Source: Naegleria gruberi
Lineage: Eukaryota
Length of the DNA stretch: 64,000 nucleotides
Strand: one strand, 5' to 3'
Assembly: GCA_000004985.1 (NCBI GenBank)
Contig: GG738848.1
The notes under the pieces are model-generated. The model saw only the letters and a program-made list of their open reading frames with translations, was not told the DNA's origin and ran no database searches. The translations under genes were made by a program, and so were the position numbers. Within the stretch, counting starts at the first letter, position 1. Each line of letters starts with the position of its first letter. This document shows, one piece after another, positions 1 to 64,000 of this stretch.

Positions 1-532
1 TCAATAAATCGAGTTGTTTTTCTAATTCTGAAAGTTCCTTCTTTGATTTTTCATCGGTAGAATTTTTCAATAAATTAGATTTTTCCTTAATTTCATTCAC
101 TTTCTCTGTTTGTTTCTTTTGGAATTGTTTTTTTCTTTCTTCCTTAACTCTATCAATCAATGGTTTGGGATACAATTCGAAAACACTCTTTATACCAACG
201 TGATACTCATTGGAACTATTTAATTCCTTCCATTTTGCATCAATTTTTAATTTCCTTCCTGTCTTTCCAATAACAATTCCATTTGCATCAGGGTTGACAA
301 TAGTTTTGGTATCTACATCACCGGATCCTGTACAATCAACAACATCAATGATTTTTCTTTTACCATCCGTTGTCAAGCCATTTAAACCTGGAGCTCCGAT
401 ATCAATTCCAGTGTCAAATATTGCAACTCTTACTCCTCTACCATCGTAGTTTGGATAAAGTTTTAAAAATTCAAGGCCTTGAACTTCACTCTTTGGATTA
501 AGACCTTCAACAGGGTATTCACTTTGTGGCAT
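1..532 (-). CDS. TPP2: Tripeptidyl-peptidase II (subtilisin S8 family), N-terminal part only. Start codon at 532; the gene continues past the left edge of the window.
   Basis: My own reverse-strand translation from the ATG at 530-532 gives MPQSEYPVEGLNPKSEVQGLEFLKLYPNYDGRGVRVAIFDTGIDIGAPGLNGLTTDGKRKIIDVVDCTGSGDVDT... This is the canonical TPP II N-terminus with the subtilase Asp box (DTGID). It is not in the ORF track because it runs off the window. Confidence 0.6.
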   Translation of the reverse strand, partial: MPQSEYPVEGLNPKSEVQGLEFLKLYPNYDGRGVRVAIFDTGIDIGAPGLNGLTTDGKRKIIDVVDCTGSGDVDTKTIVNPDANGIVIGKTGRKLKIDAKWKELNSSNEYHVGIKSVFELYPKPLIDRVKEERKKQFQKKQTEKVNEIKEKSNLLKNSTDEKSKKELSELEKQLDLL

Positions 533-708
533 TTTTTTATGTTGTAAAAAATCAGGAAATTGTTATTTTTAGTTGTTGTAATACAATGCAACAAGATAAC
601 ACAAGATCTAGATAACTGTAAATGCCACAATTTTTTAAGAACCTGACAATCATTACATTGCTTTTAAAATTGTTGATCAACAAGATTTGAAAACATGTAA
701 AAAGATTT

Positions 709-782
709 TACCGACAATGGGGCTCGAACCCACGACCCCAGGATTAGAAGTCCTGTGCTCTATCCAACTGAGCTATGACGGC
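709..782 (-). tRNA. tRNA-Arg, anticodon UCU
   Basis: The reverse complement GCCGTCATAGCTCAGTTGGATAGAGCACAGGACTTCTAATCCTGGGGTCGTGGGTTCGAGCCCCATTGTCGGTA folds as a cloverleaf. It has the D-stem GCTC/GAGC, the anticodon stem CAGGA/TCCTG with loop CTTCTAA (anticodon TCT), and the T-loop TTCGAGC. There is one T-T mismatch in the acceptor stem. Confidence 0.7.
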
Positions 783-956
783 TTTATATACACATCTCAA
801 AAATTCTAATCTTCTCATTACCCACTTCCAAATCAGGCTATTTATTTTTTTTCAATTTAAAATCAAAAAAGCATTGAAATTTCAATAAATTATTTGATAC
901 AAATTTATAGAGACATTTATAAAAACGAATATACTACTCGAGTTAGGTTGGCAATA

Positions 957-1193
957 TTAATCCGAACTTCCACCACCACACAAACCACCACCTCCTCCTG
1001 AACTTCCATGGAATCTATTCTTCACATTTGTTTCTGGTTTAATTAACATGTCAGGTTGAGTATCACAATATTCAATAAGTGATTTAGCTGCTTCGGAGAC
1101 TGGGATTGCTTTTTGGCATGCTTCTAATTCTTTTCGCAGTCTTTCGTTTTCTTGGACCAACTGCTGGAGTACAAAGTCATTCATACGAGACAT
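957..1193 (-). CDS. G-protein gamma-like small subunit. The likely start is the internal Met (MSRMNDF...).
   Basis: The 100-aa ORF has a coiled N-terminus (LVQENERLRKELEACQKAIPVSEAAKSLIEYC) followed by DMLIKPETNVKNRF. This matches the G-gamma pattern (VS.A...L..Y...DPL...NPF). The Gly-rich tail has no classical CAAX box, so the assignment is tentative. Confidence 0.35.
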   Translation of the reverse strand: MSRMNDFVLQQLVQENERLRKELEACQKAIPVSEAAKSLIEYCDTQPDMLIKPETNVKNRFHGSSGGGGGLCGGGSSD

Positions 1194-1570
1194 TTTTTCA
1201 AATTTGATGGATGACAGCAGAGCAACTGGCGATTGACATTTTAAAAAAATGAAGAACAAATGTGAGTAGTATTGGGTTGTTATCGGTGTATTTAATATGG
1301 TATTTTTCTTTCATTAGCTATTGAGAAATGGTCTACAAAGGTATTTAAAATTTTTGTAACAATTTGTAAAATGTTATTGAAATATTGAAATATTTATGAA
1401 AAATAGGATTGTGAAGAATGGGCTGGTGAGATTGGTCTTTCAAAAAATAATAAGAAATTAGCAAAGAAATACACTGGGTAAATATCACACTTTCCGATTA
1501 AATTAACAGTTTCCATTGTGTTTATTCGAAACAATCACTTTCGGAACTACTCGGAACAAATAGAACTGAC

Positions 1571-2250
1571 TTGGTTGCTCTCTTCAATCAATGCGCTGGA
1601 GATTTAGAAACAATGGATGAAGCTTTTAATCATGAATTTTTACCTCTTGGAGAATTAAAGACATTACTTTTTCAAGTTGAGAGAATTAGAGAAAATTTAT
1701 TGACATATAATGATGATTTTGTAAAATATGAGAAATTGAGACAAGAAAAGAAGAAAAAGACAAAGAAAAAGTCAGCTCTCTCAATGAATTCTACAGCATC
1801 ATTTGCTTCATCTAATTTTATTGATGATCCATTCATGTTTTCACGTGAAAATATTTTAATGAGAACACCAGAGGAAGGTAAGTTTGTTATGGAAATATGT
1901 ATATGGTTCTATGCTATGGACTATATGAATTGTTTCTAGTTGGTGACTTGATTGTTTTATTGTGGAAGTATGCTCTGAGGAAATATAGAACTCCAATCTC
2001 AGCTCAACAAATTGATTCTGTCACAAATGATTTGAAACAATGTATGGTAAAGATGGGAATTAATGGAGAAGTTTTCTTGGAAATGAAAGAGTAAGTTGAA
2101 ATTGGAGATTTAATTTCTAAATTAAATTTCAATGATGACAGAGTTTCTGATTGGAATTTCTTCTTTGCCAAAGAATTGGTTAAATATTTGGATATGACTG
2201 AATTATTCTCTGTAATTGTTTATGATTTCATGCCAACAAAGAAGGAATAA
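1571..2250 (+). CDS. Hypothetical protein, three exons (1571..~1881, ~1941..~2091, ~2145..2250)
   Basis: ORF 1571..1939 ends at a GTAAGT donor, which follows the Lys-rich stretch (EKKKKTKKK). ORF 1897..2094 continues in frame after the acceptor TTTCTAG. A second intron (GTAAGTTG...GATGACAG) joins a short terminal exon that ends at TAA 2248-2250. No family was recognised. Confidence 0.4.
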
Positions 2251-2587
2251 AACAATTGTAAAAGAATATATTTAAATTTTAAATTTAGTTAGTTTTGTAA
2301 ATAAATAGAGTTGAGTATTGTTTTTTTAAATATTTATTGAGGTGACTGAGGAGTATACACCATTTGTACAAGAGTTTTTAAAACTCTAAGTGTCAATCAA
2401 AGTGTGCCGATTCATCTTGAAGTTCTAGTTCCAGATCAAGCACGCCACAAAATCGACACATATCATTCCAAAATGAATTGAGAAAATAGAATGATAAAAT
2501 GTGTGAAAAAAAGATGACTGCGACAAACTTTGACCGAACGGAATAAGCAGTAACTCTCCTCTAACCACTGCTAAATTCCGCCAGGTC

Positions 2588-3904
2588 TTAAATGAAGTCA
2601 TCTTCGTTGAATTGGTCTTCAGCCAAGTGCTCATCATTTTCATAATAAGCAACTTCATCCATATTCATTGGATAGGTCAAGATACCACCCATACCACCGA
2701 AACCTCTACAGAATTGAGAACCTTCAGGAGTACTGTTAGTAATAATTTCCAAAGTACAACCCTTAGCCTTATAGTTTTCAACCAACCATTCAAGGAGAGT
2801 AATTTGTTCAAATTCCAAAGGAAGACCATTTTCATCACAAGTATGTTTACCAGTCTTGAGATCTTCTGGCATCAAGTATTTGACAACAAATTCTCCATTA
2901 GTTTGCTTGACGCTAACTCTGAGATGTGGAAGATTTTCCCAAACAATCAAAGTCTTAATAGCACCCATATCCATAGCTGAAATAGTTTCTCTGACACCAA
3001 ATACGAACTTGTTAGTATCCTTAGAAATTTCAGTGAAGAATTCATCAATAATTTTCTTTTCACGAATAAAGTTGACTTCCTTCAAACAATCTTGAGACAA
3101 TTCAATAGCTTGTTGGAAACCAATTTCACCACCATAAGCAATATCGACAACCTTCAAAATAATAGCTTGAAGACGTTGATCGAGCAAATCAGTCTTTGTC
3201 AAATCACTCTTAAAGTCAGCAGAACCAGCAAGAATAAGACCGGAAACGTTTGGTCTATCGTTGGTAATAAAGTGTTGAACAGACAATTCAGCACATCTTC
3301 TGACATAGTTGTGTCTCTTTTCCAAACGCAATCTAGCAAAACGCAAAGCAGATTGACCACCACGACCGTGCTTCTTTGGCAAATCGACAGTAATCTTTTG
3401 AAGAACAACACTAGTGTTTCCTGATAAAGTACCATATAAACAACCGTTACCATCCATAATAATAAAACCAAACTTTTCGTCACTTTCAAGTAATTCTTGC
3501 AATGGTTCAACATGGAATTTGTTATCACACAAATACAATGAAGTATTAATTGGCTTGAATGGTTCCATATCATAAGTAACTCTCTTTTCCTTACCGTCTT
3601 CAGTAAGAACAGTACCGGAATAAACAACCAAACCATTTTCAGGAACTCTGGTAATTAATTTCAAACGTTGAATTGTAGAAGTAATAGCATCTTGAACAGA
3701 AATTCTGTTGACTCTACTTTTAATGTTTGAAGCGGTACCATATTCTTCTTGCAACATTTTAGTTACTCTGGCAATTTGATCCTTTGGAGGAATAATCAAA
3801 GAAATCATGGAGGTACCGTTACCTCTGGCTTCAGACAAGTTTTTAATCAACTTCTTTATTCTCCATTGTTCAATGGTTCTATCTTCGTGTGCCGATTCAC
3901 TCAT
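2588..3904 (-). CDS. ETF1: Eukaryotic peptide chain release factor 1 (eRF1)
   Basis: The translation aligns almost residue-for-residue with eRF1: [11 protein letters not shown], the GGQ motif ([17 protein letters not shown]), the TASNIKS and YxCDNKF motifs, and the acidic tail DDFI. The real start is the Met of MSESAHED (ATG at 3902-3904). The ORF track extends 11 codons further upstream. Confidence 0.95.
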
Positions 3905-4371
3905 AATGACGCGATGATGAAAGAATATTTTTTTCAATTCAAAAATTCAGGTGATGACCCAATTGTTGTAAAGGAGATTTTGTCGTCTTCAAGCTTGTTG
4001 GAGATCATCATGCAATCTATTCTTATTTCATATCTAGAATGAATTTGTTATTCTTGAAATTCAATGTCATGCTTTACCTTCAAAATATAAAAATAAATTA
4101 ATTAATATTAAAAATTAATTAAATATTAAAACAGAAACCTGAATTGGATTTGTTTTTTTAAGGGTTTTTAAAGCTTTTTTTTTTGACAACATTATTTAGC
4201 TGGGAGGTTCCTTATTATATCAAGGATACTGCTCGATTATAAGAACTCTTTTTCGATATTTCAATTAACAGCTTATGGCTCGAACAAAATATGAATTAAT
4301 AAGGAGAAGAGTAAATTGTGAACTTGAGTCTTCACAAAATAATAAATAAATTATAAAAGTTTTTTAATAAT

Positions 4372-6231
4372 TTATTCTCTCAAAATATCGACTGTGGCAT
4401 AAATTTCGTCGGTAATTCTATCATAATTGTCTTGAAGTTTCTTCCATTCTTCACCTTCCTTCTTCTTCAATTGAGAAAGTGTCTTAATAATGTCGAACTT
4501 TTCAGCTTCTCTCTTTTCAATCTTATTAATGTGGACAATTGACTTGGCATTCAAGTTTGTTAATTCAGTAACAATATCCTTCTTGATCATTTCGCTCAAT
4601 TCTTGTCTCTTCTTATCAATAGATTCGATAGTTGATTGATTATTGGAGGCAACAGCTTGTTCGACTTCTTGATACCAGTTATCTCTTTCAATGAATTTTT
4701 CAACATAGAGTTCAGTCAATTCATGTGCAGTAGTTTCACGTTCATTTTCAAGTTCCTCATCAGACTTGGAAATTGAAAGATCCATTCTGACATAAACCAT
4801 GACGAACAAGCAGAAACCAAAAAGAGCAGAAATGACCAACAATGGTTCAAAGTAAACAGCAGAAGCTGGAAAAGTGTAGGAAAGGAGGAAGTTTTCATTG
4901 TGTTCTGGGACAACATTCTTCTTATTAATAACAGAAACAGTTCTACCAGAAACATCGAGATAGGTCTTCAAATTTTCCTTTGATTCAGAGTCAATTGGGA
5001 ATGAAGTTTTGAATTCAACATCATCAGCACCTTCTGGAACAACAACTCTAAGAGTGAGATCCTCAACTGGAGCATCGAATGGAACTGAGAATTTGTATCT
5101 CAATTTGTGCTTTTCTGGATTATTCATGGCAACAGTAAGGTAATCATTGATTGGTAAATTGTATCCAATATAGAAACGAATCTTCCAACCTCCAAAAAGT
5201 GGGAATCTTGGATGGAAATCAACTTCAAGATTCTTTCCAGAAACACGAATATCCGAAGATGAAATGTTACCAATTCTATCTCTAAAGTAAATATCATTAG
5301 CCAAGAGTGGCAAAGTAGCAGTAATCTTTCTGAAAGAAGCTGGTGAAGTTTGTCCAGGATTCTTAGAGTATTCAAATCTAGAGAATGGACCAACTAACTT
5401 GGCACCAGTGTGCTTAATTTCGTAGTGTTCTTCGACAGCCAAATTACCCCAGTGAGAAATTTCAACAGTTCTTTCAACTGAGGAAACAACAAAACATGGT
5501 CTATCGTTAACATAGTGCAATCTAACACCAGCAGTAGTGAATGGAACAACATCACGGAAAGGACCATATTGAATACCATTTCCTTTGTTTTCAACAGGCT
5601 TAACAGTGTTAGTGTATGATTCAACAGCTGATGTTCCGAGTTTGACAAGGGTAATTTGTGATTTAACCTTGTATGGTGTGAAGAAGTAGGCATTATCCTC
5701 ATAAACAACCTTTTGGTGTTCATCTTGTTTGATTTCCTTTGGGAATGGAGAAATAACATTGGTGAGGGCAATATTGACAACCAAATCAACCTTTTGCTTT
5801 GGAGACAATGGTGAAGCGAGTTCAATTTCATAGAACAAAGCATCCCTATAATTATGATCAAAATATTAATCATGATGACATTATTAAAAATCCCAAGCTA
5901 ATAAAACTAATACTTACTTGTTCAATTCATCATTGAATTTATGCTTTGGAACATTCAATGTTGTAGATTGTTGGCGAGCAGAAACATAGGCAACATTATT
6001 TAAAGCGAGTTCCTTTGGGAAAGCCAAATAGAAGAATTTAGCATCGGATGATCCAACATTTTGAATAGTTAATTTCACTTCATGTCTAACAACAACATTT
6101 TGTGTGGTATCAATACTTCTATCTATCGACAAGATTTCAATATCCGAATAAACGTTGGATTTAGCTTGAGTAAAAACAGCCAAAAGGCAAACAATTAAAA
6201 ACACAGATAGCGTGGTTTTAGTGATCATCAT
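4372..6231 (-). CDS. RPN1: Ribophorin I / OST1 subunit of oligosaccharyltransferase, two exons (6231..~5921 and ~5843..4372)
   Basis: Exon 1 (ORF 5914..6231) encodes a signal peptide (MMITKTTLSVFLIVCLLAVFTQA) and the ribophorin I N-terminus. The GTAAGT...TTATAG intron at about 5844..5920 joins in frame (..NDELNK|DALFYEIELAS..) to ORF 4372..5838. That ORF has the ribophorin I body, a C-terminal TM segment (LLVISALFGFCLFVMVYV) and a charged cytosolic tail. Confidence 0.85.
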
Positions 6232-6607
6232 TTTTACAAGCCAAAATGTGATGATGCGTTATTGCTTGTGTTTTTTATTTTTTAAAAATTAACTTTGAGA
6301 AAATTGCTTTCTTGTATGTGACGAACAATACGACACAATACAATCTTAACACATTTTCGAGTGGTGTTGTGAATAAAATGTTGGCCATTGCTCTATGAAC
6401 TTTATTTAATGAATCCTTGTAATAAGATAAATCCTATTTTCTATATTACTCTCCCATTAAAATGATAATATCAAGATACATGTAAGGAAGTTTTTGAAGC
6501 AATGCATTTACATTCAACACACAGCAGTAGCTATTCTATTGAGCGGATAGAAAAGGTCTTGATAAGGTTGTGGTATTCTCAAATCAATAATATTTGAATA
6601 TTCAAAA

Positions 6608-7234
6608 TTGAAAAAAATGATTTCTTCCACTCAACAACCAACTTCATCCATGACTGTACTCTCATCCTCCGAAGATAGGGAGGGTAATGGTGCATCTTCT
6701 ACAAATGTTGACTCTCTGATAACATCAGTTGAATCTATTGAAGACATTTCAACAAGTCGTAGTATGAACACTTCACAAATACCAAATTTACTTCAACAAT
6801 CAACAGCAACAACCAATAATTCCGATCATCATGCAACAACAGAGGAAACAGAAGAAGGAGATGAACCACCTTTTGAAATATCAGTTATTGGAAATACAGG
6901 AGTAATTGCTATAGCTTTGAAGGATAAACAGGATTATATTCACTCTGACATTATTCCAGCAATTACGAAAAAATTGGATAAATTATTTAGATTGGCCAAA
7001 GCAAAGCCAAAAATTCATAAATATTCGAGATTGAGCGAAATATGGGAAGAATTCAAAGAATGGTTTGGAACTAATGCTTGGGAAGTTTTCTTGTTCAGAT
7101 TGTTCGATTGTTTGATAGTCATGTCTGTACTATTCTGCATGAGAAAGATTTTACCTACAAGTATTTCAAGACTTTTGGAATGGTTTATTGATCCAGTCGA
7201 TGAGGGTTTCCCTTACAGTCAACAAGAACAATAA
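6608..7234 (+). CDS. Hypothetical Ser/Thr-rich protein with a C-terminal transmembrane segment
   Basis: The 208-aa ORF has low-complexity S/T/N and acidic stretches, then a hydrophobic segment (VFLFRLFDCLIVMSVLFCM). There are no recognisable motifs. Confidence 0.4.
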   Translation: MKKMISSTQQPTSSMTVLSSSEDREGNGASSTNVDSLITSVESIEDISTSRSMNTSQIPNLLQQSTATTNNSDHHATTEETEEGDEPPFEISVIGNTGVIAIALKDKQDYIHSDIIPAITKKLDKLFRLAKAKPKIHKYSRLSEIWEEFKEWFGTNAWEVFLFRLFDCLIVMSVLFCMRKILPTSISRLLEWFIDPVDEGFPYSQQEQ

Positions 7235-7268
7235 ATTAACTATACAGTGTTAATATTTCAGTTTTTGT

Positions 7269-9309
7269 TTACATTGAATACTGGAAATAGGTAGCTCCAT
7301 GTTTGTGGTAAAGTTCTCGTTTGTATGGATCTCCCAAAATGGAGAAGGCATAGTTGATTTGTTTGAATCTTTCAATAATTTCTTCTGTGGTCCATTCCTC
7401 ATCGTTTGTTTTGGTTTGTGTTGTAGATGATTCTTCTTGTTCTGGTTCGCCTGAGATTTCAGATGATGAGAGAACAGATTTTCTTTTACTGGAATTGAAC
7501 AAATCAGGATGGTAAATCATAGCAAGCTGAGACAGTTAGGTTGAGTGAATTTAAAATACTTGCCTTCTTATATTGAGATCGAATTTCTTCTTGAGTATAC
7601 AAGCTAAACTTTTGGGCATCAAGTTCTAAAAGAGAGTATAAATCACAACCCTTACTGATTTCAATGGCAAGGGCAGTATTACCATCTGATGGGTTAGCAC
7701 AATACTTCCAGGCATTCGAGTAAATTTTTTGTAATGGCTTGTTGGAAATATACTTGTTGTGAACGTGGACAGCAAACTTCTTATGGTGCTCCTTATGTAA
7801 TAAAGGTTTGTAGTATGTCTCTGTGCTAGCTCCAAATGCAGCAAATAAAGAAAAGAAAAATCCATAAATTAATGAGCTATAGATGTCAATAAATGGGAAT
7901 AATGAGGAAATAATACCCCAACCAGAGTAAACTCCTGTAAAGTATGATAAAAATAATTTAGGGAAACTGTATGGTACATATCCTGTCACATAGCTTGTAT
8001 CAATGCCGTTTGTAAATGAGTGGAACGTATGTTCACCATGAGACAAGTTTCTAACCTTATGTCTAATATGGAATGGACTGAAAAGTTTAAGGGTATGTGG
8101 AAAATTGAGAACATCCTGTTTGACATAGACAGGAATATAAATCATTTCCTTTTTGTGTAATTTGAAATCAGTTTTTTCAATATTAAAATTAGAAAGTTGA
8201 ATAGTTGGAGAATCGAATAAAGTTCGTTCTTCTGTGGAGGTTATAGTTTTGGAGATAATTTGTTTCATGCTTTCTTGGAGTTTGTGAGGTACTGTATTAT
8301 CCAAAGCCAATGACCAAGATGTTTCCCAATCGACAGTATAATAATCGACAGAATAATCTCTTTTAAATGATGATCTCTTGAACCATGATTTGATATCATC
8401 CCACAAATTTTGATACCATTTCAATTTGTAATTAATTTTTGAAATATAGGTAGGGTCTGTGAGGTATTTCTTATCTATTTTATATGCAATTCTATTGATA
8501 TACCTTCTCTCAAAAGAAGTTGATGCATATATTGTGGCATAATCATCAACCATCGTTTCAGTACCCAATAATTTAGTTGGCTCGACATGTTCGTCCAATT
8601 TGATATGATCTATAATACAGCTAATAGTTATTTCTGAGCTTGTAAGAGTTTCAATTTTGAAGGTATGGTCTTGAATTTGAAATTGATTTTTCAGAATTGT
8701 TTTCATAATATCAGCAAGTTCTTTCAATCTGCTTTCATCTTCCAATTTTAACTCTTTCAAAATTTTCTTTTGATTCTTTTGCTTTTGATGTACATCTCTT
8801 TGTGAAAAATCCTCAGGATTAGCGGTCAATATGAGAGGATCCTTTTCAGGAATAACTTCCTCAATTTCTCCGAACAAATTGGTCAATAATTCTCTTTGTT
8901 TCCTTGGATCGATAGTAATCCTTGTTTTTACTTTATATCCACAAGCATCACCATATTGAAAAACCCACAATGGAACATAAACTTGTTCAGGATACACATC
9001 TGGTTTGTACCAACTTCTTGGTCCATAGAATCTATTTTTCTGATGAGCATACTCCACAAAAGCATCACTAGCATCCTCAGGTGATGCTCTAAATTCACTA
9101 GCTACTTTCAACTTGATTTCTCCAAGATCTTGCTGCTCATCTCGGGTGATCGTCTTTGTTCGGAATGAAAAATTCCTTGTTGCACTATTTTCCACAATTT
9201 TATAATTCTTCTTATTTGATGATAGGCTTGATGATAACAGCAGTAGTGATGTTATCTTTTTCCTAGTACTATTACCAGCAGGGACAACAAGCCTTTTAAG
9301 TGATGGCAT
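7269..9309 (-). CDS. Large membrane-associated protein with a C-terminal DnaJ (J) domain. Two exons, joined by a GC-AG intron at 7527..7563.
   Basis: ORF 7504..9309 ends ..DLYSLLELDAQKFSLYTQEEIRSQYKK, which is the start of a J-domain. A 37-nt intron follows on the minus strand (GCAAGTATT...GTCTCAG). It joins in frame to ORF 7269..7520 (LAMIYHPDLF...FKQINYAFSILGDPYKRELY). The result is a complete J-domain with the HPD motif. Hydrophobic segments (GWGIISSLFPFIDIYSSLIYGFFFSLFAAFGA) lie upstream of the J-domain. Confidence 0.65.
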
Positions 9310-9401
9310 TTTTTAATGATGATTTAAAATTGATTGAGTTGAAATATGTTTTACAATGTGTTATTTAAATATTTCGGTATTATTGGATCGGACATTGGTA
9401 T

Positions 9402-12022
9402 TTATTGATCTTCTAAGGAGATATCACACTTTGATTGGCACAATTCAATCATGTTTGCTGCCAATTTATCATTACGTCCATTAAGCAATTGGTGATCGAA
9501 ATATTGCTGGAAGAGCAGTAGTGCATTCGAATAGTCAGATTCAAAGTACATGAGACATGCATTATTGTAGGTTTTCCACTTTTGTTTCTTTTCTTGTTCT
9601 TCCAATTCGTACATCCATTCTAAAAGAGAGATAATCAATTTTCAAATAATTCAATTGAACTACTTACCATCTGCATTTCCTTGAGTGGAATCTCCAATTT
9701 CAAAGATCTTTTCCATTTTGGAATGGTCCTCTATTCCATTAATGTGAAGGCTTTCTGAATATTCCACAACTGATGAGTAATTTTGATCTTCAATCATTTT
9801 CACATATCCAACAAATCTTGTGTGATATTGAGATTCAATTGCTTTTTGAATGGAATGGGAAGAAACTAATTTCAAATCGAATTCTCTTGCCCTTCTCAAC
9901 ATGGTTTCCAAATTACTTTTGGCATTTGAAATAAGCGTGTAATTCTTACTATCATTTGTTCCAACATTACCACAAACACATTCTTGAAGACAGATGGCAG
10001 CTCTAATTTCCAAATCATCAATCAAATGCTTGTCAATTTTCTTTGCAAATCTGTTATTAGAAGAAAGCCATTTCTTCTCCTTAATTGACGAAAGTTTTTC
10101 CAGAATCATTCTTGTTGCTACCACTGCCTTTTCCTGATGTTTACTCTGGGCAGAAGTTGTATTGAATGAAATTGTAATGGAATCATTCTCAAATGAACCA
10201 AGTAATCCTCCATGTGTTCTGCATATAGTTGTGATTTGATCGAAGAAATCAGTCAACATATGAATTGTATCATGTGGAGAATGAATTGAGTTCAATACTT
10301 TTGAAAAATTATCTATCATGATGTTACTAATGGAAACTTTCTTCTTTTCTAAGAATAGAGAGAACATATCAGCCTTGATACTTGAATATTTGGAACCTTT
10401 TGAAGAATTCTCTGTATGATTAGTTCTAAATGATTCCTTCACTTGAGAATTGCTTTTGAATGAGCTCGAAATTGATTGTAACTCATTTGGCTTAGTTCCA
10501 TTCTCTTCAGAGGAGCCCATACCCTTCTGATCCAATTGAGCAAGCAAATGAGGTGGAAGGAAAGCTCTATACATTTTGATAGTGTTGGTCATTTCTAAAA
10601 AGTGTTTTTGTAAAGTTCTAACTTCTGAAAAAGTACTTGGTTGAACATTGACATTTTCCAAGTCCATGTGAGAAACTGCTTCGAATTGTTCGATGAGATT
10701 GTTGAATGGTTTTACAATTTTTATGGAAACGAGAACAGAGAGTGAGATAGAGACTGAAACAATAATTAAGGCGCCCAAAAGTGACGAAACAATTCCAATA
10801 ATTACTGATCCCATATAGTTCCACTTTGGAATACTCAGAACAAACATCCAATCAATGTTGGTATTTAGACACAATCTATATATCGAAACATAATCAGTCA
10901 TGTGGTCAAATGTTTTAGGAGTGTTGCAGGCAATGTTCGATTTAATATCTCCTTTAGCAAAATCAACAATTACATTGTAGATACTATTGATTCTTGTGTC
11001 CTCAATATTGGAAGCCGTCTTTCTGGCAACGTTTCCATTATCATCTAGAACGGCAGTTTTGGTATCCCTGTTATCAACTTTATCAATGGTCAACTTGGTG
11101 TTCAATAAAAAAAATACTTACTAGCAACTAGATAATTTTGGGCAACTTCAAATATAAAACTCTTGGACCCATCGATGATTTTCGTCTTATTAATCAAGAA
11201 ATCAGATGCACTAGCCACTGTAATATCAAATCCTTGAAAATAATCAAATTTAATGGTATCCTGAGCTGATCTAGCAGTGAAAGAGAAACAATAAACTAAT
11301 GAATAGAAGGTATCCAAATTTTCAGTGGTAACATCCACAAATCCTCTTGTAAAGGTCAGTTTTTCAGGATGTTCATTACAAGTCTCTATAATATAGTCAA
11401 CATCTAATGGGTCTTGAATTATATCTGGAACATTTCCTCTCTGACATGTTTCATACTTTTCTAAATCTGGATCACATTTGTAAAATATCTGATGGTCTTG
11501 TGTACAATTGAGAATTGAAACATCTGTTCCTGAATTGTAAATTCCAAGATTAGTTCCAGAATTCTTTCCAACATAAATTGTTACAACAAGGTCAGAGTTT
11601 GCTCTCTGTTCTGATAAATAGGTCTGATAGACAATCTTTTCTATCTGATCATAGTTTTCAAAATCCAACAGGAATCTAATTTGAGCTCGCATGGTGTCAG
11701 CCCCATGAGTAACATCAAGCAAAATCTTCTTGACCGAATTGACTATTTCATTAAACTCTGAATCTCTTTCAGTTAAACTCAAATTGAAATTAGAAGGAAG
11801 TAAAGAGCTCATCCAAATAGCCGATAGAAAAAGAACACTAATCAATACTATTACTGAAATTAGAATAATAATACAGAACTTGATTGAAGCGAATGGTTTT
11901 CTTGATTCATCGAAATTTGTTTTTTCTAAAACTTTTTCAGAGTGAGAAGCTGAAGAAAAAACAGCACTTTCTTCATCAACATCATTGGGATGAATTGCAT
12001 TTGAGGACTTGTTGACCACCAT
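9402..12022 (-). CDS. Receptor-type class III adenylate/guanylate cyclase. Three exons (12022..11122, 11077..9668, 9619..9402).
   Basis: ORF 11102..12022 has an N-terminal TM (CIIILISVIVLISVLFLSAIW) and then an extracellular domain. A 44-nt intron (GTAAGT...ATAAAG, 11078..11121) restores the frame into ORF 9660..11105. That ORF has a second TM (VIIGIVSSLLGALIIVSVSISLSVLV) and a nucleotidyl-cyclase catalytic-like region (..AAICLQECVCGNVGTNDSKNYTLISNAKSNLETMLRRA..). A 48-nt intron (GTAAGT...TTTTAG, 9620..9667) joins the ORF 9402..9638 exon, which encodes a TPR-like tail. Confidence 0.65.
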
Positions 12023-12401
12023 TGTATTTTCTTTTGAGGTTTTTTATTAATTGATGTTTTTTGACCTCTGTTGTGATAAGTGACATTGAAGTTAATTAGT
12101 AGGGATAGAGCGGCAGTGACAGAAAGAGATATATTCCTTTTGAGGTAAATTAAGAATCGTCTAAGGACTTTTCTCAATATTTGCACTCAATTTTCATCAT
12201 CTCTTTCAATAGACATTAATTTTGGGCCCGTAGTTGACTTTTATTTATCTAATCCCCGTGAAATCTCTTGAATCTTTTTGCTTCATTCTCCTATTACTAC
12301 AATAAATATGCATTGCCAATAAATTAAAAATGGAAAGTTTATTTACAAATCGAATATTTACAATTTTGGCTCCATTTAAATATAAGTGAATGCACTTGCA
12401 A

Positions 12402-13037
12402 TTAAACATGTTGTTGTTGTTGAATAATTGGATAATGAACAATTGGAGTTTGGCTATACACAACTGGAACTTGAGCCATAAATTGAGATGGCATTTCTTC
12501 TTCCTCTCTTAATGGTTGATGAGATTCTTTCTTTTGTAATGAAATAGAATAACCCTTCTTCTTCAAAATGCAAAATGTAATAGAAGCTCCACAAATTAAA
12601 CAAGTAGAACAAGTCAAGACAATTCCTCCAATTATTGCCAAAATCATTCCAAATGGAAATCCACGTTCATTTTGACGAGATTCTCTTTCATTGTTATCCA
12701 AATTGGAATTGTTATCATCTTGAGCAGATTCAGTGTTTGATTGTTGGGATTCGTCTTGTTGTTTCTTAGGTGGCTTGGAAGAATGTTGAGGTTTTGGTCT
12801 TGGTGGCAATTGACCAGATTGTTGAGGAGTAGGTCTTGGTGGCATATGAGAATCTTGTGGCTTTGGAGGCATTCCACCAGAAGGCATTGGTCTAGGTGGC
12901 ATTGATCCATTTGGTCTTGGAGGTCTTTGCTTATTCGAATCTTGTTGAGTTTCTTGAGCGAAAGCAAATGTCAAACATAGCAAGAATGTAACAATGAAGA
13001 GAATTAATTGTTTTGAGCACATTTTCATATTAAACAT
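12402..13037 (-). CDS. Proline-rich type I membrane protein with (M/L)PP(R/K)P repeats
   Basis: It has a signal peptide (MCSKQLILFIVTFLLCLTFAFAQ). It has six or seven imperfect PPRP/PPKP repeats (12761..12932). It has a TM segment (GMILAIIGGIVLTCSTCLICGASITFCIL) and a short cytosolic tail. Confidence 0.5.
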   Translation of the reverse strand: MFNMKMCSKQLILFIVTFLLCLTFAFAQETQQDSNKQRPPRPNGSMPPRPMPSGGMPPKPQDSHMPPRPTPQQSGQLPPRPKPQHSSKPPKKQQDESQQSNTESAQDDNNSNLDNNERESRQNERGFPFGMILAIIGGIVLTCSTCLICGASITFCILKKKGYSISLQKKESHQPLREEEEMPSQFMAQVPVVYSQTPIVHYPIIQQQQHV

Positions 13038-13710
13038 GTTATTGTATTTTAATTTGTTTGTTCAATTAAAACTCGATATCTTTTGGTTTTATAGGAATTC
13101 TAAACTTGGAACTCAATAAATGCGACAGTAATACACTCAACGTTGGTCAACTCTTCCAAATTGAAATGGAAGAAGAATTAAGGATTGCGGATTTAGAGTT
13201 CATAAAACAAGTTCTTTTAGAAGTTTGTGTTTTTCTTTTCAGAGAAGTAATTTGGTCATTGAAAATATGGCCTAGTAATGAAATTTCTCAAACAGTTGAA
13301 GCTGAATCTTTTTATGTATAAATTGAAATTGGTAATTTATATACAATCTGCATTTTATTCTAATTGGCTGGGTTCAATAGTTTCGAATAAGATTACGATT
13401 GTAATGATCATGATGATTGGAGATTGAAAGTCGTTTCGACCAAGAAGATCAATAGATCTGATCTTGACAACTGTAATTCTTGGAAACAAATTGTAATAAT
13501 ACATGTTAATATTATTATAATAAATATTGTAAAATGTTTGAGGAATAGTTTTATCAGAAATCAACCGAATCACATGCTGATGTGTAATATTTTTCTGCAA
13601 CGTTACAATTTCCATTGGATAATTTGCCCAATGAATTCATCCAAATCCGACAATACCTGAAGAAATTGATTAACACTTCAAACGTCAACTGTTCAAAAAA
13701 AAAATCAACA

Positions 13711-16700
13711 ATGTTTGGTTCGCAAGTAGGGGGCGTAAATGACTTGGCAGGGGAGTATCCAACACTTGATGTGAGCACTCCAAGATCCTCGGGAGGTTCT
13801 TTCGCCACAACATCTTCTTCATCATCCAATGTTTCGAATATTGTTGATATTTTCAATTCGAAAGAAAAATTAATAGTTATTGTTGATTCCATTGACAATT
13901 ATAAAAATTCAGAAATCTACGGATCATCAACAGTTGCTTCTTCTAATAATTCAACAAATGATCAAGCAGGTGTTTATGTTCGAGTCAATTTTGACAATCA
14001 AGTTAGAATAACAGGTGTTAAAACATTTTACAGTAATACAAATCCTTGGAATATTAAATTAGGTAAAAGAGTTATTATTCCGTATGGAATTAGTGCTTTA
14101 CAAAGTGGAAAGTTATCAATTGAAGTATTCGAAACACAGACAGGTGAAGCCAAAGTACAAATAGATAAAAGATTGGGAAAGACTGAACCAATCAAAATTA
14201 ATGTAAGTTTTTGTTTTTTTGAATGAATTCATATTTATTGATGCTTTGACTAATTTGTAAAATAATAATAAATTATTATTAAAATATTTTACAAAATTAA
14301 AATTGGAAAATATTAGGTATTCGATATGAATCATCCAGTTGAATTTTCACTCAATTTAAGTGATGATGTTCAAGTACAATTTAGATTTATGAGAGCTCCA
14401 CTTGCCAATAAGGGACATTATAAAGCAATGGAAAGAAGTATCTATTCACTTCTTTTGAAAATGAAGCAATATGGTGAAAATGCACTTTCTAGAATTAATA
14501 ATCCAGAAGAAGATGATGATGATTACGATCCAGAGAAGGAAGAGGAAGAAATCTCAACAAGACAACCAAAAATACTCAAATCTGGATTCATGTTAAAAAG
14601 AGGACAGGGTAATTTTGCCAAGTGGGCTCGTCGTTATATTGAATTGGATGATACACTCTTATTGAAATATTATGCATCTGATTCAGAGGAAGATAGGAAA
14701 GAACCTCTAGGTATTGTTGTTATTGACAGTGATGCAATGGTTTATGTGCCACGAGATGAAGCCATGGAAAAGGAATTACAAAAACAAAAGAATATTGAAA
14801 AATCAAAGGAATTTGTCTATTACAATCAGGCTCTATTGGATGAAGATGATGCACAGAACAGTTTTGAGAGTATTGACGATTTGGAAGCTGACGAACAACA
14901 AACCATCAACATTATTAGAAGAAAACGTAGAGAATTGGAAAGAAGAGGTCCAATGCTTGATTTGGATGAATTATATCCTTATTATTTACTTGCTTCTAGT
15001 GAAAGTGAAAGAGATAGAACACTCATCATTGATGAAATCATTGAATCAATTGAAAAGGAAGAGTCTGGTGAATCAGTCACTATTAAATCTCACACAAAGG
15101 AAGAGAGAAAATTGGAAAAATTCTTAAATTTGGTAAATCCAAAAGGTTTCAAGTTTTCCCTTCAATGTCAAACTAGTTTCAGTAACGGAAAGGAACATAA
15201 TTTGAGAGAGCATCAATTCATTACTGATTCTGAAGAAGCTAGAAAGGAATGGATAACTGCTATCTGTGAACACATCTTACTCGAAGAAAAGAGAACTGAT
15301 TTGAGAGATCCTGAAGAAGAAATTCACTCCAAGATTTTCCCATATCTGGACTTTTTCGAATTATTAACAACTGAAACACCACTTCAAGAAGTTGTCAGAT
15401 GTTTCAATTCCTTCCAACTCAATGTTTCTGAAAAGATGGTTGCTCCTCTGTTAACACTCTTTGATGCCTCTGATTCACCAAAGACAAGTGTGGAATTTGT
15501 CAAAAGTGCCATCTCTGTCGAAGTTGACAGTGCAGAATCTGCTGGTACCCTTTTCAGAAGAAACAGTTTATCATCCAAATTGGTAACCTTATTCTTTAAA
15601 GTTTTTGGTTTGCGTTATCTCACCAAAACTATTAAACCATTCCTCATGAAACTCATCAAGGAAAATAAGAGTTATGAAATTGATGACGAAAAGGTTGCAT
15701 CAGATATTGCTGATAAGAATGCTGAATTATTGAAGGGAATTTGTGATGAAGTGTTAAATTTGATTATCAATTCAAAGTATGAATGTCCACCTCAAATCAG
15801 AGAAGTCCTAGCTCATACTTTTGAAGAATCTGAGCAAAAGTATGCAGCAAGTGGTGAATTGTGTGTTGGTGGTTTGCTGTTTTTGAGATTCTTCTGTCCT
15901 GCCCTTGTTACTCCACAACTTTTTGGTTTAATTAAGGATTCACCACCAAAGAATGTTCAACGTACATTAACATTATTGACAAAGATTCTCCAAAATATTG
16001 CCAATCAAATTAGAACTAGTGAAAGTAAGAAGGAAAAATTCATGAAGAGAGTTGAGGCCTATACTGGTGCTCAAATTGACAGTGTGAAGGATTTCTTGAG
16101 AAGTATGTCAGAAGAACCAAAGAAATATGTCAGAGAAACTAAGGAAATAGTTCCTGATCTCATCAAATTACAAAGTTTGGAATTTATTGCTCACCACTTT
16201 GGTGAAGCATTTACCAAAAAGTATTACAATTTCGAAAATGATATCATTACTGAGGCCACATTCCACAAGTTTGCCAATCGTTTGGCACTCATCTCTAAAG
16301 CAGGTCTCGATAAGAAAATCAAACAACTTTCACAAGATGATCCAAATGCCCTGGTGAGACCTTCAACTAAATCCACTTCATCCAATACTACTGGCGGTAG
16401 TGCTGGGAGTAGCAGGCCCAATCTCAGTATTTCAACTCAAAATCCATCGCCTTCTAAGACGATAAACTCACCCACTACCAAATCTCACTCTCCACACACT
16501 GTTTCCTCACCAAAACCAAAATGTGCCTCTCCTTCCACTTCTCCACTCACAACAACTGATAAACAACAACCAACCACTCCTCGAGGAATTACTTATAAGA
16601 ATCGTTCACCATCTGTCTCTGTAAACGATGTAGGACGTCTCACAAAGAATGTGAAAAAGATTGGTGGAACTGAATGGGACAGAAAAAGAGAAAGGAGAGC

Positions 16701-16893
16701 TGGAATCATAGTCAACCCAACCACATCAACTGCATCTTCATCAACTGATACAACTGCTACTACTAGTGCAACAACTTCCAATACTTCCGACTCCACAACA
16801 ACCTCAACAACAGATTCTTCTGCATTATCAAAGAGAGGTTCCATGAGAATTTTCAAACGTGTTGGAAACTCAAATTCCTCTCTCTATGATTAA
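13711..16893 (+). CDS. C2-PH-RasGAP domain protein. Two exons (13711..14202, 14317..16893).
   Basis: Exon 1 (ORF 13615..14226) has a C2-like beta-sandwich (VYVRVNFDNQVRITGVKTF...KLSIEVFETQT). The 114-nt intron GTAAGT...TATTAG (14203..14316) joins in frame to ORF 14326..16893. That ORF has a PH domain (GFMLKRGQGNFAKWARRYIELDD) and a RasGAP domain with the FLR signature (GGLLFLRFFCPALVTPQLFGL). The tail is S/T/P-rich (about 16363..16890). Confidence 0.75.
16363..16890 (+). repeat. Low-complexity Ser/Thr/Pro-rich coding tract (C-terminal tail of the RasGAP protein)
   Basis: Representative stretches: STKSTSSNTTGGSAGSSRPNLSISTQNPSPSKTINSPTTKSHSPHTVSSPKPK ... TSTASSSTDTTATTSATTSNTSDSTTTSTTDSS. Confidence 0.6.
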
Positions 16894-16988
16894 ATTTGGA
16901 AAACTCATTCCACAAAATAAATAATGTTAAATAAGAATCCATCCAATAATACCATTAGTTGAAACATTGTTTGCTACCTTAAACATTT

Positions 16989-18583
16989 ATGGAACTTGAA
17001 CTTATAAAAAAAATGGCGCAACAAGTTGTTCACTTGATAACGAAAGATAATGTCGCGCACACGCTTGAGGATGTAATCGTGATGAGTAGAATGTGGGAAA
17101 AGCTAAAGGATTCGGATGGTGAGGAAATTGTTAGTATTCACCTTCCGAATATTAATCACTTGACTTTACAAAAAGTTATTGAATATTGTGAGTATTATTC
17201 TCTACCTGAAAGAGTTGAAAGAAAGTTTCCAATGATGGGGACAAGGAAGGAAGAAATCAGTGATTGGGACAATCAGGTTAGTAATTGGAAAGTAAATTTT
17301 AATGAAATAATGTGAGATAGTTTTTAGAATTGGATTCGGCTCTATTGATTGATATTGCATTATCTGCCAACTATTTGGATATTACAAAGTTAGTGAACTC
17401 TTCATGCTTTAAGATTGCTTCATTAATTGAGAATGAAAACAGTAGTATACTGCAGGGTGAGTAGGATGTTGACATTTTGTCTCTTAATCAACATTTAGAA
17501 TTACTGCAATGTACTAGTCTAGATTTCTATTATGACGAAGATGGTAATCATGTTTCTGATTTTATCATTGATTCAATTAGAGATAGGTTTTTTATAATCA
17601 TTCGTGTATTGGGCATTGTGCTATTTAGTTTTAATTCGTTTACAATAATTCTGGACAAGTTAAGGTTTTGGGAAAATAGAGATTTCTGTATGGAGGCAGT
17701 CAATAATGATGGAACATTACTTCGTTATGTTTCCAGCTATCTTAAGAATGATAGAGAAATTGTTTCCACAGCTGTCAATAATACTGCTTATGCACTTACA
17801 TATGCACCAACACAGTTTAAAGAGGACAAGGAAATGATTTTGCAAGCTGTGAAACAAGGTGGAGATATTTTACATTTGGTACCTACAGAGTTACGGAACG
17901 ATAGAGAAATAGTTGAGCAAGCAGTAAAGAAAAATGGAATGGCCATAAAGAATGTATCAGAAGAGTTGAGGAAAGATAGGAATACTGTTTTAGAGGCTGT
18001 CAGGCAAAGTGGTTGGGCGTTTCAAGAGGTTCCAGAAGAATTCAAGAAGGACAGAGAGATTGTTTTTGAGGCAGTTAAGCAAACACCACAAATGCTCGAA
18101 TTTGCTGATACTGGACTGGTTAATGATAGAGAGTTCATCTTACAGATTATCAAGAACAATGAAAATATCTTGGAATATGTTTCAGAATCATTTAGGAATG
18201 ATAGAGAGTTCATCCTTCAAGCTGTGAAAGTTAGAGGTTTTGTGCTTTCTCATATTCCAGAGGAATTGAAGAAAGACAGAGAAATTACATTGGAAGCAGT
18301 TAAAGAAAATGGCCTTGCTATTCAAGCAGCACACGAAGACTTTACAAATGATAGAGAAATTGTTTTGGAAGCCATCAAACAAGATGCCAAAGCTTGGAAA
18401 CAATTATTAGAAGAATGTAGAGACAGTGCCGAAATGCAAATAGAATTATTTGGTTTGGCTCTCTACTCCGCTTCACAAGAATTGAGAAATGATCCTGAAA
18501 TTTCCCAATTTGCATCCCAAGAATATGGAGAAGAAATACTAGAACTAGGCCAGAGTTATCTCAATCCTCCCCCAATGGAATAA
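16989..18583 (+). CDS. Truncated Skp1-like (BTB/POZ fold) domain fused to about 8 tandem DUF4116-like repeats of about 38 aa. Three exons (16989..17276, 17321..17456, 17499..18583).
   Basis: Exon 1 is Skp1-like (VVHLITKDNVAHTLEDVIVMSRMWEKL...LQKVIEYCEYY). The intron 17277..17320 (GTTAGT..GATAG) gives ..DWDNQ|FLELDSALLIDIALSANYLDITKLVNSSCFKIASLI.., which matches the Skp1 dimerisation helix. The intron 17457..17498 (GTGAGT..ATTTAG) joins in phase 1 to ORF 17477..18583. That ORF has repeats such as NDREIVLEAVKQNGxAL and EELKKDREI (17663..18422). Confidence 0.55.
17663..18422 (+). repeat. Coding tandem repeat array: about 8 copies of a ~38-aa (114-nt) DUF4116-like module
   Basis: Examples of the repeated units: NDREIVSTAVNNTAYAL / EDKEMILQAVKQGGDIL / NDREIVEQAVKKNGMAI / KDRNTVLEAVRQSGWAF / KDREIVFEAVKQTPQML / NDREFILQIIKNNENIL / NDREFILQAVKVRGFVL / KDREITLEAVKENGLAI / NDREIVLEAIKQDAKAW. 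Confidence 0.6.
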
Positions 18584-18602
18584 ACTATTTCTTAATAGTT
18601 GT

Positions 18603-20246
18603 TTATTCGCAGGTATCAAGATCTTCTTCATCAATATAGAAAGCAAATCCACTTCCTTTCAGTAAATCTTTACCAAATACCTTTTTGAATTCTGCAATTC
18701 TTTTTCTTGCATCAGTAGATAATGGTAACATGTTGAGTAATTGGCTTGGAATAATTTCTCTATTGAAGAAGATTGATAATCCATCATTCTCTTCAAATTC
18801 CAATCCTCGTTTCTTTTCAGCCTGTTCATTGAATGTAAAGTATTTGTTTTCTTCCAACTTGCTCTTTAATTCATCGTTCAAAGGTACCCATGTATAGGTA
18901 TCAAAACAAAGAATTTCACTTGGGCTGTATTGACCCTTGTATTTCATCTTTTGGCAACTGTGAATATAAAATCCAAGATAGTAATATTTAAAATTTGGGA
19001 ACTTCTCACTTTCCTTCTTGATCATTTCAATTTCTGTAAGTGCAGAGTAAATACCAAGTGATAAATCCGAGTAGTCAGCATCGTAAAAGAAATAGACAGA
19101 GCTCAATCCAGTTGGAAGAACATCTAGAACGCTCACAGCAATCAATTTGTTGTCCAATCTGTATTGGAGATGGAATGTACCATATCCTTTCAATGGTTTC
19201 TTGTCTGATGTGGAATCTGTATCCACGTTCAACAAGCTAGAGTCACAGAGGAATCTCTGGTATCCTTTTGGAGTGCTATCATCTTCTTTGTGGACGATCT
19301 TTTGATACTTTTGATAGAGTTTGTATTCCTCTTCTCTATATTCAGAATCCATTAGAACTGTCTTGATTTCATGTAGTCTAGGATGAATCGCCTCTTTTTG
19401 AGTCGACTCTTTTTGCTTGGATTGTTCAAAATTTTTCTTTAACTGTTTGTCCAAAAGTTCAATATTAATATATCCGTTTTCTTCAATCTTGATAGAAATG
19501 TGATACGTTTCTTCCCATGAATGTTCATTAAGAAGTGAAACAATTTTTTCAGCCAATTCTTTCTTTTCAATTTCCTTGCAACCAAATTTCTTTTGCAATC
19601 CAAAGATTGAAAATGCTATTGGTGTTGACAATAAGTTTGGATTCTTCTGATTGGTTTGAATTCTTTGTTTTTCAAAAACTTGTTCTAATTGCTCTTTCAA
19701 TTTTTCTGTATTGTTACAGCCCTCAAATAAATCAACAATTTTTTGCATATTTTCCTTCAATAATTTTCTAAAATTATTGGTAATAGTTTCTACAATTGAA
19801 TTTTCATCCTCGAATTTTCTCTTTTTTGGATCTTTTTCACTTGTAGAGCTGTTATTATTTTCCTTCGATTCTTCATGATGAAAGGTACCCGTTTCCAAAT
19901 ATTTATCCATCTTTTTCATCACCTTTTTCTGATTCTTATTCATTTTAAACTCCAAACAATTTAACCTAATAGCATATTGTGGACAACATGTCTTATCATT
20001 CTGTGGTTGATAATAATACACTCCCGATCTTCTCATATTATGATACATCATCTTTTCATAAATATTGGCAGGAAGTTGATAAACGTGAAATCCAACACTC
20101 ACAGAGGTATCGGGAGTTCTCACATTCTTACCCGACTCATCTAATGTCTTACAATAACCACAACTATGAGCATCCTCTCCGTGAAAAATAATTGGACAAT
20201 AGTGTTGTTGTGGTTGCTTTTGTGCGGATCGATTTCGTTGACTCAT
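18603..20246 (-). CDS. ATE1: Arginyl-tRNA--protein transferase (ATE1)
   Basis: The N-terminal Cys-rich ATE_N region is present (HYCPIIFHGEDAHSCGYCK...CCPQYAIRL). The C-terminal ATE_C region is present (GYGTFHLQYRLDNKLIAVSVLDVLPTGLSSVYFFYD..YYLGFYIHSCQKMKYKGQYSPSEILC). Confidence 0.85.
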   Translation of the reverse strand: MSQRNRSAQKQPQQHYCPIIFHGEDAHSCGYCKTLDESGKNVRTPDTSVSVGFHVYQLPANIYEKMMYHNMRRSGVYYYQPQNDKTCCPQYAIRLNCLEFKMNKNQKKVMKKMDKYLETGTFHHEESKENNNSSTSEKDPKKRKFEDENSIVETITNNFRKLLKENMQKIVDLFEGCNNTEKLKEQLEQVFEKQRIQTNQKNPNLLSTPIAFSIFGLQKKFGCKEIEKKELAEKIVSLLNEHSWEETYHISIKIEENGYINIELLDKQLKKNFEQSKQKESTQKEAIHPRLHEIKTVLMDSEYREEEYKLYQKYQKIVHKEDDSTPKGYQRFLCDSSLLNVDTDSTSDKKPLKGYGTFHLQYRLDNKLIAVSVLDVLPTGLSSVYFFYDADYSDLSLGIYSALTEIEMIKKESEKFPNFKYYYLGFYIHSCQKMKYKGQYSPSEILCFDTYTWVPLNDELKSKLEENKYFTFNEQAEKKRGLEFEENDGLSIFFNREIIPSQLLNMLPLSTDARKRIAEFKKVFGKDLLKGSGFAFYIDEEDLDTCE

Positions 20247-20526
20247 TTTTTTTGATCTTTAAATAAATAAAATTCCACCAATAAGAATAACATTAATGAG
20301 TTGATCATTACAAAATTGTTTTGAATAGAAGATGGAATTGAGAAAACAGTTATTGTTAGATGGGACAAATAGTCTATACTGAATAAGCAGTGTCGGATAA
20401 TAGTTAAACACGTTTGTGAAATGTCCACCAACATTTAATAGTCGTACATTTACACGTGTTTCGAATGGTTTGTGGAATTATTTAACAAGCTCACATTTTG
20501 GTCATTCTTTGAAAATCAAAAACAAA

Positions 20527-21717
20527 ATGCAAACCCAAGTTATAATTATTGGTGGTGGAATTGGTGGATTGGCTCTTGGACAAGGTTTGAAAAAAGCTGG
20601 AATTTCTTTCATAATATGTGAAAGGGACCTGTCAAGAGATTATAGACCTCAAGGATATAGATTACGTATTAGTTCAGAAGGACATGATGCTCTTGAGAAG
20701 TTGCTACCAACAAATGTTTGGGAATTATTCAATAAGGTCATTATTACAAACAAGTTAAAGTTTACAAATATTGATGCATTGGAGGGAAAAGTTGTTCCAA
20801 TGGAGAGATCTCCACCGAATCATGCTGATCCAAATAAGCCAAATACTGCTGATAGACATGTTCTTCGTGCATTGTTGATGTTTGGTTTGGAAGATGATGT
20901 TAAATTTGGATGGGAATATCAAGAACATCAGTTGACCAATGATGGTGTTAGGGTTTTCTTTAAGAATGGTCAAACAATTGAAGGTAATATTTTGGTAGCA
21001 GCTGATGGTGCCAATTCCAAAGTTAGAGTGGCAGAAATTCCTGATCACAAACTTTTGGACACTGAAGGTAGAGCCATATTTGGTAAAACTCTTCTTACTA
21101 ATGAACTAGAATCCAAATTTCCAAAGGAAGGTCTTCAGAACACAACCATGATCACTCAATCTGAACCACTGGTTAATTTATTTCTCGAACCAGTTTCCTT
21201 CACTCATGATCATGAAATGATTTCAGGAGGAAAAATCCCTAAACCTCACAACTATGTTTATTGGGTTCTTGTTTTGAATAGAGTCAATTTAGAGTTACAA
21301 GATAAGGAACTATTTCAATTATCAAAGGAAGAATTGAAGAAATATGCTCTTCAATTGACAGAAAATTGGAATGGCAGTGTTAGATCATTAATTGAACTTT
21401 CTCAAGAAAGTGAAAGCTCTTTTATTAGAATCTCATCTTTTTCACCAAATATTCCAGAGTGGAAAACTGAAAGATTGACCTTTGTTGGAGATTCCATTCA
21501 TGCCATGACTCCAATTGGATTGGGAGCAAACCTAGCTATGAAAGATGCTGCAATTCTATGCGACTGTCTTGTCAAGAATGGAATTAACAAGGAATCCCTT
21601 AGAATTTATGAGAAGGAAATGAAACTCTATGCTGAAGAGAACATTAGACTATCAAGACAAGGAGGTTTCAGATTATTTAGACAACCAGAATTTGAAAACT
21701 GTAAATTTATTCAATAG
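20527..21717 (+). CDS. FAD-dependent aromatic-ring monooxygenase (salicylate hydroxylase / zeaxanthin epoxidase-like)
   Basis: It has a dinucleotide-binding fingerprint (VIIIGGGIGGLALGQGLKKAGISFIICER). It has a DG motif (LVAADGANSKVR) and a C-terminal GD..H region (FVGDSIHAMTPIGLGANLAMKDA). The start is taken at the Met of MQTQVIIIGGG (ATG 20527). Confidence 0.75.
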   Translation: MQTQVIIIGGGIGGLALGQGLKKAGISFIICERDLSRDYRPQGYRLRISSEGHDALEKLLPTNVWELFNKVIITNKLKFTNIDALEGKVVPMERSPPNHADPNKPNTADRHVLRALLMFGLEDDVKFGWEYQEHQLTNDGVRVFFKNGQTIEGNILVAADGANSKVRVAEIPDHKLLDTEGRAIFGKTLLTNELESKFPKEGLQNTTMITQSEPLVNLFLEPVSFTHDHEMISGGKIPKPHNYVYWVLVLNRVNLELQDKELFQLSKEELKKYALQLTENWNGSVRSLIELSQESESSFIRISSFSPNIPEWKTERLTFVGDSIHAMTPIGLGANLAMKDAAILCDCLVKNGINKESLRIYEKEMKLYAEENIRLSRQGGFRLFRQPEFENCKFIQ

Positions 21718-21840
21718 TAATAGTTAGGAAGAACAAGATTTTAATTAGCTTAGAAACTTATTCAACACTTAAAATCTTTACAATACTTCTGCAACTTTCA
21801 ATGTCGAATTTGAAAATAAACAAATTTAACACATAAAAAA

Positions 21841-22458
21841 ATGTCTCAAATACCTCCATCATCATCAACAACAACACTTTATGCTGTTCAATTCAGTGGT
21901 CATATTGATCTAACAGAGGAGGAATTCAAACAATACTATCTATCACATCTGGAAGAAAGTATTTCCAACAATGAACAAATCTATGTGGGGGGAGCAAAAG
22001 GCGCTGACGAATTAACACAAAAATTTGCACAAAAATTGATTTCCGAAACTAAAACGAGTTTCAAATTAATGATTGTTTGTGATTTGAAAAATGATGATTT
22101 TCGAGTGGATAAGAGATTTGACTGTAGGAAGGGATTTTTGAATCATACAGCACGTGATGAAATGATGACAAAGAATACCTCAAGAGATGTTGCCTTCATT
22201 CGATACAAGCCAATGTCATTGGGAAGTGGAACGTTGGCTAACATTTTGAGGAGACAATTTGGATCTAATATCAGTAAAAAGTTTAAGAGACATGCAAGAG
22301 ATTTGTATGCAAAGGCAACAGATCAAGAATCGAAAGAATTATTTGATGAAATAATTGAAACATTCGTGAAGAATATGGAATCTATGAAAGGCAAGTATGG
22401 ATTAGAGAAATTGCCCCAAGTTATTCATTCACATACAATGGGATACGGTAATAATTAG
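21841..22458 (+). CDS. Small Rossmann-like protein of the SLOG/DprA/LOG-like superfamily (tentative)
   Basis: The 205-aa ORF has a strand-Gly-rich-loop-helix pattern: LYAVQFSG..IYVGGAKGADELTQKFAQKLI..LMIVCD, then a second Gly loop (SLGSGTLANI). This resembles the GGxxGxD nucleotide-binding loop of SLOG/DprA/YpsA-type domains. It is a pattern match only. Confidence 0.3.
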   Translation: MSQIPPSSSTTTLYAVQFSGHIDLTEEEFKQYYLSHLEESISNNEQIYVGGAKGADELTQKFAQKLISETKTSFKLMIVCDLKNDDFRVDKRFDCRKGFLNHTARDEMMTKNTSRDVAFIRYKPMSLGSGTLANILRRQFGSNISKKFKRHARDLYAKATDQESKELFDEIIETFVKNMESMKGKYGLEKLPQVIHSHTMGYGNN

Positions 22459-22559
22459 AATTTAAGGAAATTTCACAATATAAATTACAGTCGTTTAATA
22501 AATTAAGTTATTTCTTATTTCCAAACTGTTGAGAAATATGTGTTAAAATAATTAAATAT

Positions 22560-25319
22560 TCAACTACTTACAATTCCCCAAATTGAGGGACTAGTTTCAA
22601 CAAAAACTTTTTGTGCAATCTTGTCCATTTCTTCTTCTTTGAGATCAAGTAATTGCCCAATAACCTTGAGAAGTTTTTCTCTAACAATCTTCTCATCTGA
22701 GGTCAAGAATGAATATAAAATATTCTTCAAGTATTCTAGGTTAGGATCACCTCGTTTTTGAAGTCTGTGTAAATGTTCAATTTCTTCTTTCAATTGCTTT
22801 TCCAATTCTCTAAATGATTTTTCACTACTTTCTCTGTCTTTAATTATTTCCTTAAGCTTGTTAATAGTTTCCTTATAGTGATTAACTTCATTATCTCTAC
22901 CTGCTTGAATATTGGCCAGTTCTACCAATTGATTGAAATCTCTTTCCAGAGCTGGCGTGGAAGTGGTAGGGCTCTGCTCTTCCTTTGAAGGAGTGGAAGG
23001 TTCCTCACCTGAAAGAGCATTCTCTAAAATTTGACTTTGATCAATCTTTCTTGGAGTTCTAGAGCTTGATGGTGAATCAAGAGCATTATTCATTAGATCA
23101 GTAATTTGATTTCTAAGAGATTGATTTTCGTCTTTCAAAATGGTAATTTCATTTTCTAAAGAAACATTCTTCTCTTTAAGGGATTCAGCCTCTTCGAATT
23201 GTTGTTTGGATTCGGAAATCTTCATTTGGAGCTTGGTAATTTCTCTTTCCTTATCATCCAAGATTCTTCTACTTCTTTCTCTTGAAATTCTCAACTCTTT
23301 TCTGAATTGATCATCCAACTCATCATTCTTATTTTCAAGAGTCTTCATGGAAGCCTCATATTCTTGAATTATATTTGCCTTCTCTTGATTGAACTCCTCC
23401 TTACTTCTCTCAATCTTCTTTTCCAAAGATCTGATTCTGTCCTCTAAATCATCTTTTTCTGAGTTTACACGATCAAGTTCTCCTCCAAGCTTTACAGCCT
23501 TTTCTTGAATTTCAAGTAAACTTTGAACTTGATCTTGCAAATCTTGAACTAGTTTTGTTGATTCCTCATGTTCCTCTTGCTTCTTGGTGACAGCTTCATT
23601 TAGTTGAGTGATTTGAGTTTCATAATCAACCTTAGCTTGATTAAGAGCGTCTGTTTTCTTTTTCAAGGCAGCGTGTGCTCTAGTCTTATAGGTTTTGAGT
23701 TCTTCATCCTTATCATTCAATAACTTAACCTGCTCATCATACTTATTAGTTAATTCGGATAATTTTGTTTGGAAGTTTTCTTCCAATTCCTCAATAATTG
23801 ATTTGCCTGGTACCAATGTATCAAACGATTCTGTTTGACTTTGCTGAGAATAAACTTCCTTCAGTAAATCGTGCTGCATCCATTCAAGATTTGTTTTTTC
23901 TTCGTCTGTGTATTGGAAATAGAACCACAAAACTCCATCTATTAGAATCTTTTTGAGAATCTTGATATCCTTATAACTCTTTTTAACAGGCTCTGAGACA
24001 ACTGGTGGCGTATTCTTTACAGTTTCACAAAGATCAGTATAAAGCTTGTCCTTTTCCTCAATGGTCTTCTTTTGATCGGAGATTTTTTCGTCACTCTCCT
24101 TGAGTTGTTTGTCGTTTTGTGATATTTGAAGTTTCAGCTCCTCGATTTGTTTGTTCAGCTTCTCAATTGATTCATCCTTTGTTTTCAATTCTTGTTGAAG
24201 AGATGAATTGAACTCGGCAGATTTGTTTCCCTCCTCTGTTTTCTTATTTAATTCTTCAATGGTTTTTTCCAAAGTAGAAACTTGCTTTTTGAGCTCTTCA
24301 ATTTTCTTCATATCCTTATTACTGATTACTTTCACTTTTTCTTTCCAATCCGTGACCTTTGTTTTAAAAGTGTTCAATTCGTTCTCCTTCTCTTTGTACA
24401 ATTTCTCAAATTCTGCACACTTTTTCCTGATATCTTCCTCAGAAACATTTGCATCTGCATTTGAAGAAGATTCAACCTTGTCACTTGGTTGAGCATTTGA
24501 TGAAACTTCCTCATTTGTTGTTTCAGCCTTTTGATCTTCTGGATCCTTTTCCTTCTTCTTTACATTTTCATAAACTTTAACTGTTTTGGAAATCTTTTGT
24601 AAATTAGTTCCCATTTTACTCATCTTTTCTGTGATTGCCATATCACGTTGCTCGTATAATTGATCAATTTGTGTCATGAATCCCATAATCATTTGTTGTA
24701 CAGTTGGATCCAAAAGTGTTCCTTTCTGAGAGTCCTCCTTCTTTTGTTGGGCAATAGAACTCGATAATCTTCCACTATTTTCCTTTGATTTAGTAATACT
24801 ATTTTCACAAGTTTGTACTTTTTGTGAAAACTTGTCAGTGAAGGAGGTAAATTCATCAGACATTAAATTGCAATGGTTTTGAATAGTATCAGTGAGTGAT
24901 TTCAATAATTCTTCATTATTACTTGATGATGTAACTTGGTGACTGTCAGTAGATTCTGTGGTTGTTGCTGATGATGGAGTATTATTATTTACACTGATAT
25001 TTGTTTCTTCTTGTTCTGATGCAGGAGGGGAATCAACTACAACTGACGATACTTCTTCAATTGTCGATGACGGTACTTGATTCGACTCTTGTTCCGATGA
25101 TGAAGCTGCCACAATTTCTGGTTCTTGTTGCTCCGATTCTTGTTGATCAACATTTACCTCGGAAGAGTGACTGGAAGTTTCTGTAGTAGGTTCAACTACT
25201 ACTTGTTGTGATTCCACATTCTCAGAGGTTGAACTTGTTTCGGTTGTTGTTGATGTTGTTTCTTGTGGTTCATTTGTTGTTGTTGAGGTGGTATTCTTTG
25301 ACTTCTTCTTTTTAGCCAT
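22560..25319 (-). CDS. Golgin-like coiled-coil protein with a C-terminal GRIP domain
   Basis: The 919-aa ORF has an acidic S/T-rich N-terminus and about 600 aa of heptad-rich coiled coil (KELEEL..). The C-terminus (..LEYLKNILYSFLTSDEKIVREKLLKVIGQLLDL) fits the GRIP-domain consensus, with its conserved Tyr. Confidence 0.7.
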   Translation of the reverse strand: MAKKKKSKNTTSTTTNEPQETTSTTTETSSTSENVESQQVVVEPTTETSSHSSEVNVDQQESEQQEPEIVAASSSEQESNQVPSSTIEEVSSVVVDSPPASEQEETNISVNNNTPSSATTTESTDSHQVTSSSNNEELLKSLTDTIQNHCNLMSDEFTSFTDKFSQKVQTCENSITKSKENSGRLSSSIAQQKKEDSQKGTLLDPTVQQMIMGFMTQIDQLYEQRDMAITEKMSKMGTNLQKISKTVKVYENVKKKEKDPEDQKAETTNEEVSSNAQPSDKVESSSNADANVSEEDIRKKCAEFEKLYKEKENELNTFKTKVTDWKEKVKVISNKDMKKIEELKKQVSTLEKTIEELNKKTEEGNKSAEFNSSLQQELKTKDESIEKLNKQIEELKLQISQNDKQLKESDEKISDQKKTIEEKDKLYTDLCETVKNTPPVVSEPVKKSYKDIKILKKILIDGVLWFYFQYTDEEKTNLEWMQHDLLKEVYSQQSQTESFDTLVPGKSIIEELEENFQTKLSELTNKYDEQVKLLNDKDEELKTYKTRAHAALKKKTDALNQAKVDYETQITQLNEAVTKKQEEHEESTKLVQDLQDQVQSLLEIQEKAVKLGGELDRVNSEKDDLEDRIRSLEKKIERSKEEFNQEKANIIQEYEASMKTLENKNDELDDQFRKELRISRERSRRILDDKEREITKLQMKISESKQQFEEAESLKEKNVSLENEITILKDENQSLRNQITDLMNNALDSPSSSRTPRKIDQSQILENALSGEEPSTPSKEEQSPTTSTPALERDFNQLVELANIQAGRDNEVNHYKETINKLKEIIKDRESSEKSFRELEKQLKEEIEHLHRLQKRGDPNLEYLKNILYSFLTSDEKIVREKLLKVIGQLLDLKEEEMDKIAQKVFVETSPSIWGIVSS

Positions 25320-25476
25320 TTTTTTGTGATGTCATCAACAATGCTGGTGTGGATGATAGAAGGCGAATTGACCAACAAAATCGAAAGAATTGTTTTTATT
25401 GATATGTGAAAATCTAGGAATGTGAAGATTACTCATCGACACATTTAAAAATCTAGGAGCAGAGACAAAATTGTGC

Positions 25477-25746
25477 TTATTGTCTTCTTCTCTTGAAGAA
25501 AGCCATGAAAAAGTCAAAAACTGCATAACCAACAGAAAATCCGATAGCAGCAGAGAAAGCAACAAAGAATGGTTTAACAATAAAGTTGGAAACATTAGCT
25601 TGAGCTTCCAAATAGGTTTGTCTACGATATCGCCAAACCTTAGCATCAGAATTACCTCCAGTGGTAAGGAATGAATGATCATCATCCAAGATATCGTTTC
25701 CTCCTCTTTGTGGTGTGCAAGGAGTGCTTTCTAAAGATTGGTCCAT
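25477..25746 (-). CDS. Hypothetical small tail-anchored membrane protein (89 aa)
   Basis: It has a soluble N-terminus, then a single C-terminal TM (FIVKPFFVAFSAAIGFSVGYAVFDFFMAFF), then a basic end (KRRRQ). No family was assigned. Confidence 0.3.
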   Translation of the reverse strand: MDQSLESTPCTPQRGGNDILDDDHSFLTTGGNSDAKVWRYRRQTYLEAQANVSNFIVKPFFVAFSAAIGFSVGYAVFDFFMAFFKRRRQ

Positions 25747-25944
25747 TTTTTTGGTGGGTTTTTTTGAATTAAATTTTAGGCGGGAACATTATTGGTGCTA
25801 AATAACAAAATAAACACAACAATATTTGTTGAAAATAAGTACTAGTTAGAATCCATCAAATAATAATTAAATTTAAATTATAAAATCGTAATACACTCTA
25901 CGTGTAAACTTCGTCATCAAATAATAAAAAAATTATATAAAAAA

Positions 25945-26847
25945 ATGTCTAAAACATTGGACGGCTTCCCAGAATTACTTTCAGTGAGAAATGCTCTCTT
26001 CCTTGGCAATCACACTGTGTGTTTGAGCAAAATTGCCCAAACATCGATCAATGAAAATAATGTGGATATGAAATTGGAAAGAGATGTTCTTTCATATAGA
26101 GCACACATCGGATTGGGACAACATGATCTTGTATTACAACAAATCAAGGAAAGTGATAGTCTTGCTATTCCTCTTAAATCAGTCCGATTATTGGCTGAAT
26201 ATTTCCAAGCTGCCAAAAGAGGATCACCAAATGATTCTATTATTGAAAAAATCGACTCTCTCCAACAAGATCCATCATATTCTACTGACAATACTTTTGC
26301 TGTTGTTTCTGCTACTATTTATGCTCATGAAGGAAATGATATTGCTTGTTTAAAGACTCTTCACGATATTTCATCATTGGAAGCCTTTGCTCTTCGTGTT
26401 AGAACACTTATTAGAATGAATCGTGCTGATTTAGCAGAGCATACATTTAAAAAGATGTCCGAACAATATGAAGATGCTACATTAACTCAATTTACTGGTG
26501 CTTTTGTTTCCTTGGCTAAAGGAACAAAGGAAAGAGTTTCTGAAGCTGAACTGACATTTAAAGAATTATCTGAAAAGTTTGGACAATCTGTTGCTCTTGC
26601 CAACGGTTTAGCTTTATGTTTAATGTTTGATTTTGAATTTGAGGATGCTGAAAAGATCTTGATGAATGCTTTAGGTATTTCAACAAATGATCCAGAAACT
26701 TTTGTTAATCTTATTGCTTGTAGTTTACATTTGAAGAAAGACGCTTCCAGATTTATTTCTCAATTGCAATCTTCTTCACCAAATCATCCTTGGATTAAGA
26801 AATATAACTCACTCTCTGAAACTTTTGACAAATTGACAAACCATTAA
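25945..26847 (+). CDS. COPE: Coatomer epsilon subunit (epsilon-COP)
   Basis: The 300-aa protein is colinear with epsilon-COP. Matching motifs include LLSVRNALFLGNH..C, YRAHIGLGQ, DEDATLTQ (the identical motif), PETFVNLIACSLHLKK, and the C-terminal HPWIKKY. Confidence 0.85.
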   Translation: MSKTLDGFPELLSVRNALFLGNHTVCLSKIAQTSINENNVDMKLERDVLSYRAHIGLGQHDLVLQQIKESDSLAIPLKSVRLLAEYFQAAKRGSPNDSIIEKIDSLQQDPSYSTDNTFAVVSATIYAHEGNDIACLKTLHDISSLEAFALRVRTLIRMNRADLAEHTFKKMSEQYEDATLTQFTGAFVSLAKGTKERVSEAELTFKELSEKFGQSVALANGLALCLMFDFEFEDAEKILMNALGISTNDPETFVNLIACSLHLKKDASRFISQLQSSSPNHPWIKKYNSLSETFDKLTNH

Positions 26848-27126
26848 AGTGTATCATTAATAATACAATCAAAATTCGATTTTTATTATTTTAAAAAATA
26901 GCCATGATTATTCGGTTAGGAAAGAAAGTATGTTTAATACCTCTATAATAATCAGGATTGCTTGACAGAGCGCACTATCATCACAAACTTTACATTATTT
27001 TAAATCACAATATAATATTTGGATAATATTTAATAGGCTATTGTTGGAGGAGCAATCACTCTCGGAGTTGGTTATCAACAAAAGAAAGACTATGATAATA
27101 GAAAAACTCTAGCTCTAGAGTTTTTA

Positions 27127-27351
27127 GTGGATAGACCATCAATGTCCAATGATGAGGATGACGATTTTGCCATAACAATTATTGATGAAAGTCAAGAAAA
27201 ATTACATACTCCAATTCGAATTGCAAATCCAACAGCAGATATTGAAAGAATCAGAAGAGAAGAACAAATGAAATTAATGTTCGGTGTTGGTACTCCCACA
27301 AAGGAAGAATTACACAAATTATTACAACAAGATTTGAAAAAATCAAATTAA
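27127..27351 (+). CDS. Hypothetical small acidic protein (74 aa)
   Basis: This is an ORF only, with no recognised domain. It may have upstream exons. Confidence 0.2.
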   Translation: MDRPSMSNDEDDDFAITIIDESQEKLHTPIRIANPTADIERIRREEQMKLMFGVGTPTKEELHKLLQQDLKKSN

Positions 27352-28019
27352 TCTCGTCAAACCATTGGAATTTGAAAACTTGACACAAACGAGCATGCAT
27401 AAATGTAAATAAACAACAAAATTATAGAGATGTCGTGGTTGTGTTGATATTAGGACTGACCCACTAGTTTAATTAGCATTGCCAGCAGAAACCTTTCACT
27501 TATAATTTCACTTGCCTTGATGACCGCACATGTATTTGACAAAACATGTTTAGTTAACTGAATAGCAAATTTAGCTGATAACCTTTTGGTAAGTGTTGAA
27601 CTGTCCTCTTCCTTGCTTGGAAAACTTGTTTAAAATAATTGTGGTTGAAAAAATTAATTAATTTTAAAAAACTGTGAAAAGCCTGAGCATGAAGGTATTT
27701 TATTTCCAATTAATCCATTTAAGTTTTACATTAAGACTGTTCAGTTCACAAGTTCGGTTTGGGTTTAATTAGCTTTTGCGCAACCACACAAAATAGAAAG
27801 CAATGACCCTTTTCACTCAAATAAAATCCACTCCTCAATCTTAAAAACATTGAAAATTCTCAAACAAAACAACATTCCATGGTTTTCAACCTATTGTGTT
27901 TCATGGCAATGAGTTGGTTTGCATGTTGAGGAACAAACCATTGTTTTTCTGCATAGGAAAGGCTTCGGAAAATTCATAAAAAATTCCTTCACATCAACCA
28001 CTTAAGGAGGTATTGTCGA

Positions 28020-29369
28020 GTGCATTTCCGCCATTTACATTCACCTCATCAATTTGCTACAAACATGTTTGATCCTCTGAAGAATTACAATTTTGATCGC
28101 ATGAACAATCTTGTGCGAGAGATTGGTTCCGAACAAGAAAGGAAGCAAGCCAATACTACCAACTCAACAACATCATCAATAGAGTTTAATGAAGAAAATA
28201 CTGTGGAAGTTAATTTAAAGTTTGATGAGTTTATGGATAATATTGAATTGGTGAAGCCTTTTCTTTATAACATTGAGAGATTTATAATTTCATATAATGA
28301 ATTGAGTGAAGAACAAGCCAGTGAAAAAGTTGACATGTCTCCTCTTTCAAAGAAGTGTAAAATATTGGATGCAAGTCATAATAATTTCAAGAACATGTCT
28401 CATGCATTTTGGAGTTTTTTATTCAATGCATCCATCACTTACTTTAATTTATCCAATAATTGCCTTGTAGAATTTATTTCTTCCAAAATGGATGCTACAT
28501 GGTTGCCTAAATTGGAATATTTGATATTGGCCAATAATTCCATCTGTTCACTCATCAACTCAACAGAGACCTCATTACTTTCTTCTCTTATAAGGCTCGA
28601 TTTATCAAACAACCTTGTTGATAATGATTCTTTGAATAATATTTTATTTGGTGGAAATCTTACAAACCTCAAACACCTCTATGTGAAGAATAACAAAGTC
28701 TCTGGTACTTTGAAAAATGTGAACTCGGTCAATCAATCACTTGAAGAAATTTATTTGGATGAAAATCAAATTGAGCAAGTAGATAATTCATGGTTTTCCT
28801 CATTACCAAATCTCAAAGTCATTTCTTTACCATTCAACAAAATTCAAGATATAGACATCCAAACCAATAACAAAATTGAAAAGATCTACCTTCATTCCAA
28901 TCAAATCAAGAGTATTGACAGCATTAAGGCTGTTTTCTCTGATTCCTTAAAAGTTTTTTCAGCCCATCAAAATCAAATATCAACCATTCCTGAAGAAATT
29001 TCAAACTCTATTTCTCTCAGAGAAGTTACGTTTTTCAACAATACTATTCAACAATTACCAAAAGGATTGTACAACTTGATCAATATTGATACGCTATATC
29101 TTCAAAATAATGAAATTGCTGAACTTTTACCAGAATTAGGAAATTTAACAAACTTGACAGAATTGGATTTATTCAATAACAAGCTCTCCTCGCTTCCTTC
29201 AACAATTGGTAATCTTACCAAATTGAAGAGATTATGCCTTGATAGTAACAGATTGAAAACTATTCCTGCAGATGTTGTCAATCTTTCCAATTTAATTTCC
29301 TTCACTTTCCACAATAACCCTGAACTAAAAGTTTCACCATACATCCAAATGATGTCAACAGGAATGTAA
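28020..29369 (+). CDS. Leucine-rich repeat protein. The probable start is Met-16 (ATG 28065).
   Basis: The C-terminal 300 aa contain more than 12 canonical LxxLxLxxNxIxxI repeats (LEYLILANNSI, LIRLDLSNNLV, LKHLYVKNNKV, LEEIYLDENQI, ... LTELDLFNNKLSSLP, LKRLCLDSNRLKTIP). Confidence 0.7.
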   Translation: MHFRHLHSPHQFATNMFDPLKNYNFDRMNNLVREIGSEQERKQANTTNSTTSSIEFNEENTVEVNLKFDEFMDNIELVKPFLYNIERFIISYNELSEEQASEKVDMSPLSKKCKILDASHNNFKNMSHAFWSFLFNASITYFNLSNNCLVEFISSKMDATWLPKLEYLILANNSICSLINSTETSLLSSLIRLDLSNNLVDNDSLNNILFGGNLTNLKHLYVKNNKVSGTLKNVNSVNQSLEEIYLDENQIEQVDNSWFSSLPNLKVISLPFNKIQDIDIQTNNKIEKIYLHSNQIKSIDSIKAVFSDSLKVFSAHQNQISTIPEEISNSISLREVTFFNNTIQQLPKGLYNLINIDTLYLQNNEIAELLPELGNLTNLTELDLFNNKLSSLPSTIGNLTKLKRLCLDSNRLKTIPADVVNLSNLISFTFHNNPELKVSPYIQMMSTGM

Positions 29370-29376
29370 ATAAAAA

Positions 29377-30390
29377 TCAATTCTTCTCCTCCTTTAATTC
29401 GTTCACATCAATAAATTTTGGCTTTTGATTTTGGTTTGGTGGTGGGAGAGCTTCGGTTTTGTGTCTATTAAGAACTACAGATGAAAAGAATCTGTAATAT
29501 TCATTCACATACCAAACCATTGTAGAAAGCCAATTTGACGATTTTTCTTCCTTTGGAGGTGTCTCTTTAGACCTAGTATTGATTTCAAATTCCCCAATAG
29601 TTGAAATAAGAGAATAGTACGTTGTTGCAAATGTTATGAGTGATAACAACGCCATAATAGATAAATAAACAAATGTGAATCTCCAAGATTGATCAAATGT
29701 TTGCTTTCCAGCTATTAATACTGAATCTTTTGGATCTATAGGATTAATTCTCACAAGAATAACCTCGTCCTTTTTGAATTCTTCAACCAATCCCAATAAA
29801 TTATTTTTCATTTCTTCTCCACTTCCAACAAACCAGTATGGAACTGTCCAAAATACTCTATCATTATTAAATATTCTTGGCTTTCCACTTGTTATCACTA
29901 ATGGCTCCTCTGGATCAATAGAAGTAGGCATGAGAGGAATAAATACATTACTATCCTTTTCATCCAAAAACAACTTTTTTGGTGTTAAATCAATTTTTCT
30001 ATAGCCCGACCCTGTTGGATGTTTTTGATAGTATTGACTAGTTCCTAATTTATATTCATATTTAATATTCAATCTACAAGCATTTGTTAATCCGAATAGA
30101 ATTTTACCTTCCTCTAATTCTACTGATTGAATAACTCCTTGGGCAAAAGGCCAATGATTCGATTCATCAGCCTTCTTCAAAATTTGTCTTGTTTCACTCA
30201 CTTGTTTCCAAGCCTTCCACAATGGCAATGATGAAACAGCAAGACTTCCAACAAGCACAAGTCCTAATCCTCTCTTTTGAATATTATTGGTAATTTTAAA
30301 GAGTGATGATGATTCGGAGATTTTGTGTTTAATCAAATTGTTGCCTCCTTCCAACATTATCAGCAAATTGTTGTTGCATGATTTTTTCAT
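29377..30390 (-). CDS. Hypothetical membrane protein with two predicted TM segments
   Basis: The 337-aa ORF has hydrophobic segments LGLVLVGSLAVSSLPLW and FTFVYLSIMALLSLITFATTYYSL. No family was recognised. Confidence 0.45.
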   Translation of the reverse strand: MKKSCNNNLLIMLEGGNNLIKHKISESSSLFKITNNIQKRGLGLVLVGSLAVSSLPLWKAWKQVSETRQILKKADESNHWPFAQGVIQSVELEEGKILFGLTNACRLNIKYEYKLGTSQYYQKHPTGSGYRKIDLTPKKLFLDEKDSNVFIPLMPTSIDPEEPLVITSGKPRIFNNDRVFWTVPYWFVGSGEEMKNNLLGLVEEFKKDEVILVRINPIDPKDSVLIAGKQTFDQSWRFTFVYLSIMALLSLITFATTYYSLISTIGEFEINTRSKETPPKEEKSSNWLSTMVWYVNEYYRFFSSVVLNRHKTEALPPPNQNQKPKFIDVNELKEEKN

Positions 30391-30817
30391 TCTTGTTAAT
30401 TTTTTTTAAAGTTATAGAAAAATTACTAATTATTGTTTTATTGAATGGTGAATTCATGTGTGCTGATGAATTAATAACTTTCACATAATTACATTACTCT
30501 GTAATTATTATTTATTATATGCTTGTTGCTTTTACAATTATAAAAATTGTAAACCTCGAAAATCCACTCAAATTAATTGGGAAAAATTTCCAATCATAAC
30601 CCACTTTTCCTTATATAAATGATCTTACAGTAACCTATTTAAAATCCCTCAATTTCAAATATCTAACAAAGGTCTATTAAAAGTTTTGTAAAGTTGATAT
30701 CAACTCCTTCGCTTGCTAATGCTTGGTCCCTTCTATTACTTCTGCTGTCTCTCGCAGAAAATAAAAACAAATAAAATTCAAAATTATTTTTCGCGTTTAA
30801 AAAAATAAAACAACATC

Positions 30818-32779
30818 ATGGCTGAACTCACACCACAACAAGTTCTCGGTCTCTACTCTGCCATTAATTTGGCTTTAGAAGCTGAACAAGAAACCTTGAA
30901 GACTTTGGAAGAAGCTGCTCAAGAAAGGAGAGGAGATGAAATTATTGCTAAAGCCGCTACTGAAGCTGGTATTAACATGGACGAAGCTGAAATTGTTAAC
31001 CAAGGCTTGAGAGTTGGTGAATTCAACGAAGAAGTCGCTGCTGCTATCAAGAAGTTCAATTCAATCAGACCACAATCCAAGAATGCTAAGAAGAAGCTCG
31101 AAAAGAGAATTTCTTCCATGCAAAAGAAGTTGGAAAAGAAGTTGGAAAAGCAAAAGGCTCAAGGTGATGAAAAGATCGATGAAGACAGCTTGGATCCAAG
31201 CAAGTACTATGAAATCAGAAAGAAGAATATTTTGGAATTGGAAAAGGAAGGTTTTGATGCTTTCCCACACAAATTCAATGTTGACACTACTGTTCCAGAA
31301 TTCATCAAGAAGTACTCTCACTTGGCTGCTGAACAACGTGTTCAAGAAGAAACTGTTGCCCTTGCTGGTAGAATTATTACTAGTAGACCAACTGGTAAAT
31401 TAGTTTTCTATCACATTAGAGCTGAAGGTGAAGATCTCCAAGTTATGAGTGGTATCAGTGATTATGCTGAAGGTGAAGATGCTTTCAAGAAGGTTCACTC
31501 TGTTCTCCGTAGAGGTGATATTATCGGTATTAACGGTTTTGCTGGTAAGAGTAAGAAGGGAGAATTGTCCATCATTCCAACCAAGATTACTTTGTTGACA
31601 CCATGTTTCCACATGTTGCCAAAGGAACATTACGGTTTGACCAACCAAGATACCAGATATAGACAACGTTATTTGGATTTGATCATGAATAAGAAGTCAA
31701 GAGATATCTTTGTCACTCGTAGTAAGATTATTGCTCACTTGAGAACTTTCTTGAATGAAAGAGGTTTCCTTGAAGTTGAAACTCCAATGATGAACATGAT
31801 TCCAGGTGGTGCTAATGCTAGACCATTCACTACTTATCACAATGATTTGGAAATGCTTTTGTATATGCGTATTTCTCCTGAATTGTACTTGAAGCAATTG
31901 GTTGTCGGTGGTTTGGAAAGAGTTTACGAAATTGGTAAGAACTTCAGAAATGAAGGTATTGATTTGACTCACAATCCTGAATTCACTGCTTGCGAATTCT
32001 ATATGGCCTATGCTGATTACAATGATTTGATGAAGATTACTGAAGAATTGTTGAGTGAAATGGCTCTCGTTGCCAATGGAAAGGATCCAAAGAACTTGCC
32101 ATCAGTTGTTCCAGATGAATGGTATCATAGAACTTTCACTATGCCACACACTAATAAGGATGTTGTTGTCAACTTCAGACCACCATTCAAGAGACTTCCA
32201 ATGATTTCAAGTATTGAAGAAAGACTTAACGTCAAGATCCCAACTCAATTGGATACTGAAGAAACCAGACTTTTCCTTGTTGATCTCCTCAAGAAGAATA
32301 AGGTTGATTGTTCTCCACCAATGACCACTGCCAGAATGTTGGATAAGTTGGTTGGTGAATATCTTGAACCAGAATGTATTAACCCAACTTTCATTACTGA
32401 ACATCCACAAATCATGTCACCACTCGCTAAGTGGCATAGAGATAACAAGGTCCTCACTGAAAGATTCGAATTGATGATCATCGGTAAGGAAGTCTGTAAT
32501 GCTTACACTGAATTGAACCAACCTTTCATCCAACGTGAAAGATTCGAAGATCAAGTTGCCCAAAAGGATGCTGGTGACAATGAAGCTCAATTCATGGACG
32601 AAGATTTCTGTAAATCACTTGAATATGGTTTGCCACCAACTGGTGGTTGGGGTATTGGTTTGGATCGTTTGACTATGATTCTCTCCAATAACTACAATAT
32701 CAAGGAAGTTATTCTCTTCCCTGCTCAAAAGCCAGAAGATAACACACCAACTGAAAAGCCAGAAGAAGCCAAGCAATAA
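30818..32779 (+). CDS. KARS1: Lysyl-tRNA synthetase (class II)
   Basis: It is intronless and 653 aa. It has an OB-fold anticodon-binding region (AGRIITSRPTGKLVFYHIRAEGEDLQVM). It has class II motifs: motif 1 (FLEVETPMMNMIPGGANARPF), motif 2 (RISPELYLKQLVVGGLERVYEIGKNFRNEG..THNPEFT.CEFY) and motif 3 (GLPPTGGWGIGLDRLTMIL). Confidence 0.95.
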   Translation: MAELTPQQVLGLYSAINLALEAEQETLKTLEEAAQERRGDEIIAKAATEAGINMDEAEIVNQGLRVGEFNEEVAAAIKKFNSIRPQSKNAKKKLEKRISSMQKKLEKKLEKQKAQGDEKIDEDSLDPSKYYEIRKKNILELEKEGFDAFPHKFNVDTTVPEFIKKYSHLAAEQRVQEETVALAGRIITSRPTGKLVFYHIRAEGEDLQVMSGISDYAEGEDAFKKVHSVLRRGDIIGINGFAGKSKKGELSIIPTKITLLTPCFHMLPKEHYGLTNQDTRYRQRYLDLIMNKKSRDIFVTRSKIIAHLRTFLNERGFLEVETPMMNMIPGGANARPFTTYHNDLEMLLYMRISPELYLKQLVVGGLERVYEIGKNFRNEGIDLTHNPEFTACEFYMAYADYNDLMKITEELLSEMALVANGKDPKNLPSVVPDEWYHRTFTMPHTNKDVVVNFRPPFKRLPMISSIEERLNVKIPTQLDTEETRLFLVDLLKKNKVDCSPPMTTARMLDKLVGEYLEPECINPTFITEHPQIMSPLAKWHRDNKVLTERFELMIIGKEVCNAYTELNQPFIQRERFEDQVAQKDAGDNEAQFMDEDFCKSLEYGLPPTGGWGIGLDRLTMILSNNYNIKEVILFPAQKPEDNTPTEKPEEAKQ

Positions 32780-32833
32780 ATTTATTGCAAAGTAAATATT
32801 GTATAAATTATTTAAAATTAAGCTTTATTCTTT

Positions 32834-34090
32834 TTACGTATCAAGCCAAGAAACGTGGCCAGCAATTACAAATTTGCCTGGAAGTCCTTTACCAGGGGAT
32901 GGAGAAAGAATTGTCATTGTCTTATTTTCATGGTCAATCTTTGTTACATGGATTACTCCATAAATATTTCTTGTTAAAACATCTTCCAATTTATCTGCAA
33001 GAGAAACAGCCAAGATACTGAACTTGGTGATTTCACTATGGTCAACTTGTTTAACTTCAACTGGATTATAACTGGATTTAGCACCAATTGGTAAAGCACT
33101 CAATGGAGCCTGCCATTCACCACCAATTCTGCAAAGGGTGAAATCCTCAAATCTTACAACTATGGAGTGAGGACTCAAAGATTTATGCATTCCATAGAAA
33201 TACTGCTTAGTTTTAAGTTGATTTGCAGTGGTTCTTTGCTCTTTTGATCTATTAATTACACCAGGATTTTTCTTCAAACGAGTGACAACAGCTTTTGTAT
33301 CTTTCAAATCTTTCTTTAAATTATTTGTAAGTCTGTCATCATCCATAACAATTACGTGGTTAATTTGCATAGTTTTTACAATATATAATAACAATTGAAT
33401 GCCAGAGCTGTCAACCCAACTTCCTGTATTAACAATAAATCCTCCTTCCTCATAGAATTGATCAACAGAACATTTCCTATCAATCATCTTTTTAGTTTGT
33501 TCCACAATCTTTTTGAAATGATCAACATTTTTATCAGGAGTTGTTTCACCATAGAAATAAGTTAAAGGAGAACATAATGAGAATTCATCCTCAATATCAA
33601 TTGGTTCATATGCATTCTTAGCAACCATACTGATGGTTCCAGGGAATGTAATATCATTCTGACCACAATCTAAATCAACAAATATCACTTTTTTACCAAC
33701 TCTAACAGCATAATTAACTAAAATTTTAGCAACTGATGATTTTCCTGTATCAGCAGGACCAACAACAAGAACTCTTGGAGGATTATTAACAGGTCCTCTC
33801 TCCATATTAATTTTATCATGAAATTCCAAATATTCCTTCATTGGTGTTTCTGATCCGACATAGTTAGAAATATTATCCTTTCCTTTAGAACTCTCCATTT
33901 CGATTGTTGCTCCATGATATGTAAATATTGCTCCATTTCTTCCACCAATAAAATTATAATCTCTATTCAAAGCCAATTCGGAACCAAAAAATTCAGCTTT
34001 TCCTTCCACTAATTTTATTTTAATACTTTCATCAAAGCCTACTTCAAATCTCAACTCTTCTCCTGCCTTTAATTCCACTCGGTGTTCCAT
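32834..34090 (-). CDS. CLP1: mRNA cleavage/polyadenylation factor Clp1 (P-loop polynucleotide kinase family)
   Basis: It is 418 aa. The N-terminus is Clp1-like (LKAGEELRFEV). The P-loop is VLVVGPADTGKSSVAKILVNYAVRVGKKVIFVDLDCGQN. The C-terminal Clp1 domain is colinear. Confidence 0.9.
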   Translation of the reverse strand: MEHRVELKAGEELRFEVGFDESIKIKLVEGKAEFFGSELALNRDYNFIGGRNGAIFTYHGATIEMESSKGKDNISNYVGSETPMKEYLEFHDKINMERGPVNNPPRVLVVGPADTGKSSVAKILVNYAVRVGKKVIFVDLDCGQNDITFPGTISMVAKNAYEPIDIEDEFSLCSPLTYFYGETTPDKNVDHFKKIVEQTKKMIDRKCSVDQFYEEGGFIVNTGSWVDSSGIQLLLYIVKTMQINHVIVMDDDRLTNNLKKDLKDTKAVVTRLKKNPGVINRSKEQRTTANQLKTKQYFYGMHKSLSPHSIVVRFEDFTLCRIGGEWQAPLSALPIGAKSSYNPVEVKQVDHSEITKFSILAVSLADKLEDVLTRNIYGVIHVTKIDHENKTMTILSPSPGKGLPGKFVIAGHVSWLDT

Positions 34091-34278
34091 TTTTTTTGTA
34101 TTTGATTAAAATAATATTAATTCAATTTTATTGAACATGATGCAAATAATATCATTACAAAATAATTGAATGTATCAAAATTTATATCAATTTATCAATT
34201 ATATTGATTGTTTGATAACATGTAGTATTATTTCTAATGATTTCTTCATCAATTTAAATCAAAATCATCATTAAAAAA

Positions 34279-37200
34279 ATGAGTAAACAACTTTTTCGGA
34301 TTTGTAGCAACAATTCTTCATCAGCAGTTGCAACGAGGAATGGTAGTGTGCAGAAGAAAGGCTTGTTGATGACGGTTCGGGATCATGATGTCGGTAATAG
34401 TCAGAGAGGAAACTATCATACCTCTTTTAAAAATCAAGCAAAAATTGGATTATTTGGAGATATTCACTTTCAAGATGTTGGTTTGGAGAGAGTGGTTGAG
34501 ACTGGAGAGTGGATTACAAAAGAGTTTGAAAATCAAAAGGTGGATTATATTGTGTGTATGGGTGATGTGTTAAATACTCGAGAGACTGTTAGTATTAAAG
34601 CACAGAGTTCAGCTCTCCAATTTTTTGATAAATTGTCTCAAAAGATACCGAAAGAAATTCACATTATTTGTGGTAATCATGACTTGAATTTAAAGTATGA
34701 TACAAAAGTGAGCTCCTTGGATGCACTTGGTATGTCAAGTGTATCATCTAATAGAATTTATCTTCATAAGCATATTACAGAAACAGAGTTTGATGGAAAG
34801 AAAGTAGTATTAATTCCATATTATGAGGATACTTCAATAATCAGGGATTGGGTTGTTAAAAAAATCACAAAAGAACCACTTGATAATTCGATTGGGTTCT
34901 GCCATATGGCGATTAATGGAGCAATTCAACGATATCAAAAAGATAGTAAGGAAAATGTTTATTCTAGGAGTTATGATGACCATTCTGGAAAGAATATTTT
35001 GGTTGAAAAGAAAAAAGGAGACAAGAAAAAGGATACAGGAAGCGATATGGATTTGCCTGAGGAAGGATCCAAAGTACCAAAATTTTTAACTCAATTTCAA
35101 AGAGTGTTTTCAGGTCACTTTCACCATCATCACTTTTGTGATAAGAAGGTAGCATACGTTGGTGCACCTATGCAACATCACTTTGGAGATTCAGGTGATG
35201 CATCTAGAGGAGTAGTAATTTATGACACTGAAACTGATGAAATACAATTCGTTCAAAATCCTGAGTGGGATAAATTCAGAATACTACGATTGAGTAAGGA
35301 GGAAGACCTTGGAGAAATCACAGAATATAAGGGAAAGCACGTATCTGTTATTTATGAAAGTTTCGATTTAGTTCCCCAAGTTATACAAGAAAAGTTATTG
35401 AAGGCTGGAGCAAGTTCTGTGAAAAAACACTCTGTGGTAGTGAGAAAGGTTCAATCAGCATTATCTAGTGATGATCGTCAAAAGGATGACGAGAAGGCGT
35501 TCACTGGTCAAATGTTTGAGGATTTCGTTGTAAAATATGTAAAACAGTATGCTAATCTATCATCTATGGGATATGATTCTCAATTCAGTGATAATATAAT
35601 CAAAATTGGAAAGGAAATTATTTCAGAATCAACAAAGGAAGATAACAATAATCTAAATGTTGGTGATACGTTCAAAGCTAATATCAAGAGTATCACAATC
35701 CAAAATTTCTTGGGTGTTCAAGGATGTATTACCTTTGAAATCAAGAATATGCAAAATGGAATTTGGTTTTTGGAGGGATCAAATGGTGCTGGTAAAAGTA
35801 CAATTTTAGAGGCACTAACATGGTGTCTTTTTGATAAGTTTTTAAGATCTGATATGAAGGCAGATTTTGTTGTCAATGACCAAGTCAAAAAGGATTGTTT
35901 GGTCAGAGTAGATTTTGAATCAGGTTATTCTATTGAAAGATTCAGAAAGTATACAAAGACTGGAGAAAAGGAATTACCAGATGAATTAATTAGCAAATCT
36001 GCTCCAGAAAGAAAAGGAACAGGTGTTAGAGTTTTTAATCAAGGAACATATCTCAGCGATTTTGAAAAGGGTTCAACAAGAGATTCCCAGACTTCTATTG
36101 AGTCTCTTACCGGAATTAATTTTGATATGTTCACCAAAGCTATTGTTGTGGGAGACAATGCTGTAAATTTCTTAACCTCTGATGCAAAACAAAGAAGAGA
36201 TTTAATTGAAGATTTATTGGGGTTGTATCTTTTTGATAGCTATTTATCTAAGGCAAGGGAAAGAAAAAAGAGTCTTATTGAAAAAGTATATTCCATGAAA
36301 TCAGAACAGGAAAAAACAGAGTCTACCATTGTTTCCTTGGAAGAATCTCTGAAAAAGTGGAAAGAGCAATTATCACAAATTGATTCTGCTATTTCTGAAA
36401 AAGAAAACGATTATGCCGAATCAGTAGAATTGTGTAATGAATTAGTGGCTAAAAAGAAATCAGCAGAGAATAATTGGAAACAATTCCAGAAACTCAATAT
36501 TGCCAGGCAAAATTACAACAATCTCTTGAAGAAAAATGATCAATTAGAAGTCAGAATTAATACCCTCGAAAAGAATCTAGAAAAATTAGCAGAGGAAAAG
36601 GGGTCATTCTTTACTGACGATATCACAGATGTTAAACAATTGGAGAGATATTTTGAGGAGAATATTAATGAAATCAGATCTAATTTGAAGAGATTTTCAC
36701 AAACTTTGATGGAGAGCAATGTAGAATTAAATGTTTCTAAAGAGAAATTAGAAAAGTTGATGGACCTTTCTGAAAACAATGAATGCCCATATTGTGAGCA
36801 ACCTATCAAGGAACACACTCACGAGAAAATTCTTGAAGAAAAAAGAACCATTGAAGCTAGGGTTGAAGAGTTGACACAAAATATTGAGCATATTAATTTT
36901 ACTATTGCAGATTTGCAAGAGGAAATGGATGATTTGGAACGCTCTAAAAAATCCACAATGCAATCTCTTACCAAACTTGAAAATACAATTATCCTAAACC
37001 AGAAGGAGAAGGCAAATCTTGAAAATGATCTGGTCAATATTAGATCATCTATTGATTCTTCAGAAAAGGAATTGCAAAGTTTATCTAATGAATCTGAGGA
37101 CGTTGAGGCTACTCTTAATAGCTTGGTATCCCAAGAAAGAAAGGCAATGCAAAAAAAGTACGAATTGGATGCCAACATTAAATTCTCAAAGAAGAGAAAA

Positions 37201-37803
37201 TTAGAACTTGAACGAGACATAAAATCTAGTGAAGATTCTTTGGAAAATCTCAAGATAGATTATGAAACTATTTCTACAAGCTACAAGGATTATGAGCAAG
37301 ATTTTTCTGCTCTTGAATTTTGGGAAAAGGCTTTTGATAAAAAGTCAAAGAAATCAACCAAAGATGATTTTGAAACAATGAGATCATTCTTATTGAACAA
37401 ATCTATTGAAGATCTCAATAATATTTTGGATGAATATTCTAAACTTGTTGGAAGTGATATGTTAAAGATTACATTTGACTCTGATTTAATGATCAAAGAG
37501 GATTATGGTAAACGTTCTTCTGGACAACGTAAAAGAAATCACTTGATGATTCATTTTGCATTGTTCGAATTGGTTAGGCAGAGATCTAGATTCAGAAGCA
37601 ATTTCCTAATGTTGGATGAAGTATTTGATGCCTTGGATGTAAATGGGCAAGCACAAGTACAGCAAGTCATTGAGATGATTTCCACCAAGATTGATAAAGT
37701 ATTTGTAATTTCTCACTCAACCTCAAACATGGAACTGAGAAAAAAGGCAATTGTTGCCACCATGTCAGATGAGGGATCAAAGTACAAACTAACCTATAGA
37801 TAA
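34279..37803 (+). CDS. Single-chain fusion of an SbcD/Mre11-type calcineurin-like phosphoesterase (N-terminal about 330 aa) and a complete SbcC/Rad50-type SMC-like ATPase with a CxxC zinc hook. Intronless, 1174 aa.
   Basis: Phosphoesterase motifs are in order: GDIHF (motif I), CMGDVLN (II), ICGNHD (III), and VFSGHFHHHH (V, GHxH). Next comes an ABC/Rad50 head: Walker A (LEGSNGAGKSTILEAL), about 450 aa of coiled coil with a central CPYCEQPI hook, a signature-like KRSSGQRKR motif, Walker B (FLMLDEVFDALD) and an H-loop (VFVISHS). The N-terminal 40 aa are basic and S-rich (MSKQLFRICSNNSSSAVATRNGSVQKKGLLMTVR), which is presequence-like. Confidence 0.75.
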   Translation: MSKQLFRICSNNSSSAVATRNGSVQKKGLLMTVRDHDVGNSQRGNYHTSFKNQAKIGLFGDIHFQDVGLERVVETGEWITKEFENQKVDYIVCMGDVLNTRETVSIKAQSSALQFFDKLSQKIPKEIHIICGNHDLNLKYDTKVSSLDALGMSSVSSNRIYLHKHITETEFDGKKVVLIPYYEDTSIIRDWVVKKITKEPLDNSIGFCHMAINGAIQRYQKDSKENVYSRSYDDHSGKNILVEKKKGDKKKDTGSDMDLPEEGSKVPKFLTQFQRVFSGHFHHHHFCDKKVAYVGAPMQHHFGDSGDASRGVVIYDTETDEIQFVQNPEWDKFRILRLSKEEDLGEITEYKGKHVSVIYESFDLVPQVIQEKLLKAGASSVKKHSVVVRKVQSALSSDDRQKDDEKAFTGQMFEDFVVKYVKQYANLSSMGYDSQFSDNIIKIGKEIISESTKEDNNNLNVGDTFKANIKSITIQNFLGVQGCITFEIKNMQNGIWFLEGSNGAGKSTILEALTWCLFDKFLRSDMKADFVVNDQVKKDCLVRVDFESGYSIERFRKYTKTGEKELPDELISKSAPERKGTGVRVFNQGTYLSDFEKGSTRDSQTSIESLTGINFDMFTKAIVVGDNAVNFLTSDAKQRRDLIEDLLGLYLFDSYLSKARERKKSLIEKVYSMKSEQEKTESTIVSLEESLKKWKEQLSQIDSAISEKENDYAESVELCNELVAKKKSAENNWKQFQKLNIARQNYNNLLKKNDQLEVRINTLEKNLEKLAEEKGSFFTDDITDVKQLERYFEENINEIRSNLKRFSQTLMESNVELNVSKEKLEKLMDLSENNECPYCEQPIKEHTHEKILEEKRTIEARVEELTQNIEHINFTIADLQEEMDDLERSKKSTMQSLTKLENTIILNQKEKANLENDLVNIRSSIDSSEKELQSLSNESEDVEATLNSLVSQERKAMQKKYELDANIKFSKKRKLELERDIKSSEDSLENLKIDYETISTSYKDYEQDFSALEFWEKAFDKKSKKSTKDDFETMRSFLLNKSIEDLNNILDEYSKLVGSDMLKITFDSDLMIKEDYGKRSSGQRKRNHLMIHFALFELVRQRSRFRSNFLMLDEVFDALDVNGQAQVQQVIEMISTKIDKVFVISHSTSNMELRKKAIVATMSDEGSKYKLTYR

Positions 37804-38199
37804 ACTCTTTTAAATAAAACATGTTAGTTTCGCTCTACTCTAATAAACAATAAGAGACCAACCATTTAACTTCTTGCACCAGCCATCATAAACAGTTGTT
37901 AATAATACAGCTCAATAATAAGCTCTGGCCACTAATAGCCCTAAGGCCTAAGGTTCTTCCTTGTAATGTTACAGTTATTACGGCTCGTATTATCATTTTA
38001 ATGGACCTCATGTTTATTGAATGTTCTTCATAAAAACAAGATAAATTGGAACAGAGTTTTTGTTAAATTCAATGTACATTATATATAATTCTCAATTCTT
38101 CTAATTGCATCTTCCAATTATTACTTATTAATTAATAATTCTATTATTATTATCTTTAGAGAACTCCTATTTGGTCTTGAAATTTTTCATTATCAAAAA

Positions 38200-39324
38200 A
38201 TGATGCACAGAGATTTTGATTATGCAAATAAGGGTGAGTTTAAAGATTGTTATTTTGCTTAGTGTTATCATTATCTTTTATGATTGAAATAGTGATTATT
38301 ATAGGAGATAGTGCAACAGGTAAGTGATGATAAGAAGAGTTTGTTATTAAGTATTCAATTAAAAATTGATGATATTACAATTATTTATGATTTAATTAGG
38401 AAAATCATCATTGATGAATGTAAGGAGTCTTGTTGAATAATAAGGATTAATTTCATCACATAGAGGTTTTGTTATGATAAATTTAATCCTAATTTTGTAT
38501 ATACCATCGGAATGGAAATGGGCCATAAAACAATCAGTTTGAATGATAAGAAAGTTAAGGTGACTGTCTTTGATACGTATGTAGATTGAAATATAAATTC
38601 AGTTTATAGCAAGGAATTTAAAGTGCTGGACAAGAACGATTTAGGAGTATAGTAAGTAAAATTGAAAAACAAGGCCAATACTGATAATGGATGAACGCAA
38701 TGATAGACACAAAGTTACTATAGAGGAGCTGATTCAGCCATTGTAGTTTATGATGTAACCTCAATAGATACATTCAATCATGTGAGAGGATGGCTGAAGG
38801 ATTTGTACAATTACACAGATGGTAATATTAAGAAAGTTTTATTGGGAAATAAGTGTGATCAAAAGGATGCTAGAAGAGTTTCCTATGAAGAAGGTAAAAA
38901 GTTAGCCGATGAATATGGAATTACATTCTACGAGACTGTATGTTATCATCATTAACTTTGTGAATTGTTTTTAATCATGAATTAGAGTGCATTTGATGGA
39001 ACGAATGTGGAGAGTGCATTCTTATCTGTTGTGAGTAAGTTTCAATTAACAATGTTAAATAGTTTATAGATAATTGAAACATTTCATTGAAATTTTAATT
39101 GAAATTCATGACAATTACAATTTTTCAAATTGAATGGAATGTGAAATATAAACTGTATTCAAACAGAGGAAAAGGAAATTAAGCAACCACTGTACAATGC
39201 ACATATCAAAGAGGAAATATTATTATCAGAACATGGACTAGGTGATGACAATAGTAGTGAAGAAGAAAAAGTTAAAACAAAATCGAAAAAGACATCATCA
39301 TCATCCTCTTCATGTAATTGTTAA
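38200..39324 (+). CDS. Rab-family small GTPase with seven exons, six short introns and a C-terminal CXC prenylation motif
   Basis: The hand-spliced exons give MMHRDFDYANK|VIIIGDSATG|KSSLMN|RFCYDKFNPNFVYTIGMEMGHKTISLNDKKVKVTVFDT|AGQERFRSI|TQSYYRGADSAIVVYDVTS..GNKCDQKD...|SAFDGTNVESAFLSVV|..SSSSSCNC*. The G1 (GDSATGKS), G3 (DTAGQE) and G4 (NKCD) boxes are intact. Introns are GTGAGT/GTAAGT/GTATGT...AG and 41-80 nt long. No ORF longer than 60 aa exists here, so this gene is invisible in the ORF track. Confidence 0.8.
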
Positions 39325-39400
39325 TTCAATAATACCACTGATAATGAAACTATTGTAAAGTATTCCATAAAAACCAAATGATTATAATCTAACGTGTGAA

Positions 39401-40943
39401 GTGCTGCAGATGTTTGCTGTCAATTCAATTTCAAATTTAAAAAAAATGTTTCAAAGTCTTTCACAATCAAAGGTTGGACTTTTTGCCAACATTTTAAAAA
39501 AAACAGTTGTTTCGGGAGATGATACCTTTAAATACTCTGAATTATCAAACACACAAAATGTGCTAAACAAAAATCCATTCCTTTCCGATATTTTCTCAGT
39601 TCCTGGTTTGACACGATTAAATCAAATTGTGACAGGTATCATTGGTGTATTTTTAGGAGTTTGTTTAACATTTCTAATGGGAACAATTCTAATTCAACTT
39701 TTATTCTACAAATTATTTGCTGTTGTAAGTAATTATCATTGGTGATCATGATTTCTAATAATTTCTAATAGCTTTTCGGATTGTTGATGATTTTGGTTTC
39801 TACTATTTTTATTCTAAACGTTGCAGTGACACCAGTAAGTAAAATAACCAAATATCCACCAATAATTAACTAACTGTCATGATCTTTTAGTATGATGAAG
39901 CATCTGCAACTAGAAAATTAGTTGCATTTATCATTTTTGGTTTATGCATATTTTGTGGATTGTTGTGTGTTTTCTTGTATGGAACTGATTGGACAGAAAA
40001 TGCCAAATCAATTATTGTCATTCGTCAAGAAAATTATACAACTCAAACTAAATCTAAATTAGGAAAAACTGGAGCTCAGTGGAAAGTTTTGTGGACTTTT
40101 TTAATTGGAATTTCAATTTTCTTTTTAATTATTTATTCATGTGCTGAAATAATTACTACGGGAATATTCCAATGTAAATGTTTTTCCTTTTTATGGTATA
40201 GAAGACCAACGTGTAATTATGTTTACTTTATGGCATGTGCATTGTTTTCCAGTGTTATCATTTCAAGTGCATTCACATTATTTATTAGTATTCAAAAAGA
40301 TTCAAATGTTTCAATTGATTCTTTAATTGGAGATTCAAATCCTAACTTTATTAGTTTGAGTAATATGCTTTATGGAATGTTAATGTTGAAACAATTGTAT
40401 TTGGTTGTTCCATTCGGTGTTGTCTTTGGTCCAATTCTTGCACTCGTTTTCCAATTCAATTATTTGAAAGATTGGGTTGACTATCAAAATTTGAGAAATG
40501 AAAGTACTCATAATGGAAAAAGCGTTTTAATCAAGACAACTAGTTTGGATTTGAGTGACGATGATGAAGATAGTCCAATTGACATTACTAAAATTACTCC
40601 TGAAAATGGTGATGCATTCTTCAATCAGTCAATTGAACATCAATCCTCTTCTCCAACACATAAGCAAATTTCATTCAAGAGTAGACACCAAAACAATACC
40701 ACTATCATTGCAGGAAATGTGAATACCAATAGCCCAACATCAAATATTAACTCATCACCAGTTATTGGAGGATTCACAGTTTCAGGAAGTAGTAATCCAT
40801 TAGCTGCCACCACAACTCCAAACACTCCTGTTCAAGTTAATGTTGTGGTTGAGCAAGAGTCAACTAATCCACTTCAAACAAATGATTCATCTGTGCTTAT
40901 TACAGAAAAGGATGATATTGTTTTTGATAATGAGGATTTGTAA
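39401..40943 (+). CDS. Four-TM membrane protein (PMP22/claudin-like topology) with an acidic S/T-rich C-terminal tail. Three exons (39401..39724, 39772..39834, 39891..40943).
   Basis: ORF 39401..39745 ends at a GTAAGT donor. A 63-nt micro-exon (LFGLLMILVSTIFILNVAVTP) follows. A second GTAAGT..TTTTAG intron joins in frame to ORF 39960..40943. There are four hydrophobic helices. The family assignment is tentative. Confidence 0.5.
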
Positions 40944-40998
40944 TTTCATTTTTATTTAATATATATTTACATTATTTACATGATATTTGTAGTAATTC

Positions 40999-41307
40999 TC
41001 AATGTTTTTGATAATTGTAAAATGGATTTTCATTTACTTCATCTCTTTTATCAAATTTAGGAACTTTATCATAGACAACTGGTGCATAATTAAGAACTTC
41101 CATCAAGGAGTTTTCGCCTGGAAGAATTGATTGTTGACGATAACGAATTAATTCATCTCTTGATTCATCAGTGGAGAATACATTGGTTTTAGGCATGGTA
41201 CCAACAAGTTTGTAAACTCCAATTGAAAAGATTGAAGAGGCAAGGAAAATTCCAACTTGTTTGTAAAGCTTTGGATGGAAAAAGTTGTAATGGTGGTGTT
41301 GATTCAT
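40999..41307 (-). CDS. Small single-TM protein, possibly of the NDUFA4/COX-associated family
   Basis: It is 102 aa. FHPKLYKQVGIFLASSIFSIGVYKLVG resembles the HPsLIPlfvfig.g..ga.Y helix of NDUFA4-type proteins. This is weak evidence. Confidence 0.25.
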   Translation of the reverse strand: MNQHHHYNFFHPKLYKQVGIFLASSIFSIGVYKLVGTMPKTNVFSTDESRDELIRYRQQSILPGENSLMEVLNYAPVVYDKVPKFDKRDEVNENPFYNYQKH

Positions 41308-41451
41308 TTTTTTAATTATTGAAAAATGTAAATTGTCTAATTATGGTAACTGGTACACCACTGAAGCAACAGCTCTGATATTTTGTACTGTTGATTGATT
41401 GCATTGTGATACAAATTCATTGTAAAATGTTAAATAAAAATTACAAAAAAA

Positions 41452-41832
41452 ATGAGTGAACAACCTTCTCAAATTTCTTTGGGAAATATTTATGATTTGT
41501 CAGCTGAAGATTTAAATAAGAGTAGAGGTGAAAATATTGAACTTTTCCAAAGTCTTTACAAAACAAATTCCACACACATTGAAAGAATAATTTCAACAGG
41601 CCAATTCACACCATCCGATGAGTGGTATGATCAGGAAAGAGATGAATATGTTGTCTTGTTGAAAGGAGAAGCAACTTTGCTGATTGAAAATAAGGTAGAA
41701 AATGGTGTCGAATTGAAAGAAGTCAAATTGAAAAATGGTGATTATATTAATATTCCAAAACATGTTAGACATCAAGTGAAAGAAACCTCTAAGGATGATC
41801 CTTGTATTTGGTTGGCAGTTCACTATAATTAA
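41452..41832 (+). CDS. Small cupin-fold protein (126 aa)
   Basis: It has a compact beta-barrel-like sequence with a typical cupin core (DEYVVLLKGEATLLIENKVENGVELKEVKLKNGDYINIPKHVRHQV). It resembles bacterial or fungal single-domain cupins. Confidence 0.5.
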   Translation: MSEQPSQISLGNIYDLSAEDLNKSRGENIELFQSLYKTNSTHIERIISTGQFTPSDEWYDQERDEYVVLLKGEATLLIENKVENGVELKEVKLKNGDYINIPKHVRHQVKETSKDDPCIWLAVHYN

Positions 41833-44069
41833 TTGGAATGTTCTTTTTTCTTTCCCTGACTGAAATAATTATATAAAAATCTTAAAAATCTAAAAGTATA
41901 GACAACTACAGATATTGGAAATACAAATCCAGAAAGGAAAATAAGTGTTCCTAACATGTATCCTGAACCCTTGTCGAATAGCAATTGTACCAAATAATCT
42001 CTTCTGTTGTAATATCTGGATTCAGATCCTTTAAGTTGGGCAATATTTCCATCGGGTTTCATCTCAATAATACCATAATTTCTTCGAATAGAATGTTGCA
42101 AAAGTGGCTCATCTTCATCATTAGTTTTTCTGACCAGATACCAATGATCGAGTGTTGGATTAGCAAAGAAGAAGAAATCTATCAAATTGGCCACAATAAT
42201 CTTGAATTCACTTGAAACTGTAGAAGCTATGGTCATTCCACTTGTTATCAACTGTTCGAAACATTGATCTGGTGATTTACAAATTCTTGACTTTAAAAAT
42301 TGATGAATATCTCCTCCAACAAATACTATTCTATAGGTACCGTATGTATTAGATAAATAATCAAGGAAATTAATGACATCTTGTTTGAAATCTGGGTGAG
42401 TGGTATATCTTTCCTTCTCTGCAGCATAAACAACACTAGAAAAAGTATCTCCAAAGAAAAGGATTGGTATTGAAGTGAAAATAAGTGCCCTCTTAATCTT
42501 GATCGATCTATTTTCATTATTCATGCATGTACTCAAGAATGATTGAAGCTCTTTAAGTTGCTTACTTCCAAATAATGGATGAGTAGAGTCTCCATTGAAC
42601 GTTCTTTCAAATCTCAGATCCATCAGTGCTATGCAAGCGATACCAATGTCTCTGAAATAATAAATAGGTTCATTACTCACCAATTCTTGTCTAGAACCTG
42701 CAACAAGAGAATCCTTGATCAATTGGTATTGATATTCAAAAAATACCTCCTTTCCTGCCAATATCATTCTCTTAAATTGTTGATTTGAGTCTTGTTCCAT
42801 CATCCATCTATCCAAGTTATTGATAATATCATGATCGTCTGGAATCATCAAGTGTGAACCGTGTCTTAAAATCCTCTGTACAGCATTATATTTCCATGTA
42901 TTTCTATAAACATATCTGAAAGCATTCACTAAATCATCAAAAGTGGCATCAGGATTAATCTTTTTTACATATTCATGATAAACCCAATCAGCATACTATT
43001 AAAGTTCAATATTTTCAAATTAGAATCCACTACTTACAACCTGATCTCCCAAATGGATAACATAATCCCATAAATTATTTTGGTGTTCAATGTAAAACTC
43101 ATCAAAGGTAGTGATATCTTCATCCTCAAAAAGCCTGTCACAACTCATAGCTGCAATCCTAACATTTGATGTCAGTGAAAATGGGTCTGTAGAAATTGTA
43201 CAAAAAGTAGCATAATCCTCATCTTCATTCACGCTCTCTAATCTAATAAATTCAACAGTATAACAAGTGTTTGGAATTAATGAAGTAAATTGTAAAACTT
43301 TAGGTCCTTCTCTATCTTTCACTTCCACAACTTGTCCATGAATATCCTTTCCATTAACAACTGTTCTCGTATCAGTTCTTCTCAAAACAATCTTATATTG
43401 AGATGTATGCTGTTTAGTCCATTCAAGTCTTTCTTGTTCTGTCATCATTAAATAAATAAATTCAAAATCATCCTTATTCTGCTTGTACATTTTAATATTC
43501 GATTTAGAAGCAAAAATAGTTTCAATTCTCTTCTTTACATCCACAAATAAACTAATATCTTGTGGATTCTGTAAATCTCTGATCACATATGGAGGTGCCC
43601 ATTCATACAATATCCTAGCAGAGGTATCTGTAACTTCACCAACAACAATCATGAGTGGATCTTTTTGTTGTGATGGTTTATGATGAACAACTTTTGAAAA
43701 CATTATACTATTTGCATAAGGTTGACTAGATACAAAATTAATCAAAGTACAAGCAAATAATACAATTACAATATATGCCATCCACCTCCTCTTATATACA
43801 TTCAATAAATTACTACTATTATTTACAACTTGGTCTCCTCCTCCTTCCATCAACAACAACATTTCGTTCCGAGACTTTAATTCATTCACCATCATTATCC
43901 TCCTCTCTCCTATACAATTCTTCTCTGATAAATTCAAAGTCTTGTCATGAAGAGCATCAACACTATCATGATTGCAATCAAATAAAAACATTCGAAGCCT
44001 CCTCATCGTCACTCCTTCATTATCTTGCATTTTTTTAGGTGTTCGGAAGAATTTCGTGCCCAATGACAA
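41829..44069 (-). CDS. PhoD-like metallophosphatase with an N-terminal membrane anchor. Two exons (44069..43038, 42995..41829).
   Basis: ORF 43020..44069 has a TM (WMAYIVIVLFACTLINFVSS) and ends ..HLGDQV. A 42-nt intron (GTAAGT..TTTAATAG, 42996..43037) joins in frame to ..YADWVYHEYVKK..RHGSHLMIPDDHDIINN.. and then VFVGGDIHQF. This reconstitutes the PhoD signature motifs GDQ(V/I)YAD, DDHD/E and GDIH. Its stop codon overlaps the stop of the cupin gene on the other strand. Confidence 0.7.
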
Positions 44070-44384
44070 GTTCCCTGCATTTTAGCCTTGTTGATTCAGA
44101 TGTTATCATTTGGAACAGATGACAGTTTCGATGTGGAACAGAGAAAGTAGTCGTTGTATTCGTTGTTATTGTTAAGGAATTGGATTTTTATTTGCAACTT
44201 CATTCTAATTTGCAAGTCGGATGTTTTAAAAATTATTCAATTAATTATATTTAAAAAAAATATTCAAAAGCTATTGCCCCATTCTCTCTTGTTGAAGTTG
44301 AATTTTTTGAGGTTTATATTGTTGAAGTGAAAATATTTTGGAAATAATTTATTTTAGTTTTTGTAAATAGTGTAAAATATTGGA

Positions 44385-45299
44385 GTGAAAATGTACAGAT
44401 CAGATTCGGAATCGGATTTAACTTCAACAGCAACAAATACTACGACATCTCGTATGACAAAGTCTACGAGTGCGTTTGATTTATCTGGGCAATCCTTGAG
44501 CAAACCAACTAGTTTTTACAAAAATCATAAATATCCAACCTATATGCAAAATTTACCTATTTGTAAATCATTGCAACGAGCTGAAGAAGTTAAAAAATTA
44601 AAACATTTAGTGTATCAAAGAGAAAAAGCAACTGATAGAATTAAAAATGATAGAAATGAATTGTTGGATTTGAGGACTTGCTTGATTGCATTCATAAATA
44701 TTAATCAAAAAGTTTCAAACCTTTCATCATTTGTGGAGAGAAACGAATTGAAGGCACTCTATCAAATCATAAGAACTGATAGAGATGACTTGAGAAAACA
44801 AGTGAAAGATTTAGAAAATGAGAAATCCACTCTCATTTCTGATATTCAAAAATTGAACGAGAGTCTGAATCAACTTGATCTTGATGTACAGAAATTCCAC
44901 TCTTCTATTGAAGAAAACTTTAAATCGAATTATTCCATTGATAACATTCATGAGAGGTTTGCTGATATTGATAAGGATGACCAGAATGAATCTTACAACA
45001 TCCCATGTACACACCCAACTCTTTTGAGAGGAATGTTACACATTTATACAAAATATTTAGCTTTTGAATCTATTGTAATAATGGGATCAAAGGAAGAAAG
45101 AACGTTAGTGATCCAAATTGATAATATTCAACAAATGAGCAAGTCACACAGTCTTTTGCATGACTGTGGCATTATTTTACACGTAACTGGTAAATCTAAA
45201 CAAAATGAAAAGATTGAATTTTCAGAGTTTAAGAATACAGAAGAAAGAGATAAGGCTTTCGATTTAATTTTTGGATTGGCATTCAATGCCAAAGAATAG
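44385..45299 (+). CDS. Hypothetical coiled-coil protein with a C-terminal GRAM-like domain
   Basis: The N-terminus is S/T-rich. A coiled region follows (LRKQVKDLENEKSTLISDIQKLNESLNQLDLDVQKF). The C-terminal about 90 aa (LLRGMLHIYTKYLAFESIVIMGSKEERTLVIQIDNIQQM..ILHVTGKSKQNEKIEFSEF) resemble a GRAM/PH-like fold. Confidence 0.4.
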   Translation: MKMYRSDSESDLTSTATNTTTSRMTKSTSAFDLSGQSLSKPTSFYKNHKYPTYMQNLPICKSLQRAEEVKKLKHLVYQREKATDRIKNDRNELLDLRTCLIAFININQKVSNLSSFVERNELKALYQIIRTDRDDLRKQVKDLENEKSTLISDIQKLNESLNQLDLDVQKFHSSIEENFKSNYSIDNIHERFADIDKDDQNESYNIPCTHPTLLRGMLHIYTKYLAFESIVIMGSKEERTLVIQIDNIQQMSKSHSLLHDCGIILHVTGKSKQNEKIEFSEFKNTEERDKAFDLIFGLAFNAKE

Positions 45300-45341
45300 A
45301 AGAACAATTAGATAAAGTACAAGTAGTTGTTATTCAATAAT

Positions 45342-46595
45342 TTATTGTTGGTTTGAGCTAGATCCAGAAGCAAATTGCATCTTTTCATCGTGCAATTGTT
45401 TTCTGGCCTTTTCTAATTCCTCTCGTTCTTGTTGCATGGCTTTTTCTAACTTTTCAAAATATTTAATCTTCTTTTCTAATTTCTTCAATTGTTGTTCAAT
45501 TACAAAAGCAACAAGTCTTTGTAATTCTCTTTCTTCTCTAGTGGCGATTTCTTTTGCTCTAGCAGCTGCAGCACCTATAGCAGCATTTGAGGCTGTTTGT
45601 ACATCTAGTTTTGAAATATCAAATTGTGGATTTGTTTTGACTTCTTCAGTAATTCCTGATTGTTCTTTAATTTTGTTGAGGGCTGCTTCAGCTGCTGCTG
45701 CAGCAACAGAAGGACTGACAGTTGAGGAAAGGAAGGCAACTGTGTGCATTATTGGATTACTGGCATCAGCAAATGGAAGTGGCAAATCTTGATATTGAGA
45801 ATTTTCAAGACCATCATGTTCTAAAAGGAATTCATCTTCAATTGGTAATTGTAAGAATTGAAGAACACATTCTTCTTTAGATCTAGTTTGAACATGTCTA
45901 GCAATACTTTCCCAATCATCTTTGAATTTTTCGACACCTTCTAAAAGTTTCAAAATTTCGTGATCTGTCCAATTTGAGATTGGTGGAGTAGGCTTAGGTT
46001 CTCTCTTTGGTTCTTGATTATTACTTTGGAAACAATAGAATTTTTCAGTTAATGATTGACCATCATTTGTATAATTATGTACTTGTACATCACTTCCATC
46101 TTCCAAAGGTTGATTTAATTTAATTGGTCGATTTCTTGGATCTAAACCATAGTTAATCAAACCCCAATGTTCTAAGAATGAATATACTCTAATTATTGAA
46201 GTTATATCGGCATTGATTATCTTTCTACAATCGGATGTTGTTAAATATACATCAGGGTTTCTTCTAAATTGTGTAATTATATTGTTTCTAATATTCACGT
46301 ATACTTCTGCTTTTTTCCCCTCACTAAAGAATTCTGGAAGACCATTAATTTCATTCTGATGGATTCCTTCAAGGTTAAACCAATTACTATGAACGGGTAT
46401 TGTTGTAGATAATTTTGTTTTCTTAAATTGTGATGATCCGTCTTCATCATGATGAAGAGCAACACCAGACTCTGTTAAATCTCTCTTAAGTCCTGATGAT
46501 GATGCTACAGATGAACTACCATTCATATTATCATTACCAACCACACTATCCAATCCGTCATCAAACTCAGCTAAAAAGTCCGTTGGGTTAGACAT
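45342..46595 (-). CDS. SWI3/SMARCC-like chromatin-remodelling subunit with SWIRM and SANT domains
   Basis: The SWIRM region is VHSNWFNLEGIHQNEINGLPEFF...YLTTSDCRKII. The SANT/Myb region is WTDHEILKLLEGVEKFKDDWESIARHVQTRSKEECVLQFLQLPIED. The C-terminus is a coiled coil. The start is taken at MSNPTDF (ATG 46593-46595). Confidence 0.7.
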   Translation of the reverse strand: MSNPTDFLAEFDDGLDSVVGNDNMNGSSSVASSSGLKRDLTESGVALHHDEDGSSQFKKTKLSTTIPVHSNWFNLEGIHQNEINGLPEFFSEGKKAEVYVNIRNNIITQFRRNPDVYLTTSDCRKIINADITSIIRVYSFLEHWGLINYGLDPRNRPIKLNQPLEDGSDVQVHNYTNDGQSLTEKFYCFQSNNQEPKREPKPTPPISNWTDHEILKLLEGVEKFKDDWESIARHVQTRSKEECVLQFLQLPIEDEFLLEHDGLENSQYQDLPLPFADASNPIMHTVAFLSSTVSPSVAAAAAEAALNKIKEQSGITEEVKTNPQFDISKLDVQTASNAAIGAAAARAKEIATREERELQRLVAFVIEQQLKKLEKKIKYFEKLEKAMQQEREELEKARKQLHDEKMQFASGSSSNQQ

Positions 46596-46830
46596 TTTTT
46601 TTTTATTTAAAAATATTCTTAAATTTAATTCGAAAATCAAAACAAGCCTTGCCACTCTGACAGTTTTTAATTTGAGAATACTTGAGTGGCTATTGATGGG
46701 AATTATACTTTGATCATTTAAGAGTTGATTATTCTCCTCAATTTTTCTTCAACTTACCAAGTGTATTCTCCCGCTGCTTGAAGAAAAAGCTTCGCAGATT
46801 TATTAAAATAAAAAATTTATTTATTAAAAA

Positions 46831-47644
46831 ATGAAGTCCATCGTCACCACCATCAACAGACTCAACAAGAACAACAAGTCATCATCAATTATTTGTACAA
46901 TTCAAAGCAGATGTTACTCTGAGGACGTTGCTAAATCTCAATTCAAGATTTCACCTTCTCAAGCTGCTAGAAATAAATTTATTGAATATAGAGCAAACAA
47001 TTTGGAAAATTATATGGGAATGGTTAATTTTGTTCCTGATGTTGCTCACATTGGTCAAAGACGTTGCCATAATCAAGTCATTCCACGTGATGCTCCTGCT
47101 CAACTTTCTAAATTAGGTTTGGATTTGTACACTAGAGTTACTCCAATCTTAACCTTCATTAAAAATGTTGCTTGGGATAACATGTGTTCTCATGATGTTG
47201 AATTCGTAAGTATTGATAACGGAAGTGATTGGAATTTTATTGTTCACATCAAAAATAATAATCTTACAGGTTGAAGAATGGGAATGTTGTCAAAAACAAT
47301 ACGAAAGAGACTCTTCTAAATTGACTGCTGAAGATAAGCAAATTCTTGATCCTATCATGAATAGAGCTACATTGTTGTGGAATGTTGCATTGCACGCTGA
47401 AAATATTTCTTCAATTTTAGCTACTTTGGGTATGAAGTACAGAAACACTTATTCTTATCCAGATGAAGATAAGGATATGATTTTAGATATTACTGCTGAA
47501 TATGTCGAATTGCGTGACAAGCATTGGGAAGATCGTGAAATCAGAGACAAGTTGGCCAATTCTATTTTCCAACGTTTGACTTTGTTGAAGCAAAAGATTG
47601 TTTTGCCTGAACTTACTATCAAATTCCCAAAGCTCTTTGTTTAA
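46831..47644 (+). CDS. Hypothetical protein, possibly a nuclear-encoded mitochondrial protein. Two exons (46831..47205, 47270..47644).
   Basis: ORF 46831..47274 ends at a GTAAGT donor after ..CSHDVEF. The acceptor TCTTACAG at 47269 joins in frame to VEEWECCQKQYE.. of ORF 47213..47644. The N-terminus is basic and hydroxylated (MKSIVTTINRLNKNNKSSSIICTIQSRCYS). No family was assigned. Confidence 0.4.
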
Positions 47645-47995
47645 ATTTCTTCTGACATTTTAAGGGTATTAATAATGTGTTTAAAGAGATTGTATTAATA
47701 AATTATTTTGAAAATTAATGAAAATTGTAATCATTGTTTCAGAATGGAAGAGTATTGTTGAATCCTCAGCATTCTAAATAAGGTGGAGCAAGTTCTCTTC
47801 CTTTTTCAAAAACAAAATAAACCTTAAATAAAAAGAATAAATAGTTTACTGATGCTGTATTATTGTTTACAAATATTTGATTGAATAATTTGATAATAAT
47901 CAATATCAAATTATTCACAGTTATTAATTAAATATACATTTTGGCGGCACTTGGGATGTGGAAAGTTTAAGTTTTTAGGAAAGATTTTTGAAGAA

Positions 47996-48583
47996 TTATT
48001 CATATTCCAAAATTGGTTCTCCTATAGCAGTAATCTTATCAATACTTGGAGGGAAATCGAATACTTTGGCCAATACAAGTTTGAAAAGCTTTTTGATGTT
48101 AATACCAGCAGCAGCGCTACAATAGATGAGAGGACACTTCATCTTTTCAGCATATTTTCTGGCTTGTGCTGTTATATCTTCTTGATCTTCCTTTGGGAGA
48201 TCAACAAACTTATCATACTTTGTACCAATCAAAAAAGGCAGAGCTCGTTTGTTATATTTTCGTGAGTGAAGGAACCAATCTTTAACGGAACGAAGTGTTT
48301 GTTTCCTTGTGAGATCAAACATAAAGAACAAAGCTAAGGAATCATTACAGACAAGGTCAAGCATGCTCATAAACTCTTTTTGACCTCCTAAATCCCAAAT
48401 CATTAGATTTACTTCCGTATTCTTGATTTGGACCTTCTTTTCCAAAAAGTTAACTCCAAGAGTCATAATATAATCCTCATCAAATTTACCATTAACATAT
48501 TTCACCATCAAACTTGTTTTACCAACTTGTACGTCACCAAGCATACCAACTTTAACCACGAATTGTTTGTTCTTACTAGACAT
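47996..48583 (-). CDS. Spg1/Tem1-like septation/mitotic-exit small GTPase
   Basis: It is 195 aa. The P-loop is GDVQVGKTSLM and the G3 box is WDLGGQKEF. The sequence FVVKVGMLGD..YDKF is characteristic of the Spg1/Tem1 branch, not Rab or Ras. The NKxD box is TKYD and there is no C-terminal CAAX. Confidence 0.8.
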   Translation of the reverse strand: MSSKNKQFVVKVGMLGDVQVGKTSLMVKYVNGKFDEDYIMTLGVNFLEKKVQIKNTEVNLMIWDLGGQKEFMSMLDLVCNDSLALFFMFDLTRKQTLRSVKDWFLHSRKYNKRALPFLIGTKYDKFVDLPKEDQEDITAQARKYAEKMKCPLIYCSAAAGINIKKLFKLVLAKVFDFPPSIDKITAIGEPILEYE

Positions 48584-49022
48584 TTTTACTACTATTTGTT
48601 GTTGTTATATCCGATGTTGTTGTTGTTATATGTTGTGATTTTAATAATTCAAGATCGGCACCTTCTTCGTCTCTTTTAAAAAACTTGTTGTTGATGGCGG
48701 CGAAAGAACAATATCGTAGATTATTTTTTTTGTGATGATAGGAGGGATTGGTGTTATGATGATGGTGATGTGGGCAACCTTTAAATGCATTGATGAGTTG
48801 TTGTGTGACCATTGATTACCTGCAGTGTTCAAGAACTTGACTGAGAAATCATCTAATTATCCTCCTGAGTCATTCATCATAAAGTATTAGATAAAACTTT
48901 GTTCATAAAACTGTTGTTGAACGATCAATAGACACAATGAATATCCTCCTATTTCCAATTACAATGTACAAATTTTTGAAATGTTGTAATAATAATAATT
49001 TAATTTTCTTCTAGATTTGAGC

Positions 49023-50102
49023 TTAGAGTAACATGAATGAAATCAATGAGAGGAGGGCAACAATTAATTGAAGGGCAGCAACTGAGGCATTGGATTTCTT
49101 ACTGCTTGCTGCAGTAGGAGTTGAGGATTTTCTGACACCAACGGCAACATTACTAGTTGCACCAACATCACCCACATAACTGAGCTTGGTGGCATCTAAC
49201 TTGACTTGATAGAGAGCATTAATAATAGGAGCAAGGTAGGCATGACAGAAATCAGCATTTAAGGTCTTGGTATATGGATCAGCACCCAAAGAAAAAGAGG
49301 TAATGTTGGCATTTGGGAAATTGCTTTTAGCAAGAGTTTCCATTGAAGTACCAGATTGAACACACAAATTGACTGTCTTTTGATTAAGATCACTCAAAGA
49401 TGAAATAGCAGAGCCAAGATTGCCTTTGACAACACCATTACCATCCTTAATATATGGACAAGTAAAATCAATCAAATCAGTTCTTGGAACAGTTTGACCT
49501 GAAGGGAGAGTTACTGTACCTTCAACTGACATACCACTCAAAATAAAATCAAATCTGAGATTACCCATATCAGTAATGAGATTACCAAAAACAGTGGTAT
49601 CATTGGTAAAGTAAGCTTGGAAAGGAACACCTGCATAATTCATACCAATTCTATAAGCAATAGAGGCAGCAATATCTTTAAAATTCAATTAGAACACATT
49701 AATACAGCACTATTTAAACTTACCAGCTTCGAAACCAGTGCATTTACCATAATTTGAACCTACAGCAGTGTAATTAAATCTTTTTGGAACATTCGCAACA
49801 CTGTTAGCACCAAAGAGAATATATTTACGTGCGAGAATACTGGCCATAGTAGAATCAGCTTGAAGGTCGGAAGCAGCTGGCCAAGTAGTATAATTTGTAC
49901 ATTTACTTGTTGGGGCATGGAGAATATTGTCACCAAAGTAAGATTGATGGATAGCATTGAACCCAATACTAGTTGTTGTATCAGCAAGGAAATCATAAAC
50001 AGCCTTGTTCAATGTTTTGGCAGCTGTTGACTGGGCACTGACAAGTGTAGCAGTGGTGGCAACTACACAACACAAAACGACAAGGAAAAATAAATTCTTC
50101 AT
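49023..50102 (-). CDS. Secreted, probably GPI-anchored protein with a bacterial periplasmic solute-binding (SBP_bac_3 / iGluR ligand-binding-like) domain. Two exons (50102..49724, 49674..49023).
   Basis: Exon 1 has a signal peptide (MKNLFFLVVLCCVVATTATLVSAQS). A 49-nt intron (GTAAGT..TTTTAAAG, 49675..49723) joins ..GFEAG|DIAASIAYRIGMNYAGVPF...RFDFILSGMSVEGTV..RTDLIDFTCPYIKDG..LSDLNQKTVNLCVQSGTS. This matches the SBP family 3 lobe pattern (G.E.D.A..IA...G.....fD.i..gms.T..R...vdFt.PY...g..........dL.gk.v.vq.GT). The C-terminus has an S/T-rich stalk and a hydrophobic tail (AALQLIVALLSLISFMLL), consistent with a GPI signal. Confidence 0.6.
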
Positions 50103-50347
50103 ATTTTCTATTTATCAGAATGTTATTTGATAAAAATATTATTATTAGATTGTTAAAAATTGTGTTGATGGCACGTTGAAACATACCAAAAAATAAAAGG
50201 AGCGATGATGAATTTTTTTTGTTCGGAGAGAACGACAAATCTCTCAATTTATGTGATTTTATGCACTTACAAAAGACATTAAAAACTGGAGACATTAGAG
50301 AAATTACAAAGATAATTCGGAGGTACCTTAGAAGGTTTTATTGAGGG

Positions 50348-52516
50348 TTAATAGATCGATTTGGCTTCCTTTCTGTAGGAGGATATTAATTGTTGTGGAT
50401 AGTGAAGAGAAAGCTTTTTGAGAATAACGTCCAATCTTCTTTGTCTTTTTCTTGATGTTTTTGGAACTTGTTGAATTATGAAATGTCTTGGCAAGACAAA
50501 GTATTGGAATTTTTGTAGAATCAAATTGGCGTGGTAAATAATCTTATCGTTGGTACTATCTTGTGTGTAGAGAGGCAAGTGAGATACTTGGCCAATTATT
50601 ACTGGCTCGAATGGATAACTTGCTTTGATTTGATAGGCTTTTTGACCTTGTGAAGAAACACTGACATATCTTGCAGTGTCAATAAATGCATTGTCTGAAT
50701 CAACTGGAGCGTATTCATTACTTTTGAATAGGGACTTTTTCAGAGTGGTAAATTCTTGTGGAATGTCAGTATTTTCATCATCTGATTGACTAATGAAAGA
50801 TGGGACAACAAATACAATCTTTTCCTTTTCTAAATATTGAGAGAGGGAAGGATACGATTCCATTAAATTTTGTGGAGATTTCCATAATCTGGTCTCAATT
50901 TTGGCGGAGATTGGTTCCAACTTGTCGAGTGGCTTGGAGGATTTGTCATGTACGAATAATTTCAAAAAGTCTCTGTTCAAATACTTGGAAATGACGCTAC
51001 TGGCATCTACTAGAGCAATCCATTTGGTTCTTGTCATAAGAATTGCTTCATTTCTTAGCAAATTAATAGGAAGTTTGTGTTCATCGAAAGTTGGAATCAC
51101 AATACACTTGTAATCAAATTTGACTTTCTTAGAGGATACAACAAGTTGAGTTAACTTTTCTGAGGAACAGTCACTTTGTGATTTAGAAGCTATGGAAACT
51201 ACCAAGTTATCACCTTCAGAGAGTCTCTTGATAAAATCGTTAATAAGAGGTATCTGAGAAATAGTGCAGTAGGTAGCAAATGTAAGACCGTTTTCAAGCA
51301 ATTCTGTTGAACGTTTTTCAAAATCGTGAGAAGGTGTCCATTCAATGGAGTAAGGTGAGGGAACAAAATAAATTGGAGGTGATGGGATTTCATCCTTAAC
51401 ATTGTTATAGGATTCCAATATGTTTGAGATGAAAGACTTGGTTATCATTCTTCTTATATCTACAATGGAAAAGCTGCTTTGATAGCTTGACTCTAAAGAT
51501 TTCTTTTCTAATTCATCTCTGACAAGTTCAATAATTTTGGAATTTTTCACCTTGAATTGATTATCTTCAGGAGAGGAAGTAGCAAACACAAACCACAATA
51601 ATTCAGGCACTTCCTTCTCAGTTAAAGGTTCTAATTTGCTGGAAGATACCCACTTGGTTTGTAATTTCCTGTTAATTGTCCTCGAGGATTTAGAAAGAAC
51701 ATTTTCAACATTGGTAAAGTATGGAGTATTCTTTTCAGAGTTCATTACATTGAATGCCAAAAGACCATAGTCAACATGCTCACCAAACAATGATTTTCTA
51801 TCTGATGTTTCTTTCAATAAATAATCTACTCTCTTATTATCTTGATTAACAAATATCGAAAATCCTGGCTCCAAAATCAAAACATATTCTGCCAATCTGC
51901 TTGTCGATTTTAATCCATTAGAAATCAATGCAGGAGCTTGGCATTTCTTGGCTGTAAAGACTCTAAACACGTCATAAAGTTCGGGATTGGAATATTTTGA
52001 CATGTGTAAATCCTTTTTTAAATCTTCACACATTGATATCGTCACTATAATTTGACTTTCTCTTAATTTATCTAATTTATCCAAATATTCCTTCTCAATC
52101 CAATCCATCTGTGAAACTGTTTCAACATATGAAATAATACCCAATTTACTCTTTTTAAAAACATCATCACCTGTTGGAAGATTAGGTATTTCCTCTTTAA
52201 CGTTCTCCCATTCAAATGTTTCCGTTCTACTAAATTGTAATGAAAAAATCAACAATATTATAAGTGGTATAGCAATAATTGCCACTAAAATCCATCGATT
52301 TGGTTTAGATGATGAAGCAGATTGTTTGTATTGTCCTCCTCCATACGAAGAATATTTACTATTGCCATAACTATAGGATGTTGAATGGGAGATTGGATTT
52401 TCATCAATAGGAGAAGCCAACTTTGTTGGTCGATTTCTCATTGTTAATGGTTGGGTGTAGGCACTTCCCGAAGTTGTGGTCAGAGATGAAAATTCTTCAT
52501 CATCACGAAAAGACAT
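50348..52516 (-). CDS. Hypothetical type II membrane protein (722 aa), possibly a Golgi glycosyltransferase-like protein
   Basis: It has a single N-terminal TM (WILVAIIAIPLIILLIFSL) after a short S-rich cytosolic head, then a large lumenal domain. No secure family motif was found. Confidence 0.4.
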   Translation of the reverse strand: MSFRDDEEFSSLTTTSGSAYTQPLTMRNRPTKLASPIDENPISHSTSYSYGNSKYSSYGGGQYKQSASSSKPNRWILVAIIAIPLIILLIFSLQFSRTETFEWENVKEEIPNLPTGDDVFKKSKLGIISYVETVSQMDWIEKEYLDKLDKLRESQIIVTISMCEDLKKDLHMSKYSNPELYDVFRVFTAKKCQAPALISNGLKSTSRLAEYVLILEPGFSIFVNQDNKRVDYLLKETSDRKSLFGEHVDYGLLAFNVMNSEKNTPYFTNVENVLSKSSRTINRKLQTKWVSSSKLEPLTEKEVPELLWFVFATSSPEDNQFKVKNSKIIELVRDELEKKSLESSYQSSFSIVDIRRMITKSFISNILESYNNVKDEIPSPPIYFVPSPYSIEWTPSHDFEKRSTELLENGLTFATYCTISQIPLINDFIKRLSEGDNLVVSIASKSQSDCSSEKLTQLVVSSKKVKFDYKCIVIPTFDEHKLPINLLRNEAILMTRTKWIALVDASSVISKYLNRDFLKLFVHDKSSKPLDKLEPISAKIETRLWKSPQNLMESYPSLSQYLEKEKIVFVVPSFISQSDDENTDIPQEFTTLKKSLFKSNEYAPVDSDNAFIDTARYVSVSSQGQKAYQIKASYPFEPVIIGQVSHLPLYTQDSTNDKIIYHANLILQKFQYFVLPRHFIIQQVPKTSRKRQRRLDVILKKLSLHYPQQLISSYRKEAKSIY

Positions 52517-52647
52517 TTTTTATGATGAATTTTATTATTTAATTAATATGATTCGGAGAATGTTTTATCAAACGTAAATATATTAAAAGTCTTTTGTTAC
52601 ATGATCCATTTAAGGACTATTAAATTATGAAATCACACAATTAAAAA

Positions 52648-54321
52648 ATGATTTTAATGAAACCACAGGGGTGCATTTTGTGGGTTCTTGTGGCGGTGAT
52701 TATTTTCTTTGGACAAGTGACATTATCACATGATAATTACATAATTTTAATGCCATTTCCTGATGTATCACATATTGTAGATAGTAAACAGATTGCTAGA
52801 GCCATTTCCATTATGAATATTACTAGTCAACCTGATCATTTATTTATTATCAATACTAGTGATGAGAGACAAGTTGTCGATCAAAATAATCAAAATTATT
52901 CAATGATTAATATCAAGGATTATTCTCCATATCACAATGCAATCAAAGGAAATTTAATTGAGAGAGTAAGAGCATTGGTTAGTGATTCTCAAATGACAGA
53001 TAGATATCAAGCAATGGTTGGATATTATTTTGATATTTACGAACCAACAATTAGAGGATTGGATGAATTATTCGAAACTCATCCTCAACTTTCTACTATA
53101 GATCCATCAAAACTCTTCTTTGTCATTGATGGCATCTACTCACCAGCAATTGAATGGTCAAGGAAAAGAGGAATCAGACATATTACATTGGCAAACACTC
53201 TCATTCTCATTCCACATCAATATAAACCAAATATTTTCCCACGAATGATTTATGAAAGAACTAGTTTGAGAAGAGGAAGAGAAATTTTGGAAAATGAAGG
53301 AATTTTGAAATTCTTTATGAATAGAATTGAAGAAAAATTGTTGAGATTCTTTGATTTTTTGAGGAATGTTATTTCATTATCGAATAGATTGAATGAAGTG
53401 AGAAAAAATTTGGGATATGAATCTGTTATGGGACCATTTGTTGATAGTTCTGATAGAGCTTCTATTTATTTTTCACTTCCTGGATTCGATTATGCCACAC
53501 CTCTTCCTGTAAATTATCATCTTGTTGGATTTACTAATACCATTGTTGATAATACTAAACTAAACGAAAGGGATGAAATTGTTGATGGTTGGATGGAAAG
53601 AAGCAATGCGAATCAAATAATTTATCTTTCATTTGGTACAAAGGCAAGATTATCTATCAATCACACTTGTGATTTTATTAGAAATATTCTATCAATTAAT
53701 TCAACTTATAATATTTTGATTTCTGAAAGAATTAACACTTGGAGTGATTTTGAAAAATGTAGAGGAATTCTTCCAGAATGGAAAAACCAAGTTTTAGTTA
53801 GACCTTGGTTAAATCAAGCTAAGGTATTGAGTAATCCGAAAGTTAAAATTTTCATTTCACATGGAGGAGCTCATTCCCTATTCGAATCCATTGAAAATCA
53901 AGTTCCAATCATGTTATTCCCTCAATTTGCTGAACAATTCCTGAACAACATTCGAGCAGAAGATTTAGGTTTTGGAAGAGCAATTTATGATCCAGCCAAT
54001 TCAGTTGAATTTACAAAACTATACAATGAATTGATGGAAAATACAAAAATCAAAACAAATTTGAAAAAGTGGGACAAAATTAATCAATTTCACACTCAAC
54101 ATTTCACTCAACTCGCTCAACACAATCAAATTTCACCAAATTTATTAATGGCCGCCAATGTAATTGAAAATATTATTGAAAATGGTGACGAACATTTAAG
54201 ATCAACTGAGAAACAACTTTATTTTATTGAAACAATTGATATTGTGCATTTACTTTTACTTTTATTAGTATTGCCACTATTGTTATTTCTTTCAAAGAGA
54301 TTTTTATTGAGAAGATCATGA
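52648..54321 (+). CDS. UDP-glycosyltransferase (GT1/UGT family) with a signal peptide and a C-terminal membrane anchor
   Basis: It has a signal peptide (ILWVLVAVIIFFGQVTLS). The UGT donor-binding signature region is FISHGGAHSLFESIENQVPIMLFPQFAEQFLN. The C-terminal TM and basic tail are IVHLLLLLLVLPLLLFLSKRFLLRRS. Confidence 0.8.
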   Translation: MILMKPQGCILWVLVAVIIFFGQVTLSHDNYIILMPFPDVSHIVDSKQIARAISIMNITSQPDHLFIINTSDERQVVDQNNQNYSMINIKDYSPYHNAIKGNLIERVRALVSDSQMTDRYQAMVGYYFDIYEPTIRGLDELFETHPQLSTIDPSKLFFVIDGIYSPAIEWSRKRGIRHITLANTLILIPHQYKPNIFPRMIYERTSLRRGREILENEGILKFFMNRIEEKLLRFFDFLRNVISLSNRLNEVRKNLGYESVMGPFVDSSDRASIYFSLPGFDYATPLPVNYHLVGFTNTIVDNTKLNERDEIVDGWMERSNANQIIYLSFGTKARLSINHTCDFIRNILSINSTYNILISERINTWSDFEKCRGILPEWKNQVLVRPWLNQAKVLSNPKVKIFISHGGAHSLFESIENQVPIMLFPQFAEQFLNNIRAEDLGFGRAIYDPANSVEFTKLYNELMENTKIKTNLKKWDKINQFHTQHFTQLAQHNQISPNLLMAANVIENIIENGDEHLRSTEKQLYFIETIDIVHLLLLLLVLPLLLFLSKRFLLRRS

Positions 54322-54574
54322 TTTCCTTCATTCAAAAAATTCTCTCTTTACAATAAATTCTCATTCCAATAACAACTCAAACCCCAATATATTCATGACA
54401 GATACAAAAAATTAATATTTTGGACAATTAGATAGATTACCACCATAAAAGTTCACTCGTCCACTCTTCGCTAAATATTTTTCAAGCAACTCAAAACTTT
54501 AAAAAAAAACAACCAAGTCAATATATCTCCCTGTTGCTTGAGTGGAAAGTAATCAAAAAAGAAGGCTTTGAAAG

Positions 54575-57058
54575 ATGGGCAATACATCATCGGTGGATGT
54601 TTCATCAATGAATGATACTACATTCATAACTCTTCCTTCGAATTATGCATCAGATTTACCTCCGCATCAACAAAGCCTCACATCCTCATCACTTTCTAAT
54701 ATAGAATATTCTAAACAAGATTTGGAGAATATAAACATTGTAAAATCAAAGCTATTACACTATCTACAAGTAAAAGGACAAGAAAATCAAGTTCCTGATC
54801 ATGTTTTAAATTTCATCATTGAACCACTTTCAGTTGAAAATGAATTAAAAGGTTCCTACTTAAATTCTGATTGGAAAATTACATCAAGAATGGTTGAAAT
54901 TTATGAATTTATGTGTTTTAAATATGTTCACAATAGTCATCACTGTAAAGAAGAGAAGGATTATAAAAAACTGTTGAGTGTGATGAGAGCACATTTGGCA
55001 ACTGCTCATGCCAATTCATTGAATACTTTTGATTTAAATACTAGTACAATAAGTAATGCATCATCAAATGCTAATACTTCCATTGCTGGAGGTAATAGTT
55101 TGAATAATAGTTTGGTTGATGAATCTACAAGTCCTCCAACCATTTCTTCCTCAATTTCACCTCCGACTGGTCATTCTGTTTCAGAGCATCAACAGCAATC
55201 ACTACAGAGCATATCTCATAATGTGAGTAATACTGTAGAATCTGAAAGTGTTATCAGTAGTGGTGGAGCCGCAGAAAGTGTTTCTACAGCTGGAAATGTT
55301 TCATCTCCAACTACAGATAAGAAACTTGACCTTTCATCCAAACGAAAAAGTCAATCATTTAGTGGAATATCACAACTTAATTTAAATGAAATTCAAGATA
55401 ATTTACAAAGTGGAAAATCATCTGAAATTAAAAAGACAGCTGCCAGTTCATCATTTACTGAACAATCTAGAAAAGTTTCTTCACCAAAATCACCAAAAGA
55501 TGAAGCCGATGATAAGAATGATTCTACTGCAAGCAAATTGAAGAGAACTCTTTCTAACTTGAAAAAAGTACCAAAACTTAAGCTTCCTGAACTTTCCTTT
55601 TCGAAATCTCCAAAATCATCCCGTGCTAACAGTGTCAGTTCACCAAAAGATAATCACAGTAGCTCTGCTCTTTCAATAACTTCCTCTGCAAGTACATCCA
55701 ATTTAGAAACATTGGATAAGAGAGCATCAATGAGAAGTATTCTCGTTGACACTAAATCACTCAATCAATCATCACATAATTCACATCAACAAGATAATAG
55801 TGAACATCACCAAACAAGTGAACAAGATAAGGGTACAAAGATTGGACTTCTTAAAAAGTTGGGTTCTTTCAAAAAGACAAAATCTGGAAATAACCTCAGC
55901 CAGAATAATTCTGTTTCGAACACACCTCTAGTGGATCCTTTTGCTGATGAAGTAACATCAACAATTACCACAGTTCCAGATGTTGACAGAATTTTAGCAA
56001 ATACAGAACATGATTTTGATGATAAATTTAAGGCGCTCAAATCTCAGTACATTGAAGAGAGAAAACAAAAGAGAGAACAATATCACACTCACAATTTGTG
56101 TTTCAACGACCATGAATTTATGGAACATGAAAATTTTGAGCATGCCAAAGCAATAGATGATCTATTGGCTAAACGAGTTTGTTCAGGTAGAGAAGATGTT
56201 GTTAAGAATGAAATTGATATGAAACGACTCTTTTCTAAAAACGATGAGCTGCCTTCTTATATTAAGGAAAAGCTCGATATTATATCACATCAGAGAGATT
56301 TATCAAATCAATTGATAGGTATCAAATTATTGGTCATTGACTGTTCATGCAAACAATCTATTATTCGAATGCTTTCTCCTGTGAAGGAAACATTAGAATT
56401 CTCCAACAGTAAAACTAAAGGGTATGAATTGGGACTAGTGGTTGGACCTTGGTTATTAACTTATCATGAAGATGTTGGATTAGTTATTCCTTCAAAGATT
56501 ATTCCACCACTCGAAAATATACTATTTGACTTGGGAACTTTGGATTTATCCTCAAGTTTAGAACAACTATGTCAGGAATTATCCACTACAATCATTGAGT
56601 GGAATACAAAGAAATTTTACAGTAAGAACAATTCAGAAATGCCTGACTATCTTAAAGAGGTTTCTAAATTAAATATGACATCTGGCAGTTCCTATGACTT
56701 TGTGATGGAAATATTGAGTAATCTTGGAATTAGATTGAACCTATCTGATAATCCTTCTTTACAACTCTTATTTTCTAACATTAAGAATAACGGTTCATCT
56801 CCAATGGTTTGGATTACTGACAAGAATGAAGAAGTTGTATTTGAAACTCATGCACAACTCGATGAGTATGTGAACAATTTATCCAAGTCAAGCAATAATA
56901 CGATAGCAATGTATAGATCCTTGGATTGGGAACTTTTGAAATCATATGATAGAGTTTTTTGGGCTAAACATTTAACAACTATTGATAGTACATTTGATCC
57001 AAGCTTCAATCATGAAACTACAATTAACTGCCCTTTCAAACATCCTTATCTAATCTAA
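54575..57058 (+). CDS. Hypothetical protein with an N-myristoylation consensus (MGNTSS), a long Ser-rich disordered region and a C-terminal globular domain
   Basis: The 827-aa ORF starts with MGxxxS. Residues 150-480 are dominated by S/N/T. The C-terminal about 330 aa are of ordinary composition. No family was recognised. Confidence 0.45.
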   Translation: MGNTSSVDVSSMNDTTFITLPSNYASDLPPHQQSLTSSSLSNIEYSKQDLENINIVKSKLLHYLQVKGQENQVPDHVLNFIIEPLSVENELKGSYLNSDWKITSRMVEIYEFMCFKYVHNSHHCKEEKDYKKLLSVMRAHLATAHANSLNTFDLNTSTISNASSNANTSIAGGNSLNNSLVDESTSPPTISSSISPPTGHSVSEHQQQSLQSISHNVSNTVESESVISSGGAAESVSTAGNVSSPTTDKKLDLSSKRKSQSFSGISQLNLNEIQDNLQSGKSSEIKKTAASSSFTEQSRKVSSPKSPKDEADDKNDSTASKLKRTLSNLKKVPKLKLPELSFSKSPKSSRANSVSSPKDNHSSSALSITSSASTSNLETLDKRASMRSILVDTKSLNQSSHNSHQQDNSEHHQTSEQDKGTKIGLLKKLGSFKKTKSGNNLSQNNSVSNTPLVDPFADEVTSTITTVPDVDRILANTEHDFDDKFKALKSQYIEERKQKREQYHTHNLCFNDHEFMEHENFEHAKAIDDLLAKRVCSGREDVVKNEIDMKRLFSKNDELPSYIKEKLDIISHQRDLSNQLIGIKLLVIDCSCKQSIIRMLSPVKETLEFSNSKTKGYELGLVVGPWLLTYHEDVGLVIPSKIIPPLENILFDLGTLDLSSSLEQLCQELSTTIIEWNTKKFYSKNNSEMPDYLKEVSKLNMTSGSSYDFVMEILSNLGIRLNLSDNPSLQLLFSNIKNNGSSPMVWITDKNEEVVFETHAQLDEYVNNLSKSSNNTIAMYRSLDWELLKSYDRVFWAKHLTTIDSTFDPSFNHETTINCPFKHPYLI

Positions 57059-57060
57059 CT

Positions 57061-58368
57061 TTATAATTTGTTTATCAAATTTACAATTCCAGTAACGGTT
57101 CTCATGTAATGATCAGGTAAAAAGTCAATAAACAAGTGGAAACTATGAAGTGGAATATTTTCTCTCTGAATACTGACACTGGAACTGGTTGCTTTCAAAT
57201 TATCAATAACAGTTTCAATTTCATGACTAAATCTCTCTCTGCCAGAGTATGAAATAAACATTCCCTTTGGCAGAACAGATGAAACTCTTTGCCATTGATC
57301 TGCTGTCCACAGATATGGAGAGAATTGTTTGACTCTTTCCTCTTCACCAAGACCACATGGAATACCATTTAGTTTCCACTCTCTCAAATCAGTATTTCTC
57401 ACAAGTCTATCCTGATGAAATAAATCTGATAATTCTGGTGTTGCCATTTGTAAATCACACCAAGGACTCAACAAGATAGCACCTTTTAGGGCTGTCATGT
57501 ATTTCCCTTCCGTTGATGAATCCAATTGAGACAGTTTATCTGCCAGTAACCAACACAAATTAGCCCCAGCACTCTCGCCAATGACATAAATTTCAGAATG
57601 ACCCTTTTCTTCCACTAGCCATTTCAAAGATCTTAATGCTTCCTCAATTATTCCTTCAATTTCTCCCAATGGAAAAGTTGTGTATTCCAATCCTAATAAG
57701 TCGAACTTATGCTCTGAGCACCATCGTTCATGAATGTAACATAATTCTCCAACACCTGTCACATAGGCGCCACCATGGAAATGTAAGATGGCGACCTTTC
57801 TGCTTTCATTCCTTGCAAAATTAAAGAAAAAACTCTTTACAGAACTTCCCTTTAAGGTAAAATCAGGGAATTCATCAGGTTGATTAAAAGGTCCTGCATT
57901 CAAAGCAAATATAGCATTACTTGATTTCTTCTTCATTTTGGCCAAGTTTTCAGCAATTTGTTCTTTTGTATATGGTTTCAAATCCTTCGGAAGAGCTTTT
58001 AAATTATACTTTAATGGACCAAAAACAGAGTCAGCTACTCTAATGGTGGCCAATTCTCTACAATCCAATCCTTGCAGTACAATGGCTCTATATAATTCTG
58101 CCTTCTCTTTATCATTTAAATTTTCCTTACTCGACAACTCTTGAATAAGCTGAGGATGGTTTGGTTTACGAATTGAAATATCAGAACACTCCAACCAATA
58201 GAAATAATTATAGATAGAGTAGGAAATCATCGCCATTAAACTCCTCTTATAAACTCTCTTGCCGATTATTAAGAGGGTTGCTACTGTGGCTGTAAGACCA
58301 ACTACAAAGAACATTTGATGACCTTTTTTCTTGTTTTTTTTAATATTAATAAAAGCCATAAAGTTCAT
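57061..58368 (-). CDS. Alpha/beta-hydrolase fold-3 esterase/lipase (hormone-sensitive-lipase/AADAC-like) with an N-terminal membrane anchor
   Basis: The oxyanion-hole motif is HFHGGAY. The nucleophile elbow is GESAGANL (GxSxG). The N-terminal TM is FFVVGLTATVATLLIIG. It sits 27 nt downstream of tRNA-Ala on the same strand. Confidence 0.75.
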   Translation of the reverse strand: MNFMAFINIKKNKKKGHQMFFVVGLTATVATLLIIGKRVYKRSLMAMISYSIYNYFYWLECSDISIRKPNHPQLIQELSSKENLNDKEKAELYRAIVLQGLDCRELATIRVADSVFGPLKYNLKALPKDLKPYTKEQIAENLAKMKKKSSNAIFALNAGPFNQPDEFPDFTLKGSSVKSFFFNFARNESRKVAILHFHGGAYVTGVGELCYIHERWCSEHKFDLLGLEYTTFPLGEIEGIIEEALRSLKWLVEEKGHSEIYVIGESAGANLCWLLADKLSQLDSSTEGKYMTALKGAILLSPWCDLQMATPELSDLFHQDRLVRNTDLREWKLNGIPCGLGEEERVKQFSPYLWTADQWQRVSSVLPKGMFISYSGRERFSHEIETVIDNLKATSSSVSIQRENIPLHSFHLFIDFLPDHYMRTVTGIVNLINKL

Positions 58369-58394
58369 CTAATTTAAGGAGGCAAAAGGTTAAG

Positions 58395-58467
58395 TGGAGA
58401 TGCGGGGTATCGATCCCCGTACCTCTTCCATGCTAAAGAAGCGCTCTACCATGTGAGCTACATCCCC
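58395..58467 (-). tRNA. tRNA-Ala, anticodon AGC
   Basis: The reverse complement GGGGATGTAGCTCACATGGTAGAGCGCTTCTTTAGCATGGAAGAGGTACGGGGATCGATACCCCGCATCTCCA folds as a cloverleaf. The acceptor is GGGGATG/CATCTCC with a G3-U70 wobble, the Ala identity pair. The anticodon loop is TTAGCAT. The T-arm is CGGGG ATCGATA CCCCG. Confidence 0.85.
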
Positions 58468-59181
58468 TTACATTCATATTGAAAATATTTTATTGTTGAA
58501 CAGCAAACTCAGTCGAGGAAGGGCGTGAAATGTTTCCACGAATGGGATTTGACTGAAAGAAATGATGGAACGTTTCCAGATATTGTTGAGGCTGTTCATG
58601 AGATACCTTTTATTTCTAGTTATAAGGGAGATGAGGAACTTGACAACATATTCGAAAGTATGCATTTAGAGTAACTTCTCTGATGCTAGATTATCATCAC
58701 TAGACACAGATTATTGAGTTCTTACTAATATATCGAATAGATATGAGTGTAACAGAAAATACATGGAACAGAATTCTCATTTTCAACATAACTCTTTGTG
58801 GATTGGAAAAAATCAGGCAATCTTCTATTGTTATCATTTGCAACTGTAAACATTCCTGCATCCTTCAAAGGAATTGGAATAAACATAGAGTGAGGGGACG
58901 AAAATTCTTTCACGATACCAGTAAATTACTTGTTTTTGAAAAATTGAATAGACCAGCAAAAATGTTCCTTCAAGTCATGATGACGGAAAATTGCCCAGAA
59001 CATCAATGATTGTAAAGTACGATTGATGATGCTTGATTGATGTGTCCCTCTGTCTGACACTCCTGTTACCAGATAAAAAAAAATTACACACAATCCTGAG
59101 CATACAGTTGTGTTAATAACTCATTAAAAGCACTAAAGAACACTCGGTTACCGTTTCAACAAAGCAGTATCAAATTTCACA

Positions 59182-61173
59182 ATGAGCAAGGGAAGAGACG
59201 CAATTCTTAGATGGTGCCAACGTAACTCTTATGGTTATGATGGTGTAGAAATTGATAATTTTGATTCATCATTTGCCAGTGGTTTGGCATTCTGTGCTCT
59301 CTTGGACAGTGTAAGTTGTTTCTTTCACAAAATTCTAATTCTAGGTTTTTAAAATTTTAATCAATTTGATGATTTGAATTTTTCAATTTTAATATTTTCA
59401 AATTCTTGTGATGATGGTGATAATTGTTTTTTAATTTTTTACTCTGTGTAGCAACGTCCTGATCTTCTTAAGGAATCTGGATTGGAATGGAGCGACTTGG
59501 TTAATGATTTTAGCAGAAATGAAAGATTAGAATGGGCTTTCGGAAAGGCTGATGAAATTGGCATTCCAAGATTGTTGGACCCAGAAGATGTTGATGAACA
59601 AAAACCAGATCCAAAGGTTGTAATAACCTATCTCTCTGGAATGATTCGTTTCTTCCAGGAGGATGATGGTGGATCAGAGGCTACCATTGATAGACCAACT
59701 GGTTCTTTCGCTGCTTCCATTGATGATTTAATTAATGGTGGTGGAAAGAAGAAGCCTTCTGGTGGTGATCAAACACCTCCACCATCATCAGCTAAGGTTC
59801 CACAATTAAAGGCTACCGGAAAGTCTGATTCAACACCACCTGCTGCCTCTCCTAGAAAAGATGTACCAGTTGAAAAACAATTGGAAAATCTTGAAAAGAT
59901 GTACCAAAAGGGTTTACTTAACGAAGAATCCTATGAAAAGAGTAAACAAAAGATTATGGAAAAGATTAAGGAACAACAAGCCCAATTGAGTGCTAGAAGT
60001 GATCATTCTTCAAATTCCGAAACTTCATCCAATTCATCATCTTCTCAACAAACAACAAGTGAAGATAAGACACAAAAGGCTCTTGCCAACTTGCAAAAAC
60101 TCTATGAAAAGGGTACTTTATCTGAAGAAGAATATAAGAAGGCAGTTGAAAAATTGAAGGCTAAATCAGCTCCAGTTACTACAAGTGAAGTCAAACCACA
60201 ACAAACAACTGAACAATCATCATCTTCATCTTCAGTTGATACATCAAAATTCTCTCCAGAACAATTGAAGCAATATGAAAAATTGACCAAGATGCTTCAA
60301 AGTGGTTTATTAGGAGAAGCTGAATATCAAAAATCATTGAATAATTTAATTGATAAGGTCAACAAGTCTCAACCAAGTACAAGCTCACAACAAGAATCTC
60401 CAGTTGTCACCAAACAACCAAATCCACTCATTGAAAAGATTCAAGATACCAAAAAGTTGAATAATTTGAAGACTCTCCTCAACAAGGGTGTCATTACTGA
60501 AGAAGAATTTGATAAATCGATCACTAAGCTCTATCAACAAGAACAAGAAAAGCAAAATTCTGCTCCTTCCACTCCTCCACCAACTGCTGAACCATCATTT
60601 GATGGTGTTGATATTGATAGTTTGAAGGAAGAAGATTTTGATGAAAAGACTAAAGGACGTGTTAAGGCCATTGAAAGAATGTACAAGGCAGGTCTCTTCA
60701 AGGATAACGAATATGCCCATGCTAGAAGAAAGGCCATTATGCAAGGTCTTCAAGAAGCTGGTGGTAAATTCACTCCATCTCCTGTTACTGAAACAAAGGA
60801 ACCTGAAGTCAAGCCAGTTGCTGAAGAAAAGCCACAAAAGAAGAGAACTAACAGTGTTTTCATCCAACAACCTAATCTTCCAAAGGAAATTAATGCTGAT
60901 GTTGAGGATTATCGTATTCTCTATGAAAAGTTGTTGAAGGAACACGAAAAATTGGCAGCTGACTTTGATGAAATTCAAGAAGATTATGAGGAATTGAAGG
61001 AACAATTATCTACTGTCTATGATGAAAAGAAGAAGGATGTTGAAGTTCCAGAAGAACTCAAACCAGTCTTGAAGAAGATTGGCCTCAAGAAGAAGCAATC
61101 TGGTAAGAAATTGGATGTTGTCATTATTTATTCTTCTGATGATTCTCTCGTCACTGAAAAGGTCACTCTTTAA
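59182..61173 (+). CDS. Calponin-homology (CH) domain protein with tandem SHOCT-like ~30-aa repeats and a C-terminal coiled coil. Two exons (59182..59310, 59452..61173).
   Basis: Exon 1 gives MSKGRDAILRWCQRNSYGYDGVEIDNFDSSFASGLAFCALLDS. The intron GTAAGT..TGTGTAG (59311..59451) joins it to QRPDLLKESGLEWSDLVNDF..AFGKADEIGIPRLLDPEDV, which completes a CH domain. Five or six repeats follow (59870..60755): LENLEKMYQKGLLNEESYEKSKQKI, LANLQKLYEKGTLSEEEYKKAVEKL, YEKLTKMLQSGLLGEAEYQKSLNNL, LKTLLNKGVITEEEFDKSITKL, IERMYKAGLFKDNEYAHARRKA. Confidence 0.65.
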
Positions 61174-61331
61174 AATTGTAAATAAACTCTATAAAACTGA
61201 AAAGAATCCAAAATATTATGCATAATGGACCAAAAGATCTTTTCATCCATACATAATCACCAATTGATTGATTGTAATACATCAAAATTTGACATTTATT
61301 GATAGGATAATAAAAACATATTCAAATAAAA

Positions 61332-62396
61332 ATGATTCAACAAGATCCGTCATCTTCAGAGCAAAATCAACAACAACAACATCACCACAATGATGAAAAT
61401 GTTCCGAAAACAAAACAACGAAAATTAAGTATTCGAGAAGTCGAAGAGAGACACACATTCAGAATTGCCTCTTTCAATGTAGAAAACTTGTATGGTAGAT
61501 ATTGCTTTAACAAGGCACAAATGGCAAAGATATCCAAGCAATGTTTGGGACGCAAAGGAAGTCTTGAATTTGGTGTCAATGATGTACAAACTAATTTAAC
61601 TATTGCTGATGAAGATAGTAAAAGAATTACAGCTGAAGCAATAAAACAAGTGAATGCAGATGTGATTTGTTTGATGGAGGTGGAATCTTTGCAAGTATTG
61701 GACTCGTTCAATGAAAAATATTTACAATCAATGAATTATGCCTATTCAATTTTAATAGATGGAAGAGATCCTCGTAGTATTGATGTTGGAGTTTTATCAA
61801 GATATCCAATTGTAAATATTCGTTCAAATAGACATGCTACCTATCCAGGTGAAAAGACCAGATACATTTTCTCAAGAGATTTACTTGAATTGGATATTGA
61901 ATTTCCAGGAAATAATAATTTGACAATTTATGCAACTCATTTGACATCTATGAGTAAGGGAAGAGAAGAATCAAAAGATAGAAGACTTGTACAAGTTGAT
62001 TATATTTGTGATAGAATTGAAAAATCTTGGAAAGATAAGAATTATAAGGGAAATTTCATTGTTTTGGGTGATATGAATGACTATAATGATTCTGAAACAA
62101 GTTTAGGAAAATTATTGAAACATGACCACATGGCTGACATTATTTCACAAAGATTGCCATCTGATGAACAATGGACTCACTATTACAATAGAGGTAATGC
62201 TTACAATCAACTTGATTACATGTTTATTTCAAAACATTTACTTCTTAGAAACCCAAGAGCTAAACCAGTTATCTTCAGAAAGGGTCTCCCAAAAAGAGCC
62301 CATTCTTTCACTGGAAAAAGAATTAAGGGTGTTGGCCAAAATGAACCAAAGGCCTCAGATCATTGTCCAGTCTATGTCGACCTATCATTTGACTAG
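61332..62396 (+). CDS. Endonuclease/exonuclease/phosphatase (EEP, DNase I-like fold) family protein
   Basis: The N-terminus has a poly-Q/H low-complexity stretch. EEP core motifs follow: FRIASFNVENL (the N-terminal Asn/Glu), DVICLMEVES, a catalytic Asp/His region (GDMNDY, ..SDHCPVYVDL at the C-terminus). Confidence 0.6.
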   Translation: MIQQDPSSSEQNQQQQHHHNDENVPKTKQRKLSIREVEERHTFRIASFNVENLYGRYCFNKAQMAKISKQCLGRKGSLEFGVNDVQTNLTIADEDSKRITAEAIKQVNADVICLMEVESLQVLDSFNEKYLQSMNYAYSILIDGRDPRSIDVGVLSRYPIVNIRSNRHATYPGEKTRYIFSRDLLELDIEFPGNNNLTIYATHLTSMSKGREESKDRRLVQVDYICDRIEKSWKDKNYKGNFIVLGDMNDYNDSETSLGKLLKHDHMADIISQRLPSDEQWTHYYNRGNAYNQLDYMFISKHLLLRNPRAKPVIFRKGLPKRAHSFTGKRIKGVGQNEPKASDHCPVYVDLSFD

Positions 62397-62975
62397 TACT
62401 AACATTTAAGATCCAATTGTATAAACTGGAGATGTTTAATCTTCAAAATTTAGGACAATAATTGCCTCACTTTCTCCAATAACTTTTGTACAAAAGATAT
62501 TGAAGAAACAGCCATAATAAAAAATGAATCATCAAAATCTCTAATGGAATAGTTGAGTAATCAGGTAAAAATTGAGAAGTATAAAACTGCAGAGGTCACT
62601 TCCGGGTTTTTTACAGCAATCACCTTCCATGACCCTAACCTGCAGCTCGAGGCATTCTTGGGAAGAGAGTTCGGTTTGCAGTATGATTGCTACCAAATCA
62701 TTCATCCAGTGATCTATTAGAAAATTTATTGAAATTAATATTTTTTACTTTTGGTTGCAAAATATTTGCAAATATCAAAAATTTGCGTAAATTTACGTTC
62801 ACTTCGCCAATAGGAGACTAAAGTCTACAACACAAGAATCCCTTGAAGATAATTCAACAATCTCCATATACGCCTTGTACATTTTCACCTTTCCAACATT
62901 TTCCAATTGAAATATGGATTATTTAACAAGTGAACCATTACCACTTAGACCCTTAGATTCTAGAAATAGGATAAG

Positions 62976-63791
62976 CTAAGGAAGCAAACTATTGGTAGTG
63001 TCTTTTCTTTCAAACCATGTACTCTTAATCCAAATTATTCTATTACAAATAACAGCAATTATCATGGCAATACATCCCAAAGACCAAATTACTTCTCCTG
63101 TAATTTCCAAAGATCTTTCATTAACTAAAAAGCAACCTGAACCAATTGTGAATAATAAACTACTTGTAATATTCAATAAATAAGCAGATAAATCAATTGA
63201 CATGAATGTAAAACATTTTACATTGATATCCATTCCATTCCTAGCAGATTTAATGATATCCACTTGTTTTACAATATATTGAATTATTGAAACAATTAAA
63301 TATGAAATAGCTCCAACAGACCAATTGACCTCTGCAATAATTACAATTAAAATAGGTGGATTCAACATGTATAACGAAGATCCAATTGTAAAAGTTAATC
63401 CTCCCAAAATTAAAAAGAAATCATTCACCATTTCCAAAATAATCATTTTCAATGGAGGTAAATCAGGAGGTCTATATGAACTAATATCTTGATGTAATTC
63501 ATGCATTTGATCTTTTAACCTTTTAGAACTTTCATTTTGTAAATTTGTAATTTCCTTCACTTTCTTCTCCCATCTGAAATGTCTAATTAAATTAATGACA
63601 TCAACCAAAGCCTTTCCCAATGGTCCAACAAGGAATAAAACTGATCCTATAATAAACAATAATATTCCCGAGAAGAAGAAGGTTACATTATTAGCAATCA
63701 ATAAACCACATCCAGCCACGAACAATGCTGCTCCAATCACAAACGAAATATCCAACAATGCAAAAGCAGCAATATTTAACCCTCTCATCAT
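62976..63791 (-). CDS. Hypothetical polytopic membrane protein with an internal duplication (two modules of about 3 TM each)
   Basis: The 271-aa ORF has TM clusters IAAFALLDISFVIGAALFVAGCGLLIANNVTFFFSGILLFIIGSVLFLVG and FFLILGGLTFTIGSSLYMLNPPILIVIIAEV...LLFTIGSGCFLV. The two halves share an F.IGS.L pattern. Confidence 0.4.
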   Translation of the reverse strand: MMRGLNIAAFALLDISFVIGAALFVAGCGLLIANNVTFFFSGILLFIIGSVLFLVGPLGKALVDVINLIRHFRWEKKVKEITNLQNESSKRLKDQMHELHQDISSYRPPDLPPLKMIILEMVNDFFLILGGLTFTIGSSLYMLNPPILIVIIAEVNWSVGAISYLIVSIIQYIVKQVDIIKSARNGMDINVKCFTFMSIDLSAYLLNITSSLLFTIGSGCFLVNERSLEITGEVIWSLGCIAMIIAVICNRIIWIKSTWFERKDTTNSLLP

Positions 63792-64000
63792 TATCAGAGT
63801 AGAGTTCTTCTGCTGATGATTCCCAACGAGAACAAGAATGGAAGAGGAAGGAATTTTGGAATTTTTTTCTCTTGTTTTGTTTGATTCTTCGTGTTCTTGT
63901 TTGATTGTTGTTGTAATATTCTGTTGGTGCTTCTTATTGTTGTTGACGATGGTCTTATTACTCCTGTGGAGAATTTCATGATGGAATTGTGAATGTTCAT

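Follow-up and report, generated by a model that had tools for sequence, protein, structure and literature searches.

A predicted gene joining a divergent Skp1-like domain to DUF4116 repeats in Naegleria gruberi

Introduction

Skp1 proteins carry a POZ fold followed by the helices required for dimerisation and F-box binding, and in some protists the proline of their NDFTPEEE segment is hydroxylated and glycosylated. Elongin C is small and stand-alone and binds BC-box helices; its POZ fold ends with the counterparts of Skp1 H5-H6, and H7-H8 are absent. Plant type-II SKP1-like proteins keep the full F-box-binding helices, and their extension is not known to be a DUF4116 array.

The family of DUF4116 repeats (Pfam PF13475) has been predicted to form α-solenoids (PMC8078820). 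According to Pfam annotation, DUF4116 arrays are joined elsewhere to RING, kinase, ankyrin, and EF-hand domains; a promiscuous binding module, used perhaps in E3-type proteins, would fit. No paper linking DUF4116 with Skp1 was found in the literature.

Here, a locus of Naegleria gruberi NEG-M is described that lies in a window of 64,000 nucleotides (the whole stretch of DNA analysed, from contig GG738848.1 of assembly GCA_000004985.1). It holds a predicted three-exon protein-coding gene, fairly secure as a model, with a Skp1-like part and a DUF4116 array.

Gene structure

The predicted coding sequence consists of 17013-17276, 17321-17456, and 17499-18583 on the plus strand, and its product has 494 amino acids. 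The features of the locus are the following:

16989..17012, + strand: upstream in-frame ATG, 8 codons (MELELIKK), probably 5' UTR
17013..17276, + strand: exon 1, start codon and Skp1 POZ fold (β1-3, H1-H4, to ...DWDNQ)
17277..17320, + strand: intron 1, 44 nt, GTTAGT...ATAG, phase 0 (cag/GTTAGTAA...GAGATAG/ttt)
17321..17456, + strand: exon 2, Skp1 helices H5-H6 (FLELDSALLIDIALSANYLDITKLVNSSCFKIASLIENENSSILQ), aligned to SKP1 92-136
17457..17498, + strand: intron 2, 42 nt, GTGAGT...TTTAG, phase 1 (agg/GTGAGTAG...CATTTAG/aat)
17499..17671, + strand: exon 3, linker with acidic LDFYYDEDG and then a hydrophobic helix; in-frame ATG absent
17672..18421, + strand: exon 3, ten 25-residue DUF4116 units (Pfam PF13475)
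18422..18583, + strand: exon 3, degenerate DUF4116-like C-terminal units and stop TAA (18581-18583)

Removal of both introns joins three open segments into one coding sequence, 1509 nt long when counted from the ATG at 16989. In the unspliced reading, every exon meets a stop inside the following intron: read-through of intron 1 leads to a stop, and that of intron 2 yields ...LQGE and then a stop. The preliminary description, which had placed the two introns at these positions, is thus borne out with respect to the in-frame union of the predicted exons, to the phase-1 junction of intron 2 (split codon G/AA, Glu), and to the stop that retention of this intron would leave ahead of the repeats. 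One gene is the most parsimonious reading of the locus.

Both introns resemble the five verified introns of the window (42, 44, 48, 48, and 72 nt; the spliced products are exactly the official proteins XP_002682110.1, XP_002682103.1, XP_002682113.1, and XP_002682101.1) in size, GT-AG borders, and GTNAGT donor type, and they show all the marks of the short N. gruberi intron class (GT-AG, approx. 42-72 nt, GTNAGT, AT-rich, frame-interrupting). Intron 2 is as long as the verified 42-nt intron at 42996-43037; the AG/GTGAGT donor coincides with the exon 2 border, and its partner, a TTTAG acceptor of matching phase, comes 42 nt later. A third intron at 17587-17628 (42 nt, in frame, donor GTTTTT), which would remove the hydrophobic helix, is unlikely because the linker contains no GTNAGT donor and the verified local introns all have GTAAGT.

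The window is nuclear DNA; its eRF1 shows 100% identity to N. gruberi, and seven of its products are identical to NEG-M XP_ entries. A search of the protein collections, N. gruberi entries included, turned up no protein model for this locus. Moreover, an exact look-up of nine alternative products, including the 502- and 494-aa fusions, the form starting at Met206, the retained-intron stubs, the form using an alternative acceptor at 17522, and the third-intron form, returned none of the nine from the protein collection. The convergent ATE1 gene (XP_002682105.1) ends at 18603, 19 nt past the stop of the fusion gene.

Conservation in a second strain

An independently assembled metagenome contig (L001) from a closely related strain is 97.8% identical to NEG-M and has the same arrangement. 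Its reading frame is without stops as far as the contig reaches. Non-triplet indels between the two strains occur only in an intron and upstream of the start: a 5-nt deletion shortens intron 1 to 39 nt, and a single nucleotide is inserted at 16998, whereas exon 1 has gained 12 nt in frame. Intron 2 carries one internal substitution, and both of its splice sites are conserved. As the insertion at 16998 lies between the ATG codons at 16989 and 17013 and puts the former out of frame, the conserved start is the ATG at 17013, and the product is probably 494 rather than 502 amino acids long. The metagenome gene call P0121 has MAQQ as its first residues. The start at 16989 given in the preliminary description was accordingly 24 nt too far upstream.

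The dN/dS ratio between the strains is approx. 0.83 (10 nonsynonymous and 3 synonymous substitutions), which suggests that constraint is weak or the gene young, although 13 substitutions are too few to tell neutrality from moderate constraint. In the same comparison, the neighbouring RasGAP gene is under purifying selection.

The Skp1-like N-terminal part

The N-terminal 133 residues correspond to the Skp1 POZ fold and helices H5-H6, with the hLPNi, WDxxFL, and ANYLDI motifs and the conserved Cys. In a phmmer search of the PDB, query residues 30-146 were matched to residues 25-141 of human SKP1 (E=1.2e-13); a Skp1 profile made from 88 homologues gave the fusion protein 117 bits, and Pfam Skp1_POZ (PF03931) scored 24.8 bits, above its gathering cut-off of 21.9. 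An AF2 model built with the 88 homologues has a pLDDT of 75, with values of 77-95 across most of the POZ domain of exon 1 and 88-93 in exon 2, and all 50 matches listed by Foldseek for the PDB are Skp1, each with probability 1.00. Exon 2 contains the AANYLDI motif, and the conserved H5-H6 core (WDxxFL...AANYLDI...C..vA) aligns to SKP1 92-128. In particular, the nearly invariant Skp1 residues F89, N105, L112, L113, and C117 are kept (alignment A1). Identity to any Skp1 is 30-39%, which makes the domain highly divergent. The fusion protein is best explained as a divergent, lineage-specific Skp1 paralogue.

Recognisable homology to Skp1 ends with exon 2, at position 139 of the 193 of the profile, and the extension into exon 3 adds 0 bits. 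Pfam PF01466 (H6-H8, dimerisation and F-box binding) was not detected in the fusion protein at E<=1 or at E<=10, so the H7-H8 F-box-binding tail appears to be replaced by other sequence and then by the DUF4116 solenoid. Across the exon 2/3 junction, the alignment can be extended (NDFTPEEE to LDFYYDED); as this adds no score, the match was not used as evidence. The BTB domain PF00651, by which, together with a Cul3-binding 3-box, Cul3 adaptors are recognised, has no Pfam match in the fusion protein. Two proposals made earlier, a genuine Skp1-family POZ fold in exons 1-2 and a repeat solenoid in place of the F-box-binding tail, agree with these results. A third, the presence of the Skp1 dimerisation helix, holds for H5-H6 but not for the rest of that region, where PF01466 is undetected.

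Linker and DUF4116 repeats

The Skp1 part is separated from the repeats by a linker of 58 residues, in which a hydrophobic, TM-like helix (FFIIIRVLGIVLFSFNSFTIIL) lies at about 17585-17650 (Kyte-Doolittle 19-residue maximum 2.14). The preliminary description had overlooked both. The coding score is +0.32 in the first part of the linker and -0.25, with non-coding-like codon usage, in the hydrophobic part; an F-box-like motif was sought in the linker with Pfam and gave no match. A TM-like helix is odd in a soluble cullin adaptor and counts against the explanation favoured below.

The repeats match DUF4116 with 317 bits (E=7.5e-97) in six stretches of the 49-residue Pfam model. They form ten clean units of 25 residues each ([NK]DRE-iv-eAVk-nG...), all in perfect register, followed by a degenerate tail, which makes approx. 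12 predicted α-solenoid units with the degenerate ones included; the earlier assignment to PF13475 is thereby upheld, whereas its count of about 8 repeats was too low. A single-sequence AF2 model of the region is wholly helical, with pLDDT approx. 70-93. A fold search with the repeats retrieved only generic helical repeats of the designed or karyopherin type (best E=5e-3, TM <0.25) and no solved structural relative of the DUF4116 array. The nearest DUF4116 relatives are 30-45% identical, and a Skp1 domain is present in none of the 120 DUF4116 proteins listed.

Occurrence of the domain combination

An exhaustive HMMER search of 1.84 billion representative proteins gave 1748 Skp1-like matches, and the combination of Skp1 with DUF4116 is absent among the best 150 of them. 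The long Skp1-like proteins that were checked are tandem-Skp1 proteins or probable gene-model fusions (Skp1 with RRM, a cullin N-terminus with Skp1, helicase C with Skp1), and none has DUF4116. N. fowleri, N. lovaniensis, Willaertia, and the other organisms in the collections searched yielded no orthologue or paralogue with both parts. A word-index search with the N-terminal 203 residues gave no match either, a weak result since it also missed P0121, which is 96% identical. A scan of viral DNA for the fusion found nothing, and the sole match in a scan of metagenome DNA was a chance LDFYYDEDG in a bacterial protein. The combination thus seems unusual and lineage-specific. The preliminary description had found the architecture unfamiliar and had proposed a search for orthologues; the impression is sustained, and in the collections searched the same fusion was not found outside the closely related strain of the metagenome contig.

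Proposed explanation and its alternatives

The explanation favoured here, somewhat more likely than not, is that the locus is a real three-exon gene for a divergent Skp1 paralogue in which a linker and a DUF4116 solenoid take the place of H7-H8. By analogy, a single-chain cullin adaptor-receptor, or a decoy, is put forward as a hypothesis of its function. The surface formed by POZ and H5 would dock onto the N-terminal domain of a cullin, or onto Skp1 or Skp1 partners, and the DUF4116 solenoid would serve as a built-in protein-binding module. The fusion protein would then combine adaptor and receptor in one chain, on the same principle as Cul3-bound BTB proteins; without cullin binding, it would instead be a competitor or decoy. 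The most specific form of this idea, in which an expressed and functional Skp1-derived adaptor binds a Naegleria cullin and brings in substrates directly through DUF4116, with no need for F-box proteins, is speculative and on present evidence unlikely. If true, an SCF-type ligase would have been rebuilt on the BTB/Cul3 principle, and the widespread DUF4116 would be assigned a first role, that of binding substrates or partners within E3 ligases.

A real fusion unrelated to cullin-RING ligases, in which the POZ domain serves only oligomerisation or docking or the helix serves as a membrane anchor, is rather unlikely but deserves consideration. Skp1 and POZ domains are generally known to homo-oligomerise and to have non-SCF roles, the F-box-binding helices H7-H8 are absent, and the TM-like helix (KD 2.14) lies between both halves. 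However, the best-conserved part of the domain is H5 with its ANYLDI motif and the LPN strand, elements that contribute to the cullin interface in the Cul1-Skp1 structure, and proteins combining DUF4116 with BTB or RING hint at a ubiquitin-ligase context.

Two separate products are distinctly less probable: a truncated Skp1-like protein of 135 amino acids (...SSILQGE*), encoded by exons 1-2 if intron 2 is kept or the transcript stops at that point, and a DUF4116 protein of 297 amino acids starting at Met206 (ATG 17690). Such an arrangement would agree with the stop found two codons into intron 2, with the location of Met206 close to where the repeats begin, with the flat Skp1 profile score across the exon 2/3 junction, and with the poor coding statistics of the second half of the linker. 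Against this, 75 open codons precede Met206, the first Met of exon 3 (shuffle p=0.002), compared with 3-26 codons at eight verified starts, and in the second strain the linker stays open despite four substitutions. The first DUF4116 unit begins upstream of Met206, as does the Pfam match (by 5 residues); the donor and acceptor of intron 2 are well placed and in phase, and only approx. 225 nt would remain for a terminator and a promoter.

Equally improbable is that the locus is a recent chimera, or one in decay, devoid of conserved function and formed from a Skp1 duplicate beside a member of the large Naegleria DUF4116 family: the missing gene model, the lack of an orthologue in other sequenced heteroloboseans, the dN/dS ratio beside a constrained neighbour, and the low identity to every Skp1 would all suit it, but a frame of 494 codons is intact in a genome of 33% GC and, over the part that the contig covers, in the second strain, indels in exons keep the frame, the Skp1 residues that hardly vary are still present, and the few substitutions do not separate neutrality from moderate constraint.

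Should the divergent Skp1 paralogue be expressed as predicted, the N. gruberi catalogue would gain one more gene, and a natural Skp1 domain minus the F-box-binding helices, plus its own repeat-type binding module, would be at hand. The fusion would also hint that the DUF4116 repeat, so far uncharacterised, operates in a ubiquitin-ligase setting. The reach of these suggestions is that of a single locus in one species and one close environmental strain, under apparently weak constraint.

Comparison with known systems

With canonical Skp1 (PF03931 and PF01466; human SKP1, PDB 1FQV, 1LDK, and 2AST), the fusion protein shares the POZ fold, H5-H6, and the LPN, WDxxFL, and ANYLDI motifs. It differs in its divergence, in the lack of a detectable PF01466/H7-H8 region, in a C-terminal extension of 360 residues, and in the NDFTPEEE segment, which reads LDFYYDED and is devoid of the proline. 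Its Skp1-like part is comparable in extent to Elongin C; however, the 35 PDB matches obtained with phmmer include no Elongin C chain, only Skp1. Plant type-II SKP1-like proteins (ASK20; PDB 8IF6) likewise have a Skp1 domain with extra C-terminal sequence, and 8if6_B is a weak match (E=5e-8, phmmer against the PDB).

Cul3 adaptors (BTB-Kelch, BTB-MATH) also have an N-terminal POZ-fold domain and then a repeat-type binding module in one chain, but the POZ domain of the fusion protein belongs to the Skp1 subfamily, and the likeness is one of logic only. The closest analogue is N. fowleri FDP41_006030, in which a BTB domain precedes 11 DUF4116 stretches, that is, the same solenoid behind a POZ-fold domain. 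Since no sequence similarity is detectable between the N-terminal regions of the two proteins, the two fusions are independent. The existence of separate BTB-DUF4116 and RING-DUF4116 proteins likewise points to a possible role of DUF4116 in E3 ligases. The fusion protein shares its 25/49-residue repeat with DUF4116 proteins of Naegleria, bacteria, and giant viruses.

Gene model and splicing

In the preliminary description, two short introns were proposed to join Skp1-like exons in frame to DUF4116 repeats, and the sequence reads as claimed: with both introns excised, an unbroken 1509-nt coding sequence runs from ATG 16989. Unspliced exon 1 meets a stop inside intron 1, and read-through of exon 2 ends two codons into intron 2, so that retention of this intron would indeed leave a stop before the repeats.

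Features of the predicted fusion gene
17013-17276, +, exon 1
17277-17320, +, intron 1 (44 nt, phase 0, cag/GTTAGTAA...GATAG/ttt)
17321-17456, +, exon 2
17457-17498, +, intron 2 (42 nt, phase 1, agg/GTGAGTAG...ATTTAG/aat, split codon G/AA)
17499-18583, +, exon 3
17585-17650, +, hydrophobic segment FFIIIRVLGIVLFSFNSFTIIL (Kyte-Doolittle 19-residue mean 2.14)

Introns were sought in the window as GTNAG[T/A]...AG pairs linking long open frames. When four other genes in the window were spliced with the introns listed below, the resulting products agreed exactly with official NEG-M proteins.

Verified introns of these genes
42996-43037, 42 nt
11078-11121, 44 nt
9620-9667, 48 nt
49676-49723, 48 nt
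5846-5917, 72 nt

The lengths of the two proposed introns thus fall among those of annotated introns nearby, and their donors (GTTAGTA in intron 1, GTGAGTA in intron 2) closely resemble the verified GTAAGT.

Comparison with a second strain

An exhaustive HMMER search with the N-terminal part returned one near relative, P0121, a 104-aa prokaryote-style gene call on an ENA metagenome contig (ERZ929261, k127_583045; 1835 nt; L001). L001, which comes from a Naegleria strain in an environmental metagenome, aligns to window positions 16226-18052 at 97.8% identity and, as an independent assembly, repeats the NEG-M arrangement of RasGAP 3' end, Skp1-like exons and DUF4116 ORF. Both donors and both acceptors are identical in the two strains, and the differences across the covered part of the gene create no stop codon. 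The exonic indel, a 12-nt in-frame insertion in exon 1, is a triplet one, and non-triplet indels occur only within intron 1 (a 5-nt deletion) and upstream of the start. The latter, a 1-nt insertion between ATG 16989 and ATG 17013, moves the conserved start from 16989, as first described, to ATG 17013 (MAQQ..., 494 aa). Constraint on the fusion gene looks weak on the small counts available (13 coding substitutions, 10 nonsynonymous and 3 synonymous; dN/dS ~0.83); in the RasGAP 3' end, two changes are synonymous and one codon differs at two bases (ATA to GTG). Alternatively, the fusion gene may be a recent chimera under little constraint that serves no conserved function. Four other window proteins have similar ENA fragments in their 90% clusters, and such contigs could be usable for population-level comparison along the scaffold.

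Annotation and genomic setting

Nine products that the locus could plausibly encode were looked up as exact sequences in a collection of 15 billion proteins, and none is present; the full-length search gave no match above 49% identity among the matches listed, in which the N. gruberi entries are paralogous DUF4116 proteins (30-32% identity). Exons 1-2 are not covered by any N. gruberi protein in the output of the exhaustive search. Seven window products are exact NEG-M proteins (XP_002682108.1, XP_002681956.1, XP_002682105.1, XP_002682110.1, XP_002682103.1, XP_002682101.1 and XP_002682113.1), and their UniProt accessions ascend along the scaffold as D2V1R6, D2V1R9, D2V1S2, D2V1S6, D2V1T0, D2V1T4 and D2V1T9; we infer that no accession is free between the RasGAP gene and ATE1 (D2V1S2). 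Taken together, these results indicate that locus 16989-18583 appears to be without a protein model in the NEG-M protein set of the collections searched. Within it, an ORF of 368 codons matches Pfam at 317 bits, and the neighbouring genes are all annotated.

The other N-terminal matches (best 150 of 1748 listed) are ordinary Skp1 proteins from across eukaryotes, at 25-40% identity, and the long Skp1-like matches that were checked are tandem-Skp1 or other probable gene-model fusions. Scans of metagenome and viral DNA turned up no relatives. A word-index search with the N-terminal 203 aa returned nothing, missing even the 96%-identical, 104-aa P0121, a cluster representative there; word-index negatives for short or divergent queries are thus untrustworthy.

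The window is AT-rich (GC ~33%) and densely packed with genes, among them housekeeping genes typical of eukaryotes, for eRF1, ribophorin I, coatomer epsilon, Clp1, ATE1 and RasGAP; at eRF1, identity to Naegleria gruberi is 100%. Together with the seven exact protein matches, this identifies the window as nuclear DNA of N. gruberi strain NEG-M. The stops of the fusion gene and of convergent ATE1 (XP_002682105.1) lie 19 nt apart (window 18583-18603), so their 3' UTRs either overlap or are extremely short.

Neighbouring features
13615-16893, +, RasGAP/PH ORF (855-aa product)
14203-14316, candidate RasGAP intron (114 nt, GTAAGT...TTAG) that would join this ORF to an upstream 203-codon ORF
34279-37803, +, Metallophos and AAA_23/SMC_N in a single ORF (1174 aa)

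Since the 855-aa product as such has no exact match in the protein collection and the candidate intron is present, the official RasGAP model probably has an additional 5' exon. The 1174-aa ORF, with a calcineurin-like phosphoesterase (residues 55-282) and an ATPase head (residues 469-711), looks like an Mre11/SbcD-like nuclease and a Rad50/SbcC-like ATPase in one chain.

Domain architecture

Parts of the product (494-residue numbering)
1-133, Skp1 POZ fold and H5-H6 (hLPNi, WDNQFLELD, LSANYLDITKL...C..IASLI)
134-191, linker with the 22-residue hydrophobic helix FFIIIRVLGIVLFSFNSFTIIL
192-441, ten 25-residue DUF4116 units in perfect register, then two degenerate units

The proposed Skp1-family N-terminus is upheld by several searches. 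Pfam Skp1_POZ exceeds its cut-off of 21.9 bits in the whole protein (22.7) and reaches 24.8 bits when the N-terminal part is searched by itself, and phmmer against PDB sequences retrieves 33 Skp1 chains, the top one being human SKP1 (E=1.2e-13; query residues 30-146 on SKP1 25-141). AlphaFold2, given an alignment with 88 Skp1 homologues, modelled the N-terminal 222 residues (pLDDT 75 overall, ~77-95 across most of the first 130 residues) with a beta-beta-alpha-beta-alpha POZ topology followed by helices H5 and H6, and the 50 PDB matches listed by Foldseek consist entirely of Skp1 structures, all at probability 1.00. Residues 1-133 keep the nearly invariant Skp1 columns, and LDFYYDED occupies the position of Skp1 NDFTPEEE. 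The dimerisation region fared less well than first described, as H5-H6 is present but the Pfam search of the product detected no PF01466 (H6-H8). Recognisable homology does not extend beyond exon 2 (profile position 139 of 193), where linker and repeats follow, in agreement with the suggested replacement of the F-box-binding tail.

DUF4116 scores 317 bits, and the units outnumber the "about 8" counted previously. The repeat part is predicted to be all-helical (pLDDT ~70-93), which fits the published proposal of an alpha-solenoid of unknown function (PMC8078820); the fold search gave no significant solved relative. In Naegleria and metagenomic proteins among the matches listed, DUF4116 arrays are also joined to BTB, RING (PF12678/PF13639), protein kinase, ankyrin, EF-hand and DnaJ domains, and this variety of partners suggests a general protein-binding module. 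A conserved C-terminal motif, RME(Q/H)CYFG(A/V)YL, is common to N. fowleri FDP41_006030 (P0029) and P0024.

One gene or two

Exons 1-3 probably form one gene. The exon-3 frame stays open for 75 codons 5' of its first Met (ATG 17690, Met206 of the 502-residue form), versus 3-26 at eight annotation-verified starts in the window, and only 0.18% of linker shuffles keep it open. The first unit of the 25-residue register starts with residue 200, and the Pfam match sets in 5 residues before Met206; initiation at this Met would cut the first unit short. Moreover, the upstream stop of this frame lies within the intron 2 donor motif, and the acceptor and donor phases of that intron agree. These observations make it improbable that the locus yields a 135-aa stub and a separate protein from Met206, although no gain in Skp1 profile score is seen over the exon 2/3 junction (117.1 vs 116.8 bits) and codon usage in the hydrophobic linker segment resembles that of non-coding DNA (score -0.25; the other exonic parts range from +0.15 to +0.32). 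A further intron in the linker is unlikely, because no GTNAGT donor was found in it.

The hydrophobicity of the linker segment is in the transmembrane range, and AlphaFold2 places a long helix across it (pLDDT 60-74); it may anchor the protein in a membrane, pack as a buried helix or act as an F-box-groove mimic. A membrane-anchored protein is accordingly one alternative; a Skp1-type adaptor domain is normally cytosolic.

Possible function and relation to known systems

Computational evidence supports a Skp1-type POZ/H5-H6 module, lacking H7-H8, fused to a DUF4116 solenoid. In its Skp1-like part, conservation is highest on the LPN strand and the ANYLDI helix, two surfaces that we take to contribute to the cullin interface in the Cul1-Skp1 structure. 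Their retention suggests that the module may still dock on a cullin or a Skp1 partner, and that F-box binding has been lost or altered; binding specificity would then be supplied by the solenoid. A decoy or oligomerisation role is an alternative to this reading.

The predicted fusion is a lineage-specific variant that unites two known kinds of protein, Skp1 paralogues and DUF4116 proteins. The proposed mode of action is supported by analogy with N. fowleri FDP41_006030, in which a BTB domain is followed by 11 DUF4116 stretches; the N-terminal region of that protein has no sequence similarity to the Skp1-like part, so the Skp1-like and BTB fusions are independent. BTB proteins on Cul3 unite adaptor and receptor in one chain, and the fusion protein would share this logic.

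Follow-up and report, generated by a model that had tools for sequence, protein, structure and literature searches.

Domain architecture of the fusion protein

The nuclease and the ATPase of bacterial SbcCD and of archaeal and eukaryotic Mre11-Rad50 are separate polypeptides, and a Naegleria gruberi gene that appears to encode both in one chain raises the questions of whether the fusion is real, where it came from and where its product would act. The gene lies on the + strand at 34279..37803 of the window (64,000 nucleotides of contig GG738848.1, assembly GCA_000004985.1), as do all of its features given below. It is intronless and encodes a 1174-aa single-chain Mre11/SbcD-Rad50/SbcC fusion. 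The preliminary description had reported a single intact 3.5-kb ORF, and our reading agrees: the 1174-codon frame is uninterrupted and its sole stop codon is terminal (37801-37803). The ATG at 34279 is the earliest possible start, because an in-frame TAA is found at 34255-34257 within the 188-bp AT-rich intergenic region (34091..34278) common to this gene and a divergently transcribed Clp1-like gene. When coordinates were rechecked, all motifs quoted in that description were found in place.

Motifs, alignment and Foldseek place the Mre11/SbcD phosphoesterase core at residues 55-330 (34441..35268). It carries motif I, GDIHF (residues 60-64, 34456-34470), motif II, GDVLN (residues 95-99, 34561-34575), motif III, GNHD (residues 132-135, 34672-34683), the motif IV His209 (within 34897-34920) and motifs V/VI, GHFHHHH (residues 279-285, 35113-35133). 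Residues D61, H63, G95, D96, G132-D135, H209, G279, H280, and H282 are invariant in an 18-sequence alignment. This part matches Pfam Metallophos (38.3 bits, cut-off 21.5) and the PHROG SbcD-like family phrog_100 (E 1.7e-34, extending to residue 458), and in the AF2 model it matches Mre11 (3qg5_C, 3thn, and 2q8u_A) and E. coli SbcD (6s6v_A) with a Foldseek probability of 1.00. Thus, profiles and structure identify the N-terminal domain as a genuine Mre11/SbcD fold and not a generic phosphoesterase. A Lys/Asp/Glu-rich insertion between motifs IV and V (approximately residues 233-262, 34975..35064; alignment A1 columns 401-520) is lineage-specific, being present in Naegleria and absent from phage and most other orthologues in alignment A1, and pLDDT is below 50 across residues 236-262. 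The core is followed by a beta-rich candidate Mre11 capping domain (residues 331-385, 35269..35433) with AF2 strands at 333-338, 354-359, and 380-385, by a low-confidence flexible linker (residues 386-414, 35434..35520; pLDDT <50 at 385-410) that is poorly conserved in alignment A1, and by a helix-loop-helix (residues 415-456, 35521..35646; AF2 helices 415-425 and 434-456) that is a candidate for the Rad50-binding domain of Mre11. Foldseek alignments with Mre11 chains cover 360-440 columns.

The Rad50/SbcC ATPase N-lobe occupies residues 465-650 (35671..36228), with Pfam AAA_23 matching at 471-711 (57.9 bits, cut-off 27) and SMC_N at 469-546. It contains the Walker A motif GSNGAGKST (residues 500-508, 35776-35802) and the Q-loop Gln604 (36088-36090); G500, N502, G503, G505, K506, S507, and Q604 are invariant among the 18 aligned sequences. 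Two antiparallel coiled-coil arms of approximately 180 residues follow, an ascending arm modeled by AF2 as a continuous helix (residues 651-833, 36229..36777) and a descending arm (residues 845-1018, 36811..37332; AF2 helices 845-934 and 943-1018). Between them is a CxxC zinc-hook apex (residues 834-844, 36778..36810), where the model breaks the helix; its motif CPYCEQPI spans residues 836-843, with CPYC at 36784-36795, and C836 and C839 are kept in at least 90% of the 18 sequences. The C-lobe (residues 1019-1174, 37333..37800) is assigned from its motifs and a weak Pfam SbcC_Walker_B match at 1072-1131. It carries the signature RSSGQRKR (residues 1079-1086, 37513-37536), the Walker B and D-loop segment FLMLDEVFDALD (residues 1109-1120, 37603-37638) and the H-loop VISHST (residues 1143-1148, 37705-37722); S1080, G1082, D1113, E1114, and D1120 are invariant and H1146 is found in at least 90% of sequences. 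The ATPase part matches the PHROG SbcC-like family phrog_77 (E 1.1e-77) and, in the AF2 model of the fusion protein (mean pLDDT 74.8), Rad50 chains 7zr1_D, 5dny_D, and 3av0_B with a Foldseek probability of 1.00. The Pfam and PHROG matches of both parts lie well outside what chance would give. At the level of sequence, we find all catalytic residues of the fusion protein conserved.

The fusion junction and its authenticity

Mapping of five split phage gene pairs places the fusion junction at residues 462-466 (35662..35676), as the last SbcD and first SbcC residues of these pairs fall at 462/463 or 465/466; in three of the five the ORFs abut or overlap. There is no extra linker domain at this point. 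A complete SbcD, comprising core, capping-like domain, linker, and helix-loop-helix, is joined directly to a complete SbcC. The possibility that the single ORF is an artefact, with an error in sequencing or assembly having joined two adjacent genes, or an intron or stop between them going unrecognized, derives its appeal from phages: many carry the two genes adjacent and in the same order, a one-base error could merge them, and 42 of 49 IMG/VR loci are split. We give this almost no credence. The junction region aligns without gap or stop, more than 20 eukaryotic lineages show the same uninterrupted fusion in assemblies and transcriptomes obtained independently, and of the top 150 cluster representatives at least 79 have both parts in one chain. 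Full-length fused orthologues were found in N. lovaniensis (60% identity), N. fowleri (XP_044557140.1, 59%), Physarum, Pyxidicula, Salpingoeca, and Creolimax, and in the fungi Ascodesmis, Peziza, Rhizina, Discula, and Geopyxis. Several of these sequences come from transcripts, in support of a single mRNA. The nuclease and the ATPase are thus truly one polypeptide, as had been proposed.

Comparison with separate and previously described fused proteins

A comparison with cellular SbcCD and Mre11-Rad50 (6s6v, 3qg5, and 7zr1) shows the same folds (Foldseek probability 1.00), the same catalytic motif set and the same coiled coil and zinc hook. By sequence the resemblance is slight: E. coli SbcC (6s6v_C) was matched in a PDB sequence search with E 2e-7 and only within the N-lobe, and profile searches gave only 66.9 bits for bacterial TIGR00618 sbcc and approximately 50-55 bits for archaeal Rad50 models, with the fusion protein falling far short of the curated NCBIfam cut-offs for SbcC, SbcD, and Rad50.

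The preliminary description regarded a covalent fusion as a structural novelty, but natural Mre11/Rad50 (SbcD/SbcC) fusions have been known since 2011, when Yoshida, Claverie and Ogata (Virol J 8:427; PMC3175470) described them and proposed a viral origin; jumbo phages and giant viruses also have genes annotated as such fusions. The published set includes Mimivirus R555, Bacillus phage 0305phi8-36, and Clostridium kluyveri and Deferribacter plasmids, together with the eukaryotes Physcomitrella (moss), Phaeodactylum (diatom), Micromonas, Dictyostelium, and Polysphondylium (PMC3175470). The function of R555 was given there as "currently unknown", with hypotheses only, and no function was proposed for the eukaryotic fusions (PMC3175470). 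The published fusions have the domain order of the Naegleria protein: first a Mre11-like nuclease bearing capping and helix-loop-helix regions (the latter retained; PMC3175470 section 7), next a short connector, and at the C-terminus a Rad50-like ATPase with its coiled coil. The reported distance of approximately 28 A between the Mre11 C-terminus and the Rad50 N-terminus, a gap that 9-12 residues can span (PMC3175470), fits the connector at residues 457-464 of the Naegleria protein. Like the Naegleria subfamily, the published fusions are non-canonical, virus-affiliated sequences scattered sporadically among eukaryotes, and their hosts retain canonical genes, so that the fused copy may serve another role (PMC3175470). 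Naegleria species likewise carry separate canonical MRE11 and RAD50 genes (PMC9928731), a point that the preliminary description had marked for checking.

The Naegleria gene therefore belongs to an unlisted subfamily of an already described virus-related fusion class, and its architecture is not new. Members from Naegleria/Heterolobosea, Physarum, and Arcellinida are absent from PMC3175470 (0 mentions of Naegleria), as are choanoflagellate, ichthyosporean, and fungal members. A Dictyostelium homologue in our set (P0030, from D. dimigraforme) groups elsewhere, in a fused clade that contains other phage fusions. The published Dictyostelium fusion is that of Dictyostelium discoideum (Q8T663; PMC3175470). 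What our analysis adds to PMC3175470, which does not address subcellular targeting, is the unlisted subfamily, its closest non-eukaryotic relatives in replication modules of phage-like contigs, and a basic, acid-free, non-conserved N-terminal extension that nearly all eukaryotic members have and the phage proteins do not.

Viral kinship and residence in the Naegleria genome

The wider relatives of the fusion gene are viral. Phage gp47/gp46-type SbcD-like and SbcC-like proteins (PHROG 100 and 77; T4 gp46/gp47) are the best profile matches of both halves, and tblastn matches were found in 2428 phage records. The nearest non-eukaryotic relatives are fused genes on phage-like contigs (29-35% identity over approximately 95% of the length, E 1e-111 to 1e-134), and the nuclease and ATPase halves each group with this close phage clade in 100/100 NJ bootstraps. 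Kinship is thus to viral gp46/gp47-type proteins and not to nuclear Mre11/Rad50, in line with the preliminary description. Members of this uncultured clade (P0013, P0014, P0021, P0038-P0043; IMGVR_UViG_3300049855_000348) encode a fused SbcDC with the same junction, family-specific motifs in common with the Naegleria protein, and the same length (1163-1173 aa; P0041, 1109 aa). Unlike the Naegleria gene (GC 0.325-0.329), they have a GC of 0.51-0.56 and sit in dense co-directional replication modules, with a DnaB-like helicase, Toprim primase, FEN-type exonuclease, and RuvC-like resolvase as partners. Many phages share the D-then-C gene order, but most retain two genes; a fused single gene is found in Xanthomonas jumbo phage Xoo-sp13 (QDJ96467.1, 1110 aa) and at seven of the 49 IMG/VR loci. 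Cultured-phage proteins have only 22-26% identity to the Naegleria protein, T4-like cyanophage SbcC homologues (approximately 575 aa) are shorter than its ATPase part (approximately 710 aa), and phage proteins lack the 233-262 insertion. Fused "DNA repair exonuclease SbcCD" proteins of giant viruses (Tupanvirus, Harvfovirus, Yasminevirus, Catovirus, Tetraselmis virus 1, Pyramimonas orientalis virus, and Bodo saltans virus) share the single-chain layout and match full-length in structure (1200-1450 aligned columns, E 1e-23 to 1e-40). However, they are longer (approximately 1200-1400 aa), have only 11-15% identity, and are not the closest relatives by sequence.

Such kinship, along with the sporadic distribution of the family (also noted in PMC3175470) and the lack of introns, could suggest a recently integrated viral or phage element or a contaminant, a remnant without host function that has retained its open frame. 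This is very improbable given the setting of the gene. Ordinary nuclear genes for LysRS (30818-32779), Clp1 (32834-34090), and coatomer epsilon flank it on the same contig; GC and GC3 (0.29) are the same as in neighboring genes; the order LysRS - Clp1 - fused gene is conserved in N. lovaniensis; orthologues in two other Naegleria species are 59-60% identical; catalytic residues are invariant across lineages; other species yield full-length transcripts; and a eukaryote-specific N-terminal extension has been acquired. The preliminary description had placed the gene between intron-containing neighbors and read its intronlessness as compatible with transfer or retro-origin. The first point is wrong, as LysRS and Clp1 upstream are full-length single-ORF genes. 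The second is not supported, as the adjacent coatomer-epsilon gene is also a single ORF, and base composition and the conserved position in N. lovaniensis speak against a recent event. Of the regions next to the fusion gene, only the downstream one shows GT..AG-like interruptions. We conclude that the gene is a stable part of the Naegleria nuclear genome, kept in a syntenic position, and that several eukaryotic supergroups contain fused orthologues of it.

The N-terminal extension and a possible mitochondrial role

Phage homologues begin straight at motif I (MQLGIFSDIHF), whereas the Naegleria protein starts with an extension (residues 1-54, 34279..34440) that, by composition and predicted disorder (AF2 pLDDT 25-31), is a candidate mitochondrial presequence. 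It is basic and Ser/Thr/Asn-rich, with six Lys/Arg and no Asp/Glu in residues 1-34 and no acidic residue ahead of position 35, and its sequence is not conserved between orthologues in the 18-sequence alignment. Most eukaryotic members have extensions of 32-184 aa with net charges of +4 to +31 and a late first acidic residue; an R-x-[FYL]-[STAH] motif occurs in 13 of 26. The presequence-like character noted in the preliminary description is thus borne out as a property conserved among eukaryotic orthologues. An import signal would be expected to behave in this way, as a basic, acid-free, non-conserved extension that recurs in distant eukaryotes and is missing from phages, and from these sequence features the fused protein is probably imported into mitochondria, a new lead for this class of proteins.

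We think it probable, though far from certain, that the gene encodes a functional single-chain, virus-related Mre11/SbcD-Rad50/SbcC enzyme, homodimeric and ATP-driven, of viral ancestry and mitochondrial in location. Two fusion chains would pair into a homodimer that corresponds to the ordinary Mre11(2)Rad50(2) complex, with the Mre11 parts dimerizing, the Rad50 heads engaging on ATP, and the hooks joining through zinc, while each helix-loop-helix would dock in cis onto the base of the coiled coil in the same chain by way of the approximately 8-residue connector. ATP binding and hydrolysis may then allow the complex to act as a 3'-5' exonuclease and as an endonuclease on DNA ends, hairpins, and blocked ends. 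If the extension is a presequence, the enzyme would work on mitochondrial DNA, where break resection and hairpin opening could feed recombination-dependent replication and repair, like gp46/gp47 in phage T4.

It is possible, but rather unlikely, that the same active nuclease has its place in the nucleus or cytoplasm rather than in mitochondria, and that the extension is a mere disordered tail. It could then provide back-up processing of ends and hairpins, or attack foreign DNA in defence of the cell, for example the linear or hairpin-ended genomes of giant viruses infecting amoebae. Amoeba and protist giant viruses encode fused homologues of their own, and the canonical genes retained by the hosts leave room for a different role (PMC3175470). 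The N. gruberi N-terminus contains no canonical R-2/R-3 (MPP) cleavage motif, and a keyword search for Rad50, SbcC, and Mre11 terms in the mitochondrial proteome supplements published for N. gruberi (PMC8134430) returned no match. Several eukaryotic relatives are without a clear presequence, the extension being short or missing in the Discula group, Creolimax, and a "MWLLIADLHF" group; mitochondrial targeting may not be universal, or these gene models may be truncated. The ATPase part also matches models of the Lamassu defence protein LmuB (E 2.4e-30), but at 104 bits this is far below the 263.5 bits of the phage SbcC-like match, and Lamassu has no Mre11-type partner. The recurrence of the acid-free basic extension in eukaryotes favors the mitochondrial reading, as does comparison with the other N-termini in the window: most are acidic or near-neutral, although two of the 13 (ORFs 7504-9309 and 57061-58368) are also basic and acid-poor.

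Gene structure and genomic context

The fused gene lies at window positions 34279-37803 (+) as a single ORF of 1174 codons whose sole stop is terminal. Because an in-frame TAA is present at 34255-34257, translation can begin no earlier than the ATG at 34279, and an exact look-up of the predicted product (the window protein) returned no exact match on record. The neighbouring genes encode a lysyl-tRNA synthetase (LysRS), Clp1, coatomer epsilon, a GRIP-domain protein and an LRR protein. There is no compositional step at the fused gene: the G+C content averages about 33% across the window, and GC3 is 0.29 in the fused gene versus 0.22-0.36 in its neighbours. The N. lovaniensis orthologue is also single-exon and adjoins the same LysRS and Clp1 genes. 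The fused gene thus sits in an unremarkable stretch of nuclear DNA from a Naegleria-type amoeba.

The preliminary description placed this intronless gene among intron-containing neighbours and read the lack of introns as a sign of horizontal or retro-origin. These arguments fail because the upstream neighbours are likewise single ORFs; only the downstream interval 38150-39950 is consistent with an intron-containing neighbour. Long ORFs are missing from that interval, where short stretches resembling coding sequence are flanked by GT...AG-like sequences such as the gtgagt at about 38215. On the other side, Clp1 and the fused gene are separated by just 188 bp of AT-rich, divergent intergenic sequence (34091-34278). 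In N. lovaniensis the two are separated by an additional gene of 738 aa that matches no Pfam family (contig L171, 3275-5491). The window LysRS (30818-32779) is 82% identical to that of N. lovaniensis and 73% identical to that of Willaertia.

The nuclease and ATPase halves

Every motif named in the preliminary description was found in its place. In the nuclease half these are GDIHF (residues 60-64), GDVLN (95-99), GNHD (132-135) and GHFHHHH (279-285); Mre11/SbcD phosphoesterase motifs I-VI are complete, including H209, and the metal-binding residues are invariant in all 18 full-length homologues. Pfam Metallophos matches residues 55-282 at 38.3 bits (cut-off 21.5). An AF2 model built on 18 homologues (mean pLDDT 74.8) predicts a nuclease core at residues 55-330, followed by a beta-rich candidate capping domain (333-385), a flexible linker at 385-410 and two helices at 415-425 and 434-456, which probably correspond to the Rad50-binding helix-loop-helix of Mre11. 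The N-terminal part had been proposed to be Mre11/SbcD rather than a generic phosphoesterase. This is supported by the match to phrog_100, the SbcD-like PHROG profile (E 1.7e-34, extending to residue 458), and by Foldseek searches of the PDB, which returned the Mre11/SbcD chains 3qg5_C (E 9e-12), 3thn, 2q8u_A and 6s6v_A, all at probability 1.00. Alignments to Mre11 chains, including 3qg5_C, covered 360-440 columns, with TM scores of 0.57-0.67 on the target. A Lys/Asp/Glu-rich, low-confidence insertion between motifs IV and V (residues 233-262, window 34975-35064) is present in Naegleria, much longer in the homologous protein P0010, and absent from the phage homologues.

The Rad50/SbcC ABC-ATPase motif set, split over N- and C-lobes, is also complete, comprising Walker A (GSNGAGKST, 500-508), the Q-loop, the signature (RSSGQRKR, 1079-1086), Walker B with the D-loop (FLMLDEVFDALD, 1109-1120) and the H-loop (VISHST, 1143-1148). 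The putative zinc hook reads CPYCEQPI (836-843). The Walker A residues, the Q-loop, S1080/G1082, D1113/E1114 and D1120 are invariant among the 18 full-length homologues, and both hook cysteines and the H-loop histidine are at least 90% conserved in the same alignment. Pfam AAA_23 matches residues 471-711 at 57.9 bits (cut-off 27), and phrog_77, the SbcC-like PHROG profile, matches with E 1.1e-77. The Rad50/SbcC chains 7zr1_D (E 1e-16), 5dny_D, 3av0_B and 7yzp_C were recovered by Foldseek from the PDB, again all at probability 1.00. After the two helices, the AF2 model runs through about eight low-confidence residues into a Rad50 N-lobe, a coiled coil with CPYC at its apex and a C-lobe. The coiled-coil arms are modeled as helices 651-833 and 845-1018, about 180 residues each, flanking CPYC at 836-839. 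The model and the conserved cysteines give the antiparallel coiled coil of the Rad50/SbcC family, its two long arms meeting at a CxxC that would form a zinc hook.

A single polypeptide

Full-length fused orthologues are present in N. lovaniensis (60% identity) and N. fowleri (XP_044557140.1, 59%), as well as in Physarum, Pyxidicula, Salpingoeca and Creolimax and in the fungi Ascodesmis, Peziza, Rhizina, Discula and Geopyxis; several of these are transcriptome-derived. A profile search of 1.84 billion cluster representatives retrieved 6625 proteins at E up to 1e-30, and in at least 79 of the best 150 of these a nuclease motif and a downstream Walker A occur in one chain. The SbcD and SbcC counterparts are encoded as separate genes in most phages, and the ORFs abut or overlap in three of five such phages considered below. 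An artefactual merge of two such genes in the window is nevertheless poorly supported and extremely improbable, given the full-length fused orthologues. The fusion is, judging from these relatives, no assembly accident, and the proposal that nuclease and ATPase form one polypeptide stands.

To map the junction, six phage pairs with separate SbcD and SbcC genes were aligned to the window protein. In five of the six, the last SbcD residue and the first SbcC residue fall at window residues 462/463 or 465/466 (nt 35662-35676). The fusion is therefore a simple join in which a complete SbcD gene runs straight into a complete SbcC gene, no domain having been inserted.

Comparison with known systems

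Covalent fusion of the two activities, which the preliminary description took to be a novel architecture, was already published in 2011, when Yoshida, Claverie and Ogata described Mimivirus R555 as an Mre11/Rad50 fusion (PMC3175470). They listed 12 further fusions from a Bacillus phage, Clostridium and Deferribacter plasmids, other Firmicutes, Physcomitrella, Phaeodactylum, two Micromonas species, Dictyostelium and Polysphondylium. These fusions fall outside the canonical clades, the cellular hosts retain canonical genes, and a viral origin with lateral spread was proposed (PMC3175470). The window protein shares their layout, in which an Mre11-like N-terminal part ending in a predicted helix-loop-helix is linked by a short connector to a Rad50-like C-terminal part. 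About 28 A separate the Mre11 C-terminus from the Rad50 N-terminus in the Thermotoga complex, a distance bridgeable by 9-12 residues (PMC3175470); the connector of the window protein (457-464) has about eight. The window gene fits the 2011 fusion class, whose members include R555, A9RK34, B7FXD6, C1N0B1 and Q8T663, in every tested respect. What goes beyond that paper is this subfamily and its hosts (Naegleria is unmentioned there), the close phage-like clade described below, and a recurrent presequence-like extension.

Unlike the canonical eukaryotic MRN/MRX complex, the window protein is a single polypeptide whose best-matching profiles are phage ones. Separate canonical MRE11 and RAD50 genes, which the preliminary description suggested looking for elsewhere in the genome, are carried by Naegleria species (PMC9928731), and the window protein is therefore an additional system. 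The original interpretation is thus upheld as to a single MR-type polypeptide, and is lost as to the novelty of fusion and the intron and retro-origin arguments.

The window protein carries intact nuclease and ABC-ATPase sites, a hooked coiled coil and a predicted helix-loop-helix with a short connector, with conservation across lineages. The alternative that the gene is a functionless viral remnant would suit its viral affinities, but is poorly supported and very improbable; the gene very probably encodes an active fused enzyme. By analogy with Mre11-Rad50/SbcCD and T4 gp46/gp47, two chains would form a homodimer equivalent to M2R2, with heads engaged by ATP and hooks linked via zinc. ATP turnover would license the enzyme to cut DNA ends, hairpins and blocked ends, both as an endonuclease and as a 3'-5' exonuclease. 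As stoichiometry is fixed and co-expression is unneeded, a 1174-residue single-chain MR enzyme would be handy for biochemistry and cryo-EM.

Phage and giant-virus relatives

For both halves, the scores against phage families far exceed those against models of bacterial SbcCD or archaeal Rad50. Among the NCBIfam families compared (TIGR00618, TIGR00619, NF041034 and others), curated cut-offs were not reached by the SbcC match (66.9 vs 478.5 bits), the SbcD match (24.7 vs 77.65) or the Rad50 models (49-55 bits vs 700-1087). The eukaryotic and phage fused homologues also match phrog_100 and phrog_77. Proteins of cultured phages are 22-26% identical to the window protein. Two separate genes in D-then-C order are found at 42 of 49 IMG/VR loci and in Asteriusvirus, and a fused single gene at the other seven loci, in the Xanthomonas jumbo phage Xoo-sp13 (QDJ96467.1, 1110 aa) and on an 87-kb phage-like contig.

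Structure comparison with viral proteins added fused proteins in Listeria and Tenacibaculum phages and in the giant viruses Tupanvirus, Harvfovirus, Yasminevirus, Catovirus, Tetraselmis virus 1, Pyramimonas orientalis virus and Bodo saltans virus. In BFVD, single-chain Mre11-Rad50-like proteins of 1200-1400 aa from giant viruses of amoebae and algae, including Klosneuvirus relatives, match the AF2 model over its full length at 11-15% identity. The giant-virus fusions match the window protein by structure only.

The nearest non-eukaryotic relatives form a phage-like clade of fused proteins (1163-1173 aa; P0041, 1109 aa) with 29-35% identity over the full length. The clade comprises P0013, P0014, P0021, P0038-P0043 and a protein from a 220-kb IMG/VR contig (IMGVR_UViG_3300049855_000348). 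Their contigs are dense and co-directional, with a DnaB-like helicase, a Toprim primase, a FEN-type exonuclease and a RuvC-like resolvase beside the fused gene. Searches of 185,579 bacterial and archaeal species genomes with family-specific motifs and with P0021, a member of the phage-like clade, found no relative, and a cellular bacterial donor of this subfamily was therefore rejected. Identity as a defence system was likewise rejected: the PADLOC similarity is generic SMC-like (LmuB/PbeC/JetC) and weaker than that to the phage SbcC profile.

The N-terminal extension and cellular location

In the window protein 54 residues precede the first conserved strand; they are unconserved and predicted to be disordered (AF2, residues 1-51). 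As first noted, this N-terminus is basic and acid-poor, with six Lys/Arg and no Asp/Glu in residues 1-34 (net +6; first Asp/Glu at position 35), and its 11-residue hydrophobic moment is 0.61. An extension of 21-184 residues occurs in most eukaryotic orthologues. Its net charge is usually +4 to +12 and reaches +31 in Physarum, and acidic residues are often absent ahead of motif I. The motif R-x-[FYL]-[STAH], of the type cut by mitochondrial processing peptidase (MPP), occurs in 13 of 26 N-termini of eukaryotic orthologues. The phage-like homologues have no extension and start at motif I itself (e.g., MQLGIFSDIHF). On the heuristic basis of composition, this pattern would be that expected of an acquired import signal. 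Since an added import-type N-terminus is the main feature that sets the eukaryotic copies apart from their viral relatives, mitochondrial DNA may be the substrate, and the enzyme would act in end resection and hairpin removal, feeding recombination-dependent mtDNA replication and repair.

The main rival is that the same enzyme acts outside mitochondria, e.g., against foreign linear DNA. The canonical MPP cleavage (R-3) motif is absent from the window protein's own N-terminus, and there is little or no extension in the Discula group, Creolimax and the "MWLLIADLHF" group, a set of fused relatives. Searching the supplements of the N. gruberi mitochondrial proteome by keyword gave no hit (PMC8134430), and the Andalucia and Acanthamoeba mitochondrial proteome papers do not mention Mre11, Rad50 or SbcC. 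Literature searches found no report of a mitochondrial SbcCD or Rad50, no paper citing the N. fowleri or N. lovaniensis fused-protein accessions, and no function or location reported for natural Mre11-Rad50 fusions in any eukaryote. Among 13 other N-termini in the window most are acidic or near-neutral, and two are basic and acid-poor (ORFs 7504-9309 and 57061-58368). Given the charge and recurrence of the extension, we consider action outside mitochondria rather unlikely, and an active fused enzyme located in mitochondria is the reading we moderately favour. Organellar targeting is the one potentially new aspect here, and the locus offers a testable proposal that many protists and fungi replicate and repair their mtDNA in a T4-like mode initiated by resection.

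The 601-aa ORF at 7504-9309 (-) begins with MPSLKRLVVPAGNSTRKKITSLLLLSSSLSSNKKN (net +7, first acidic residue at position 40) and is also presequence-like.

Phylogeny and origin

In neighbour-joining (NJ) trees based on simple distance, the eukaryotic proteins and the phage-like clade group at 100% bootstrap in the whole alignment, the nuclease half and the ATPase half alike. The two halves therefore have a common history, and the fusion is older than the split. A 92-sequence NJ tree sets this ingroup apart from all other viral sequences at 98%. The wider ancestry is thus viral.

In the NJ trees the phage-like clade (contigs L005/L006, L007, L010, L090, L096 and L097) is nested among eukaryotic sequences, where a group containing Pyxidicula is its sister with 100% bootstrap, and a one-residue deletion (GDAGD-RG) and a QFNFGD motif are common to these two groups. 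This nesting, seen in simple-distance NJ trees, is provisional; a phage may have captured the gene from a eukaryote, transfer may have occurred more than once, or the placement may be an artefact of the tree. The family is a clear case of virus-cell gene flow, which may have run in either direction between eukaryotes and the jumbo-phage-like clade.

A broader reading, which we offer tentatively, is that the subfamily may be a mitochondrial single-chain Mre11-Rad50 that descends from viruses and is widespread, though kept only patchily. In heteroloboseans, amoebozoans, choanoflagellates, ichthyosporeans and some fungi it would initiate the replication and repair of mtDNA that depend on recombination. 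The phage-like clade would have regained its fused gene from a eukaryotic source, or else such phages would have been the independent source for several eukaryotes. The mitochondrial DNA machinery has other virus-derived parts, the phage-type RNA polymerase and Twinkle, and this enzyme, if the reading is true, would be a further one.

The fused Dictyostelium dimigraforme protein P0030 (1100 aa) is distant from the window protein (E 1.2e-11) and falls in another fused clade with phage proteins of 1047-1094 aa (contigs L001, L023 and L084). This separate placement suggests that fused genes entered eukaryotes at least twice.

The "MWLLIADLHF" group was rejected as a set of giant-virus genes: its matches in IMG/VR are not close (21-28% identity), and its contigs look eukaryotic, with an IBR domain and sparse, fragmented gene calls. 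P0115, from the fungus Geopyxis, belongs to the same tree clade and lies outside the alignment of the group (A2). On two contigs of this group, L252 (9001-13065) and L253 (3811-7233), the fused copies lack the N-terminal extension, at least as called, and the fused ORF is the sole long uninterrupted ORF on the contig.

Follow-up and report, generated by a model that had tools for sequence, protein, structure and literature searches.

Free-standing SBPs are a hallmark of prokaryotic ABC import. To our knowledge, eukaryotic use of the SBP family 3 (SBP3) fold occurs mainly inside glutamate receptors, and the S1S2 ligand-binding domain of the ionotropic glutamate receptors (iGluRs) belongs to the same superfamily and follows the same clamshell principle. 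Binding modules that are GPI-tethered and have no cytoplasmic domain of their own, such as folate receptor α, GFRα and the trypanosome transferrin receptor, act by endocytic capture or by handing their ligand over to a transmembrane partner. In the protein described here, encoded in a 64,000 nt stretch of Naegleria gruberi contig GG738848.1 (hereafter the window), the SBP3 fold appears to stand alone on a eukaryotic cell surface, and its chain order is rearranged. The explanation that best accounts for the locus as a whole, and that we hold with reasonable confidence, is a sensor or capture receptor built on a permuted SBP3 domain, displayed at the surface through a GPI-type signal and of archaeal rather than bacterial ancestry.

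The bilobed SBP3 core (residues 88–309; 49128..49841, minus strand, interrupted by the intron) was delineated by profile and PDB matches, an AlphaFold model and Foldseek, and carries the landmarks GFEADIA, SGMS, DFTCPY, CVQSGTS and GVRK. The three motif strings quoted in the first-pass annotation, DFILSGMSVEGT, RTDLIDFTCPYIKDG and LSDLNQKTVNLCVQSGTS, were all found in the product. Matches were obtained to TIGR01096 (E 1.3e-10) and GlnH (E 5.8e-8), and in a PDB sequence comparison to AncCDT-1 (E 2e-10). The AlphaFold2 model (mean pLDDT 82, pTM 0.78) gave 1160 Foldseek matches in the PDB at E ≤ 1e-3, with amino-acid SBPs at the top (E 3e-17, probability 1.0), bearing out the SBP_bac_3 fold of the earlier description. 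The Pfam comparison proposed in the same annotation was less clear-cut: SBP_bac_3 (PF00497) matched with an E of 1.3e-5, but at 25.5 bits the match fell 0.9 bit short of the gathering cut-off of 26.4, a threshold exceeded by family members P0012, P0045 and P0153. The homology to SBP3 is real but divergent. Likewise, the suggested link to iGluR ligand-binding domains held at the superfamily level but not at the level of the domain family, since Lig_chan-Glu_bd (PF10613) was matched at 12.3 bits, below its cut-off of 30, with a non-significant E of 0.19, and membership was rejected. Compared with iGluRs (Lig_chan-Glu_bd/Lig_chan), the Naegleria protein also has no pore domain between the lobes, and its topology differs.

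The closest described proteins in fold are the bacterial SBP_bac_3/TIGR01096 members, among them GlnBP, HisJ/LAOBP, ArtJ, FliY and Thermotoga maritima ArgBP. These share with the Naegleria model the bilobed type II fold (Foldseek E about 1e-17 to 1e-12), the carboxylate clamp and the DFxxPY and GT(S/T) motifs. In contrast to them, the Naegleria protein has an N-terminal helix pair, a 14-aa insert before the clamp Arg and a Pro in place of the Asp that contacts the α-ammonium group. Its ectodomain bears four conserved cysteines, C68, C199, C231 and C270, and four N-glycosylation sequons, its C-terminus is a GPI-signal-type tail, and its gene is eukaryotic, intron-bearing and without a nearby ABC partner.

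The gene occupies 50102-49023 on the minus strand and consists of two exons and one intron, running from an ATG at 50102 to a TAA stop at 49025-49023. Exon 1 (49724..50102, minus strand) holds codons 1–126 and the first base of codon 127, ending in TTCGAAGCTG, and exon 2 (49023..49675, minus strand) holds the remainder of codon 127 through codon 343 and the stop. Between them lies a phase 1 spliceosomal intron (49676..49723, minus strand; GTAAGT...TAAAG), which is 48 nt long (49723-49676) and not 49 nt as previously stated. The unspliced ORF terminates after GKFK at an in-frame stop inside the intron, so that splicing out is obligatory. The spliced product of 343 aa is letter-for-letter identical to XP_002682113.1 (EFC49369.1; D2V1T9) of N. 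gruberi strain NEG-M; the gene model and its intron were, therefore, already annotated. The database name of XP_002682113.1, 'amino acid abc transporter [Naegleria gruberi strain NEG-M]', is misleading.

Several observations indicate that the intron has not been mis-joined. The SBP homology spans the splice junction, with TGFEAD on one side and IAASIA on the other aligned with TGFDIDLAKALA of AncCDT-1; in Naegleria lovaniensis an intron interrupts the gene at exactly this position and in the same phase; and an intron-less relative, P0007 (locus L003), is colinear across the junction. N. lovaniensis also retains the neighbourhood, comprising a Ras-like GTPase and the next gene, albeit with an inversion, in agreement with the first-pass view that the gene is genuinely eukaryotic. 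Naegleria and Willaertia share the intron, and the gene is therefore old in Heterolobosea. A search for nearby paralogues, which the annotation had advised, returned none in the window: tblastn of the product matched its own gene alone. The N. gruberi gene is thus real, spliced and, within the window, single-copy. Overall, the original observation was confirmed, whilst its interpretation was supported in part.

The product enters the secretory pathway. A signal peptide (residues 1–23, MKNLFFLVVLCCVVATTATLVSA; 50034..50102, minus strand) can be recognized by inspection from its basic N-terminal region (MKN), a hydrophobic core of ~18 residues and a likely cleavage site between VSA and QS, and all full-length family members have an equivalent hydrophobic N-terminus. 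Towards the other end of the protein lies a Ser/Thr/Ala-rich stalk (residues 310–324, SSTPTAASSKKSNAS; 49083..49127, minus strand), in which pLDDT values below 50 over residues 312–322 indicate disorder. It is followed by a hydrophobic tail (residues 325–343, VAALQLIVALLSLISFMLL; 49026..49082, minus strand), a putative propeptide of the GPI-signal type, 19 aa in length, that closes the protein (...SFMLL) with nothing after it. The signal peptide and this tail are the only hydrophobic runs, and there is no internal transmembrane segment. A below-cut-off match to CcmH over residues 10–76, which spans the signal peptide and the mature start, was treated as spurious.

A small-residue triplet, a spacer and a terminal hydrophobic tail make up the textbook layout of a GPI signal. 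Two candidate ω sites, A315/A316 and S321/N322, lie in such triplets in the stalk at a spacing of 5–7 residues, with A315-A316-S317 preceding SKKSNAS and N322-A323-S324 preceding VAALQ. The same type of ending is found across the family. At most two residues follow the hydrophobic run in all 15 of the closest members (none at all in 14, and two uncharged residues in the other), a positively charged stop-transfer residue after the run is present in none of the 15, and 9 of 12 distant eukaryotic members also end in a hydrophobic run with ≤2 residues after it. The signal peptide, the S/T stalk and the GPI-type C-terminus reported in the first-pass annotation were all recovered in this way. An excerpt of one published account calls GPI-T conserved in every eukaryote (PMC9098846), and a passage in a paper on the Naegleria pangenome speaks of evidence for proteins with GPI anchors (PMC9928731). 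Judged by these sequence features, the product is probably secreted and lipid-anchored. The propeptide would be exchanged for a GPI anchor, and the plasma membrane would therefore carry the binding domain on its outer face.

The canonical SBP3 chain order is lobe 1, lobe 2, a return strand and a C-terminal helix pair (1-2-H). This order is absent from the N. gruberi protein, in which the helix pair is N-terminal and precedes lobe 1 and lobe 2 (H-1-2). The transposed pair, 'H' (residues 25–58, LNKAVYDFL...FNAIHQSYFGD; 49929..50030, minus strand), is homologous to the canonical C-terminal helices: those of GlnBP align with it in register, and the model places helices at residues 26–40 and 48–56 with a pLDDT of about 90. 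A permutation-junction linker (residues 59–87; 49842..49928, minus strand) follows, containing the conserved Cys68 and a T-W-P motif. At about 30 aa, it aligns with the linker of Heimdallarchaeial H-1-2 proteins both in length and in a [YWF]-P motif.

Moving residues 25–85 to the C-terminus and rescoring against NCBIfam models raised the TIGR01096 score of the Naegleria protein from 39.1 to 47.2 bits and carried its profile coverage on from position 179 to position 241 of 250. Scores also increased for GlnH (30.6 to 38.7 bits) and FliY (24.2 to 35.9 bits), with both models aligned to their ends. The equivalent re-permutation of the Asgard protein P0023 raised its TIGR01096 score from 141.1 to 155.0 bits, reaching position 250 of 250. 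The C-termini of the family profiles were reached solely by the artificially re-permuted sequence. As read from these alignments, the domain is circularly permuted, with the canonical C-terminal helix pair now at the N-terminus.

When 1.84 billion representative proteins were searched exhaustively with a profile, no more than 186 matched; the best nameable prokaryotic sequences among them were from Heimdallarchaeia and ranked above canonical-order bacterial-type SBPs. The eukaryotic family is present in Heterolobosea, Preaxostyla, Carpediemonas and Amoebozoa, covering three eukaryotic supergroups; many members are known from metagenome contigs, so that this taxonomic distribution is incomplete. 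Full-text literature searches found no paper on this protein family or its permutation, and the earlier remark that such proteins are rarely described is a fair one. We surveyed chain order in 270 proteins and 80 loci from GTDB species representatives. The H-1-2 order occurred only in the eukaryotic family, in archaea labelled Heimdallarchaeota, Hodarchaeales or Kariarchaeaceae, and in metagenome sequences. Marine Group II archaea had the orders 2-H-1 or 1-2-H-1, and the surveyed bacteria had the canonical 1-2-H. Within the sampled data, chain order is a clear genealogical marker, which among prokaryotes ties the protist family only to Heimdall-group Asgard archaea and not to bacteria.

The closest prokaryotic relatives of the Naegleria protein are the membrane-tethered H-1-2 SBPs of Heimdallarchaeia (P0023, P0179, P0165 and MHA2090257.1). 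No other nameable prokaryotic proteins match the eukaryotic profile as well, and they resemble the Naegleria protein in domain order, in the alignable linker with its [YWF]-P motif, and in having an N-terminal signal peptide and a Ser/Thr-rich stalk followed by a C-terminal hydrophobic anchor. They are much nearer to canonical SBPs (141–155 bits against TIGR01096, compared with 39–47 for Naegleria), retain the α-ammonium Asp and have none of the four conserved cysteines. Their C-termini differ in consisting of a transmembrane segment followed by basic residues (...RRKK or RKYRS). Some adjoin ABC importer genes: an ABC_tran ATPase lies next to P0179 and P0165 (loci L088 and L089), accompanied in one case by a BPD_transp_1 permease, whilst several other Asgard copies have no ABC genes nearby. 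We accordingly dropped the idea that the Asgard copies stand alone, with no ABC importer beside them. No ABC genes adjoined the eukaryotic copies in loci L001-L003.

Within Amoebozoa, the ectodomain is found in a different setting. In a protein of Cavostelium apophysatum (P0153) and a metagenomic protein (P0109), an H-1-2 SBP3 ectodomain is accompanied by a transmembrane segment and by a PK_Tyr_Ser-Thr domain, which scores 251 bits in the former and 188 bits in the latter. As in Naegleria, the homologous ectodomain follows a signal peptide, and both proteins fall in the same eukaryotic clade of the neighbour-joining tree; they differ in having a transmembrane helix and a cytoplasmic Tyr/Ser-Thr kinase instead of a GPI-type tail. 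They also retain the α-ammonium Asp, which makes amino-acid sensing more plausible for these receptor kinases.

To map the binding site, we used GlnBP ligand-contact residues that we take to be those of the 1WDN structure, with the GlnBP sequence verified against 1ggg_A. The carboxylate clamp is retained in the Naegleria protein, with Arg191 (49482-49484, minus strand), Ser176 and Thr236 corresponding to R75, T70 and T118 of GlnBP, and all 13 close members have Arg or Lys at the clamp Arg position. The α-ammonium Asp (GlnBP D157) corresponds to Pro276 (49227-49229, minus strand), and every one of the 13 close members has Pro at this position; the Asp itself is retained by 10 of the 11 Asgard H-1-2 proteins and by 18 of the 21 bacterial SBPs. 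The subfamily has its own invariant polar cleft residues, C270, H271, Y273 and N279, the first three within a CHAY motif (49236-49247, minus strand), together with an insert of 10–25 residues next to the clamp, which in N. gruberi is 14 aa long (residues 177–190; 49485-49526, minus strand). The first-pass description of the protein as amino-acid-binding therefore holds for the α-carboxylate Arg but not for the α-ammonium Asp, and is uncertain overall. The lobes may close on a small carboxylate-bearing solute, held by Arg191, Ser176 and Thr236. The change from Asp to Pro276, the invariant C-H-x-Y motif and the insert at the clamp suggest that recognition has moved off the standard α-amino-acid mode, and from the altered site the ligand is predicted not to be a standard α-amino acid. 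It may also be that, with the Asp gone, no ligand is bound any longer.

The ancestry of the family was addressed by several comparisons of the core domain. A eukaryotic core HMM built without the helices ranked Heimdall proteins first, at 96–72 bits, with the best canonical-order (1-2-H) protein at about 60 bits. Core-only profile–profile comparison did not discriminate between the two sources by total score, the hhalign total being 195 for the bacterial set and 182 for Asgard H-1-2, and we rejected it as a test of ancestry; column identity and similarity in the same comparison did favour Asgard, at 31%/0.47 against 24%/0.33 for the bacterial set. A neighbour-joining tree of 195 columns, the phylogenetic check recommended by the annotation, placed all eukaryotic sequences in one clade beside Heimdall P0179, but the bootstrap value of this eukaryotic clade was only 55, and that of its grouping with the permuted archaeal proteins 38. 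Because these values are low, the topology, though it agrees with the archaeal hypothesis, is not our main evidence.

Three other accounts of the locus deserve consideration. According to the suggestion made in the first-pass annotation, the protein is a relic of horizontal transfer from bacteria, an ordinary periplasmic amino-acid SBP that later acquired its intron and GPI signal and has kept the canonical mode of α-amino-acid binding. Among solved structures and NCBIfam models, the top matches are indeed amino-acid SBPs, either bacterial or reconstructed; the Arg that binds the carboxylate is retained, as are the Ser/Thr positions; and the core-only hhalign total is slightly higher for the bacterial profile than for Asgard H-1-2. 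However, the topology is unlike that of bacterial SBPs in that the helix pair is N-terminal; the H-1-2 order and the alignable junction linker were seen, in the sampled set, only in Heimdallarchaeia and eukaryotes; and Heimdall proteins outranked all canonical-order SBPs in the exhaustive search. The invariant Pro at the α-ammonium position argues against canonical binding, and the spread of the family over three supergroups and the age of the gene implied by the shared Naegleria and Willaertia intron also weigh against transfer from bacteria, which we consider decidedly unlikely. A different question concerns the tail, whose hydrophobic segment might remain as a single-pass anchor, or the protein might be shed as a soluble secreted binder. 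Asgard relatives have a C-terminal transmembrane anchor, the eukaryotic relatives P0045, P0109 and P0153 have true transmembrane segments with cytoplasmic domains, and GPI attachment is argued here from sequence rules. Against such anchoring stand the 14 of 15 close members in which no residue follows the run, the two uncharged residues in the other, the lack of a positively charged stop-transfer residue in all 15, and the A315-A316-S317 or N322-A323-S324 triplets of the window protein with a 5–7 residue spacer before the tail. We regard these other modes of attachment or release as unlikely.

The third account treats the protein as an enzyme that uses the SBP scaffold, as cyclohexadienyl dehydratase does, with the Cys-His-x-Tyr motif and Asn279 as putative catalytic residues; it seems to us very improbable. 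The top matches by sequence and by fold do include cyclohexadienyl dehydratases and reconstructed ancestors of these enzymes, and the cleft has invariant polar residues of its own (C270, H271, Y273 and N279) together with loss of the Asp that contacts the ligand amine. The top matches, however, are ancestral binding proteins, with AncCDT-1 binding amino acids, and the reconstructed ancestors rank high probably because their sequences are consensus-like. Cys270 is one of the four conserved cysteines absent from Asgard relatives, and is therefore more likely to form a disulfide in a secreted protein. The fusion of close ectodomain homologues to receptor kinases likewise points to sensing.

For the GPI-displayed receptor that we favour, two modes of action can be envisaged. 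It may serve at the surface as a sensor or co-receptor, displaying its liganded state to a partner in the membrane, or as a capture receptor that is internalized, as GPI-anchored folate or transferrin receptors are; the comparison with GPI receptors and co-receptors is one of analogy only, as these are not homologous to the Naegleria protein and have different folds. Since no ABC-importer partner adjoins any of the eukaryotic copies in loci L001-L003, these two roles are the most likely.

Heimdall-group Asgard archaea are the closest known relatives of eukaryotes. In the reading that we favour, an archaeal uptake SBP was probably brought into eukaryotes and put to new use, its transmembrane anchor giving way to a GPI-type signal in Naegleria and, in some Amoebozoa, to a transmembrane segment with a kinase. 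A more detailed scenario is put forward as a doubtful speculation. In it, a membrane-tethered SBP of an archaeal ABC importer would have become a eukaryotic receptor, GPI-anchored in Heterolobosea and Preaxostyla, kinase-coupled in Amoebozoa and lost from most other lineages. If correct, the protein would be a rare example of a surface module for sensing that came from the archaeal host, and its history would run parallel to, but independent of, the recruitment of SBP3 into glutamate receptors. Should the archaeal link reflect descent rather than later transfer, a component for sensing the environment at the cell surface would join the short list of archaeal-host contributions. Across the family, one binding module is associated with three outputs, which are an ABC importer in some members, a probable GPI anchor in others and, in others again, a receptor kinase.

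Transfer in the opposite direction, from eukaryotes to Asgard archaea, or contamination of the MAGs, is unlikely. The archaeal contigs are up to 1.13 Mb in length and carry prokaryote-type genes, and the archaeal proteins are far nearer to canonical SBPs than are the eukaryotic ones and retain the Asp. Other permutation states, including a tandem form, coexist in these archaea. The C-terminus of Asgard P0023 gave a match of 13.4 bits to the Loki-CTERM model, below the cut-off of 19.9; as this is the only sign of an archaeosortase-type sorting signal, we record it as a lead and not as a finding.

The gene for the solute-binding protein (SBP) lies on the minus strand, from the ATG at 50102 to the TAA stop at 49025-49023, exactly the extent given in the first-pass annotation. 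Exon 1 ends at 49724 with the letters ...TTCGAAGCTG and is followed by a phase 1 intron (GTAAGT...TAAAG, 49723-49676, minus strand) of 48 nt, one fewer than first claimed; exon 2 then continues to the stop codon. The intron contains an in-frame stop, and without splicing the ORF terminates after GKFK. The spliced product of 343 aa carries every motif quoted from the sequence originally. An exact-sequence look-up identified the protein as XP_002682113.1 (EFC49369.1, UniProt D2V1T9); therefore, the gene model and intron are already annotated, under the automatically assigned name 'amino acid abc transporter [Naegleria gruberi strain NEG-M]'.

The proposal that this is a genuine eukaryotic gene with a real intron was confirmed by homology across the junction, intron conservation in Naegleria lovaniensis, two further introns there (one of them shared with Willaertia) and a kept neighbourhood. 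SBP homology is continuous over the splice site, where TGFEAD/IAASIA matches TGFDIDLAKALA of AncCDT-1, and an intron-less metagenomic relative, on a 36-kb contig rich in eukaryotic genes, is colinear over the junction. In the N. lovaniensis orthologue (P0002, 53% identical), an intron interrupts the gene at exactly this position and in the same phase, and there are two more (three introns in all, of 110, 42 and 66 nt, at 6395-6504, 6846-6887 and 7007-7072 of locus L001). Willaertia has two (6223-6359 and 7028-7107 of L002). A phase 2 intron at YVA/P is common to N. lovaniensis and Willaertia magna and absent from N. gruberi, which indicates intron loss in the lineage of the window. The N. fowleri orthologue P0003 (FDP41_009315) is just 273 aa as annotated, and in alignment A1 is without two internal blocks kept in every other member, one between the Y-x-A-Y region and the insert, the other GTSME...G; its gene model probably skips exons.

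For this protein, sequence comparison places it in the SBP_bac_3 superfamily significantly, though weakly. It scored 25.5 bits against Pfam SBP_bac_3, below the cut-off of 26.4, and matched TIGR01096 (E 1.3e-10) and PDB AncCDT-1 (E 2e-10). Predicted structure gives stronger evidence for the fold: an AlphaFold2 model built from the family alignment (mean pLDDT 82) matched solved amino-acid-binding proteins in Foldseek with an E value of 3e-17 and probability 1.0. Thus, the SBP homology first proposed stands, whilst the profile specific to ionotropic glutamate receptors (Lig_chan-Glu_bd) found no match in the protein (E 0.19).

Approximately 60 residues separate the signal peptide from the first β-strand, and in their core (LNKAVYDFL...FNAIHQSYFGD) they are similar to the final helix pair with which canonical SBP3 proteins such as GlnBP end. 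Judged from its sequence, this segment carries that C-terminal pair in transposed position and is not a novel extension. When residues 25-85 were shifted to the C-terminus and NCBIfam was rescanned, the score rose from 39.1 to 47.2 bits for TIGR01096 (with the profile end moving from 179 to 241 of 250), from 30.6 to 38.7 for GlnH (end 245/248) and from 24.2 to 35.9 for FliY (end 263/266). The archaeal protein P0023 behaved likewise against TIGR01096 (141.1 to 155.0 bits, end 250/250). GlnBP, its sequence checked against 1ggg_A and permuted in the same manner, aligned in register with the whole family. Both N-terminal helices were confidently placed in the model (pLDDT ~90), and the linker that the permutation creates, from WFxG to the first strand, is equally long in Asgard and eukaryotic proteins and has a [YWF]-P motif in both.

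Relatives are scarce. A word-indexed search returned only 11, from N. lovaniensis, N. fowleri, Willaertia and metagenomic sequences, and an exhaustive family-profile HMM search of 1.84 billion representative proteins gave just 186 matches at E <= 1e-3, very few given the size of the superfamily. The first tier was eukaryotic, including Trimastix marina and Paratrimastix pyriformis; the second (E 1e-30 to 1e-15) was archaeal, its named members being 'Candidatus Kariarchaeaceae' and 'Candidatus Heimdallarchaeota'. Remoter matches with the same N-terminal helices came, where named, from eukaryotes (Cavostelium, Phalansterium, Stenamoeba, Carpediemonas and Heterolobosea sp. BB2). When the archaeal group was used as seed, the full-length relatives closest to it carried the labels Hodarchaeales, Heimdallarchaeota and Kariarchaeaceae; the contigs of some measure 0.16-1.13 Mb.

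Domain order was surveyed with small HMMs for the helix pair (H) and the first and second halves of the domain (1 and 2) in 270 proteins and 80 loci from GTDB species representatives. The permuted order H-1-2 occurred in the eukaryotic family, in Heimdall-group archaea (for example L009, Heimdallarchaeota RS678) and in some metagenome or uncultured-archaeon sequences. Every bacterium in the set, and some Heimdall proteins, had the canonical 1-2-H. Marine Group II/III archaea and one Kariarchaeota locus showed 2-H-1, and Marine Group II archaea also 1-2-H-1 within proteins of ~1050 aa. A single Heimdall protein, P0020 (Candidatus Heimdallarchaeota, 629 aa, L006 4677-6566), had a tandem 2-H-1-2-H-1 arrangement, a plausible intermediate of circular permutation via duplication then truncation; a response-regulator gene lies directly downstream of it. 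Marine Group II/Thalassarchaeaceae loci (L020, L022, L024-L025, L027-L034 and others) encode proteins of ~1000-1100 aa in which the 1-2-H-1 SBP3 is fused to PBP1/ANF_receptor-type domains (PF01094, PF13458); they have the look of large surface proteins with several flytrap modules.

With the helices left out, an HMM of the eukaryotic core still ranked Heimdall H-1-2 proteins top (96-72 bits), against ~60 for the best canonical-order hits. A neighbour-joining tree of the core placed the eukaryotic sequences in one clade beside Heimdall P0179 with low bootstraps (55, 38), and core-only profile-profile scores did not cleanly separate Asgard from bacterial sets; the main evidence for the suggested archaeal link is therefore the common permutation and its junction, not the tree. 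We infer transfer from archaea to the eukaryote, because the archaeal proteins are far nearer canonical SBPs, retain the canonical binding residues and coexist with other permutation states. That eukaryotes inherited the gene vertically from their archaeal ancestor is unlikely. Bacterial transfer with canonical amino-acid binding, akin to the relic first suggested, is more doubtful still: the core scores leave it some room, and it is to be set against the canonical order of all bacteria surveyed and the altered binding site.

That site was mapped by aligning the family onto GlnBP and the contact residues of its Gln complex; we take R75 to bind the α-carboxylate, T70 and T118 to be clamp hydroxyls, and D157 to bind the α-ammonium group. 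R75 corresponds to Arg191 (Arg/Lys in 13/13 of the Naegleria subfamily) and is Arg in every Asgard, other archaeal and bacterial sequence examined. T118 corresponds to the invariant Thr236, likewise Thr in every archaeal and bacterial sequence examined, and T70 to Ser176 (Thr in every archaeal sequence examined; Thr/Ser in 20/21 bacterial). At D157 the subfamily has Pro276 (13/13), where Asp is found in 10/11 Asgard H-1-2, 9/9 archaeal 2-H-1 and 18/21 bacterial proteins, and in both kinase-fused eukaryotic relatives. The putative ligand would thus carry a carboxylate and be recognised unlike a standard α-amino acid. Further traits of the subfamily are an invariant C-H-x-Y motif, four cysteines that it conserves and the archaeal proteins lack, a 10-25 residue insert directly ahead of the Arg and four N-glycosylation sequons in the ectodomain. 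An enzyme on the SBP scaffold seems very improbable.

The GPI-type tail first described is borne out by the terminal hydrophobic run, ω-site triplets and close relatives; attachment itself is a prediction with good grounds in conservation and the sequence rules. The run is terminal in 15/15 close eukaryotic members (14 with zero residues beyond it, one with two uncharged). In the window protein it follows a Ser/Ala/Gly/Asn-rich segment with two acceptable triplets (A315-A316-S317 and N322-A323-S324) and, after each, a spacer of 5-7 residues. GPI-T is described, in a general statement, as 'conserved among all eukaryotes' (PMC9098846), and a Naegleria pangenome study notes, also generally, 'evidence of GPI-anchored proteins' (PMC9928731). 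Beside this conservation, shedding as a soluble protein is improbable, as is a true transmembrane anchor of the kind present in some of the distant eukaryotic relatives. In contrast to the bare run of the window protein, the hydrophobic helix at the end of Asgard relatives has RRKK or RKYRS after it. In P0023, P0027 and P0179 an (F)LP-x-P motif precedes the helix and RRKK, and P0023 scored below threshold against the Loki-CTERM sorting domain (13.4 bits, cut-off 19.9); should an enzyme of archaeosortase type process these termini, lipid anchoring there would follow a logic parallel to that of GPI attachment.

At least some H-1-2 genes of Heimdallarchaeia adjoin an ABC ATPase and a BPD_transp_1 permease, and others do not; for this reason the ancestral protein most likely served an amino-acid importer as its membrane-tethered binding component. 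At loci L001-L003 the eukaryotic copies have no ABC genes beside them, and SBP-dependent importers are not known as a eukaryotic feature. In Phalansterium P0045 a transmembrane segment leads into a long cytoplasmic tail where no domain was recognised. P0153 (Cavostelium apophysatum) and P0109 (a Logan contig) combine a signal peptide, an H-1-2 SBP3 ectodomain and a transmembrane helix with a Tyr/Ser-Thr kinase domain (PK_Tyr_Ser-Thr; 251 and 188 bits), and, because both retain the Arg and Asp of the amino-acid site, they are candidates for receptor kinases with which Amoebozoa sense amino acids. The missing ABC genes, the non-eukaryotic nature of such importers and this kinase coupling favour a role in which the window protein would act as a surface sensor or co-receptor, or as an internalised capture receptor. 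Taken whole, a permuted, archaeal-derived, GPI-type surface protein with one of these roles is the reading we moderately favour. The permuted topology, GPI-type family architecture, altered binding site and Heimdallarchaeia link are apparently undescribed in the searchable literature.

Around the gene, a 195-aa ORF at 47996-48583 (minus strand) is a Ras-family GTPase, XP_002682112.1 by exact look-up. This gene and the one following are kept near the SBP gene in N. lovaniensis, with the GTPase gene inverted (L001 7526-8116). The window gene at ~46945-47647 corresponds to L001 10339-11059, and N. lovaniensis has an additional 547-aa gene between its counterparts of these two. Directly upstream of the SBP gene, an intron-less 722-aa ORF (50348-52516, minus strand) has no counterpart at the equivalent flank in N. 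lovaniensis and therefore marks a synteny breakpoint. Nearby paralogues, considered in the first-pass annotation, are absent from the window. Genes for tRNA-Arg(TCT) and tRNA-Ala(AGC) lie at 709-782 and 58394-58467, both on the minus strand. Finally, an environmental ENA metagenome contig of 2827 bp carries a 99% identical copy of the SBP gene, called as two prokaryote-style ORFs (P0001 and P0275; exon 1 as 130 aa, exon 2 as 206 aa), an example of metagenome gene calling splitting eukaryotic genes.
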